Of a DNA stretch of 40,812 nucleotides, positions 1 to 40,812 are shown one piece after another (position 1 is the first letter of the stretch; each line of letters starts with the position of its first letter). Where the stretch lies: contig JAPDJY010000002.1 in assembly GCA_029258835.1 (NCBI GenBank), forward strand, positions 1 to 40,812. Direction: 5' to 3'. The notes below the pieces were generated by a model. That model worked only from the letters and a program-made list of their open reading frames with translations. It did no database searches and had not been told where the DNA came from. The stretch comes from Thermoproteota archaeon. GTDB lineage: Archaea; Asgardarchaeota; Jordiarchaeia; Jordiarchaeales; Freyrarchaeaceae. The position numbers were made by a program, and so were the translations under genes.

Positions 1-3000
1 CTGGGCTCGACGCCGACGACGGCGAGCTCCTCCCTGAGAAGCCTCTCCACCACGGCGTCCCTGGTGAGGGGCTTGCCCACCTCGACCGGCATCCCCTTGC
101 TTATCCTTTCTATGAGCTGGTCTATCCTCCTGATTACCGGCGGTATCCTAGCCCTCTGGATGTAAACGTAGGAGGCGAAGCCAGCAGCCGGAACAGTCAA
201 AGCCAACACCAACACCACAAAGAACGTGAGTGGAATTCTAACTCCGGGTATTGGTGCTGATTTTTCTCTGATTGCGAGGAAAACGTATGTGGTTTTTTCC
301 TCGTAGTTTTCAGCTTCTATTGTGAGGGGTAGTGGGAATGTTGCCTGTATTCCTGCTGTTGGTAGGGTTAGTATGTATGTTCCTGGTGATATTTCGATCA
401 TTTTTATTCCTGCTAGGGTTACGTTGGCTGACACTGGGTTTCCAAGGTCGTCTGTGAGTGTTACTACTAATGGGATGAACCATAGGCTGTTTTCAACATC
501 CATTGCTTGCCCGGCGAGGATGTTTTTCTCGTTAACCATTAGGAATGGCATGTAGATGGTGACTGGTATTGGGGACACGGTTAGGGCTTTGCTTACGGTG
601 ATTACTTGGTAGTTTGCCTTTGATACTACTATTTGCAAGGTGTATGTTCCTGGCTCGATGTCACCTGTGTATATGGAGGCAACGTATACTCCAGGGTTGT
701 TGGGGTCTTCCTCGAAGCTTCCTGTTACGTTTGTCCCGACTATGCGCCATGTTACTACGGCTTCTTTGATGAGGTTTCCATCGCTTCTCTTAAAGGTTAA
801 AGTGAGGGAGATGTTTCTACCCCAAACTCCAATGAAGTTTGTCTCTGATGCGACTGAGGCCGTGGTCGGGACAGGGTTTACTGTGAGAAGTATTGAAGCG
901 TTAACAGCCGTGTAGTTTTCGGCCTTAAAGCTAACTTGAATCAGGTATGTTCCCACTGTGAACTTCTCTAGGTCGTCGGCTGTGATATAGTATCTGTTGT
1001 CTGTCCCGTTGTAGCTCATTACACCTTTAATTCCTCCTGGCGAAGCGGAGAATGAAACGGTTAGTCCATCCCCATGGAGGGGGGTGTTGCTCAGCGTGTC
1101 GTTAACGTAGACTGACACTGAGAAGGCTGGGGTTTCATTCCATGTGACAGACATAACGGAGGTGTAAATGATGGATACAGGTCTCTTCAGCACGTCCAGC
1201 GTCACCGTTATCGGCGTCGGGTAAGCGTACTCTGTTGTATCACTTGGTTTCCCATAGATGGTTAACGTGTAGCGTTTTCCTCCATTGAGGTACTTCATCA
1301 TGTTTTTAAGGTAGCAGTAGAACTGGCTTGAACTACTGTCGCTCACGTTCTTGGTCATGTCTATCGTAGCGATGTACACGCCGTCTTCGTCTGTAATGTT
1401 AAACCGGATCCAGTCGGCGGCTACACCACTGCCACCAGACATAAGGCGCACATATAGTGAATCGTTTTCACCCCAGTACGTCGATATTAGAGACGTATTG
1501 TCCAGTTCTATCTCGGTGGTGTAGAGGGTTATTGAGCGGTTCAGCTTGACGCGAATGTACCTTTGCTTTTCCATAGGTATCTCGTCCCAGTAGGTGCTAG
1601 CGTTCAGATCCCACATGGTTCTGTTCTCATCATCATAGTCGGGTGTTGAAACCGTTATGTTGACCTTAGCAGTTCCTGAGGAGGAGGCCGCGTAAACGTA
1701 TAATGTTACCGATGCAGAGTACGGGTCTAGTTGCTGGTCGGTTATGTTATAGCTTAACAAGTCTGAGGGTGATGTGTAGTTTACTGTGACATTCGCGTTC
1801 TGCACCGGCGTTCCCTTCTTGTCGTACACCTCGATGTATAGCTTCGTTATGTTAAGGTTGAACGTCAACGGATTGTCCCCGTGAACCCAGTTAACAGGGT
1901 CGGACGAGTAATTTCTGTATGACGTTTGCAGGGTGACATTTACGGTGTATGTTCCAGTGTGCGGGAGAAGAAACTTAGCCGTTCCTTGCTGATCCGTTAG
2001 AGCAGACGACGCCAAGCTTGAACTGTTATAAACCGTCACGTTGACGTCCTTAAGAACATTACCATAATAATCCTTAACAGTGACTACCAGTGCCGAGTCC
2101 TCCGCGCTTGAAACGGTGACTGACGGGGGGCTCCTCATCCCCTCAGCAAACTTCTGGAAGGCGTCGTATCCGTCAAATCCATTGAAAACGTAGAATCCTG
2201 TTTTCTCGTAGAACCAGCTGCCATCGTGAACCTGATAGTTTGAGCCACTATGCCACCGTCTAACCCACCTCTCAAATTTGTTATTAGCGATCCACCATAC
2301 GTTATAGTACCAGTTTGGCGGGGAGAAGTCGCTTGAGTGGGTTGGAGGAACCACGTCGAAGCTTCCTGCTGCGAGCCCGTTTGAAGAGTTGTCGAAGAAG
2401 CAGATCCATTCAGTTCCATATATATTTGTAATTCCGGACCATGAGCTTGAACCAGTTGCTGATAGGTCTTCCTCGTGCACCCCTGAGGAGTCCTTGTAAA
2501 TGAACCATCTCATTGTTTGCTTGTTGAAGTCTATTCCGTCACCTCTGTAGACGTTAATAGTATATTCTCCATTGAAGGTGGTGTTTGCTTCGCAGATCCA
2601 CCCCCACCTGAAGAACCGGTATGTTAGTTTTGTTGTTCCAAAGTTGTCGTCGGGTGTTCCCATGTATGCTAGAGTTGTGTATGTTATGAATAGGGGGCCT
2701 TCTTCAATTACTGATGGCTGCTCTGCTGCGTACGTCTCGGATGTTGAGTGGTCGATGCTGTCGAATACGTCCGGCGTAAACTGGAAGCCACTGTGTCCGA
2801 ACGAGGTTGTACTGTAAGCTGCACTCCCCCAGTGGTCGTCTGGATCTACGAGAAGGTTCCAGCTATCTTCAATTTTCCCTCCACGTGACCCAGATGAGGC
2901 TGAGGCGTTGTAAAGGTCGCTTTGGAAGACGTATGTCGTCCAAGTCGGCCTTATGAGGCTTATTTGGGGGGTGAAGGAGACTGTTCCGCTTGCACTATCA

Positions 3001-3467
3001 TTATAGTATATGTAATATGTTGTTGATGGGGAGGATACGTTCACGTAGAATGTTAAAATTAGACTCTTGTAGTATGGTGTTCCCTCGTAGTATGTTTCGT
3101 TCCAAACTTGGTACGGTAGGCTTTCAATGGGGAGCCAGTTTGAGCCATCCCAGTACTGAACTCTAATGCTTCCATTATAGCATTCTCCATTGTTAAACGT
3201 TAGGTAAACATCTACCGGTATGTTGACGTAGTCGCTGAACTCGTAGGATGCATTAACCGTGAACGTTATGTTTCTCCTGTACCTGAAGGTGTAGTTCCAC
3301 CAAGGAGGGTTAAATTGCTTCACCATTGAGGAGGAGACGTCGCTAGCAGGAAGGTAAAGTAATGGTGCTGGTTGAAGCGTAATGTAGGATGCTGCTATGA
3401 CGAGTAACGGAATGAAGATTAATGTTACCATTAGAAGGGTTAGAGGCCTTCGATGCTTAAAACCCAT
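1..3467 (-). CDS. Large (>1155 aa, runs off window) secreted, membrane-anchored surface glycoprotein: DUF2341-like N-terminus, Ig-like repeats, C-terminal TM helix and cytoplasmic tail
   Basis: Not in ORF track because no stop in window. ATG at 3467 after GAGGTGG SD gives MGFKHRRPLTLLMVTLIFIPLLVIAASY (signal/anchor), then PPWWNYTFRYRRNITF. Many NxS/T sequons and repeated PGxYxLxI...NY beta units. TM IPLTFFVVLVLALTVPAAGFASYVYI is followed by RARIPPVIRRIDQLIERISKG. Same frame confirmed at 3467, 2459 and 299 (spot checks, not every codon). Confidence 0.85.
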   Translation of the reverse strand, partial: MGFKHRRPLTLLMVTLIFIPLLVIAASYITLQPAPLLYLPASDVSSSMVKQFNPPWWNYTFRYRRNITFTVNASYEFSDYVNIPVDVYLTFNNGECYNGSIRVQYWDGSNWLPIESLPYQVWNETYYEGTPYYKSLILTFYVNVSSPSTTYYIYYNDSASGTVSFTPQISLIRPTWTTYVFQSDLYNASASSGSRGGKIEDSWNLLVDPDDHWGSAAYSTTSFGHSGFQFTPDVFDSIDHSTSETYAAEQPSVIEEGPLFITYTTLAYMGTPDDNFGTTKLTYRFFRWGWICEANTTFNGEYTINVYRGDGIDFNKQTMRWFIYKDSSGVHEEDLSATGSSSWSGITNIYGTEWICFFDNSSNGLAAGSFDVVPPTHSSDFSPPNWYYNVWWIANNKFERWVRRWHSGSNYQVHDGSWFYEKTGFYVFNGFDGYDAFQKFAEGMRSPPSVTVSSAEDSALVVTVKDYYGNVLKDVNVTVYNSSSLASSALTDQQGTAKFLLPHTGTYTVNVTLQTSYRNYSSDPVNWVHGDNPLTFNLNITKLYIEVYDKKGTPVQNANVTVNYTSPSDLLSYNITDQQLDPYSASVTLYVYAASSSGTAKVNITVSTPDYDDENRTMWDLNASTYWDEIPMEKQRYIRVKLNRSITLYTTEIELDNTSLISTYWGENDSLYVRLMSGGSGVAADWIRFNITDEDGVYIATIDMTKNVSDSSSSQFYCYLKNMMKYLNGGKRYTLTIYGKPSDTTEYAYPTPITVTLDVLKRPVSIIYTSVMSVTWNETPAFSVSVYVNDTLSNTPLHGDGLTVSFSASPGGIKGVMSYNGTDNRYYITADDLEKFTVGTYLIQVSFKAENYTAVNASILLTVNPVPTTASVASETNFIGVWGRNISLTLTFKRSDGNLIKEAVVTWRIVGTNVTGSFEEDPNNPGVYVASIYTGDIEPGTYTLQIVVSKANYQVITVSKALTVSPIPVTIYMPFLMVNEKNILAGQAMDVENSLWFIPLVVTLTDDLGNPVSANVTLAGIKMIEISPGTYILTLPTAGIQATFPLPLTIEAENYEEKTTYVFLAIREKSAPIPGVRIPLTFFVVLVLALTVPAAGFASYVYIQRARIPPVIRRIDQLIERISKGMPVEVGKPLTRDAVVERLLREELAVVGVEP

Positions 3468-3635
3468 TAATTTCCACCTCACACACTGGGGGTTCAAGAT
3501 CGACGCCGCCGGAATCCTACAAACTCATCCTCTACACCAGAGCCATAATTTGAGAGATAAAATAGATTAAAATATTATATTATTTTTGTGGAAAATGCTC
3601 TCATTTCTGGATAGTTCTCGAAAGAAGAGGATACC

Positions 3636-3783
3636 AGGCGAGAGGAGGCAACGTGTTATTTTTGTTATTTTAGGCACATCACCAAGCATGTTAAAATCTA
3701 GTTCATCGGCTACTGGTTCACGACGATGAGCCGGGGGATTTCGCTGAGTGCTGTTTTGGCGGGGAGCCTTATTTTCTTCTTTT
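3636..3783 (+). repeat. Degenerate copy of the 3' end of the MNT gene plus downstream spacer (partner at 5113-5250)
   Basis: aggcgagaggaggca...ttattttaggcacatcaccaagcatgttaaaatctagttcatcggc vs aggcgaggaggaggcagagtggtattttaagcacattaccaagtacgttaaaatctaggttcatcagc. Confidence 0.8.
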
Positions 3784-3803
3784 TCTGCTTGTATTAGGGG
3801 GTT

Positions 3804-4079
3804 TTGATGGGTTCATTTAATGCGGCGAGGTTTGAGGTTATAGAGCTTGTCAGGAGGGAGCTCGAGAGGGCTCTGCCATTAAAGGAGGTGGCAACGAAAG
3901 AAGACATAAAACTGGTAATTGAAACGATGAACAAGCACTTCAAGGACGTGAACAGGATGTTTGAGGATGTCAATGGGAGGTTTAAGGACTTTATGGGTCT
4001 TTGCACTCGTACTTTTATTCTTGGGGCTATGATTTCGCTGTTCACCATTCGTTGTAAGGTGCTGATAGCGTTAAAATAG
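3804..4079 (+). CDS. Small coiled-coil protein with hydrophobic C-terminus (DUF1640/CCDC90-like), possibly degenerate
   Basis: VATKEDIK motif followed by heptads MNKHFKDVNRMFEDVNGRFKD and a hydrophobic tail. Confidence 0.55.
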   Translation: MMGSFNAARFEVIELVRRELERALPLKEVATKEDIKLVIETMNKHFKDVNRMFEDVNGRFKDFMGLCTRTFILGAMISLFTIRCKVLIALK

Positions 4080-4458
4080 TCTGATGGATGGCTTCTGAAA
4101 GGGTGTCCTTAGTTCTTAGCTTTTAACTCTGCAGAGTTGTTTAGGGAGTTATGGGGTTGAGGTGAGGGTTTTTGAGAAGTTAAACTTCTTTTAGGGGACG
4201 TTGCCAGTTATTTTTTCACCTTTAAGGGGGTTTGAGGGGGCTGAGCAGATAGTTAAGTTTTTATCTCTTTTAGGTTGCTTCATCCTCTGCTCTTTTCTCT
4301 TAGTGATTTTGTTTGTCCTTTTTTCCATGGCTGGGTTTAACGGTGTGTTGGCGTGTGGTGTTGTTGCTGAGGGTGGTTTTTCCCCATGTTTTCCATAAGA
4401 AATAAATTTCTTTTCGGGTGTTTCTTAAACGGGTATTGGGTTTAGCGGGTAGGTTTTA

Positions 4459-4878
4459 TTGAGTCATATGCGGGAGGTTGAATTGCTTAAGAAGCGGTCA
4501 GGGATAATGCTTGAGGAGGCTGGGGAGGAGTTATCTAAGGGACATTACGACCTGGCGGTGTTTCTCGCTGAGCAGGCGGTGCAACTGTTTTTGAAGGCTG
4601 TCATACTGAGTGAGACGGGAACCATGCCTAGGACGCATAGAAGGGATTTAGCTGGTGCTCTAAGGGTTATCTACCCTGACAAGGCGAGGGAGGTTGACGT
4701 GTTTGTCAGGCAGAATCATGGTCTTTTCATTAGGCTGGAGGAGGCGTACGTATCCTCTCGGTATCTTTTTAGGGAGTATACTAGGGAGGAGGCGGAGGAG
4801 CTTGTAAAGTTCGCTGGGGAGGTGGTAGAGTTTGTTAGAGGTGTTGAGGTATCGGGTGGGGCAGGCGAGACTTCTTAA
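4459..4878 (+). CDS. HEPN-domain protein (HEPN-MNT toxin-antitoxin pair)
   Basis: YDLAVFLAEQAVQLFLKA, PRTH, AYVSSRY motifs; overlaps MNT gene. Confidence 0.9.
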   Translation: MSHMREVELLKKRSGIMLEEAGEELSKGHYDLAVFLAEQAVQLFLKAVILSETGTMPRTHRRDLAGALRVIYPDKAREVDVFVRQNHGLFIRLEEAYVSSRYLFREYTREEAEELVKFAGEVVEFVRGVEVSGGAGETS

Positions 4879-5170
4879 GGAGTGGAGGAAGTGGGGTGAG
4901 AGGATAGCGGCAGCGGAGAAGGTGCTTGGAGAGTGCGACGTGTTCGTATTTGGTAGCGTCGTTGAAGGGGAAAGTACTGGTGGAAGCGACGTGGATGTTC
5001 TGATAGTTAGCCGTAATCTGCCGGAGGACAGGAGGGAGAGAGCTAAGGTGATAGTGAGGATTGAGGAGGAGGCGGGGTTGCCGCTTTACCACCCTTACGA
5101 GGTTCATCTAGTAGGCGAGGAGGAGGCAGAGTGGTATTTTAAGCACATTACCAAGTACGTTAAAATCTAG
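4832..5170 (+). CDS. Minimal nucleotidyltransferase (MNT)
   Basis: VFVFGSVVEGESTGGSDVDVLIV (GS...DxD motif). Confidence 0.9.
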   Translation: MLEVLRYRVGQARLLKEWRKWGERIAAAEKVLGECDVFVFGSVVEGESTGGSDVDVLIVSRNLPEDRRERAKVIVRIEEEAGLPLYHPYEVHLVGEEEAEWYFKHITKYVKI

Positions 5171-5321
5171 GTTCATCAGCTTACCCGGCCCACAACGCCG
5201 AACCAGAAGATTTCGTTTGAATGAGTTTTCTGGAACGGGGATGCTCATTTCTCGCTGTTCACCATCGTTGTAAGCGTGCTGACAGCGTTAAAGTAGTTTG
5301 AGACCCTTGTTTTAACTATGT

Positions 5322-5550
5322 GTTTCGGAGTTGATAGTCGTTCATGGGCTTTTGCCTCCACTCCTTCGTGCTCTGTCGGGGTAGAGCCGCTTCCAACCCC
5401 TCACCCCTCATCCTTCATTACACGCCTTCGGGAGCTCTTAACGCCCTACATCTGAAGCTTCTTAAGCGTGTTTAGACATGCAGCCTTACCCCCTGATCTC
5501 CAAACCGCAGCTTCTACAGGATAGGGTTCGCCCCTGCTAGGGTTTAAAGT
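5322..5550 (-). mobile_element. tnpB: Remnant of IS200/IS605-family tnpB 3' end and right end (may extend, heavily decayed, to ~6010)
   Basis: With frameshifts the minus strand reads LNPSRGRTLSCRSCGLEI..AACLNTLKKLQM (second Zn-finger half and RuvC-III region). Terminal CCCATGAACGACTATCAACTCCGAAAC resembles the ends of the 18.5 kb and 36.8 kb elements. Confidence 0.65.
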
Positions 5551-6097
5551 GGCGTTCATTTTTTTGCTTAAGTAGCCTAACCGTTGAAGGTAGCCGTTTA
5601 ATAGTGTTGGGTGCTTAGAGAATGGGTAACGCTACCTGACTCTTTGAAATCTTACGCTTTAATGGGTACTGCCTCTGTGTTTCAGTCGTGGAGTTTTCGT
5701 TTCTCCTTTCCACTGCCTCCAACTCGTGTCCTTAAGCGTGCACTTCTCTTTCCACCTTATCAGCCTTTAAAAAGTTTAATGGAGAGGGGGTCTGGCGGGC
5801 ATTAAAGGTGTTTGAGGTTTCCCGAGGCCACATAGGGTTCTTTCATGGATGTTTGTGGATTGATTGCGGAGCTTTAATTCACTTTTCTTGCCTCCGCTGC
5901 TTCTTGCCTCTGCTGCCGCCCTCTGCGGGTGCTTGCGTATGGATGGTTAGCGTTTAGCTTGCTTAAAGGTTTAGTTTTAAGCTGACTGCTTCATTTACCG
6001 GTTAGGGTTGGCATGGCCTCTAGTTCTAATTGCTTCTCCACCCATGAGGTGTCTCGAAAAAATGGTTGTGGGGGTTGGAGGGTGGGTTACCGCTTGC

Positions 6098-6637
6098 TTA
6101 CGTCTGCTCTATTATGAACTCGCAGAATTCGTCTCCATTGGCTATACATTTTGTTTCTTCTGAGGTGAACGTTGAGGGTTTTCCCTCTTTTTCGGCGAAG
6201 TAGTTTAATATTCCTTCCACGACGTATCCGTAGGGGCATACTGGGCGTGGCTCTAACCCTTTTGCTTTAAGGTAGTTGCCTACGTCCTCCCCGTAAAGTG
6301 ATGAGTACATTCTAAAGGAGACCCTTGATTCGCTAAAGTCTACGAGTTCTGCCCTCCCACTACCCATGATGGATAAAAGGTTTAAGAAGTATTCTACTAC
6401 CCCCTTAGCTCCAAGTTTCTCGCGGCTTTCCGCCAGCGCCCGGCCATACCTTGCAAAGCCACGTCTGTAAACTGTTTGTATGACGCCGCCAAATTTTTCT
6501 AAGGGAACGGCCATTAGTGCAACTGAAAGAAGAACCGTGGGGGTGAAAACAAGTCTTTCGTCGTCGTAAATTAGGGAGCCATCTTCTTTTATTTCTAGAG
6601 AGTTAAAGAATTCTTTAACTTTGTCTGGAATGCTCAT
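6098..6637 (-). CDS. V4R (4-vinyl reductase) domain protein
   Basis: GSGRAEL, PVCPYGYVVEG, EETKCIANGDEFCEFII. ATG at 6637 overlaps the upstream stop (ATGA) and follows GGAGGAGG. Confidence 0.85.
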   Translation of the reverse strand: MSIPDKVKEFFNSLEIKEDGSLIYDDERLVFTPTVLLSVALMAVPLEKFGGVIQTVYRRGFARYGRALAESREKLGAKGVVEYFLNLLSIMGSGRAELVDFSESRVSFRMYSSLYGEDVGNYLKAKGLEPRPVCPYGYVVEGILNYFAEKEGKPSTFTSEETKCIANGDEFCEFIIEQT

Positions 6638-7230
6638 TCCTCCTCCCCTCCTATATACCATTCGCAGTAATCGTCGCCGAGAGCCAAGCACTTAACTTCC
6701 TTGTACACCAGTTTCGGGGGTTGCCGTCCGCTTCTCTCAATGGCTGCTCTAACCGCACCTATCCAGTTTGGCCCCCAAGGGCACTCGTAGAAGGGGAACT
6801 TTGCCGTGAGGTCTTTCACGTTTTCCCTAAGCCAAGATGCGAAGTATGAATTATGCATTCTCACTACGACTTCTGGCTTCTCCAGGTCGGTTTTGACTGC
6901 TTCGGTGAGCCCCCAGCCTCTCGGGTCGTTGAAGTCGGCGTATGCTTCGATGACTTTCTCCGGTGGTGCCCCCCTGTCCATTAACTGGTTTGCAACGGTG
7001 TAGCCTGAAATGTCTATGAATGGCCAGAGCATGGTCTTAACCGTCGCACCCAAGACGTTTAAGATCTCCTCGAATACGAGCATCATCATGCTTTGAGGAA
7101 CGAACACGTATCTTACACCGTTCAGGAAGAACCTCCACTTCTCGTCAACCTTAACTTCGTCCAGAATGGATTTTAAGCCGGCTTTCAATGCTTCTAAGGA
7201 TACTTTCTTAGAGCTAGGATGATTGACCAA
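6634..7230 (-). CDS. V4R domain protein
   Basis: RGWGLTE, VVRMHNSYFA, EVKCLALGDDYCEWYI. TTG start at 7230 inferred from SD (ORF extends to 7245). Confidence 0.85.
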   Translation of the reverse strand: MVNHPSSKKVSLEALKAGLKSILDEVKVDEKWRFFLNGVRYVFVPQSMMMLVFEEILNVLGATVKTMLWPFIDISGYTVANQLMDRGAPPEKVIEAYADFNDPRGWGLTEAVKTDLEKPEVVVRMHNSYFASWLRENVKDLTAKFPFYECPWGPNWIGAVRAAIERSGRQPPKLVYKEVKCLALGDDYCEWYIGGEEE

Positions 7231-7734
7231 TACACATCCCCTCAAATACTTATCTCAAAGTGTCCTAAAGGAACATGATCACATTTCAAAAAATTTTTTC
7301 TATTAGACTAATAAGTGTTGAGAAGAATTGAAGAGAAGGAAACCAAAAAGCAGGGTGAGAGGTTTCGTGGACGGCGGTGCGCTTACGTTTTAAACGGCTA
7401 AGGGTACTTTCTTAATATGGTTGATTTAACGGTGGAGGAGCATGGATTTGACTGTTAGAGGGGGCTATGTTTGGCCTGCACCATAACAATGGTGAACCTT
7501 TAGGAGAAGTTCTCTAATGGGCATAGTTGTTAATTCAGACGTTGAAACACCGGTCTGAATACCACTTACACGTACACTAGAAAATTTAAAGGATAAGTGC
7601 TTCGAAAAACGTTTGCATATTACTTACTTCATTCCTCTAGCTTCGGATGGTTGTTTAAACGTTGGTGGGAGAGAAAACTAAAAGAAGGGAGTTCCCATAT
7701 AGAGTATTTTCAGGTTGGGAAGGGGTGCTTAAAA

Positions 7735-8379
7735 TTGGACGATAAGGTCATTAACATTGGCATTCTGGTTTCTGGTAGAGGCTCTAACATGGAGGCGATC
7801 ATCAGAAAGATTGAGGAGGGTTACATTAAGAATGCTAGGGTTGCCGTTGTCATAAGCAGCAGAAAGGATGCCCCCGCCCTCGAGAAGGCAAGGGCTCACG
7901 GAGTGGAAGCACTATTTATCGACCCAAAGGAATTCTGGAAGGATACGGAGAGAAAAGAGGAGTTAAGAGTTGAGTATGATAAAAAGGTGATAGCCGAGCT
8001 GGAGAAGAGAAACGTTGACTTGGTTCTCCTAGCAGGGTACATGCTTAAGCTCAGCCCATACTTCGTGAGGAAGTATAAGGGGAGAATCATGAACATTCAC
8101 CCTTCTCTCCTCCCGGCTTTCCCGGGGTTGAACGCTCAGAGGCAGGCTTTGGAGTACGGCGTTAAGCTTACCGGGTGCACGGTTCACTTCGTGGATGAAG
8201 AGGTGGACCATGGACCGATAATCCTTCAGGCAACGGTGCCAGTTTACGACGACGACACGGTGGAGACACTCTCACAAAGGATACTTGAGAAGGAGCATGA
8301 AATATACCCTGAAGCAGTTAAGCTGTATGTTGAAGGAAAACTCAAAGTAGAAGGGCGAAGGGTGAGGATTCTTAACTAG
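7735..8379 (+). CDS. purN: Phosphoribosylglycinamide formyltransferase
   Basis: ILVSGRGSNMEAI, LAGYM, NIHPSLLPAFPG, GCTVHFVDEEVDHGPII. TTG start at 7735 inferred (ORF from 7597). Confidence 0.96.
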   Translation: MDDKVINIGILVSGRGSNMEAIIRKIEEGYIKNARVAVVISSRKDAPALEKARAHGVEALFIDPKEFWKDTERKEELRVEYDKKVIAELEKRNVDLVLLAGYMLKLSPYFVRKYKGRIMNIHPSLLPAFPGLNAQRQALEYGVKLTGCTVHFVDEEVDHGPIILQATVPVYDDDTVETLSQRILEKEHEIYPEAVKLYVEGKLKVEGRRVRILN

Positions 8380-8408
8380 AGGTGGTGTGAAGCTGCATCC
8401 TAGAGGGG

Positions 8409-8999
8409 TTAAATGAAGATGACTTTTCCATTTTTCATGTATAGTCTTTTTAATCCATATTTCTCTCCAAGCTTCATTAAAGCTATTGTTAGTGGCTTAG
8501 AGGTCCCTGACAGGTCGATGACGAACTCTTTCACATAAATACCTTCTACCACCAGCCTTTCAATTTCTAAAAAGGCCTTTTCAGGATCAGAGTTTACCGT
8601 AAGGAGGATTGCACCCATCTCCTCAACGATTCTCTTTAACTTTTCCACTCTTTCAGGGCTAACTAAGTAAACGAAGCCTTTAGGCGTAATATTTGCCTTC
8701 GCAGCAACTTCCTTAGCCATGTCAAGATCCTTCTCTTCCGAGGCTGCCGCTATGAGCGTCACGTCCACTCTGATCCCGAACTTGTCCCGGAAGTACTGAA
8801 CTCTCTCTGGACGTAACCTGTAGCCTTTCTCTGTTGCTTCAACTATGTTTTCTTTCTTCAGCACTCGTAAATGGAAGTCTAGGGTTGTTACTGGAAGCCT
8901 TACGAGTAAATCTCTGAAGGATATCTCTCCTGTTTCCAGAAGTATGCGTATGATTTTCCCTCTTATTCCATGTTTCGCCTCTTTATCTAGTATTAGCAA
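8409..8999 (-). CDS. ArsR-like wHTH fused to a C-terminal CARF-like Rossmann domain; putative regulator
   Basis: N-terminal HGIRGKIIRIL...ISFRDL...TLDFHLRVLKKENIV...GYRL; C-terminal VIDLSGTSKPLTIALMKLG...LYM resembles the CARF D-x-[ST]-G-G-x-K motif. Confidence 0.65.
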   Translation of the reverse strand: MLILDKEAKHGIRGKIIRILLETGEISFRDLLVRLPVTTLDFHLRVLKKENIVEATEKGYRLRPERVQYFRDKFGIRVDVTLIAAASEEKDLDMAKEVAAKANITPKGFVYLVSPERVEKLKRIVEEMGAILLTVNSDPEKAFLEIERLVVEGIYVKEFVIDLSGTSKPLTIALMKLGEKYGLKRLYMKNGKVIFI

Positions 9000-9275
9000 T
9001 TGTCAGCCTCCTCATGCCACGTCCATGACTACTACTTAAATTGCAAGATTTATAAGGTTTTCTTTTCAAAATGAAAAATATTTTCTTAAAATTGTTTTAC
9101 AGTGTAAATTTTTATCAAAAACCGGCAAACAGGAAAGAATTCGCAAGAAACATCGATAAAAATTTTCCATTTATTAATCGTTAGAACAAAGAAAGTAAAC
9201 TTACAGTTAACCTTCTTAAAGGAGAGAAAGCAATGGAAGAATGTAAACCACTAGCCAGTTGAAACTTAATGATAT

Positions 9276-10481
9276 TCACGTGGAGCTGGTAAAGTTAAGC
9301 TTGCCTGCGGCTGACGGCGCGGCTTCTTCGCTCAGCATCCTTGAAGCCAGGAAGCCTAGTGCTGCGAGGGAGGCGGCGAGGAAAAAGGACAGCTTTGAGA
9401 TGCCGAGGTTTCCCGCGATAACCCCTCCGACCACCGGGCCGACACTGTATCCTCCACTCCACGCTATGTTAAACATCCCCGACGTTAACCCGTAGTCTTT
9501 AAGGGATGCCTCGTCCAGTGAGTCTAGAATTAAGGGTGTTATGGGGGCGAAAGCGACCGCTGAAACAGCCCCTGCAGCAGCCATCACCACGTATGCTTGA
9601 CCAGCTGATCCAACGTAAGGTATCATGATGGTTAACGCCGATAAAGCCAGGAAACCTGAAACAATAAACTTTTTTCGTCCATACCTGTCTGAGAGGCGGC
9701 CGACGACCGGCTGGAGAAGGGCAAACGAGAGTGTTGCAGCCCCTAGGGCTAAGCCGAGCTGGGTCATCGTCATCATCAGCCGGCCGCTGAAGAATGGCGG
9801 GAGGAGGGGTTCTAATACCCCAAAGAAGGAGGACGTCGCTGCTTCCGCAGCAAGCAGGAAGCCTACGTTACGCACCGATAAAACCCTCCTGATAGAGGAG
9901 AGTGGAGGGGTGAATGCGCGCTTCTCCCATGGGACACTCATCCTTAGAAGCATGTAAACGCCAAATCCAAAGGAGAGGGCTGCAACGAGCAGGAAGGGGA
10001 GAGGGAGGCTGAGGCCTGCCAGGGCTCCGCCAAATAGGGGGCCTGCGATCGAGCCTGCAGCCGTTGAAGCGTTGAACACGCCTATTTTCTCGCCTCGTTC
10101 ATCAAGGTACACGTCGGCTATTAAGGCGTTGAGCGACGACCAGGTTAACGCTGCAGCTAAGCCTTGAAGGGCCCTGAAGCATACTAGGGCTGGTACACTT
10201 CCAGCCAGGGGGAACGCGGCGAACGCAGCTGAAAGGAGGAGCATCCCTGAAACTATGAAGGGGCGACGCCCATACCTGTCTGAGAGAAAGCCGAATGGTA
10301 TGGCTACTAGAAGCTGGACTACGGCGTAGGCGGAGAAGATTAGCCCCAGGCTAACCTCGTCGGCTCCCAGATGGGAGGCGTAGATGGGGAGGACGGGGGC
10401 AACGACCCCGTACCCCAGCGAATCCACGAAGCCCGCCGCAGAACAGTAAAGTAGTATCAGCCTTCTGGAGGAAGGGGGCAA
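9276..10481 (-). CDS. MFS transporter (DHA1/TetA-like)
   Basis: Hydrophobic multi-TM protein; GFLSDRYGRR and GRLSDRYGRK motif A copies. Confidence 0.93.
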   Translation of the reverse strand: MPPSSRRLILLYCSAAGFVDSLGYGVVAPVLPIYASHLGADEVSLGLIFSAYAVVQLLVAIPFGFLSDRYGRRPFIVSGMLLLSAAFAAFPLAGSVPALVCFRALQGLAAALTWSSLNALIADVYLDERGEKIGVFNASTAAGSIAGPLFGGALAGLSLPLPFLLVAALSFGFGVYMLLRMSVPWEKRAFTPPLSSIRRVLSVRNVGFLLAAEAATSSFFGVLEPLLPPFFSGRLMMTMTQLGLALGAATLSFALLQPVVGRLSDRYGRKKFIVSGFLALSALTIMIPYVGSAGQAYVVMAAAGAVSAVAFAPITPLILDSLDEASLKDYGLTSGMFNIAWSGGYSVGPVVGGVIAGNLGISKLSFFLAASLAALGFLASRMLSEEAAPSAAGKLNFTSST

Positions 10482-10503
10482 CGGCCTGTCCCCTTCACGC
10501 CGG

Positions 10504-12345
10504 TTAAGCGGCGAACACAGGCCTTTGCGACAGCCTTCTTGGGTATGGTAGTGGCCTGAAGGGCTTCCCCTTTACCTCCCTGCGGATATGCTCTTTCAAC
10601 TCCTCAACGGTCATCTCCACCTCTCTCCTCTCCTCCCTCACCCTTACTGTTAGCTTGCCCCCGCCAGCCTCCTTGTCCCCTACGACTACCACGTAGGGGA
10701 CCCATTCCTCCTCTGCCTGCCTCACCTTCCTCCCAACGGTCTCGTCCCTATCGTCCACGTCGACCCTGAACTCTTTAAGGTCTTCAGCTAGCTTCTCAGC
10801 GTACTCCATGTGCCTTTCGGCAACGGGGATTATTCTGACCTGGACGGGTGAGAGCCAAACCGGGAGCATGGGTGCTTTACCCTCCCTCATCCTTTTAACC
10901 GCCGTGTCAAAGAGGGTGTAAAGGTACCTTTCAACCGTTCCTATTATCGCCGTGTGAAGTATGAAGGGGTACCTTTCCTCCCCGTCCGCGTCAACGTACT
11001 TTATTCCGAAGCGCCTGCTGTTTCCGAAGTCTATCTGGACGGTGCCTATCTCCCTTGGCCTTTCCAAGTCGTCGAGGATGTGGTACTCAACGTTTATCGA
11101 CCAGTAATAGTTCACGCCGGGAGGGTAGAAGCATATGAGGATGTTTTTCTCCCTCGACTTTGCCAGCTTCAATATTTCCTCCTTATTTCTCCTGTAGAAC
11201 TCCTTCGATGTCAAGTTTACGAGCATCTCATAGTTTCTTCCAAGCTCGTCCATCTCCTTGAATATCCGCTCATGTATCCTGTGGAACCACTCCCAAGCCT
11301 CCTTCTCGTCTCGGCATATCACGTGGAGGTCTGGCATGTGGAGCTTACGGGTTCTGAAGCAGAGGAGGAGTTCGCCGCTCTGCTCCAGCCTGTAGCTGTC
11401 GGCAACCTCGAAGACCCCAAACGGGAGGTTACGGTAGCTTATCGTCCAGTCCTTAAGCATGGAGAACTGCTGGTGGCAGGCAGCGTACCTTAAAACGTAC
11501 CTCCTGTTTTCCACTTCAACCTGGTAGAGTCTGTCGCCGAACAGCTCGGCATGCTCCCTCACGGGCTTCTTGGCGAGGTCAAACATGTTGGTCCCCCTAA
11601 CAAAGTATACTGGTATTCCGAGGTCTCTGACTATCTGGCTTGAATAATCCGAGACGAGGCTGAAGAGGAGGTCTCCTGCAGGCCCAAACCTCATGTGTCC
11701 CCTGTCAGAGAAGTCCTCCCAGTTCATCTGGAACTTTTTAACCATGGATATGAACTCCGGCTCCTTCTCCGACCCTGCACCACCCCTCCCCAACGCCTCC
11801 CTCTCAACGAGCACTGCAAACTCGTCTCTAGCCGCTTTGGCAACGTACTCTTCAGGGCTTAACTCTTCCCCGTTCGGAGTGACAACAAGGAACTCCTTTT
11901 CAGCTTTAACCCTCCTAGCCTCCTCCCTTGGTTTAACCTCCCTTGAAAGCTCTGAGAGGGGGTGCCCCTTACATGAGAGGTTGAAGGATTTATAGTAGCC
12001 GAACGGGGCCCTAACGACCGAGTAGGACTCCGAGAGCTTCTCGCTGATCCTTTTAAGAACCTTTACCGCCGTGTCAGGGTCTGAAAGGTTCGAGGAGAGG
12101 TGGGCGTAGGGGTAAACGACTATGTTTCTGGCTCCAACCTGCTCCGCAACCTTCCTTATCTCCTCTACAGCCTGACCGGCAACGTCCTCAACGTTTTTCT
12201 CGTCTCCTCTCTCGACGGCTGAGAAAACAACTAGGCACTCCTTCGACGAGCCTTTCTTAGTCTCCTCGCCAACTTCTTCCGCGATCGGTGTTGCCTTGGT
12301 AACCGCGTAGGAGAACTCGTCGGCATGGATCAAGAGCATCCTCAT
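10504..12345 (-). CDS. thrS: Threonine--tRNA ligase, archaeal type with N-terminal editing domain
   Basis: MRMLLIHAD, VYPYAHLSS, APFGYYKSF..CKGHPLSELSR, LRYAAC, SYRLEQSGEL, LPVWLSPVQVRIIP. Confidence 0.97.
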   Translation of the reverse strand: MRMLLIHADEFSYAVTKATPIAEEVGEETKKGSSKECLVVFSAVERGDEKNVEDVAGQAVEEIRKVAEQVGARNIVVYPYAHLSSNLSDPDTAVKVLKRISEKLSESYSVVRAPFGYYKSFNLSCKGHPLSELSREVKPREEARRVKAEKEFLVVTPNGEELSPEEYVAKAARDEFAVLVEREALGRGGAGSEKEPEFISMVKKFQMNWEDFSDRGHMRFGPAGDLLFSLVSDYSSQIVRDLGIPVYFVRGTNMFDLAKKPVREHAELFGDRLYQVEVENRRYVLRYAACHQQFSMLKDWTISYRNLPFGVFEVADSYRLEQSGELLLCFRTRKLHMPDLHVICRDEKEAWEWFHRIHERIFKEMDELGRNYEMLVNLTSKEFYRRNKEEILKLAKSREKNILICFYPPGVNYYWSINVEYHILDDLERPREIGTVQIDFGNSRRFGIKYVDADGEERYPFILHTAIIGTVERYLYTLFDTAVKRMREGKAPMLPVWLSPVQVRIIPVAERHMEYAEKLAEDLKEFRVDVDDRDETVGRKVRQAEEEWVPYVVVVGDKEAGGGKLTVRVREERREVEMTVEELKEHIRREVKGKPFRPLPYPRRLSQRPVFAA

Positions 12346-12516
12346 CAGCTAACGCCCCGCGAACCTTTCCTGAAGGCTCATCCTCCAAAAGCCAGTTCAC
12401 CCTTATAAATGTTAATTCTAGGTTCGAGGCTTATATGGTAATGGATGAACACGGAAAATTCGTAAGCAACGTGAATCAATAATCAGCCTTCAAAAATATG
12501 TAGTTTGGGGGTCTTA

Positions 12517-13655
12517 ATGGCTAGAAAATGGAGGATTATCGTTGAAAGGACGAACGTCGCTAAATGGTACGGGATGGATTGTGGGTTCTTAAGGGCTATG
12601 AACGAAGGTAAGATACCGGACACCGTCGCTTTCTTCTACATGGACGAGCCGGGAGTGTTCCTTCAACCGCTACCGTGACGTTCTCCTACGTAAACTATGA
12701 TGAATGCAGGAGGCATAACGCCCCCGTTAGGGGGAATGCTGCTGGTGGAGGAGTCGTCTACGCCGATCCGGGAATAGAGCCGTTCATGACCCCTATCTGG
12801 AGCCAGAGCCGTAACCCGGACATTCCCAGGCAGCCTGAGCTAATCTTCCTGAGCTTCCTGGGAAGCTTGCAGACTCTGTAAGTGAAAGGTATAAGATCCC
12901 CATGAGGTATAGGCCGCTTAATGACGTGGAAATATGGGATCCCAACTTGGCTGCTTGGAGGAAGGTTATGGGTACGGGTGCAACCACTTTAGGCGACGCA
13001 GCGGGTTCGCATGGTTCCCGACGGCCTTCAAGCCGAGCGAGTTAATGTACAAGGTTTACTGTCGCCCAAGGATAAGTTCGCCGATAAGAAGCTTAAGGAC
13101 GCGTCCCTGAGAGGGTGGAACTTTGAGGAGGCAGGCGCGTTCAGGGAGAGGGGAGGGAGGCCGAGCAGGGAGGAGCTTGTAGAAGAGTGGATGGGGGTGA
13201 GCTTAGAGGTCCTCGAGAAAGCTTTAACGTTGAGGTTGAGCCCGGGGAGCTTACCGAGGAGGAAAGGAATTACGCTGATGAAGCGTACGCTTTCTCCTCG
13301 TCGGAGGAGAACATATTTTCTAGGTCTGCTGAAAAGAGGTTTGAAGAGATACCTGAAGGAACCTCCCTAGGAAAGCACTAGGTTAAGGTTCCAGCAGGCC
13401 CCTCATCGGAGCGTATGTTTTAAGGAGAGGAGATAGAATAGGGATATAATGTTCACGGGAGCCATGCACATGAGCACGGCTGACGCGCTCGAGGAGCTCG
13501 AAAAGGAGCTTAAAGGGCGCAGGTGGATGAAAGCCTGATAAGAGCTAAGGTACGGAGTATTCACCAAAAAGAACGTCGTTATAGGTATGGGAAGTGCATC
13601 CCTCGTCGCGGACGTAGCAGTGCAAGCATGTAAGGAAAGCTACAAGTTATCCTGA
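12517..13655 (+). pseudogene. lplA: Lipoate-protein ligase A family pseudogene (several frameshifts and stops)
   Basis: MARKWRIIVE...DCGFLRAMNEGKIPDTVAFF, then in other frames VNYDECRRH..AGGGVVYAD, YRPLNDVEI..RKVMGTGA, SPKDKFADKKLKD, VEVEPGELTEEE, IRDIMFTG. Confidence 0.85.
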
Positions 13656-13807
13656 GGGCCCTAAGGGCAAAAGATTTACATTCACACCTTCTATTTTCTC
13701 TCCTTTCCCCGGTGTGCTTGCTTTTCTCTCCTTTGAAGGGGTGGTCGGTAGGGGGACAAGTTAATAAAAAGGGGAGTAGTAGTGGTTGTTTGGAGAGAGA
13801 GGTTGAG

Positions 13808-14569
13808 GTGAAACCCCTGATAAGGGTGGCTTACACCCTAAAGCAGACCAAGCTTGTTGTCGTGACGGATTCCCCCGAAGCCGTTAAAGTTGCAGTCAGG
13901 ACGGTTAAGGCCCACAGGGAGACTCTTGAAAGGTATGTTAAGCGTAACCCGTCCTTTCTCCGCTCGCTGGAGCCTGTTGAGGTAAGCGGCGACGCTCCGG
14001 AAGTTGTTAGGAGAATGGCTGAGGCAGGTTTAAAGGCAGGCGTTGGACCCATGGCTGCCGTCGCAGGAGCCCTGGCGGACTTGGCGGTCGAGAGGATGCT
14101 GGCTAAGACGAGGGTGGCAGTAGTCGAGAATGGGGGGGAGGTCTCGGCTAACTCTGAAAAGCCGGTTACGGTTGGGGTTCTAGCTGGGAAGTCCCCTCTT
14201 TCAGGGAGGATAGGATTCCTCCTTCCTAAGGAGGAAATGCCTGTAGGCATCGGGACAAGCTCTGGAACGACGGGGCACGCCCTTAGCTTCGGGCTAGCCG
14301 ACGCGGCTACGGTGGTGGCGGCGGATGCAGCCTTAGCGGATGCAGCGGCCACAGCTGTGGGAAACGTGGTTAGGGGGGACGACGCGGAGAGGGCCGTCCA
14401 GGCAGGGCTCGAAGTTGCAGAGAACATAGAGGGAGTACGGGGGGCACTAGTAATCATGGGCGACTACGCAGGATTGGTCGGGAAGCTTCCGAGGATGATC
14501 AGGGTGGAAGGGGACATCGGCAAATATGTTAAAGGCGTAGAGGAATACCTTCCGCCGAGAATCCTGTAA
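13808..14569 (+). CDS. UPF0280 / ApbE-like family protein
   Basis: FLRSLEP, GVGPMAAVAGALAD, VENGGE, GTSSGTTGHALSFGLADAATV, ADAAATAVGN; start uncertain (13790 or 13808). Confidence 0.9.
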   Translation: MKPLIRVAYTLKQTKLVVVTDSPEAVKVAVRTVKAHRETLERYVKRNPSFLRSLEPVEVSGDAPEVVRRMAEAGLKAGVGPMAAVAGALADLAVERMLAKTRVAVVENGGEVSANSEKPVTVGVLAGKSPLSGRIGFLLPKEEMPVGIGTSSGTTGHALSFGLADAATVVAADAALADAAATAVGNVVRGDDAERAVQAGLEVAENIEGVRGALVIMGDYAGLVGKLPRMIRVEGDIGKYVKGVEEYLPPRIL

Positions 14570-14591
14570 ACTTAAGGTTCGGGTTCATTTT

Positions 14592-15926
14592 TCATATCAG
14601 CCCTTTCTTCCTCATATCATCTATCTCTTTGAACTTTTTGGGGAGGTATTCGTCCACAACGTAGGTGAGACCGTACCTGCTGAAGGCTTGCTGCTCCGCC
14701 TTCTTTCCGAGCGCTAGGAACTTCTTAAGTTCCTTCTGCCAGAAGGGGGTCTGGTATCGTGGATCCCTTAGCAGCTCCTTACACCTTTTCACGTCAAGCT
14801 CCGTCAGCTTGTCTGTGGGAAGATTATACTTTTCTATGTCTGAAGCCCAGACCCCCATCCACACGGCGTCGGGCGTAGCCAACCCTGTGAGGTGGGCTGA
14901 CGAGGCGCTCCCACTTATTATAACCATTGCTATGTGCGCCCCCCAAGGGTCTCCGTCCGTGAAAATGTACACTGGCAGCCCCAGTTCGAAGTGCAACCTC
15001 CTTATGAAGCGCCTGGTTGACCTTGGAGCTTGCCCCGCCGTGTGGATCAGGATTGCGTTGAACTTCTCGTGAACCTCCTCCTCCACGAACCTCGTAAACA
15101 TCCCGCCTGACTCTATAGCTATCACCTTGTCGGCGCTCGTCCTGATGAACTTGGCGTTGACAAGGTGCGGCCCTATCATCACCCCGTCAGGGTTCTGATC
15201 CATGACAACCTGCTTGCCAGCGTACTTAGCGGGCGTGGTGTACTCGACGACCAGGTCCCCATAGACTGCACTCCTCTCCTCGGGGAAAACCTTGAAGTCT
15301 TCGCGTGGAACCTTCAGTACGGCTTCAACCTCCGTTATGCACGTGTCGGACTCCTGCTGATCCTTGAACTTCACCCCGAAGGCCTCACTGCTGTAGTAGA
15401 CGTCACGGAGAGTGCTGCTCTTCCCCATCTTCAACAGGTCCTTTACAAACCTCATAACCCATACTAGCTGGGTGAAGCTTCTTATCTGCCCGAGGCTCTT
15501 GGCTGTTCTAAGGATCTTTTTGTCCCCTAAAACGTACTGTCTCAGCTCGCTGTCGAACACTATGTTAGAGGTTCTCCTGCTCGGTATCTCTATGGATGGA
15601 AACTCCCCCCTCACTATTTCCTCGTAAAGCTTCCTGCCGACGAGGGTTAAGTTCTCCTCTATCTTAGCCCTCAGCTCCTGCTCCTTCTCGTACTCCCTCC
15701 TCTCCCGCTCTATAGCCCTCCTCCTTCTAGCCTCTGCCGCGGTGAGCCTCCAATAAGTTACGCCATCCTTAACCCTAGACTCCACGAGGCCCTCGCCCGC
15801 AAGCCCCTCCAGCGTCTTAGCTACCGTTTCAACACTTAAGCCCGCGTTTTTAGCTATGCTCTCAACCCTGCTCCAGTTCCTAGACATCACGGAAAGAACC
15901 TTGCCGCCTTCAGACAACCCACTCAA
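14592..15926 (-). CDS. top6A: DNA topoisomerase VI subunit A with N-terminal extension
   Basis: STLRDVYY (catalytic Tyr), IAIESGGMF, TAGQAPRSTRRF, FTDGDPWG (Toprim DxD), KKAEQQAF. Confidence 0.96.
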   Translation of the reverse strand: MSGLSEGGKVLSVMSRNWSRVESIAKNAGLSVETVAKTLEGLAGEGLVESRVKDGVTYWRLTAAEARRRRAIERERREYEKEQELRAKIEENLTLVGRKLYEEIVRGEFPSIEIPSRRTSNIVFDSELRQYVLGDKKILRTAKSLGQIRSFTQLVWVMRFVKDLLKMGKSSTLRDVYYSSEAFGVKFKDQQESDTCITEVEAVLKVPREDFKVFPEERSAVYGDLVVEYTTPAKYAGKQVVMDQNPDGVMIGPHLVNAKFIRTSADKVIAIESGGMFTRFVEEEVHEKFNAILIHTAGQAPRSTRRFIRRLHFELGLPVYIFTDGDPWGAHIAMVIISGSASSAHLTGLATPDAVWMGVWASDIEKYNLPTDKLTELDVKRCKELLRDPRYQTPFWQKELKKFLALGKKAEQQAFSRYGLTYVVDEYLPKKFKEIDDMRKKGLI

Positions 15927-15940
15927 CCCCCTTTCATCCC

Positions 15941-17917
15941 TTAGCGCTTACCCTTCCTCCCTTTAGCCTCCTTCCCACCCTTAGAAGATTTCTTAGAAGG
16001 TTTCCCACTCTTCCCTCGCTTCTCCTCCTTCCCAGCCTCAGCCCTCTTACCCTTAGATTTACCCTTAGCTGCCCTCTTAACGCCCTCCTTCTTTGAGGGC
16101 TTCACCACGGGCTTTCTCACCTTTAAAGTTGCCGGCACAGGATTCCCCACGGATCCAGCCTCCCCCTCGGAGGCTGCTTCCCCACCGGGAAGCATGGGTT
16201 CACCGGGGGCTGCCTCCGCCTCCATGCTGAACGCTGCTTCACCCTCCACGGCCTCCACGACTTCTCCCCCGGCGCTTCCCTCAGCCAATCCTTCAACGGC
16301 TAAGTCCATGCTCACGGCGACTCCCTCCTCCTCCAGCTCTTCGAGGGGGGTTTCCTCCTCTAACTCCTCCTCCATTTCTTCCTCCTCTACTTCTTCCTCC
16401 TCCAGCTTCCCTAACTCCTTCCGGTACTTCTTGAGTAGGATCGTGTAGTCTGGTATTTCCTCGGCGTTGGCTAGGACCGCTATGTCCCTTACGATCAGGG
16501 GAAGGAACTTCTCGTAGATGCTGAGCCTCTGCTTCTCCCTTGCAGCCCTCTCCTTCTTCTGGAGGTAATGCATTAGGGCTCTTGCACACTCCAAAATGCC
16601 GCGTCTTATCTCCGTTTCTATTTCAGGCCTGTCGGCGATGAACTCTTTACCTGCCGTCTTGAATGGTATGTTGGTGCTTACCAGGTGGACGAATATTGCT
16701 ATGGGCATTCCGGGCTTAATCTTGTACCTTGACCACTTTATCGACCTTATAACTTTGGCTGAAACGTCCTTGTACTCGTCGAAGAGCAGGGGGATCTTGT
16801 TGGCGAACCTGTAGAGGATTATGTCCTCGCTCCTTGGAACCTCTCCTCCATACGCTATTCCAACCTCCACTATGAACGGGTGTCCACCGTACGATGAGGG
16901 GGGGCGTTGAACTACTTTGACGAAGTCCGGGTTGAGCTCCTTGCGTATTCCAGCCTCTAAGAGCTCTGCTCCTAGCGGGGAGAGGCACTTAGCATCTGGG
17001 GGGAGGAAGCCTTCATAAGTCTTCATCTTCCTAACGAACCTCACTATCTCATCTGGTTTAAGCTCCTTCGGATCCTTGTCCTTGCTTATCCCCGCCTCCT
17101 TGAGGAACTTTTCAGCCGTTCTCTTCCCAACCCTGTGGAAGTGGGTTCTGAGGAATGAAACCATGTCCCTAGTCTTCGTCTCGCTTATTATCCTTCGAAC
17201 CTGCTCGACGTCCACCCCTCTAGGGTGGGGCAGAACCTCCGTCGGCGGGGGAGGCATGCTTTCAACGCTTCTCGGGAAGAAGTGTAGGACACCGTCCGGG
17301 TCGATGAACGTTATGGTTGCGTAGGGTGTTATAAGGGCTGTCTGCTTGATGTACTCCATGATGTACCTTTTAGCCCTTGACCAATCTCCTTCAATGTAGA
17401 ATTCTACTGCTAAGCCATGCCATCTCCCCTTCTTCTTCCTGCGCGTCCACTCTAAAAGCTCAGGCTTATTGTTTCTTATGTCCATCCTGAGGGTTACATC
17501 GTACACCCAGTCGTCCCCCATGGCGGCGGAGACGACGTGGAGGGGCTTGTGGGTTGTGATTTGACCGTAGAGGAAGGCCATCTTCCCTCCTAAGCCAAAC
17601 CTGCCCCGGGCCTGCCTGTGGGTGTACTTTGACCCGTAGAGTATCTGTCCAAAGCAGCTTTGAATGTTGTCGCGTGGAACCCCTATCCCATTGTCCATCA
17701 CCGTTATCCTGTAAGTGTTCTCGCCTTCCTCCTCCACTATGACGGTTACTTCGGGTAGGATTCTGCCATCCTCGCACGAGTCAAGGCTGTTCTCGACCAG
17801 CTCTCTAACGGCAGTGTATATCGCCCTGGTAGGGTTGTCGAAGCCTGCTATGTCCCTGTTCCTGTAGAAGAAGTCGGCTGGACTTATCGCTTCATACTTA
17901 ACCTCGACAACAGCCAT
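15941..17917 (-). CDS. top6B: DNA topoisomerase VI subunit B with long low-complexity C-terminal tail
   Basis: ISPADFFYRNRDIAGF, RELVENSLD, DNGIG, GSKY..RQARGRFGLG, YRFANKIPLLFD, PFKTAGKE. ATG 17917 preferred (ORF from 17977). Confidence 0.96.
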   Translation of the reverse strand: MAVVEVKYEAISPADFFYRNRDIAGFDNPTRAIYTAVRELVENSLDSCEDGRILPEVTVIVEEEGENTYRITVMDNGIGVPRDNIQSCFGQILYGSKYTHRQARGRFGLGGKMAFLYGQITTHKPLHVVSAAMGDDWVYDVTLRMDIRNNKPELLEWTRRKKKGRWHGLAVEFYIEGDWSRAKRYIMEYIKQTALITPYATITFIDPDGVLHFFPRSVESMPPPPTEVLPHPRGVDVEQVRRIISETKTRDMVSFLRTHFHRVGKRTAEKFLKEAGISKDKDPKELKPDEIVRFVRKMKTYEGFLPPDAKCLSPLGAELLEAGIRKELNPDFVKVVQRPPSSYGGHPFIVEVGIAYGGEVPRSEDIILYRFANKIPLLFDEYKDVSAKVIRSIKWSRYKIKPGMPIAIFVHLVSTNIPFKTAGKEFIADRPEIETEIRRGILECARALMHYLQKKERAAREKQRLSIYEKFLPLIVRDIAVLANAEEIPDYTILLKKYRKELGKLEEEEVEEEEMEEELEEETPLEELEEEGVAVSMDLAVEGLAEGSAGGEVVEAVEGEAAFSMEAEAAPGEPMLPGGEAASEGEAGSVGNPVPATLKVRKPVVKPSKKEGVKRAAKGKSKGKRAEAGKEEKRGKSGKPSKKSSKGGKEAKGRKGKR

Positions 17918-18503
17918 TTCAAACACCCACAGGCAGGAATCATTTTTTACTGTTCCTGCAGCGTTCATAACGTTCAAAAAGGGGCTTTAAAAAGTTCCCC
18001 TTCCATGATTTATATTACTTGGATATTATTTAAATTCACCTATTACTTGCAGAATATTCGCAAGCAAACTCTTAAAGCAACGTAAAAAATGGTTGTTATG
18101 TTGCAGGAACGTGAGGGACGGGCGCATTTAACCCGGGGAGGAGGCTTATTCCAGGTGGGTTTCAGGTTAGGAGAAATATGTGCTTTGGAACCTAGAGCAT
18201 GTTTTCTTTCGCTCTCGGGGCATCCGAGCCGTCGACCACCACGCCGTAAGGGAACCCGCACCCTTTTATGGATGTTTGCACTTGCCTGCCCTCCTTCACC
18301 CCCATGAAACTTCTATCGGCATCACTTACCCTTTCTTACAGCTGCGGGTCTGCTCCGCGTTGAGGGTAATGAACTCCTGCCAGGTTGTAGGTGTGGGTAG
18401 CCCTACAGGGGATGACGCTACGGCGTCCTCTAGAAGGGAGCCTAGCGCTTTCTCATCGTCTACAGGCCATCCTAAGGTTAAGAGGAGCGCAGCCCTTAGC
18501 GTT

Positions 18504-18704
18504 GGGGTTCACGCTTGATAGGTTTTTATGGGTAGTGTGTGTTTTGGTCTGTCAGGCGTTTCCCCGTCATCGAAGCATGCGCCTCTGATGGGGCTTTCGG
18601 GGGACCCCGGAGCCCCGCATCCGAAGACTCCACCCATAGGCCACCCCGTGGCCAGACCAGCACCCACAAACACCTACCAAACATTTAACTGTTTCGCAAG
18701 GCGT
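18504..18704 (-). mobile_element. ~200-bp non-autonomous IS200/IS605-derived element (left end with BRE/TATA plus tnpB 3'/omegaRNA-like end), copy A
   Basis: Colinear with 36802-37005 over its whole length with scattered mismatches. Minus strand begins ACGCCTTGCGAAACAGTTAAAT, contains CGGATGCGGGGCTCCGGGGTCCCCCGAAAGCCC and GATGACGGGGAAACG, and ends GTGAACCCC. Confidence 0.75.
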
Positions 18705-18891
18705 GGTGAAGTAGTATTTCTTTGGTTTTCTGGCTAAGTAGGGTAAAGGTTTCCCGTCTTTTCCGTGAATGTTTTCGACCTGATATTAGGACCTTGCTAT
18801 GATCATACGGACATAGCTTTCAACGTCAACCATTACAGACATTAAATCACCTTTATGTCAATTAAATTAACAGTAAATCACAATTTAATTT

Positions 18892-18915
18892 AATGTATAT
18901 TATGTTGTATACATT
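18892..18915. promoter_or_regulatory. Perfect dyad AATGTATA-N8-TATACATT, candidate transcription-factor operator
   Basis: Inverted repeat in AT-rich intergenic DNA next to the modE/mop cluster. Confidence 0.4.
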
Positions 18916-18947
18916 TATGTTGTAAATGTTGGCTAGCATAATGTTGG

Positions 18948-19688
18948 CTAGGCCGGGTGTAGGAGGTTTACCATTCGGTAAAGCGACGTTGATATGAGGA
19001 AGAGGGGGTCGTGGACGGGGTAGAAGGCGAGATAGACTGGGAGGGTCACGGCGGCGGCTACGATGGCGCCTGCGACGGCTTGGGCTGTGGTGTGTGCTTT
19101 AAGCTTAACCCTCGCCCAGGCTAAGGCTGCTGCGAGGACTAGTGCGGGTAGCCCTGCCAGGCCGTACACGTAGACTAAGGCTGCCGCTGGCCCCCCTATC
19201 CCCGCCGTGTGAACGCTAATCTTCCACTTAAAGTTGATCAGCATGCATGCTAAGGCTACGAAGAGGTAGGAGAGGGAGAGGGCGGCCATGGGGTCTGACC
19301 TGTAGTAGGTGAAGATCAGCGACGCGGAAAGGTAACCGAGGAGACCTATAAGGTAAAAAACCACCCTCTCCCTCCTCCCTGACCGGTTGAAGGATATTAG
19401 ACCCTTCCATAGGGCGTACGCTAAGGGTAACCCGGGGACTAGAACCATGGTTACGGTGCCAATCAGCAGGCACTGGGCGGGGGTGAGGTACATGCCTGTC
19501 CCTGTAGGGGAGAAGTAAGAGAAGACCACCACCATTATTAGTGTAACGTTCTGAGCCGGGAAAAACCTTGAGAGAAGGTTGGCTAGGAGGTAGCCCTTAC
19601 CCTTCTCATCTCCCATCAAGACCACCAGTAGCTCAGGCAAGAAAATTCTTTTAAACGTTTCCGTCGGCGCCTCCGCCGTAGCATCCAT
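18948..19688 (-). CDS. PAP2-superfamily-like integral membrane protein
   Basis: Multiple TM segments; WKISVHTAG and WARVKLKAHT resemble PAP2 C2/C3 motifs. Confidence 0.7.
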   Translation of the reverse strand: MDATAEAPTETFKRIFLPELLVVLMGDEKGKGYLLANLLSRFFPAQNVTLIMVVVFSYFSPTGTGMYLTPAQCLLIGTVTMVLVPGLPLAYALWKGLISFNRSGRRERVVFYLIGLLGYLSASLIFTYYRSDPMAALSLSYLFVALACMLINFKWKISVHTAGIGGPAAALVYVYGLAGLPALVLAAALAWARVKLKAHTTAQAVAGAIVAAAVTLPVYLAFYPVHDPLFLISTSLYRMVNLLHPA

Positions 19689-19689
19689 C

Positions 19690-20139
19690 TTAATACTCCC
19701 TGGTAAGGTATATTAGGGCTGGTAGGGCTGCAAGTGTGCAGGCGAGGTAGGCTAGGGAGTGGTATATGGTTGCGTCTGGGAACAGTGCTGTGAGGAGCGC
19801 TACCGGGAGGAGGGGCTGCAGCAGGTATCCCGAGGAGATGAAGGATGCGAAACGTGACGTCACGAACAGGATTAAGTATGCTGCGGGGAGGTAGGTTCTC
19901 GTCCTTTTCAGGTATAACTCGGCAATAGACGTGAACCCTAGGGCTCCCGATACGAATGGGGCCGCCTCAACAGCTGAACCCCAAAATTGCAGGGTGAGCC
20001 ATGAAGGCTGGAACATGAAGGGGTACTGGCTTGGCGTTGAAGGGTATAGGAGGTTGAGGATGCCGGCTGATAGTGAAAGGATTGATAGTAGGAGGAGTAG
20101 AGTTGCAGCTGCGACGGCGCCCTTATCCGCCGTCACCAC
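19690..20139 (-). CDS. Hypothetical membrane protein
   Basis: About 4 hydrophobic segments; tightly packed between mop and the PAP2-like gene. Confidence 0.65.
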   Translation of the reverse strand: MVTADKGAVAAATLLLLLSILSLSAGILNLLYPSTPSQYPFMFQPSWLTLQFWGSAVEAAPFVSGALGFTSIAELYLKRTRTYLPAAYLILFVTSRFASFISSGYLLQPLLPVALLTALFPDATIYHSLAYLACTLAALPALIYLTREY

Positions 20140-20347
20140 CCCCCTTCGCTATGATTACCTCCGTTGCCTTGAAGACTGCTTCAACCCGGTCACCCCTCCT
20201 TAAATCCAGCTCCCTCGCGGCGTCGCTGGTTATTAGGGCCACTATCTCCCCTGGCTTGTCAACCTTAACCCAAATCCTTGACACTGCCCCGTCCCGCTCA
20301 ATCCTAACTATTCTGCCTTTAAACTGGTTTCTAGCGCTGAGCCTCAC
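20123..20347 (-). CDS. mop: Molybdate/tungstate-binding TOBE protein (Mop/molbindin)
   Basis: MRLSARNQFKGRIV...ALIT...LDLRRGDRVEAVFKATEV. Confidence 0.9.
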   Translation of the reverse strand: MRLSARNQFKGRIVRIERDGAVSRIWVKVDKPGEIVALITSDAARELDLRRGDRVEAVFKATEVIIAKGGGDGG

Positions 20348-20943
20348 AGTTTCTCCTCCTTGCTCACCATGACCTCGGTTGCCTTGACGATTACGGTCAC
20401 CTTATCCCCAACCTTGAGGTTTAAGTCCTCCACAGACCTTGAAGATATGACGGACACCAGCTTAAATGACTGGTTAACCCCTACGCTGACCATGGCGGCG
20501 GGACCATCCACCTCAACGCTTTTAACCCATCCAGGGACGACGTTCCTGTCAGGGATGGAGAGACCGCAAGCCTCCCACATCTCAGGGTTGCTGAGGGCAT
20601 TATTGAGGAAGCGCTCGAAGCGGGAGTACTTGGAGAGGAGCAGCCTCCCGGTCTGCGTTAAAACGGTTTTACCCTTTTCCTTTCCACCCCTCACCGACTC
20701 TACAACCTTTTCCCCCAGCCTATCCTCGATCTTCCTTAGGTAGTTCCAAGCGTACTTATATGAAATCCCAAGCTTCTCGGCAGCCCTCCTAATGCTCCCC
20801 TCAACCAGAACGTTTCTGAGTATGGCAGCCCCGCCCTTACCTATCAAGTTCTTGCCGTCAGCCTCAAGCCAAACCTTAACCCTAGGGTTAACCTTCAAAA
20901 GCGGAAACCTCCAACCAAAACGTAACAGCAACCTTCTTTTCAA
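20344..20943 (-). CDS. modE: ModE-type molybdenum-responsive regulator (wHTH + TOBE)
   Basis: KVWLE..G...GSIRRAAEKLGISYKYAWNYL, RGGKEKG, C-terminal TOBE ...KVGDKVTVIVKATEV. Confidence 0.88.
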   Translation of the reverse strand: MKRRLLLRFGWRFPLLKVNPRVKVWLEADGKNLIGKGGAAILRNVLVEGSIRRAAEKLGISYKYAWNYLRKIEDRLGEKVVESVRGGKEKGKTVLTQTGRLLLSKYSRFERFLNNALSNPEMWEACGLSIPDRNVVPGWVKSVEVDGPAAMVSVGVNQSFKLVSVISSRSVEDLNLKVGDKVTVIVKATEVMVSKEEKL

Positions 20944-21503
20944 GCTTACGCTAACACGCCTCCGGGAGAGGATGCCTCCAGTAAGGGGATACTGGCAACT
21001 ACCTAGTTCACGTGGAAGCCTGAAGGTGGACTGGTGAAGGGAAAGGAGAGAGCGTAGGGTAAGATAATGCGTGAACCTTCACTTTGCCTTCCCGGGAAGG
21101 GGCTCTCTTTTTCCTTTTCCACGTGGCTTGATTGGGGAATTGCAATCTTCCATTAAATGGCCATTTTATAATAAACATTTTATATTTCATGATTCCTATT
21201 TTTCTTAAAAAAATTTTTGAGGATCAAAAAGTTTAAATGGCGGTGGCTTCCATATTTCCTATACGAAACGGATGTTAAATAGTTGACATTTTTTTGTAAA
21301 ATGGATTATTGAAATGGGAATGTATGTTGTTGGAATCACAATAAAAGGAGGTTAAAATTGAATTATTTTTATCTTCATGCCCTTCTTCTCCTTAAACAAT
21401 TAAGGGGAAGTGAAAATTTAGGTTGGGTTAACAAATGAGGTGGCGGCGTTCTTTAGGTAAGAGGGGGAAAGCCGCCCTCCTCACAGGTTTAGAGGTGGCC
21501 AAT

Positions 21504-22394
21504 ATGCCTGATTTTAGAGGGGTTAGCAGCCCCCCTCTTGAAGGTCTACCCCCCTCATTCATCGAGATCCCGATTGTCCTTAATGGTTTGGCCGATAGGG
21601 TTAATTTCTTCACGGAATTTAGCGGTCTCCTAGGAGTCAAAGGCGAGGTTGTCTACGTTGAAGTTAAACCTCTAGGAACCTTCATAAACGAAGTTGACAT
21701 GGTGAGCGTGACGACAACCAAGGGGAGCTACAGGTTCGTTTTAAAGTCCTTCTCGTCGTGGGGGCTCTTCAAGTGGTTCCCATTATGGGTCGCGTCCTAC
21801 GCCCGGGCGAACTTCAGCATAAGCGGGAAGAGCAGGTTGAAGAACGAGCTTAGAGCACACCTCATACTTGAAAGGCTGGGTGTGAACACCCCTAACGTGT
21901 ACTGCTACGATCTTAAGAGGGCTAAGGCGCTCTACGAGTTCATAGATGCGGAAAACCTTGACGAGATAGTTAAGGAGGCTAGAAGGGAGGACAAGCTGGA
22001 CGAGCTGGCTGAAACCTACATGATGGTCGGCAGGGAGGTCTCCAGAATACACAATGCAGGCTACGTTCTCGGAGACTGCAAGCCGGCAAACATACTCTAC
22101 GTGGAAGAGAAGAAGCAAACATACTACATCGACCTTGAACAGGCAAGGGTGGGCGACAGGAAGCTCAGCGGGTGGGATGTATGCGAGTTCGTAATGTTCA
22201 CGGGACGCTTCTTCATACTTCCGAGGAAGGCTAAGGAGATATGTGAGGCGTTCCTTCAAGGCTACAGCGAGCAGGGAGAAAAAAGGGTTTTAAGGGAGGC
22301 TGCATCGGTGAAGATGGCCCAGCCCTTCGTTGGCATGGTGTCGCCGGTGGTTCTCCAAGCCCTGAGAGCGCTCATAGCGGACTACGCCCAGTAG
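21504..22394 (+). CDS. Atypical protein-kinase-like fold protein (Bud32/RIO/Kdo-kinase-like)
   Basis: FVLK, LYEFID, IHNAGYVLGDCKPANIL, YYIDLEQA; ATG 21504 after GAGGTGG (ORF from 21435). Confidence 0.8.
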   Translation: MPDFRGVSSPPLEGLPPSFIEIPIVLNGLADRVNFFTEFSGLLGVKGEVVYVEVKPLGTFINEVDMVSVTTTKGSYRFVLKSFSSWGLFKWFPLWVASYARANFSISGKSRLKNELRAHLILERLGVNTPNVYCYDLKRAKALYEFIDAENLDEIVKEARREDKLDELAETYMMVGREVSRIHNAGYVLGDCKPANILYVEEKKQTYYIDLEQARVGDRKLSGWDVCEFVMFTGRFFILPRKAKEICEAFLQGYSEQGEKRVLREAASVKMAQPFVGMVSPVVLQALRALIADYAQ

Positions 22395-22397
22395 AGC

Positions 22398-22937
22398 CTA
22401 CCTTCCACCATACTCCTCCCAGTGAAGCATTTCCTCCAGCGGCTTGCGGCGGGGAGGCTTCGGGGCCTCCAGCGGGTAGCCCAGCGCGATTATCGCGAAG
22501 GGGTCTATGTTCCTTGGAAGGTTAAGCATCTCCCTGACCCTGTTTTTGTCGAAGACCGAATCCCAGCAGGTGCCCAGACCAAGCGCGTAGGCGGCAAGCA
22601 TCATGTTCTGCACCGCCACGGCGGCGTCTAGAGGGGCAAAATACTTCACCCCAAGCTCGCCGTAGCGGGAGCCGGCCCTATCCAAGTTCACGCACACAAC
22701 CAATGCTACGGGGGCATCCTTAAGGTAGGCGGCGTACCCTGAGATTTCAGCCATAACGTGCCTTTTCTCCGGATCCGTTACGACGACCACTTCGACGGGC
22801 TGTGTGTTACCGGACGAGGGAGCCCACCTCCCAGCGTCAACCACCTTCTCGATCAACTCCCTGTCAACAGGCTTCGAATCATACTTCCTCACGCTTCTCC
22901 TCCCTCGAATAGCCTCGAAAACGTCCACTCTAACCAC
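22398..22937 (-). CDS. Nitroreductase family protein
   Basis: RRSVRKY, WAPSSGNTQP, QNMMLAAYALGLGTCW, IIALGYP. Confidence 0.93.
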   Translation of the reverse strand: MVRVDVFEAIRGRRSVRKYDSKPVDRELIEKVVDAGRWAPSSGNTQPVEVVVVTDPEKRHVMAEISGYAAYLKDAPVALVVCVNLDRAGSRYGELGVKYFAPLDAAVAVQNMMLAAYALGLGTCWDSVFDKNRVREMLNLPRNIDPFAIIALGYPLEAPKPPRRKPLEEMLHWEEYGGR

Positions 22938-23084
22938 CAGCCAAGCGGAAAGGCTACTCTTAACTATCCACAGAGGAGAGCATCCGTCTTAAAGAGCTTT
23001 CCCAGCAGCGCCATCTAGCCGGGCCGAGGCGTGTAGCAGAGGAATTTTAAAAAGGTGAAAGGAGGGGTTTAACACCGGGTAACG

Positions 23085-23114
23085 CTAAATAAAAATGGTC
23101 TAAATAAAAATGGT
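23085..23114 (-). repeat. 15-bp tandem duplication; T-rich on the minus strand, candidate terminator of the fdh operon
   Basis: ctaaataaaaatggt x2, ending 15 bp from the fdhB stop. Confidence 0.55.
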
Positions 23115-23128
23115 GTTTATGGTGGATG

Positions 23129-24376
23129 CTACCGGCGCTTTGCGGGTTGCCCACGCAGCTCCGTGAAGAAGAGTAAGGGGTCCTCCATTCTCGCTTCCTC
23201 GTCGCTTACGAAGGCTAGTGGCGGCGGTTCGTCGACGCTCATTCCGGGAACATAGTTGAACATCTCGCTAAGCTCTTTGTTGATCATGTGGCACAGCTTG
23301 GCGATGGGGATTTCAGCCATGCACACGTCCTGGCACTGACCGCAGTTCACGCACGAGTCGGCAACGTGGACTATTCTTAGAAGTGAGAACATCCTCTCAG
23401 GCGGGAGGCCGCCCACCTTCACGATCCCCCTCTCGGGTTCAAGGCGGCAGTCGGTGCAGTAGCATATTGGGCAAACATCCCTGCATGCAAAGCACTTAAC
23501 GCACCTCTCAAACTCTCCTAGCCAGTAGCGTAGCCTCTCGGCGGGCTTCATCTCCCTGAGCTCGCCGAAGTCTCTTTTCTGCCACGCCTCTGCAAGCCTC
23601 AAATAGTATTCCTCACTTCTCGCCCTTTCAGAAATATTGCTTTCTCCCGCTGGTTCAACACGTACGAATCCTGCCCGGGAGGCCTCCTCCAGCAGCAGAG
23701 CACCCTTCTCGGAGCAGACCTCCACGAAGGACGCCTTACCGTCCGAGACCCCCCACTTTCCGACGGCTAAGTCGGCCATTCTCGGAATCTTAACCTCGCA
23801 CCTCCTGCAGTTTTCCCTCCTGCCAAGCCCCTCTTCCTCAAGCTTTTCCAAGTCCTCTTCCACGGTTTTCCCGTTAGAAAGGAACAATACAAGCTTGCCA
23901 TCCTCGATCTCCTCGGCCACCACGTCCTCAGGCTTAACCCCCATCCTATCAAGCATCACCCTGAAGGTTTGCGGGGAGAACGTCCCTGAGCAGTTAACCC
24001 CTATCATCAAAAGGTTTTCACGATTCACCTGCTCCCTCTTAGCAAGCTCAACTATGGCCCTCGCGTCGCATGGCTTGACGACGACGGCCAGCTTGAAGCC
24101 GAAAGCCCCGTCAAGGTAGTTCTTTACGAACTTAGCTATGTTAGGCGTTACACAGTGGAGGGCTCCTGGAGGGCGCCTGATGGAGTCAGCATCCCTCACC
24201 AGGGAGAGGACTCCGCCAAGCCGGCTTCCATCCCTCCTATCCACAAAGAGGACTGCGTCAACCATCTTACTCTTCAAGGCAAACTTTAGAAGCGACGTAA
24301 TGACGCCGCCGTGCTCGCTTGCCTCAAGCACGTCCTCGTCTCCAGACCATGCAATGTAGCATTCCCCAACGTTCAC
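23129..24376 (-). CDS. fdhB: Formate dehydrogenase beta subunit (FrhB/FdhB family, F420-binding fold plus 4Fe-4S clusters)
   Basis: GGVITSLL, KPCDARAIVELAKR.Q, IGVNCSGT, RRENCRRC, CVKCFACRDVCPICYC, SCVNCGQCQDVC. Confidence 0.9.
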   Translation of the reverse strand: MNVGECYIAWSGDEDVLEASEHGGVITSLLKFALKSKMVDAVLFVDRRDGSRLGGVLSLVRDADSIRRPPGALHCVTPNIAKFVKNYLDGAFGFKLAVVVKPCDARAIVELAKREQVNRENLLMIGVNCSGTFSPQTFRVMLDRMGVKPEDVVAEEIEDGKLVLFLSNGKTVEEDLEKLEEEGLGRRENCRRCEVKIPRMADLAVGKWGVSDGKASFVEVCSEKGALLLEEASRAGFVRVEPAGESNISERARSEEYYLRLAEAWQKRDFGELREMKPAERLRYWLGEFERCVKCFACRDVCPICYCTDCRLEPERGIVKVGGLPPERMFSLLRIVHVADSCVNCGQCQDVCMAEIPIAKLCHMINKELSEMFNYVPGMSVDEPPPLAFVSDEEARMEDPLLFFTELRGQPAKRR

Positions 24377-26433
24377 TTATCTCCCTCCTTCTCTATTTTA
24401 ACGGCGCAGAGCTTAAATTCAGGCATTTTCGCGCCGGGGGCAAGCGCAGGGTTTGTAAGGAGGTTTGCAGCGCACTCGGAGAAGTGGAAGGGCATGAAAA
24501 GAAGTCCTTCTGGAACCTCATCTGAAACCCTTGCTTCCACCATGACCCTTCCACGCCTCGAAACAAGGTAAACCTTGTCTCCGTTCCTCACCCTGTACCT
24601 TCTGGCGTCGCCTTCACTTATCGCAACGTAACCCGTCGGGATCTCGCCGTTAAGCCTACGAGTCCTCCTAGTCATTGTCCCGGTGTGATAATGAAAGATC
24701 ACTCTTCCAGTCGTCAGCATGAGGGGGTAATCGCCGTCTGGAAGCTCTGCGGGAGGTTTGTACTCGACAACCTTGAAGTGTCCTAGTCCGTCAGGCGTCC
24801 CAAACCTCTCAACAAACATCGTCGGGGTTCCAGGGTGATCCTCCGAGGGGCACGGCCACTGAATGCCCTGAGGCGACTTCTCCAGCCGCTCATAGGTTAT
24901 CCCCCTATACTGCGGGACGCACCGGCGGATCTCGTCGAAGATGTCCCGTGAAGAGCCGTAGTTAAAGTATTTACCGTATCCCATCCTCTCCGCTATCTTA
25001 CATATTATCTGCCAGTCTGGCATTGCCTCCCCTGGAGGGTCTACCGCCTTCCTCACCAGCTGCACCCGCCTGTCGGTCCAGGCGTGGACGCCTGTTTTCT
25101 CAGCCCATGCAGCTGCGGGTAAAACCACGTCCGCCAGCTTGGCTGTCTCGGTCATCAGGATGTCTTGGACGACGACGAAGTCCTTCTCCTCGAGCATCCT
25201 CCTCACGTTGTTGATGTCTGGCGCTGAAACCATGATGTTGAAGCCTACAATGTATAGTTGCTTGCACGTTTCCAGCATTTCCATGGTGGTTTTCCCCGGC
25301 TTCTCTGGTAGCTCGTCGACACCCCACGCCTCCTTAAAGAACTTGAACGTTTCCTCTTCGAGCCTTTTAAATCCGGGGTAGAAGACGGGTAGGCATCCCA
25401 TGTCGCCTGTCCCCTCGCCCGTTATCTGCCCCCTCATGGGGTTCACCCCGCAGCCTGGCTTCCCTACTTGACCTGTGAGCATGGCTAGGTCTGCTAAGGC
25501 GGATATCTTGTCGACGCCCGTCGTGTACTCTGTTATGCCTTCATCGTAGAGGATGCTGGCGTCCTCGGCTTGAGCGTACGTTAAGGCAGCCTCCCTTATC
25601 TTTTCTAGAGGAACCCTCGTGACCTTCTCGACCTCTTCGAGGTCTAGCTTTAGCAGGTGCTCTCTTAGCTCCTCAAAACCGACGGTTCTTTCCTCTATGA
25701 ACTTTCTGTTTTCGAGTCCCTCGTCGAGTATGATCCTCATCATCCCGTTCACCAGCGCCACGTCAGTCCCCGGAGCAAGTTGAAGGTGTATGTCAGCGTA
25801 AAGTTTCGCTGTGAGGGTTCTCCTCGGATCTATAACTATGACCTTCGCACCACGCTTCTTTGCACGCCTCACACGCCTAGCGATTGCAGGGAACGTTTCG
25901 TGAATGTTTACTCCAGCTATTATGAAGCAGTCGGGGAGCTCGTAGTCCAGCACTGAAGCCTCCATCACGCCTGACCCGACCGTCGGCCCCAGCCCTCCAA
26001 CCGTTGTAGAATGGCAGAAGCGTGCACAGTAGTCTATGTTGTTCGTCTTCATCACGATCCTTGCAAACTTCTGCAGGACGTATCCTTCCTCGTTGGTCGT
26101 CTTACCTGAAGCTAGGACTCCGAACTCGTCAGGGGACGCCTTCCCGAACTCCTCTGCGACCCTTCCTATGGCTTCATCCCATGAAGCCTCCACCAGTTCT
26201 CCGTTACGCCTTACGAGAGGCTTTCTAAGCCTATCCTTAGCGTAGAGGAACTCGTAGGCGTTCCTCCCCTTCGGGCAAAGCTTCCCCTCGCTTACGGGAT
26301 GCTCCTTCCACGGCTCAACGCCGACTATGCGGCCACCTTTCACTATGAGGTACAAGCCGCACCCGCAGCCACAGTAAGGGCATATCGTGGGAACCCACTT
26401 GATGTCTTCCAGCTGTTCAAGCGTTGAACTCAA
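24373..26433 (-). CDS. fdhA: Formate dehydrogenase alpha subunit (Mo/W-bisPGD, Cys ligand)
   Basis: CPYCGCGC...LCPKG, NNIDYCARFCHS, PMRGQ, ADVVLPAAAWAEK, LTTGRVIFHYHTGTMTRR, PEFKLCAV. Confidence 0.9.
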   Translation of the reverse strand: MSSTLEQLEDIKWVPTICPYCGCGCGLYLIVKGGRIVGVEPWKEHPVSEGKLCPKGRNAYEFLYAKDRLRKPLVRRNGELVEASWDEAIGRVAEEFGKASPDEFGVLASGKTTNEEGYVLQKFARIVMKTNNIDYCARFCHSTTVGGLGPTVGSGVMEASVLDYELPDCFIIAGVNIHETFPAIARRVRRAKKRGAKVIVIDPRRTLTAKLYADIHLQLAPGTDVALVNGMMRIILDEGLENRKFIEERTVGFEELREHLLKLDLEEVEKVTRVPLEKIREAALTYAQAEDASILYDEGITEYTTGVDKISALADLAMLTGQVGKPGCGVNPMRGQITGEGTGDMGCLPVFYPGFKRLEEETFKFFKEAWGVDELPEKPGKTTMEMLETCKQLYIVGFNIMVSAPDINNVRRMLEEKDFVVVQDILMTETAKLADVVLPAAAWAEKTGVHAWTDRRVQLVRKAVDPPGEAMPDWQIICKIAERMGYGKYFNYGSSRDIFDEIRRCVPQYRGITYERLEKSPQGIQWPCPSEDHPGTPTMFVERFGTPDGLGHFKVVEYKPPAELPDGDYPLMLTTGRVIFHYHTGTMTRRTRRLNGEIPTGYVAISEGDARRYRVRNGDKVYLVSRRGRVMVEARVSDEVPEGLLFMPFHFSECAANLLTNPALAPGAKMPEFKLCAVKIEKEGDK

Positions 26434-26437
26434 CGTT

Positions 26438-26848
26438 TCACTCCCCTCTCAGAGGGCTTGGACCCAGGCTCTTTACTTCGTCGACGAACTCCTTCACGAC
26501 CCTAGCGAACTTCTCCCCTTCGGAAGCCGAGATCCACTCTAAACGTAGACGCTCCGGCTCCAAGCCCAAGACCTCCAGAACCTTCTTCAGCATGGACACC
26601 CTACGCCTTGCGAACAGGTTTCCCCTAATGTAATGGCAGTCCCCCGGATGGCAACCGCCGACGAGCACCCCGTCGGCCCCGCTGAGGAACGCCTTCAAAA
26701 CGAACACCGGGTCAAGGCGTCCAGTGCACATTAGCCTTATAATGCGAATGTTTGGCGGGTAGCTTATGCGGGAGACCCCTGCGAGGTCTGCCCCAGCGTA
26801 GGTGCACCAGTTACAGGTGAAGGCGACTATCTTCGGCTCGAAGCTCAT
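26438..26848 (-). CDS. mvhD: MvhD/FlpD 2Fe-2S subunit
   Basis: FEPKIVAFTCNWCTYAGADLAG, RLMCTGR, GADGVLVGGCHPGDCHY, RLRLEWISASEG. Confidence 0.95.
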   Translation of the reverse strand: MSFEPKIVAFTCNWCTYAGADLAGVSRISYPPNIRIIRLMCTGRLDPVFVLKAFLSGADGVLVGGCHPGDCHYIRGNLFARRRVSMLKKVLEVLGLEPERLRLEWISASEGEKFARVVKEFVDEVKSLGPSPLRGE

Positions 26849-26857
26849 CCTTCCACC

Positions 26858-28861
26858 TCACCTATCATGGTCGGCGGGGCAGTTGTCTAGGCTCCAGTAG
26901 ATTACCGGAACGTCAGCTATGGTGACTCCTTCCAAGAGCCTCGGGAGGAACGTAAGTATCGTGTCAAACGACGGGCCTTTGATGTGCACCCTGTAGGGGT
27001 TCTTTGAGCCGTCACTCACCATGTGGAAGCATAGTTCTCCACGTGCACTCTCAACGCAGTGTATGGCTTCCCCCTCGGGGACGGCTGAGAAGAACTTCAA
27101 GACCTTGCCATTCTTCATTTTCCCATCACGCACCTCTCCTTCCGGAAGCCTCTCCAAGACTTGCTCCACGATGCCGAGGCTTTCCTCGATCTCTCTCCTC
27201 CTGCACAGCATCCTATGGTACGCGTCTCCCTCCTGGGCTGTGGGGACTTCAAATTCCAAGTCTGGGTACGCGTCGTATGGGGAATTCTTCCTCACGTCAA
27301 AGTCTACGCCGCACGCCCTCATGTTCGGCCCAACCAGGTCGTATTCAGCGGCATCATCCTTAGAGAACACGCCTACCCCTTTAGTCCTCTTGATGAAGAC
27401 GCCGTTGTTGAAGAACAGGTCGTCGTAGAGCTTCAGCCTTTTCCTCATTTCCTTAACGGTTTTCCTCGCCAGCTCTATAACGCTTGGCTTCACGTCACCT
27501 CTAACCCCGCCGGGAACGGTGAATATTGAGTATATTCTGGCTCCGGTCATCCTTTCTAGGAGGGCTAGGATTCTCTCCCTGTCACCCCATGCTATCCTTG
27601 CCCCCGCGTCTAGCCCGGCCGCGTTAGTTATTAAGCCGAGGTTGAGTAGGTGGCTCTGTATCCTGCTCAGCTCGGCCTGTATTACGCGCAGGTAACGCGC
27701 CCTTTTCGGAGGGTGAATCCCTGCCACCGCTTCGACGGCTCCGGCGTATGCGAGCTCCAGGCTGGCGCCGTCAAGCACGCATATGCGTGAGACAAGCATT
27801 ATGTTTTGAAGCCACGTCCTGTACTCCATCAGCTTTTCGAATCCCCTGTGCAGGTAGCCTGCGTACGGCACCGCCTCCCTAACCACTTCGCCGTCCGTTT
27901 TAAGTCCTAGGTGGAAGTTTCCTGAGGCTGGATGCTGCGGCCCGAATGGGATGACAACTTCCCCCTCCTCCTCGCACTCGATCTTTACTATTTCAGGAAC
28001 CCTCGGACCCTTCGACCTCTCCTCCTTCCCCCTGTAGCCGTTCTGGATGGCGTATATTGCATGGACGACGGCGACGCCTATTGGCTCCGGCCTAGGCGGG
28101 CAGCCGGCGATCCAGATGTCTACCGGTATGTAGTCGTCGAGGTGTTTTATCGTATTGTAGCTGTCCCAGTAGCACCCTCCGCTCATAGGGCAGTTCCCGA
28201 ACGCCAGCACCCACTTCGGAGGGGGCATCTGATTGTATATCCTTATTATCCTTTTCAGGGTCTTTGGGGTTACGAAGCCTCCTACGATGATGGCGTCCGC
28301 GTGCCTCGCCGACCCCACGGCTATTAAGCCGAACCTTTCCATGTCGAAGCCGCTGCTAACCCATGGTATGGCTTCTATGAAGCCGCATCCCGTGAAGAAG
28401 TTTATGACCCATATGCTCCTGGACCTAGCCCAATCCACGATCTTCCTGATCTTAGGCTTCTCTGGGTGTTCGAGCTCCGGGGGTTGAGCCAGCTTTTCAG
28501 GGGGGTAAACCAGGCTGTTTCTGTCCATTGTGAGGATGAACGGGAACTTGGTGAATTGAAGGGAGCCTGTCGGGCAAGCGTCAACGCAGAGGCCGCAGAA
28601 GCAGCACTTCTGGTAATCCACTTGTGGTTGAAGGACCTTCTCCCCGTTCCTCTCCCTTTCAACCATTTCTATCGCGTTGTTAGGGCACACCCTAGCGCAA
28701 AGGCTGCACCCCTTGCATGTTTCCGGGTTAAACAGGTGTCTTCCTCTGAACTCGTCGGAGAGGGGTGTCTCCGGGGGGAAATTGTACGTCATGGGCTTAC
28801 TTGCGAGGAGATTTATGATGGCTTTCAGAGGATTTACTACCCCTTTCACGCCTTCAAGCAT
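26858..28861 (-). CDS. Triple fusion NuoI-NuoB-NuoD (MbsN/MbsJ/MbsL-like; complex I / group 4 hydrogenase superfamily, lacking a full Ni-ligand set)
   Basis: Two CxxCxxCxxxCP motifs; NuoB-like TGCGFIE, GNCPMSGG, AGCPPRPE; NuoD-like FGPQHPA, GYLHRGFEKLME, SRICVLD, ELSRIQSHL, ESARGE, C-terminal DNCPADHDR. Confidence 0.9.
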   Translation of the reverse strand: MLEGVKGVVNPLKAIINLLASKPMTYNFPPETPLSDEFRGRHLFNPETCKGCSLCARVCPNNAIEMVERERNGEKVLQPQVDYQKCCFCGLCVDACPTGSLQFTKFPFILTMDRNSLVYPPEKLAQPPELEHPEKPKIRKIVDWARSRSIWVINFFTGCGFIEAIPWVSSGFDMERFGLIAVGSARHADAIIVGGFVTPKTLKRIIRIYNQMPPPKWVLAFGNCPMSGGCYWDSYNTIKHLDDYIPVDIWIAGCPPRPEPIGVAVVHAIYAIQNGYRGKEERSKGPRVPEIVKIECEEEGEVVIPFGPQHPASGNFHLGLKTDGEVVREAVPYAGYLHRGFEKLMEYRTWLQNIMLVSRICVLDGASLELAYAGAVEAVAGIHPPKRARYLRVIQAELSRIQSHLLNLGLITNAAGLDAGARIAWGDRERILALLERMTGARIYSIFTVPGGVRGDVKPSVIELARKTVKEMRKRLKLYDDLFFNNGVFIKRTKGVGVFSKDDAAEYDLVGPNMRACGVDFDVRKNSPYDAYPDLEFEVPTAQEGDAYHRMLCRRREIEESLGIVEQVLERLPEGEVRDGKMKNGKVLKFFSAVPEGEAIHCVESARGELCFHMVSDGSKNPYRVHIKGPSFDTILTFLPRLLEGVTIADVPVIYWSLDNCPADHDR

Positions 28862-29357
28862 TTCCTCTCCCTCCCTGCTTAGGCGGCTCTAAACCGTACT
28901 CCTCCTTCACGTACTCTCTCCAGTCAAAGTCCTTTCTGAATGGTGGTGGTCCACTCCAGTCTTCTAGGAAGAGCGGCTTAAGCATCGTGTTACCTTCAAA
29001 CGTTACCCCAAACATCTCCCACGCCTCCCTCTCCCTCATCGCCGCGTTTCTCCAGATCTCCGACAGGCTTGGAATCGATGGCGAGCTCCTTGGCACATCT
29101 GCTGCAACTTTCACGTATCCCTTCCCGTCAGGGCTGCGGAGGACGAAGTATACTTCGAAAGAGTTCTTCTTAAGCCAGTCAACCGCGGACACCATGATCA
29201 ACGTTCTGAAGCCTTGCTCTCTCATGTACCTTGCCACGTCAAGGTACTTCTCCCTCGGAACTTTAACATAGAGCACGTTTCCTTCCCGGCGTGTTTCCGC
29301 CTGAAACTTTCCTTCAAGATTTTTCAAGAAGGAGGTTTTAAAGGGGTTGAACCTCAT
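28854..29357 (-). CDS. NuoC/MbsK-like subunit
   Basis: VSAVDW, FEVYF, IPSLSEIW.NA..REREAWEMFGVTFEGN..L..LFLEDW...PPFRKDF. Confidence 0.92.
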   Translation of the reverse strand: MRFNPFKTSFLKNLEGKFQAETRREGNVLYVKVPREKYLDVARYMREQGFRTLIMVSAVDWLKKNSFEVYFVLRSPDGKGYVKVAADVPRSSPSIPSLSEIWRNAAMREREAWEMFGVTFEGNTMLKPLFLEDWSGPPPFRKDFDWREYVKEEYGLEPPKQGGRGNA

Positions 29358-29601
29358 TTTCGACGCCTCCCGCCTTCAATTTTGCACGGAGAATTTTGTG
29401 CAGATTCACAAAAATAGCGAAGTCCAATATTAGTTTAACGTTTCTAAAACAACTTATAAATTTAAATAAAACATGGTAAACAGGAAAGCAGCCAAAAACC
29501 CCTTTAAATTTATCAGAGCACTAGTGCCCACACAACCGTTGAAACGGGAAAAAGGAGGGAAATGCTTTTTAGTTTCAGCTTAGGTACGCTATTCCCCTGC
29601 T

Positions 29602-30267
29602 TTAACCCTTCACCTTCAATATGGCTTGAGCGCCTACTAGTAGGATCCAGGTTGAGACTGTGAAAAAGGTAAGCCACTCCATTACTGTTAAGTGGCTGAT
29701 TAAGAAGAGTAGGTCCAATACTGCGTAAAGGAATCCATATATTGCAGTAGCCTTCGAGAAAAATGCATCCTTGTATATTACCACGCTTAGGAGGAGAATG
29801 GCGAGACCTCTGGAAAGGAAGACGAGGAAGCCGAGAAGCGTGTGCAGTAGGCATACGACCATGGGGCATAGTCCAATGCCTATCTCGAAAAAGAAGCATG
29901 CTACGAACAGGGCGACTCCAACTTTCCCAGTAAGGTTAATGGAGGACGAGGCACTCCTGAAGAGAGTTGAAAGCAACGGGAAAGCTGGAATAGCTATGAT
30001 GGAGGCTAAAGCTACGCCTACGTTGAAGATGAGGGAGCTGGGGCCTATCCCGAGCTCACTTATGTACATGTACCAGATGGAGAAGCCGGTGTTAGCCACT
30101 GGTAGCAGAGAGAATGGTTTAGGAAGCCAGTGAACGTACAGCGGTCTAAAGGGAAAGGAAGCGTACATGGCTAAGGCGCCTAGCACGCTGCCAATCCAGA
30201 TAAGCGAAGATGAAACCAGAAGTAAACCCCCAGCTTTAACTCTCAACTCGTCCACATCAGACCTCAC
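29602..30267 (-). CDS. DUF998-like membrane protein
   Basis: YISELG...SLIFN, IGIGLCP...LH motifs; multi-TM. Confidence 0.7.
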   Translation of the reverse strand: MRSDVDELRVKAGGLLLVSSSLIWIGSVLGALAMYASFPFRPLYVHWLPKPFSLLPVANTGFSIWYMYISELGIGPSSLIFNVGVALASIIAIPAFPLLSTLFRSASSSINLTGKVGVALFVACFFFEIGIGLCPMVVCLLHTLLGFLVFLSRGLAILLLSVVIYKDAFFSKATAIYGFLYAVLDLLFLISHLTVMEWLTFFTVSTWILLVGAQAILKVKG

Positions 30268-30544
30268 ACCTCTCCCTCCCTCTTAACTGTCTGGGTTTAA
30301 CTTAAATTGAGAGATGTAGACTTTTAACTCTTCGATTAACGTGGAGGGTTCTTACCAAGGGAGGAGATTCCTTCGGTTTGCTAATGCCACCCATTAAACA
30401 AATGCAATCTTTCCTCCACCGGAGAACCGGGCAAATTTACGCGTAAAGTTACATTGAGTTTCAGCTTTATCTCGGCATCAACCGTTTTCTTCCATGCTTG
30501 CTGCGGAGTGTTGCTCTGACGCCGCCATCCCATTAACCTGTTCA

Positions 30545-30970
30545 TCATTTAGACTTCCTTAATTGTTTTTGAAGTTCATGCCATGGGACGAGCTGTAAGC
30601 CGAACTTCTCAAATCTCTGGTAGTGTTTAACGTTTCGGGTTGTAAACTGAACTTTTCTGGTTATTGCTATTGCAGCGTTAAACACGTCTCTGCTTGAAAG
30701 AAGCCTTCCTTCTTTTCTGAGCGCAGCCCATATTTCACTGGCTTTAAGTATTGAGGCATTGTTTAAGTGGTAGACTGCTAATATTTCTTCGAGAAGTTTC
30801 TTCTGATCCTGCACGTTTTCTCTCATGAACACCTCGCCCCTCAAGTACTCGTATAGCGTGATCTGCGTGATCCCGGCGTCGAACAACTCCACCAGCCTCA
30901 CTATGGTTCCATCCCTGAGCGCGTCTATTAACACGTCCGTGTCCAAGATCACGGTTGAACCTACTTCCAC
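30545..30970 (-). CDS. vapC: VapC PIN-domain toxin
   Basis: ILDTDVLID, ITLYEYLRG, RDVFNAAIA, TRNVKHY. Confidence 0.9.
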   Translation of the reverse strand: MEVGSTVILDTDVLIDALRDGTIVRLVELFDAGITQITLYEYLRGEVFMRENVQDQKKLLEEILAVYHLNNASILKASEIWAALRKEGRLLSSRDVFNAAIAITRKVQFTTRNVKHYQRFEKFGLQLVPWHELQKQLRKSK

Positions 30971-31185
30971 AGTTTTCTATCCTCCTCGACGCCGCCCAGT
31001 ATCACGTCTACCTCATCATCCGTAATAACATACTTTTTCACGTACTCTCTGGCTTTCTCAGCTTTAACCTTCCTGTACTCGAACGCCATTTCAAGTAGGA
31101 ACTCATCCCAAGTTTTCTCACCCTTCAACCTCTTCAGCATCCTTTTCGTTTCACGTGAAACGGTTATCGTCGTATATTCCAACAA
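30961..31185 (-). CDS. vapB: VapB-type antitoxin (RHH-like N-terminus)
   Basis: TTITVSRETKRMLKRLKGEKTWDEFL; overlaps vapC by 10 nt. Confidence 0.8.
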   Translation of the reverse strand: MLEYTTITVSRETKRMLKRLKGEKTWDEFLLEMAFEYRKVKAEKAREYVKKYVITDDEVDVILGGVEEDRKLWK

Positions 31186-31360
31186 ACCACCCCGCCATTA
31201 ATCGACCACCAGCCATCAACTAACTATAGATTCTAATTAAATTGTTAATTATAAATTTAAAATTAGATTTTTCGGCTTTCCTACGCGTAGCTGAAAGGTG
31301 CACTTTCGACGAGGCTAAACGCTTAAATGTCCTCTTCCGCCGGGACATCGAAGGCTAAAC

Positions 31361-31472
31361 CCTTCACTCCAGACCATAAAACCCTTAAGGTCTTACACGT
31401 GAAAGAGGACATATATAACAAACTTTTAGAGCTAGCCTTCACTCCAGACCATAAAACCCTTAAGGTCTTACA
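31361..31472. CRISPR. Orphan mini CRISPR-like array: 2 identical 37-bp repeats and one 38-bp spacer
   Basis: CCTTCACTCCAGACCATAAAACCCTTAAGGTCTTACA at 31361-31397 and 31436-31472, with an internal AGACC/GGTCT stem. The minus-strand end GGAGTGAAG(G) resembles ATTGAAG/ATTGAAAG repeat ends. No cas genes in window. Confidence 0.6.
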
Positions 31473-31638
31473 GCTGCTAACTTAGAATCTAAGCCTAAGC
31501 GACTGGTTGAAAGGATAAAAGAGGATTCATCCTATTCTTAAAGGGCAAAAACAGTCCTCCCTTACATAGTTTAAGCTTGTTCGCCATTTAAAGCGGCACA
31601 TTCCTCTAACAGGGGAAGGGTGCTTATCTAACGTGATC

Positions 31639-32361
31639 TTACTTACAGGTTGCTCTCTTTAGGTTTGCTATCACATCTGGCTTGTTTGTTACTATACCAT
31701 CTACCTTTAATTGCATGAGGTGCTTAGCCGTGTTTTCGTCGTCAACCGTCCACGGGAACACCAGAAGCCCTTTCGCATGGGCGCCCCTCACCATTTCTTC
31801 ATCTACAAACCTGTGTTTTGGAAAGATTATCTCGGCTTTTGCGTCGAGAGCTAGCCTTTCAGGTCTGACGGGTTGGGAGGAGAATATTACCCCGGTTCTT
31901 ATTCTCCCGTTCAAACGTTTAACGGCCGCAACCACCTTATGGTAGAATGATGAAATAACCACTCTGTCTTCGACGCCCACCTCCAAGATTTCCTCCACAA
32001 CTTTTTCTTCTACACCGGGAACTTTGACTTCGACTACTACGGTGCGCCTCCACCTTTCAGCCTCCTCCAACACTTCTCTCAGAAGAGGAATTTTCTCCCC
32101 TCCAACACTCAGCCTCATTAATTCTTCAAGTGTTTTATCAGCCACGTAGCCCCTGCCACCCGTAACCCTGTCAACCCTCTCATCGTGTATTACAACTAAG
32201 TGCCCGTCAAAGGTCACCCTTACGTCCACCTCAACCCAGTCAGCCCCCAGAGAAAAGGCTTTCCTAATACTCTTTAGAGTGTTTTCAGGCTCGTAGGCAG
32301 ACGCGCCCCTATGACCCACGACAATGAAGCGCCCCAACCCGGTTACCCCAACATGAAGCAA
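31639..32361 (-). CDS. Glycerophosphodiester phosphodiesterase
   Basis: GHRGAS..EPENTL, VEVDVR, VVIHD..VDR, VEVK, ISSF, WTVD, VDGIVTNKPD; TTG start after GGAGG. Confidence 0.93.
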   Translation of the reverse strand: MLHVGVTGLGRFIVVGHRGASAYEPENTLKSIRKAFSLGADWVEVDVRVTFDGHLVVIHDERVDRVTGGRGYVADKTLEELMRLSVGGEKIPLLREVLEEAERWRRTVVVEVKVPGVEEKVVEEILEVGVEDRVVISSFYHKVVAAVKRLNGRIRTGVIFSSQPVRPERLALDAKAEIIFPKHRFVDEEMVRGAHAKGLLVFPWTVDDENTAKHLMQLKVDGIVTNKPDVIANLKRATCK

Positions 32362-32534
32362 GTTTCCTCCGGAATAATGCTGCGAATCGCCGGTTAAGAG
32401 CGTTACGATAAGGCAGAGAGTCAACGTAGAAAAACGCCAAGAAGCATTTAGTTAAGGTGGTTAATGGTTGCAGCGCCCCCGCAGATCCTGTAATGCCGGG
32501 TGCTTCTTCCCCTTCCCGCGGCCTCCTTTAGCTC

Positions 32535-33150
32535 CTAGCATCCCCGGGTAACCTCTAGGATCGCTTCTGCAAGGTCTCGTAGGCAGCTAACCTTGTGACA
32601 CTCAGCCCCATCCTCAACATAGTACTTGACAACGAAGTCACCGATCCCATCTTCCAACTCCTCGGGATTCAGTATTACGACTCCCTTCACTTTTCAACGG
32701 TCCTCTCTAAAGGGGCCGATGCTGGACGCCTCCAACCCCTCCTATGGTCTCTGCAGTCCGTCAGGATCAGCACGGTAGTATGCTTCGACAGCCACCCTCC
32801 GCTTTCTTCAGGAAGTCCTTGAACGCTGATTCCACGTTGCTTCCTACGCCCGCGTAAACGTTAAGCCAGTCTTGAAGTTCACGGTAAAGCTTCTCTACGA
32901 TGCTCAACCTAGCTTCGTTGCGACCTCCCAGACCATGTCGACGAAAGCGTCAAGCCGCAGAAAAACCGTGGTTGACCATCTGCTCGGAGTAGCCGACCTA
33001 GATAATATCGCCGTTGTCCACCGGGCTCCGGGTAGCGATGTGCACGCCTACCGCCCGCGCCGCCTCCTGCCACCTCATAGCCAAGTAGGCATAGAACATG
33101 CACCCGAAACGCCGCCAAACCACGCCTCACAAGACCCTCAATAGGGCACA
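32535..33150 (-). pseudogene. CoxE-like VWA-domain protein remnant
   Basis: Frameshifted fragments GSNVESAFKDF, LSKHTTVLILTDCRD, GVVILNPEE, GIGD...Y, CLRDLAEAI. Confidence 0.65.
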
Positions 33151-33204
33151 GTCCTAGCTTATGGTTCCCCACTCTTCCACCTGTTACCCCCTTTCGAACC
33201 ATTG

Positions 33205-33696
33205 TTACAATTGGCTTGAAGTGCTGGTTGCGCGTGGTGGGTGTTCTATGTTTAGTGGGTTTCCCGGTTTTAGCACGAGTACTGCCTCTCTGAGCCGCGT
33301 GTTTTTAAGCTTGTTTCCGAGTTTTTCGTCGCATGTTGCCAGTTTAACTTTGAGCTTTTCGGCTAAAGCGATGAAGAGCGCATCGTACACGGATTCGGAT
33401 ATTTCCACCCCTATTGCTAGAGCTTCCTCGTAAATTTCCCGTGAGGAAAAGCTGACGCATACCTCATCTATGAACCTCACAGCCATCTTCAGCAACTCCT
33501 TAACTTTCCCGTAGTCCTCGCCAAAAAACTTGATCCTTTTCCACGCAACGTTCGACACCTCGGCGACGGCAAGATCTAAGGTGTAAGCGGTGCCTAAACC
33601 CAGCACGAACCTTTCAGCACTCTCCGAGCAAGGGTCGTTAAAGAATAAGGCGGCGATCACGCTTGAGTCTAGCACCGCCTCAGCGATCTCGCTCAC
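33205..33696 (-). CDS. vapC: VapC PIN-domain toxin
   Basis: VLDSSVIAALFF, LAVAEVSNVAWKR, SVYDALFIALA, LATCDEKL. Confidence 0.92.
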   Translation of the reverse strand: MSEIAEAVLDSSVIAALFFNDPCSESAERFVLGLGTAYTLDLAVAEVSNVAWKRIKFFGEDYGKVKELLKMAVRFIDEVCVSFSSREIYEEALAIGVEISESVYDALFIALAEKLKVKLATCDEKLGNKLKNTRLREAVLVLKPGNPLNIEHPPRATSTSSQL

Positions 33697-33908
33697 CGCT
33701 CCCTGTCCTCCCTTATAAGCTCGGCTGAGCTCACTATTTTGGTGCCAGCTCTCTCCCTCCTCGCCTCGGCTACCAGCATCTTAGCCTTCTCCATCCTAAC
33801 CCTCTTCTCAATAAAGCCCCTAACCTCCTCCTGCCAGTTAACCGGGATCCTCCTCATCTCCTCCTTCAACCTCTTCGGAAGACGGACACTAAACGTCTCA
33901 CTCCCCAA
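33693..33908 (-). CDS. vapB: VapB-type antitoxin (RHH)
   Basis: TFSVRLPKRLKEEM...VNWQEEVR, SSAELIREDRER; 4-nt overlap with vapC; TTG start inferred (ORF to 33944). Confidence 0.85.
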   Translation of the reverse strand: MGSETFSVRLPKRLKEEMRRIPVNWQEEVRGFIEKRVRMEKAKMLVAEARRERAGTKIVSSAELIREDRER

Positions 33909-34049
33909 CGCAACACCCCAGAAGAACAAAAAAAGTAAACTCAAATATAAACTTGACTGTAAACAGAAACGAGGACATTAGTACACGCTAGTCCACGGCT
34001 AACCTTTACTGGTAAAACTTGAGGAGAGAAAAGGCACACAAGCCGCCAC

Positions 34050-34610
34050 CCACATTCTCCGCCTTTTCAATGAAGCGTCTACACTCGCTGAAGAGCATTT
34101 CGCTCATACCCGCCTGAGCTAGTATTGGGTGGAAGCCTTTCAGGTCTGCGTAGAGCGGTGAGGCCAGCAGGTTCGAAGACTCCTAAAACCTGTTAGAGGT
34201 TGGGAAGACGGTGAGCTCCTGTCCTTCAGGGGCCTTAACGGCTCCAAGCTCAGGGATCGTTATCGTCTCTCCCTCGGAAGCTTGAGGAGGAAGGCTTCAA
34301 ACTGCTCGTCCGCCTCCTCCACCTCGCCGACCAGCAGGGCAGCCCTCCCCGACCTAAGAGCGGCCAGCAAAGGCCTCTCAAGAAGGTATTCCTCCGAGAA
34401 GGGTGAAGCCTCGCCAAGCTTCTCTCCGTTAAGATTGCTCATCTGTCTTCAAAAGCTGCTTTGGCGGTTTACTCGTAAAGGCGCTACTCAGGTATTATCT
34501 CCCCTTATAGCACTGCAGCCTTATAAGCTGGTAGCCGAGCCCCTTAGCAACTGGCACCGCAAGGGAGGTTTCACCGCCCAGCAATCCCCTCGACCAGCTT
34601 CCCCATTTTA
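34050..34610 (-). pseudogene. CoxD-like MoxR AAA+ ATPase remnant
   Basis: Fragments LVEGIAG, VAKGLGYQLIRLQCYKG, FSEEYLLERPLLAAL..LLVGEVEEADEQFEAFLL, TIPELGAVKA, TSNR. Confidence 0.8.
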
Positions 34611-34908
34611 AGGGCTAAAAAAACGATGGTGGCCCGCTTACTAGAGAGGGACCCCGCGCCGGTAAGCAACCTTTCAACGTCATCTAGATTGAGGCCTAAG
34701 GGTGACGTGGCAACGTCCCTAAGCAAGAAGGCACCCCACCAGATGTCAACAAACCAGAAAGGGGGGCAGCCTGTAAGATTACCGAGAAAGAAGGGGGCGG
34801 ATGATTAAACGTTTAGAAGCTAGAAGGGAAAGTCAACCGCATAAAAAGGTAGGGGTGAAGGGGTGCGGCTTCCCGTGAAGGGTTACTTAGCGTGATGTCA
34901 TGCCGCCA

Positions 34909-36606
34909 CTATCCTGCTTCCGCTCTCGCCCTTTCCCTCAGGACTCTCCTCAGTATTTTTCCTGCTGCGCTTTTTGGCATCTCCTCTATGAACTCTACAA
35001 TTCTCGGGTACTTGTAGGCTGCAACCCTCTCCTTGCACCACTCGATGAGCTCCTGCTCGCTTACCTTCCCCTTGTACTCCGGCTTCAAGACGACGTACGC
35101 CTTGATGTTCTCTCCTATGGACGGGTCTGGAACCCCGACCACGGCTGCCTCTAGGACCGCGGGGTGCTCGTAGAGGGCCTCCTCAACCTCCCTCGGGTAA
35201 ACCGAGTGACCCTTATACTTTATTATATCCTTAACTCTATCCACTATGTAGAAGTATCCGTCCTCGTCCATTCTAGCCAGATCCCCAGTCCTAAGCCACC
35301 TGTAACCTCCAGCCTCAAAGAAAACCTTCTCCGTCTCCTCAGGCCTCTTCCAGTACCCTTTCATCACCTGAGGCCCGCAAACCACAAGCTCGCCGACCTC
35401 GCCGATAGGAAGCCACTCCAAAGTCTCAGGGTCGACGATCCCAGCCAAAGTGCTCGGTATGGGGGTCCCTATCGAACCAACCTTCCTCTTCAGCAGGGGA
35501 CTCGTAGTATGCGTTACAGGGCTAGCCTCGGACAAGCCGTAACCTTCGACGAGGGGAACCCCGGTCGTCTCGTCCCACTGTCTTACGACGTCTACCGGGA
35601 TGGACGTCGCACCATTATTAACGTTAACAAAACAGGACATGTCAACTTCCTTGATCTTTGGATGGTTTAGGAGGGCTATGAACATGGGGGTTACACCCAT
35701 GAAGGTGTTGGGTCTGTACTTCTGGATTGCGTCGAGGATCTCTCCAGGGTCAAACCTTGGGAACACTATCCCCATGGCGCCGAACGCCATTCCCGATATT
35801 AAATCTACTGTTTGCCCGTAAATGTGGTACCATGGGAGCACGCTGAGCCCTATAACCCTCTCCAAGTTAAACTTCTCCTTGATCAGGTCGTTGTACTGCT
35901 TTAGCTGGTATACGTTTGCTAGTATGTTCCTGTGGGTGAGCATTGCAGCTTTAGGGAGGCCCGTGGTCCCCCCGGTGTACTGGAGAACGGCTACCTCCTC
36001 CTGTTCCACCTCGAACTCGAGCTTCTCGCTTGGCAACGGCTCGGTCTTCTGGATTACCTCCGCGAAGTCGTAGACGTCTTCCCCCTCCTCAACCTGAGGT
36101 TTCTGCCCGAGAATGTTGAAGACGAACACTCTTTCAAGCTCTGTCTCCTCCCGAGCGGCCTTAACGTTAGGGTAGAACATGTCCATTACGACCAAGTTTT
36201 TGCTTTCACTGTCCTTAAGCTGGTAGCCTACCTCCCTCGCAACGAAGAGGGGGCTAAGCGCGGTGACCTTAGCGCCTAGAATGTGGGCTGCAAAGTACGC
36301 TATGGAGAACTGGGGGCAGTTTGGGGCGTAAATCGCGAACGTTTCACCCTTCTCAACTCCCATCTCGTGGAGAGCGGTAGCGAAGCGCCTTATCAGATTA
36401 TCCATTTCATTGTAGGTGAACTCTCTCCCATAAAATACCATGGAAACCATGTCCCCGTACTTTTCCTTAGCGCTTCTAGCTATGGTAGCTATTGTTTCGC
36501 CCTCGGGAACCTCTATCTCGGCAGGCAACCCAGGCGGGTACGCTTTAAGCCAAATCCTATTCTTAACGTATTCTGGCAATTCCCTTTCAGGTTCTCCCCG
36601 GCTCAA
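34909..36606 (-). CDS. fadD: Long-chain fatty-acid--CoA ligase (AMP-forming)
   Basis: LQYTGGTTGLPK, EGYGLSEASP, GPQVMKGYW, LRTGD, IVDRVKD, PKSAAGKILRR. Confidence 0.92.
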   Translation of the reverse strand: MSRGEPERELPEYVKNRIWLKAYPPGLPAEIEVPEGETIATIARSAKEKYGDMVSMVFYGREFTYNEMDNLIRRFATALHEMGVEKGETFAIYAPNCPQFSIAYFAAHILGAKVTALSPLFVAREVGYQLKDSESKNLVVMDMFYPNVKAAREETELERVFVFNILGQKPQVEEGEDVYDFAEVIQKTEPLPSEKLEFEVEQEEVAVLQYTGGTTGLPKAAMLTHRNILANVYQLKQYNDLIKEKFNLERVIGLSVLPWYHIYGQTVDLISGMAFGAMGIVFPRFDPGEILDAIQKYRPNTFMGVTPMFIALLNHPKIKEVDMSCFVNVNNGATSIPVDVVRQWDETTGVPLVEGYGLSEASPVTHTTSPLLKRKVGSIGTPIPSTLAGIVDPETLEWLPIGEVGELVVCGPQVMKGYWKRPEETEKVFFEAGGYRWLRTGDLARMDEDGYFYIVDRVKDIIKYKGHSVYPREVEEALYEHPAVLEAAVVGVPDPSIGENIKAYVVLKPEYKGKVSEQELIEWCKERVAAYKYPRIVEFIEEMPKSAAGKILRRVLRERARAEAG

Positions 36607-36801
36607 CCTCCTCTCACCTCTCCCTAATCCTAGCTACTAAATATTAGGAAAAGGAAGCAACCAACTAATAAGCATATCGAAATGTTACATGGAAAAGTTG
36701 TAGGGGCACGCATGGACAGGGTTGGATGAGAAAGGAGGGCGAGTGCTTGGACGCCGACACCATGGTTAAACAGGGTGGAGGAGGGATTCGACAGGATCTA
36801 C

Positions 36802-37005
36802 GGGGTTCACGGTTGGTAGGCTTTTATGGGTAGATATGTTTGGTTTGCCAGCCGTTTCCCCGTCATCGAGGCAGAAGCCTCTAATTAGGGCTTTCGGGGG
36901 GACCACGGAGCCCCACATCTGAAGGTTCCGCCCCCATTAGGCCACCCTGTGGCCAAGCCAGCACCCACAGACACTTACCAAATATTTAACTGTTTCGCAA
37001 GGCGT
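36802..37005 (-). mobile_element. ~200-bp non-autonomous IS200/IS605-derived element, copy B
   Basis: Colinear with 18504-18704; minus strand ACGCCTTGCGAAACAGTTAAATATT...CAGATGTGGGGCTCCGTGGTCCCCCCGAAAGCCC...GTGAACCCC. Confidence 0.75.
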
Positions 37006-37564
37006 CCTGAAGGACGCTGTGGGTGCTCGCCGGCTTCACCGGGAGGGACGTCCCCCATGAAGTTTAACCAGTTAAAGGCGTGTTCCATTAAGCTACACCA
37101 TTGATTGCAGCTGCGAAGTACGCGTTCAAGACGGGTATGTGTGGCTGACGCCGTGCAGCCAGCGTCAGCAGGGGAACTCAACCCACCCTCACGTACGATA
37201 GGAGGCAGCCGGAATGGCAAGGAGGGAAGGATCAAACCGGCAACGTAACGGAAAACATCAGGAGCAGCGTGCAGGGGCAGACGGCCAAAATTGGCTTCGG
37301 CAGGCTTCCCGCATTAGGAGGAGTAACCTCTGTTTCAGCACGGTTAACCGAGTTTACGTTTAAACGTGCCTTCCCCGCAATTTTTATCCCTTCATTTTCC
37401 TACCATTTTGCCGTCCCCGTTGTGTTTAACACGGGAAACAGAATTTTTAAAGAAAGGACACGAAGAAAATGGGAAAATAAATTTATGCAATAGAAATTAT
37501 GCAAAAAATTAATAAGCATCCAGCTTAACCTTAAAGAGCTTAGAAGGATTGGATATCAAGTTAT

Positions 37565-38716
37565 GTGGGAGGTACTTTGCAGGGTGCTTCGCCTGTGAGG
37601 GAGGCAGTTAAGGGCTTCTTGGCCGTTTTCGTCGAATACGTGAGGAAGCTTATCCATACTGCTATGATGCTGGGCTTAAAGGTAGAACCCGTTTCCCCGG
37701 ATCCCAGCGCTGGCTTGCTTGGGTTCATAATCAAGGTTAACGAGGTATTTAGGCAGCTGGCATGCTTCCTCGAATGCTACGTTAACGCTGTTACAAGGTT
37801 TCTGGAGTTCTTCATGGAGCTTGCCTTAAGCCTCGGAGCCGAGGGCATTCAAGGCCTCCTCTCAGGAGGCGTAAACGTCGACGAGTTAGTTAACAGCTGC
37901 GACGAAGGATTCCTGAGGTACCAAGTCAAGTCCACCATAGACCTGCTCCTACCCTCACTAAACGAGCACATACTAGAGGTAGCTAAACGCATTAAAGCGC
38001 TTACAGTAGCTCACCGGATTTTAAGGTCGGACACGATAGCTGACTTCAAGCAGCTCCTCTACGTTCAAGCCGCGGACTGGCTCACACTGGAAAGGCAGAT
38101 CTTGAGCGTTTACAGGGAAGCCGCCGATGAGGAGTTGACAGCTAGCCGCGTGGCAAAGCTTCTCAGGGATATGACGGGGCTCGCTAAGGAAACGTGGGAG
38201 CGAATAGCTAGGTTAACACCCCTAAACCGCGTGGAGTACAGGATAGAGGAGGTTGAGTTCATCGCAGGAGAGGCGGTCTCCCTAGCCGAGAGGGTGACAG
38301 CACTGTTCAGCAACAGGCTCAACGCCTACTTCTCATGCCTTAACGCTCTCAGATACATCCTCGGAGCCATCGTAGGGGAAGAGCGCCGCTTTGAAACATT
38401 TATAAAAATCCTTGCTGGTGCACCATTAGAAAACATAATCCCGGAGGAGATCCCCGCCGACGACGTGCTCTTCTCCGTTAACAGGGCGAGGGTTGAGCTT
38501 GAACTGGCAAGGCAAGCCTCAGACGAGGTTAAAAACCACTTGGATGCGCTGGGCTTCGTCGCCAGAGCCTTAAAAAGCAAGAAGCTGGAGAGCATATACA
38601 GGTACTACAGCTTGAGAGCAGAGCTCTTCGACGAGTACTGGCCTAAAATCCACGAGAGGCTTCTACGCCTTCAATCCATACTATTTAAGACAAAAACATG
38701 TGCTCGCCAAGGTTAA
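37565..38716 (+). CDS. Hypothetical all-alpha-helical protein
   Basis: 383-aa ORF with genome-typical codon usage, AT-rich upstream region and amphipathic helices; no motif recognised. Confidence 0.75.
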   Translation: MGGTLQGASPVREAVKGFLAVFVEYVRKLIHTAMMLGLKVEPVSPDPSAGLLGFIIKVNEVFRQLACFLECYVNAVTRFLEFFMELALSLGAEGIQGLLSGGVNVDELVNSCDEGFLRYQVKSTIDLLLPSLNEHILEVAKRIKALTVAHRILRSDTIADFKQLLYVQAADWLTLERQILSVYREAADEELTASRVAKLLRDMTGLAKETWERIARLTPLNRVEYRIEEVEFIAGEAVSLAERVTALFSNRLNAYFSCLNALRYILGAIVGEERRFETFIKILAGAPLENIIPEEIPADDVLFSVNRARVELELARQASDEVKNHLDALGFVARALKSKKLESIYRYYSLRAELFDEYWPKIHERLLRLQSILFKTKTCARQG

Positions 38717-38914
38717 CTTGTTGGTTTGCTGCTCCTATACCGCCTCCTTACTTACAACCCGTTAAGAAAACGGGAATCGCAACGTTTCCTTCCTCAATCT
38801 AGCCCGGTTAAATCGGATTTTACCGGTAAAATGGAAAATAGAAAAGGATTTAACGGAGAAACCAGCCTTTAAAGGATGTTAAAGAAGAGCTGGCTTCTAA
38901 GCGTTTAACTGGCG

Positions 38915-39808
38915 GTGCTCCGCATGTTAACTAAGGGAGTTGACAGGAGGATGTTCACGGTATTCTTCCTCCTCCTCGTCGGCGAGTTCTTCGCCCTCGC
39001 CCTCTCACTGGTTTTACCGTGGAAGAACAACTTTATCCCCTACGTCGGCGGGGTGATCGTGCAGTCGATCCTCGGAACCATGACTAAAACTACTATTTAT
39101 GGTCTGCCTCCACCCGCCCCAGTACTCGCCGTCGTAGCGTATGAAGGAGCGAAAAACCCTGTGACGTGGCTCCTAGTCCCGCTATACATGCTCTTCAAGC
39201 CGCTCCTCCTCGGGAAGGCAAAGTTCAGGGAGGCTAAAGCACTCACCTTCACCCCCCTAGCATACCTCGTGGAGAGGTACCTGACATTCCCCTGGTCCTC
39301 CAGCATTTTCACCTTAACGGTCCTCCCGCAGGGGGGCTTAGGCGTCTACAGCCTCCTACTAGGACTGCTGGCAGGGGTTTTCAGCACAAACTACCTTGTA
39401 TCGTCCATCCTAAACCCGGTAATAGTCGAGGTCTGGTCTAAGCTCAAAAGCGAGGGGAAGGCCTCGCTCGACAGGGTATCCGAGTCCACCGGGTTCCCCA
39501 AACAGCTGCTCTACACCCTGCTCGCAGAGGCAGCGGTGCAAGGCGTCCTAAACGCCGTAGTTACGACAGAAATGGTCTTCCACGTAAACTCGGAGGAAGG
39601 GAGGGAGGCGGTAATAGCGCTTTTCTCCGGGGCCCTCTTAGACAAAAGGGAAATACCGATAAGTCACGCTAAGAAGCTCATGAAGAAATCCGGGACATGG
39701 TTCACAAGGGACACCGAAACAATACAGGGAATCCTCCAGAAAGCCATCGAGGAAAAACAGCTAGACGCCGTAATAGAGGGAAGACGGCTAAAGAAGAAAA
39801 ACAAATGA
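38915..39808 (+). CDS. Membrane protein with C-terminal tandem winged-helix (PCI-like) region
   Basis: Hydrophobic N-terminal half; ASLDRVSESTGFPKQLLYTLLAEAAVQGVLNAVV and IPISHAKKL...IQGILQKAIEEKQLDAVIEG. Confidence 0.65.
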   Translation: MLRMLTKGVDRRMFTVFFLLLVGEFFALALSLVLPWKNNFIPYVGGVIVQSILGTMTKTTIYGLPPPAPVLAVVAYEGAKNPVTWLLVPLYMLFKPLLLGKAKFREAKALTFTPLAYLVERYLTFPWSSSIFTLTVLPQGGLGVYSLLLGLLAGVFSTNYLVSSILNPVIVEVWSKLKSEGKASLDRVSESTGFPKQLLYTLLAEAAVQGVLNAVVTTEMVFHVNSEEGREAVIALFSGALLDKREIPISHAKKLMKKSGTWFTRDTETIQGILQKAIEEKQLDAVIEGRRLKKKNK

Positions 39809-40403
39809 GGGGGAGAAAGGTCTCAGAGAATGACTAAGAATCCACTCAGGAGCAGCTCCTTCTAAAATTATAACAGAAGCGACAGCCAAGGTTTCCATGA
39901 AAGCTTCAAGTGTGAATTTTTACCGGGAAAATTGTAAGATGAAGAGTTTCTAATAGCCGATGACGAAGAAAACGCCGTTTACATCCTTAAAAGTTTTAGC
40001 GTCTTTCTGGGCTGCCACAAGAACGCTACTACAGCAGCCCGGCACCTTCTAATAGTTTTACAACACCACTACTTTGCGTAGCGGGGCGACTTCCTAGTAT
40101 GTGGCGAGCAGGATGGGTGGGCACATTTGAAGAGCGTTTCCAGGCGGGTGAGCGCTTGGTTGCCTCTTGGTGGGTGAGGGCTGCTTACGCTTCGCTATTC
40201 GCTACTGCCGGTTTCCCTAGATGAATTTAGGGGGGTTGCAGGGATGATTCATGGTTGGATTGACTTACTGGCGGGCTACTGGGTGTCATGATTAACCCCC
40301 CGGGTTAAAAATGTTTTTATGGGTTTATGGGCTGTTTTAGCGTGCTGAGGAGGAAAGAAATTGTGGCAAGGGAAAGGGTGCCTGTTGCCTGGTGGGCTGG
40401 TGT

Positions 40404-40812
40404 GTGAGGGTGAAGTGGGTTGTCGTTGTAGTGGATGGCATGGCTGATTACCCCCTCAGCGAGCTTGGTGGGATGACTCCTCTTCAGGCTGCTGATACGC
40501 CTAACATGGACTTTGTCTCCCGTGGTGGGGTGAACGGGCTGCTGGAGACCGTTCCGGAGGGCGTTCCGCCGGGGTCTGACGTTGCGAACCTTTCGATCCT
40601 AGGATATGACCCTGCGAGGTGCTACACGGGGCGGGGGCCGATAGAGGCTGCTGCCCTAGGGGTTGAGCTTGGGGAGGATGAAACTGCCTTCAGGTGTAAC
40701 CTTGTGACGGTGGAGGACGGGGTGATGGTTGATTACAGTGCGGGACACATAAGTAGCGGGGAGGCGAGGGAGCTGGTCGAAGCTCTAAACACGAGGCTGG
40801 GGGGAGGAAGGG
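40404..40812 (+). CDS. apgM: Cofactor-independent phosphoglycerate mutase, archaeal type (5' part; runs off window)
   Basis: Not in ORF track. Reads KWVVVVVDGMADYPLSELGGMTPLQAADTPNMD...PPGSDVANLSILGYDP..YTGRGPIEAAALG...AFRCNLVT...DYSAGHIS. Confidence 0.93.
   Translation, partial: MRVKWVVVVVDGMADYPLSELGGMTPLQAADTPNMDFVSRGGVNGLLETVPEGVPPGSDVANLSILGYDPARCYTGRGPIEAAALGVELGEDETAFRCNLVTVEDGVMVDYSAGHISSGEARELVEALNTRLGGGR

Follow-up and report, generated by a model that had tools for sequence, protein, structure and literature searches.

An Asgard operon that joins an MBS-type complex-I-like head to MvhD-FdhAB and may encode a redox complex with no membrane arm

Introduction

Complex-I-like enzymes are thought to originate from a soluble redox module and an Mrp-type antiporter. 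Formate and H2 exchange is central in syntrophy models of Asgard physiology and eukaryogenesis, and the routing of electrons from formate therefore bears on these models. In the window, by which we mean the whole stretch of 40,812 nucleotides analyzed here, genes for a complex-I-like head are followed by genes for MvhD and the formate dehydrogenase FdhAB, and the question arises what kind of enzyme such a combination might form. A preliminary description of this DNA had suggested either a cytoplasmic complex or an interchangeable head that docks on a partner encoded elsewhere.

Results

Layout of the operon

An ORF check of the window placed five co-oriented reading frames on the minus strand at exactly 23129-29357. 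In the order 5' to 3' they encode NuoC/MbsK, a NuoI-B-D fusion, MvhD, FdhA and FdhB. The features are as follows.

29380..29510, minus strand: upstream region, AT-rich with TATA-like runs (sequence reading)
28854..29357, minus strand: nuoC, mbsK-like, 167 aa (PF00329, Complex1_30kDa, 104 bits)
26858..28861, minus strand: NuoI-NuoB-NuoD (MbsN-J-L-like) triple fusion, 667 aa (Pfam and NCBIfam domains)
28490..28846, minus strand: NuoI/MbsN-like domain of the fusion, aa ~6-124, two 4-Cys motifs (Fer4 families, TIGR01971)
28037..28453, minus strand: NuoB/MbsJ-like domain of the fusion, aa ~137-275 (alignment to MbsJ; motif table of 91 family members)
26861..27970, minus strand: NuoD/MbsL-like domain of the fusion, aa ~298-667 (alignments to MbsL and Nqo4; family motif tables)
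26438..26848, minus strand: mvhD, [2Fe-2S] adaptor, 136 aa (PF02662, FlpD/MvhD, 193 bits)
24373..26433, minus strand: fdhA, catalytic Mo/W-bisPGD subunit, Cys type, 686 aa (TIGR01591, 796 bits)
23129..24376, minus strand: fdhB, FrhB-family flavin/Fe-S protein with C-terminal Fe-S domain, 415 aa (PF04422, PF04432 and Fer4_8)
23081..23125, minus strand: T-rich direct repeat, unit present twice, directly after the fdhB stop (sequence reading)

In gene order, nuoC overlaps the fusion gene by 8 nt, gaps of 9 nt and 4 nt separate the fusion gene from mvhD and mvhD from fdhA, and fdhA overlaps fdhB by 4 nt. A Shine-Dalgarno-like purine-rich stretch can be read ahead of each of the five starts, that of nuoC being a putative ribosome-binding stretch immediately 5' of the ATG. 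The five genes are translationally coupled. The T-rich repeat after fdhB is a candidate archaeal terminator. No transmembrane segment was predicted in any of the five operon proteins, and genes for NuoH, Mrp, HdrABC or MvhAG were absent from the window. Coordinates, junctions and domain content (Pfam, NCBIfam) thus all agree with the five-gene operon of the preliminary description, which had likewise noted that no gene of these membrane, Hdr or Mvh components is adjacent.

The fused head is of the MBS type

The first two genes form a head cassette, and in relatives nuoC always lies directly upstream of the fusion gene. The fusion protein carries two Fer4 domains, Oxidored_q6 and Complex1_49kDa in a single polypeptide (Pfam), and full-length fused relatives make up about 70 clusters at 54-70% identity. 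In the NuoI domain eight cysteines are invariant or nearly so, their positions being listed as C49/52/55/59 and C86/87/89/92/96; the two 4-Cys motifs would hold two [4Fe-4S] clusters and are the presumed entry point for electrons.

Among solved structures, the NuoD domain scored highest against MbsL (6U8Y, 316 bits), followed by Nqo4 (243 bits), MbhL (182 bits) and HycE, the weakest of the compared matches (154 bits), and the NuoB domain was closer to MbsJ (6U8Y, 164 bits) than to NdhK (129 bits). MBS has residual cysteines in MbsL, lacks the H38/Y87 quinone ligands and holds its proximal cluster with three cysteines, C28/C93/C123 (PMC7684303). All three features recur in the window. The former NiFe motifs of the NuoD domain keep one cysteine each (RICVLD..., DNCPADHDR), the first of each former CxxC pair and equivalent to MbsL C85 and C385, and the equivalents of Nqo4 H38/Y87 are absent from the domain in the alignment to Nqo4 and in the family motif tables. 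In the NuoB domain, the predicted site of the proximal [4Fe-4S] cluster has only three cysteines (C159, C224 and C254). The residue beside C159 is a glycine, as in MbsJ, and a phenylalanine takes the place of MbsJ C25. The motif therefore reads TGCGF here, while most of the 91 family members have TGCCF, the complex-I-like tandem CC being present in about 70 of the 91; in this respect most of the family differs from MBS.

By its sequence, the fused head is of the MBS type, and the earlier reading of an Mbs-like, Ni-free head is borne out by the best solved matches as well as by the diagnostic residues. The resemblance to MBS ends at the head, as neither an Mrp-derived arm nor a NuoH-like MbsM is encoded beside it. 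A respiratory complex I or Fpo was rejected because H38/Y87 are absent, CG stands in place of CC and no NuoAHJKLMN genes adjoin; scores against the NCBIfam models for NuoD, FpoD, NuoC and NuoI were mostly under their cut-offs. A group 4 [NiFe]-hydrogenase or FHL was also rejected, since only two of the four NiFe cysteines are left (compared with RxCGxCxxxH and DPCxxCxxH/R).

The MvhD-FdhAB module

FdhA exceeds the TIGR01591 cut-off of 666 bits, and its best PDB matches are 9T1S_L (752 bits) and 7BKB_D. A Cys-His pair aligns with the modified residue and the histidine of 9T1S_L, at the Sec/Cys position. Together with an FrhB-family FdhB that carries Fe-S domains (best PDB match 7BKB_E, 357 bits), these characters are those of an F420-type FdhAB, and the host has two CofE homologues, which points to F420 synthesis. 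One genomic match was obtained with this FdhA as query, making it the sole FdhA detected in the genome.

MvhD has its best PDB match in the MvhD of 5ODC, with conserved cysteines. Hdr components are abundant in the host: about 23 proteins contain CCG domains, and each of the six HdrA paralogues is fused to an MvhD or has one next to it. A seventh MvhD, that of the operon, is the only copy that neither is fused to HdrA nor adjoins one.

Membrane arms in the host genome

The window's own genome (G000, 94.7% complete) has a single NuoH gene and three antiporter-like genes; they all belong to a nuoABCDHI/JKLMN set on other contigs. This arm (contigs C70 and C7) adjoins its own B/C/D/I genes, which form a [NiFe]-type head; the NuoD on C70 keeps all four NiFe cysteines. 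Because the operon of the sole NuoH arm already supplies a head, the MBS-type head is without a dedicated arm. This lack of a dedicated arm, claimed at first for the neighborhood only, was borne out at the level of the whole genome, both in this one and in six others with the cassette. Every cassette-bearing genome tested has at least one NuoH, and in G307, G285, G117, G298 and G006 each NuoH arm is paired with a head of its own.

Recurrence in other genomes

Four settings of the two-gene head cassette were found: by itself, beside a Nuo-type arm, beside an Mrp/MBS-type arm and beside MvhD-FdhAB. Hermod-, Heimdall- and Bathyarchaeia-like genomes carry it by itself. In three genomes it accompanies a Nuo-type arm, the fused protein being the only NuoD homologue and the arm containing the only NuoH there, and in one relative (L119) it accompanies an Mrp/MBS-type arm. 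These arm-linked relatives are 56-60% identical to the operon head, and the head is therefore built to sit on NuoH. The earlier suggestion of docking on an arm encoded elsewhere fared unevenly: an orphan arm was sought in the genome and none was found, which speaks against a dedicated arm, while the use of head relatives as arm partners in other lineages speaks in favor of docking.

Head and MvhD-FdhAB adjoin in three arrangements, namely C-IBD-D-A-B (the window), D-A-B-C-IBD (L005, L098 and L121) and a divergent (D-A-B)<>(C-IBD) (L117), and in the head tree the loci with both modules belong to two clades that lie far apart. As the same five families lie side by side in other genomes in three arrangements, the layout exceeds chance, and the synteny anticipated for this gene set is real. 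Within a sample of 400 Asgard genomes, the head occurred in 23 and an FdhA at least 55% identical to that of the window in 26. Both were present in four (G000, G307, G308 and G117), and the modules were adjacent in three of these; in the fourth, G117, both lie at contig ends. In 22 Asgard genomes without the head, MvhD-FdhAB is encoded as an independent trio; in family f31 the trio occurs by itself.

Discussion

The operon is an uncharacterised but recurrent enzyme layout. We tentatively read the five genes as one operon for a redox complex that has no membrane arm, in which FdhAB-MvhD is wired to the MBS-type head, although we hold this at somewhat less than even confidence. The product would most likely be a cytoplasmic formate (or F420H2)-linked reductase. 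We infer that the two halves associate physically and that the complex is soluble; because membrane helices are lacking from all subunits and a spare arm from the genome, it is most likely cytoplasmic or attached only peripherally. In such a complex, the Mo/W centre of FdhA would oxidise formate, and the electrons would pass through the Fe-S clusters of FdhA and FdhB, whose flavin may also admit F420H2 as donor. From there they would reach the [2Fe-2S] cluster of MvhD and then, by way of the NuoI domain with its two [4Fe-4S] clusters, the proximal [4Fe-4S] cluster that three cysteines of the NuoB domain would ligate, where a small oxidant would be reduced. By analogy with MBS, the acceptor might be sulfane sulfur or polysulfide; the sulfane or disulfide of the preliminary description is a candidate acceptor. 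The proposed path might also run in reverse, from ferredoxin bound at the NuoI domain to the reduction of CO2 to formate.

The adjacency could also reflect shared regulation or physiology, such as the disposal of reducing equivalents, of two separate co-regulated enzymes. FdhAB-MvhD would then dock on one of the six HdrA or just reduce F420, and the head would be an independent ferredoxin-dependent enzyme. That each module is found alone in many genomes fits such a separation, and the free-standing trios in head-less Asgard genomes also weigh against the arm-less complex, as does the fact that every solved FdhAB-MvhD structure is bound to Hdr, through HdrA. The abundance of Hdr components in the host favors two separate enzymes. 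Moreover, the heads of MBS, MBH and NDH-1 take electrons directly from ferredoxin (PMC7684303; bioRxiv 10.1101/2024.07.04.601786). However, each HdrA already has an MvhD of its own, mvhD starts 9 nt past the stop of the fusion gene, and of the four genomes that have an orthologous trio as well as the head, three have them side by side (the fourth being the case at contig ends); the adjacent loci show three arrangements and belong to two head clades. We consider two separate enzymes unlikely.

The arm-linked relatives of the head bear on a further possibility, in which the NuoC/NuoIBD head with its FdhAB-MvhD input docks in trans on the sole resident NuoAHJKLMN arm, where it would compete with or replace the [NiFe]-hydrogenase-type head native to that arm. 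Such docking would couple the oxidation of formate to ion pumping, in an FHL-like or Fpo-like logic with other terminal chemistry. The head family is a true NuoH partner elsewhere and has been combined over evolution with two arm types, Nuo-type and Mrp-type, and none of the tested cassette-bearing genomes is without a NuoH arm. Arm-less copies conserve the residues of the loops and motifs lining the MBS chamber as well as arm-linked copies do. These points also count against the arm-less complex, and so does the requirement of the MBS catalytic chamber for a NuoH-like subunit (PMC7684303). In an Anaerolineales genome the cassette lies within a nuo operon already equipped with B/C/D genes, but the presence there of a duplicated nuoH fragment and of an H+-PPase gene suggests an insertion. 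Furthermore, each arm examined has its own head in the same operon, and the NuoH of the window's genome is only about 45% identical, over a C-terminal part, to the partner NuoH of the head in family f20. We know of no case in which two heads share one arm, and in-trans docking seems to us distinctly unlikely.

A broader form of the arm-less reading would see a catalytic head of complex-I/MBS-type respiratory descent, freed from its pump in Asgard archaea, as part of a soluble five-subunit enzyme. It would receive electrons from formate or F420H2 by way of FdhAB-MvhD, and its [4Fe-4S] cluster with open coordination would reduce sulfane sulfur or some other small oxidant; or else heads would be interchangeable and share one resident pump. 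This proposal is rather unlikely to hold as stated; if true, a pump-freed soluble enzyme or plug-in heads on a shared pump would be a new use of the complex-I module family. The MBS-type head is widespread as well as strongly conserved, and it appears by itself, beside either kind of arm or beside formate dehydrogenase genes, which shows that the modularity of complex-I-like enzymes is still in play. Formate electrons might be routed to a sulfur-type acceptor, to ferredoxin or to a pump.

In Fpo, the F420H2 dehydrogenase of Methanosarcinales, the FrhB-family protein FpoF is the input module on an FpoBCDI complex-I-like head. The operon resembles Fpo in combining an FrhB-family flavin/Fe-S protein with such a head, but Fpo has a full membrane arm, reduces methanophenazine, keeps its head subunits separate and has neither FdhA nor MvhD; NCBIfam similarity to FpoF, FpoC, FpoD and FpoI was weak and far below the cut-offs of the Fpo models. 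FHL-1 of E. coli (7Z0S) and Thermococcus Fdh-Mfh-Mnh also unite a formate dehydrogenase with a complex-I-like head, yet FHL differs in a true [NiFe] large subunit, another Fdh (FdhF with HycB/F) and membrane subunits.

Our literature search found no description of a characterised complex that matches the cluster. Of MBS (formerly MBX), the membrane-bound sulfane sulfur reductase of Pyrococcus furiosus (6U8Y; PMC7684303), MbsK, MbsN, MbsJ and MbsL are all represented in the operon head, but N, J and L are fused here, the Mrp-type arm and MbsM are missing alongside with none to spare in the genome, and the input side carries FdhAB-MvhD where MBS relies on free ferredoxin. FdhA, FdhB and MvhD are closely related to the FdhAB-MvhD module of methanogen Hdr super-complexes (Methanospirillum hungatei Fdh-Hdr-Fmd, 7BKB; 9T1S, formate dehydrogenase (coenzyme F420) chains; MvhD at 178-193 bits). 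The gene trio MvhD-FdhA-FdhB is conserved between them, encoded with HdrABC there and with an MBS-type head here.

Compared with the Asgard group 4 [NiFe]-hydrogenase variants, the operon head is not a [NiFe] hydrogenase. Modular Asgard complex-I-like enzymes without NuoEFG, some with Hdr-like peripheral domains, are described in the part of bioRxiv 10.1101/2024.07.04.601786 that we read, which contains no fused I-B-D head, arm-less head or FdhAB-MvhD partner. The resident complex of contigs C70 and C7, from the same phylum, fits the description given in that part.

Organization of the operon

The five-gene operon reported in the preliminary description was confirmed in its coordinates, junctions and domain content by analysis of open reading frames and by Pfam and NCBIfam:

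28854-29357, minus strand: nuoC, Complex1_30kDa (Pfam/NCBIfam)
26858-28861, minus strand: nuoI-B-D fusion (667 aa), 2x[4Fe-4S] NuoI-like, Oxidored_q6 (NuoB) and Complex1_49kDa (NuoD) domains
26438-26848, minus strand: mvhD, FlpD
24373-26433, minus strand: fdhA, TIGR01591 (796 bits vs. a cut-off of 666)
23129-24376, minus strand: fdhB, FrhB_FdhB_N/C and Fe-S domain

From nuoC to fdhB the junctions measure -8, +9, +4 and -4 nt, the fdhA stop codon overlapping the GTG start of fdhB, and a purine-rich stretch lies 5' of every start codon. The AT-rich region described upstream and the T-rich repeat described downstream were both read in the sequence; the former contains TATA-like runs ahead of nuoC, and the latter consists of a duplicated unit 3' of fdhB. 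No membrane helix was predicted in any of the five proteins.

The MBS head (MBS, the sulfane sulfur reductase of P. furiosus) and the FdhAB-MvhD module are each already known. For the I-B-D fusion, the missing membrane arm and the combination of this head with FdhAB-MvhD no description was found in the literature, and no already characterised complex matching the architecture turned up. The "possible energy-transferring complex" of Helarchaeota (PMC6478937) was considered as a prior description and rejected, being a different cluster of Mvh-like type.

Metatranscriptome contigs from one marine-sediment study, short and with a depth of about 2, matched pieces of all five genes, mostly at ≥99% identity to the window and in two cases at 95-99%. 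RNA-library contigs of the same study also match genes flanking the operon, and DNA carry-over is possible. One contig spans the mvhD/fdhA junction, sparse short contigs of this kind being unable to reveal a single transcript.

A 221-aa polytopic membrane protein (29602-30267, minus strand) without a Pfam match is encoded immediately 5' of the promoter region of the operon, and two distant paralogues of it occur in the genome. It was weighed as an anchor for the operon and rejected as a conserved partner, because no homologue was present near the cassette (NuoC plus the fused NuoIBD, here also called the head) in any fetched locus. Downstream, a nitroreductase-family gene (22398-22937, minus strand) follows fdhB after 191 nt on the same strand and is not conserved beside other FDH-linked loci. 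About 2.2 kb downstream of fdhB lies a ModE-like gene (20344-20943, minus strand; HTH_1 and TOBE molybdate-binding domain), whose product may regulate the operon of the Mo/W formate dehydrogenase in response to molybdate.

Identity of the head

The head was assigned by bit scores from a search against all PDB sequences and by diagnostic residues. The D domain matched MbsL best (6U8Y, 316 bits; Nqo4 243, MbhL 182, HycE 154), and the B domain matched MbsJ (164 bits; NdhK 129). Each of the former NiFe motifs of the D domain has one cysteine left (RICVLD..., DNCPADHDR), nothing corresponds to the Nqo4 quinone ligands H38 and Y87, and the proximal cluster has three cysteines with a glycine at the adjoining position, as in MbsJ. 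These residues match the description of MBS (PMC7684303). The best PDB matches, the residual cysteines and the missing H38 and Y87 agree with the MbsL-like, Ni-free site proposed earlier, a site predicted from sequence. In an alignment of NuoD proteins, four cysteines were found at the NiFe sites of the NuoD resident on contig C70 of the window's own genome, and two in the fusion and in unfused MbsL-like relatives; true complex-I B-D fusions had none in this one alignment, but H38 and Y87 were present. Of 91 members of the family that were compared, about 70 resemble complex I in having a tandem CC at the proximal cluster; the window is in the CG minority.

Three relatives deserve separate mention. 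In the FDH-linked head of the closest relative (L117:7292-9307, 70% identity) both residual D-domain cysteines are gone (RINVLD..., DNAPADHDR), which agrees with the finding that in MBS they are dispensable for catalysis (PMC7684303). In an Anaerolineae record (L122:7434-8458, GCA_046497135.1) the genes directly after a solo cassette encode a CooC-like protein (CbiA/ParA) and the nickel chaperone CooT, so that one may ask whether some lineages bind a metal at the Cys2/Asp2 site of the D domain. In G117, the nearest sampled genome, of the same order, the fusion gene (G117:C205:646-2655, locus L090) is split by an in-frame TAA into two open reading frames (447 and 215 aa); the gene may be a pseudogene, the stop may be recoded, or the sequence may be in error.

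Distribution and contexts of the cassette

The fused-head family comprises about 70 clusters at 54-70% identity, with source names including Bathyarchaeota, several Asgard lineages, Hecatellaceae and Anaerolineae. In a sample of 400 Asgard genomes the cassette was carried by 23, belonging to 13 of 85 genera, and in the loci examined NuoC always preceded the fusion gene. A scan of genome contigs with the family alignment returned mostly ordinary unfused nuo operons, because the search patterns were too general, and true fusions at six loci only.

The cassette was found in four contexts: alone among unrelated neighbours; as the last part of a nuoA-H-J-K-L-M operon (three genomes, all from the Asgard family f20); after an Mrp/MBS-type arm that ends in NuoH (L119); and adjoining MvhD-FdhA-FdhB. 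In the f20 genomes with the cassette (97-98% complete) the fusion is the sole NuoD homologue, and in the one searched for NuoH (G181) the single copy lies inside the cassette-ending operon; in these genomes a membrane complex works with the fusion as its head. In a tree of 91 heads the f20 operons, the L119 arrangement and two groups of FDH-linked heads fall in separate places, from which we infer that the head has joined up with different partners on more than one occasion. No longer Rosetta-stone fusions joining the head to other subunits were found, a kind of evidence that the search tool rates as weak.

In an Anaerolineales MAG (L019:4937-15099) the cassette has the look of an insertion: it lies within a nuoABCDH...I operon already equipped with a head, and after the cassette come a duplicated piece of the C-terminal part of nuoH and a gene for an H+-pyrophosphatase. 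In the window head's two closest relatives a DUF4140/DUF4139 protein follows the cassette (L117:9599-11176, L120:2979-4562).

Linkage to the formate dehydrogenase module

The five-gene synteny, sought elsewhere in archaea, recurs, with three arrangements counting the window: C-IBD-D-A-B in the window, D-A-B-C-IBD at three loci (L005, L098, L121), and the divergent (D-A-B)<>(C-IBD) in the closest relative (L117). FdhA proteins at least 55% identical to that of the window were present in 26 Asgard genomes, 22 of them from family f31, in which the head is absent, so the trio also occurs independently of it; there, the fdh genes form their own operon among unrelated genes (4 of 4 fetched loci), with an MvhD frame adjoining in three. 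Both modules were present in the window's own genome, G307, G308 and G117, and were adjacent in three of these four; in G117 each lies at the start of a short contig, which fits the divergent layout without showing it. The FdhA of the f20 genomes, encoded away from the cassette, is of a distant type (38-48% identity), with no MvhD or FdhB alongside at the one locus examined.

Membrane arms and possible function

The window's own genome (2.72 Mb, 94.7% complete) contains one NuoH (C70) and three antiporter-like genes (C7), which belong to a nuoABCDHI/JKLMN set over two contig ends (C70:1460-5765 and C7:62727-69872). The NuoD of this set keeps four NiFe cysteines (RICGICSNCH, DPCFACEDR) and its NuoB has CxxC, so the resident complex resembles a group 4 [NiFe]-hydrogenase built like complex I; such enzymes have been described for Asgard archaea (bioRxiv 10.1101/2024.07.04.601786). 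The genome thus has one arm for two heads. All three NuoH genes of G307 (100% complete, with an FDH-linked head) adjoin B/C/D/I genes of their own, as does every NuoH in G285, G117, G298 and G006. With every arm having its own head, heads equal arms plus one in these six genomes, and none contained an orphan arm; the absence of a membrane arm, noted earlier for the operon, thus extends across the window's own genome as far as a dedicated arm is concerned.

We tentatively rank as most likely that the operon's product is a cytoplasmic complex, with FdhAB-MvhD connected to the MBS-type head at its NuoI-domain end, because the operon is tight, adjacency is kept despite rearrangement, an extra MvhD is present, and both a membrane helix and a spare arm are missing. 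FpoF acts on Fpo in a role that the FrhB-family FdhB would take on this head, with MvhD as adaptor, and the acceptor would be that expected from MBS chemistry at the three-cysteine cluster. The reaction could run either way, because ferredoxin docked on the NuoI domain might drive the reduction of CO2 to formate.

It is rather unlikely that the operon instead encodes two separate, co-regulated enzymes, with FdhAB-MvhD serving HdrA. Its MvhD, FdhA and FdhB are close relatives of solved methanogen modules, all of which dock on HdrA, and the genome has six HdrA paralogues; each of these has a fused or adjacent MvhD. The seventh MvhD copy, that of the operon, is the sole one without HdrA alongside. 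A complex prediction of NuoC and NuoIBD with MvhD scored 0.00, which speaks neither for nor against contact. Least probable, in our view, is docking of the head in trans on the resident pump. Sharing of an arm would be conceivable, since every cassette-bearing genome searched has at least one NuoH arm, so that independence from NuoH is not demonstrable that way; in the six genomes each arm is already paired with a head. The operon's FdhA is the sole one detected in the genome. Two CofE homologues suggest that the organism makes F420, and a search of the 94.7% complete assembly for FocA/FdhC-family formate channels found none.

Outside the window, two MvhD-like frames of the same genome (C31:11605-11973 and C7:13058-13405) have two in-frame TGA codons each, and a TAG is present in an HdrA-MvhD frame on C6. 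They could be defective genes, or genes for Hdr/Mvh components that carry selenocysteine.

Follow-up and report, generated by a model that had tools for sequence, protein, structure and literature searches.

A single-spacer CRISPR-like unit upstream of vapBC in an archaeal genome, most likely one of four scars of off-target spacer integration

The short repeat-spacer-repeat unit upstream of a vapBC pair in this archaeal contig is probably the product of an off-target spacer integration by Cas1-Cas2, that is, a natural "neo-CRISPR" unit, and it is most likely one of four such scars in the genome. We draw this conclusion from the combination of a spacer-sized, apparently foreign insert, a perfect target duplication of about repeat length, sibling strains in which the site is empty, and a genome that encodes an intact adaptation module. 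A preliminary description of this DNA had seen an orphan CRISPR-like mini-array, either linked to the toxin-antitoxin pair or acting in trans. The CRISPR-like geometry turned out to be genuine and very probably derived from CRISPR machinery, but the unit is better understood as an integration accident than as a working mini-array. Throughout, the window means the whole stretch of DNA that was analysed (40,812 nucleotides). It is contig C21 of a metagenome-assembled genome (MAG) of 91 contigs and 2.72 Mb, which is 94.7% complete with 6% contamination.

Results

Geometry and setting of the unit

The unit is made of two direct copies of 37 nt, exactly identical, with 38 nt of unique sequence between them. 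Not even a single match of this kind appeared in 100 shuffles of the window, and the coordinates confirm the repeat and spacer lengths first proposed. The features are as follows.

31361-31397, no strand assigned: copy 1 of the 37-nt target (pseudo-repeat), an exact duplicate of 31436-31472; ordinary intergenic DNA, single-copy in the assemblies L012, X1, X3 and X4
31398-31435, no strand assigned: 38-nt insert ("spacer"), apparently foreign; missing from the empty alleles and unique in its own genome at 14 nt or more
31436-31472, no strand assigned: the other copy of the 37-nt target (copy 2), matching copy 1 at 100% identity
31354-31366, plus strand: flank/target junction resembling the native type I-A leader-repeat junction, 7 of 12 positions matching
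30545-31185, minus strand: vapBC pair (vapB 30961-31185, vapC 30545-30970), context only and outside the element

The unit sits within a 453-nt intergenic gap. One border is the start of vapB, on the minus strand and 176 nt from the unit, much as had been stated (about 175 bp); at the opposite border a glycerophosphodiester phosphodiesterase gene (31639-32424, minus strand) ends with its stop codon. VapB matches PF02697 weakly, and VapC matches the NCBIfam VapC/PIN models with E = 2e-8, under the model cut-offs. The minus strand carries another VapBC-like pair at a distance of 2 kb (33205-33944); its VapB scores above the cut-off to a Sulfolobus-type VapB model, and its 163-aa partner has no NCBIfam match. 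An AT-rich stretch about 90-100 nt downstream of the unit is, as read from the sequence, the likely promoter/TATA region of vapBC. On the other side, 98 nt to the right, the minus-strand BRE/TATA-like motif that had been noticed earlier is indeed present (the reverse complement of 31570-31582) and represents a putative promoter.

The internal stem claimed for the repeat exists as a hairpin, but it is weak (-5.9 kcal/mol with z -2.3 on the plus strand; z -1.0 on the minus strand). Rfam and tRNA scans of the window returned no matches. Likewise, cas1 and cas2 are absent from the window, in keeping with the earlier statement that it holds no cas genes, and all matches to these two genes fall on other contigs. 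Just left of the unit there is a short inverted repeat (ATGTCC, 10 nt, GGACAT; 31327-31349), whose left arm together with four further bases is the reverse complement of spacer positions 6-15. A variant in L030 and X2, 31328 T>C, disrupts both pairings, that of the inverted repeat and that with the spacer.

Empty and filled alleles at the window locus

The window unit is a genuine insertion/deletion polymorphism, and what is gained or lost is precisely one "repeat" together with one "spacer". When the VapB protein was looked up by exact match, two other metagenome assemblies were found. L012 has one copy of the 37-mer, and both of its flanks match the window with a single SNP, located in vapC; the window equals L012 plus exactly 75 bp, the spacer and one copy. 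Since L012 was assembled at k = 141, a stretch of 112 nt cannot collapse, and its empty allele is therefore not a collapsed repeat. We also aligned Logan contigs of four public runs (X1 to X4) to the locus; the sequencing runs listed for it included no RNA run. The contigs of X1, X3 and X4, which come from different studies of hydrothermal-vent or marine-sediment metagenomes, jump from 31360 to 31436, so that 75 nt are skipped and 37 letters fit either side. None of these three runs has a contig with the spacer, though short contigs are retained in these data sets. A contig of X2 spans the entire spacer without difference and is therefore filled. L030 is a filled form of the same locus as well, 99.45% identical to the window over 5.9 kb, and the filled form is thus found in three separate assemblies (the window, L030 and X2).

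The filled allele is carried by two haplotypes, that of the window and that of L030/X2. Within the stretch of roughly 1.1 kb spanned by L012, these two haplotypes differ from each other at six sites. The empty L012 follows the window haplotype at five of the six sites and the L030 haplotype at the sixth, the vapC SNP. A filled allele on two haplotypes and an empty one on a window-like haplotype together imply that, after the insertion, there was either a precise loss through copy-copy recombination or an exchange between strains. For the window locus itself we had no outgroup, because a search for orthologous intergenic DNA in 40 relatives gave weak coding matches only. Overall, the sibling strains L012, X1, X3 and X4 have the same vapBC pair and flanks, apart from the one SNP, without the unit. 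The linkage of the unit to vapBC is therefore accidental, and the suggested CRISPR-linked toxin-antitoxin cassette is not supported.

Searches for relatives of the repeat and sources of the insert

If the unit belonged to a CRISPR system of this archaeon, its repeat might be expected in longer arrays, as the preliminary description had proposed to check. No array of the genome, in any of the three native repeat families, contains the 37-mer. With up to 3 mismatches allowed, it occurs nowhere else in the window or in its own genome, and no exact match was found among 185,579 species genomes. When the whole 37-nt target was aligned in register with the native repeats, called types A, B and C below, the likeness was not significant.

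The insert gave a similar picture. The window spacer has no other match of at least 14 nt in its own genome, and a blastn search of phage and plasmid records found no match. Nor did the full window spacer, or the cores of the three sister spacers described below, match viral contigs; the check on host and viral targets proposed earlier thus came back empty. Among metagenome contigs, the core of the window spacer matched solely L030, which is the same locus in its filled form. The genome contains no source for any of the four inserts, and exact and near-exact searches found no protospacer or PAM for any of them; the protospacer searches needed matches of that quality. Exact-protein look-ups were without result for VapC, for the HTH and 344-aa proteins at the C37 site (longest starts), for the ThiS-like protein at the C15 site and for the 324-aa form.

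According to the preliminary description, a repeat without any bona fide array, together with a lack of processed RNA, would make the unit a simple local duplication. The repeat is indeed absent from every real array of the genome. The unit is nevertheless not a simple local duplication, because no nearby sequence could have served as the source of its 38-nt insert.

Three further loci with the same dimensions

Three more two-copy loci of matching size, on contigs C15, C37 and C88, came to light when the genome was scanned by k-mers.

C15:18557-18668 (locus L014): duplication of 38 nt and insert of 36 nt, period 74
C37:5430-5540 (locus L015): duplication of 37 nt and insert of 37 nt, period 74
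C88:883-991 (locus L016): duplication of 37 nt and insert of 35 nt, period 72, in frame in a gene

The four "repeats" are mutually unrelated, and so are the four inserts, which have no terminal repeats. Globally, about 20 non-tandem exact duplications of at least 28 nt with a period of at most 1 kb exist outside the arrays, and four of them fall in the cell with a duplication of 37-38 nt and an insert of 35-38 nt. No diverged, older copies of the same geometry were found in the genome. Loci of similar period on C4, C53, C46 and C83 were considered as further insertions and rejected, being repetitive coding sequence.

Each of the three sister loci has counterparts without the insert. At the C15 site, five other assemblies are single-copy and lack the insert, including that of a more diverged strain with extra SNPs and indels. 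The insertion at C15 is therefore the derived state, given that the diverged strain also has a single copy. Upstream of this site, the diverged strain (L023, L026) has a 14-nt tandem duplication and small indels, which serve as strain markers. Five empty and two filled assemblies were obtained for the C37 site. At C88, the unit amounts to 72 nt in frame and adds 24 codons to a conserved membrane-protein gene; all seven homologues, ranging from 93% to about 50% identity and several of them labelled Freyarchaeota or Jordarchaeales, are without the 24 residues. This membrane-protein gene also seems frameshifted around position 1240-1263 of L016, with the part that matches the N-terminal region of the homologues in another frame (ORF 1239-1460). 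It may be a pseudogene or reflect a contig error.

The native CRISPR-Cas machinery

We then have to ask which machinery of the genome fits these dimensions. Type A arrays (36-nt repeat, more than 200 spacers) lie on C16 and C2, type B arrays (37-nt repeat) on C48, C49 and C59, and a type C array (37-nt repeat) on C90. The spacers of type A measure 35-42 nt with a mode of 38 (n = 209), so that native periods are centred on 74-75; those of type C measure 37-43 nt. The 38-nt insert of the window falls within this native spacer range. The ectopic periods are 72, 74, 74 and 75, and by the empirical length distributions types A and C account for them far better than type B does.

Contig C16 holds a complete type I-A module (cas6, cas3'', cas3', cas5a, cas7/csa2, cas4, cas2, cas1), followed by an A/C-rich leader and a type A array. 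Its cas1 is the only intact cas1 in the assembly, and the cas2 and cas4 beside it are also intact. Beside the type B array of C59 there are an intact cas2 and, in the preceding ORF, only the C-terminal third of Cas1 (L022, 8374-9180). The cas2 beside the type B array of C48 has no recognisable cas1 (L033, 1447-1746). Ring-nuclease/Csx14-like genes occur near these extra cas2 genes of C59 and C48.

Several further observations concern the native arrays. In the C16 region 36000-52000 (L017), about 1.35 kb before the type A array (13660-15012) consists almost purely of A and C on the plus strand. This strand-skewed stretch covers the leader and a 301-aa minus-strand ORF of unknown family (13667-14572). 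A solitary type B repeat with 3 mismatches stands at C44:8832-8868, with a T-rich leader-like flank and no surrounding array. The spacer at the end of C16 (58769-58782) and that at the end of C2 (about 163534-163605) start with the same 10 letters. The assembly may therefore have split what is a single type A array with more than 200 spacers.

The target sites were also compared with the native type A leader-repeat junction. In one orientation, three sites out of four (window, C15 and C88) reached a junction score of 7/12. In the window, the six bases spanning the junction, ACC/CTT, are the native ones, provided that the cut lies 1 nt inside the 37-mer. Compared with random genome sites, this likeness had a single-site P of 0.06 and a summed-score P of about 0.02, in a test that was run after the likeness had been seen and is therefore suggestive only. 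Following a lead from PMC9456107, flank hairpins were considered as an attractant of Cas1 and rejected: they were not enriched, and the native leader has none.

One feature of the fit requires an explanation. The duplications measure 37-38 nt, as against the 36 nt of the type A repeat beside the intact cas1. A 36-nt stagger would need a chance extra match at all four sites, which is unlikely (our rough estimate is P of about 0.02-0.04). The difference would therefore suggest either that the ruler of the enzyme gives 37 at non-canonical sites or that a system with 37-nt repeats acted. The latter may have been type C, found on C90, or else type B at a time when its cas1 on C59 had not yet decayed.

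A model for the integration

The most likely enzyme would be the type I-A Cas1-Cas2(-Cas4) module on C16. In the model that we favour, the host Cas1-Cas2 would have captured about 38 nt of foreign DNA and inserted it at an ordinary intergenic site and not at the leader end of an array. Two transesterifications on opposite strands, about 36-37 bp apart, would have joined the fragment to the target. The first attack was probably drawn by a chance likeness of the flank and target to the native leader-repeat junction, and the second would have been placed by the enzyme's ruler. Gap repair of the staggered ends would then have duplicated the intervening 37 bp, giving the order target-spacer-target. 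Such a unit could be removed again through recombination between its two copies.

As for its effect, the unit is most likely a neutral scar, because it lies about 90-100 nt upstream of the probable TATA region of vapBC and is missing in sibling strains. Its 37-mer is unlike any native repeat and should therefore be a poor candidate for Cas6 processing, so that processing into a crRNA is not expected.

Alternative explanations

Two alternatives take the unit as a genuine array. In one of them, the unit would be a working one-spacer array: transcription would run from the right flank toward vapBC, a host Cas6 would process the transcript, and Cascade or a type III complex would use the resulting RNA to regulate vapBC or to counter another element. 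The repeat-spacer-repeat geometry is correct for such a function, the TATA/BRE-like motif stands to the right on the minus strand, type I-A effectors are encoded in the genome, and the filled allele persists on two haplotypes. There is also the 10-nt inverted match between the spacer and 31327-31336, 60 nt away. However, this is the best local match of the spacer, it is broken in the other filled strain (L030) by T>C at 31328, and it lies upstream of the vapBC promoter region; a CreTA-type regulation, as once suggested, is thus not borne out. The spacer has no other target in the genome, the repeat is unlike the native ones and occurs in no array, identical vapBC pairs do without the unit, and the unit is away from cas genes, unlike CreTA. 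Furthermore, the sister events hit unrelated places with different "repeats", one of them in coding sequence, which fits an accident better than a design and also speaks against an array acting in trans. We consider a working array very unlikely on these grounds. The other alternative, which we regard as highly improbable, holds that the two-copy state is ancestral: the unit would be the remnant of a longer genuine array of a lost or foreign CRISPR-Cas system, and the one-copy form the last step of its decay. Deletion between CRISPR repeats is a well-known process, and the window locus, with no outgroup, is empty on the window haplotype and filled on a more distant one, so that at least one loss or recombination must have occurred. 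Nevertheless, the repeat is found nowhere else, and its copies are 100% identical, unlike those of a decaying array. At the sister loci the single copy is clearly older, as seen in the diverged strains at C15 and, at C88, in homologues with as little as about 50% identity, the "repeat" there being part of a coding sequence. It is also implausible that four different arrays were each cut down to one spacer with perfect repeats.

An origin outside CRISPR is unlikely as well. Here an unknown mobile element, a recombinase or templated repair synthesis would leave a duplication of about 37 bp and an insert of 35-38 bp. No protospacer or PAM ties the inserts to adaptation, and the duplications are 37-38 nt long and not 36. 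TnpB/IS605 OrfB-type genes (with a Cas12f1-like TNB domain) lie about 0.2-0.9 kb from two of the four sites, C37 and C88 (L015, 2517-3705; L016, 1789-2563), but the listed stretches around the window and C15 sites contain no TnpB-like ORF. A duplication of this length around such a short insert is not known from any transposon: that of casposons measures about 14-15 bp, and IS200/IS605 elements produce no duplication. Moreover, the four inserts are unrelated and without terminal repeats, and the dimensions are those of the genome's own repeats and spacers. Finally, it is extremely unlikely that the assembly misleads us, whether by having duplicated sequence falsely in the window or by having collapsed it in the "empty" contigs. 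It is true that the MAG has 91 contigs and 6% contamination, and that assembly at k = 31 turns a 37-nt repeat into a graph loop, as the split contigs of X2 illustrate. By contrast, the filled form comes from three separate assemblies, the k = 141 assembly of L012 leaves no room for a collapse of 112 nt, and X1, X3 and X4 are without any spacer contig, although short contigs were kept. Off-target integration by Cas1-Cas2 therefore remains the explanation that we favour.

Discussion

Off-target integration is known mainly from over-expressed E. coli Cas1-Cas2 and from in vitro work, and the evidence from nature is thin. Here we describe what are probably four independent events in one uncultivated, probably Asgard, archaeon of hydrothermal sediments, with empty alleles or insert-free homologues for each. 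Natural cases with both alleles in hand, and with four in one genome, are rare. They offer a natural estimate of how error-prone adaptation is, including one hit inside a gene, and their real target sites would show which rules of sequence and spacing (the ruler) a type I-A integrase follows. They also call for caution in annotation: one-spacer "orphan arrays" beside interesting genes may be integration scars and not regulators.

A bolder version of the favoured reading can be conceived. A lax integrase might repeatedly make single-spacer units with new "repeats" that persist as polymorphisms, some of them being transcribed, growing or coming into use. The window unit, present on two haplotypes and with a promoter-like motif beside it, would be a candidate for such use. 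We hold this version to be improbable; if true, it would be the long-sought natural route for the birth of new repeat families and arrays.

Two known kinds of small CRISPR unit invite comparison. CreTA is a CRISPR-regulated toxin-antitoxin system in which CreA, a crRNA-like RNA with a partial spacer, represses creT; CreA has host-like repeats, lies beside the cas operon and has a spacer that pairs with the toxin promoter. The window shares with it a tiny repeat-spacer-repeat unit outside the main array, here adjoining a toxin-antitoxin pair. On the other hand, the window unit has no host-like repeat, no adjacent cas operon and no pairing with a toxin promoter, and its neighbour is an ordinary protein VapBC pair that is present without the unit in sibling strains. 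The orphan mini-arrays of viruses and plasmids also have one or two spacers and no adjacent cas genes. Their repeats match a host array, so that host Cas proteins process them, whereas the repeat here matches none and belongs to intergenic DNA of the chromosome, at a site for which an empty allele exists.

An archaeal precedent comes from Pyrococcus furiosus (PMC6698737). The Cas1-Cas2 of this species is reported to accept non-CRISPR sites in vitro when they have junction and border features in common with the repeat. The common points are an archaeal integrase that accepts non-CRISPR sites and a second cut that is set by spacing. That assay used a plasmid in vitro and a 30-bp repeat, whereas we are dealing with putative in vivo products and a spacing of 36/37 bp; the internal A-rich motif that is important there has no evident counterpart in the targets here.

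The closest likeness is to the neo-CRISPR loci of E. coli (Nivala, Shipman & Church 2018, Nat Microbiol 3:310), the work to which both the phenomenon and its name go back. According to papers that cite it, off-target integration in E. coli spawns neo-CRISPR arrays, and there is "circumstantial evidence" for it in two other species (bioRxiv 10.1101/148544); the off-target events were found by deep genome sequencing (PMC7054753). Both those loci and ours combine a spacer-sized insert, a duplication of a non-CRISPR site with about the length of a repeat and an adaptation module in the genome, and in both the target junction somewhat resembles the leader-repeat junction. The E. coli work, as the citing papers describe it, concerned type I-E with over-expressed Cas1-Cas2, whereas the present case concerns natural events in an uncultivated archaeon and probably type I-A. 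The duplication here exceeds by 1 nt the repeat of the array that adjoins the sole intact cas1, and filled and empty alleles can be followed across metagenomes, with four loci in a single genome.
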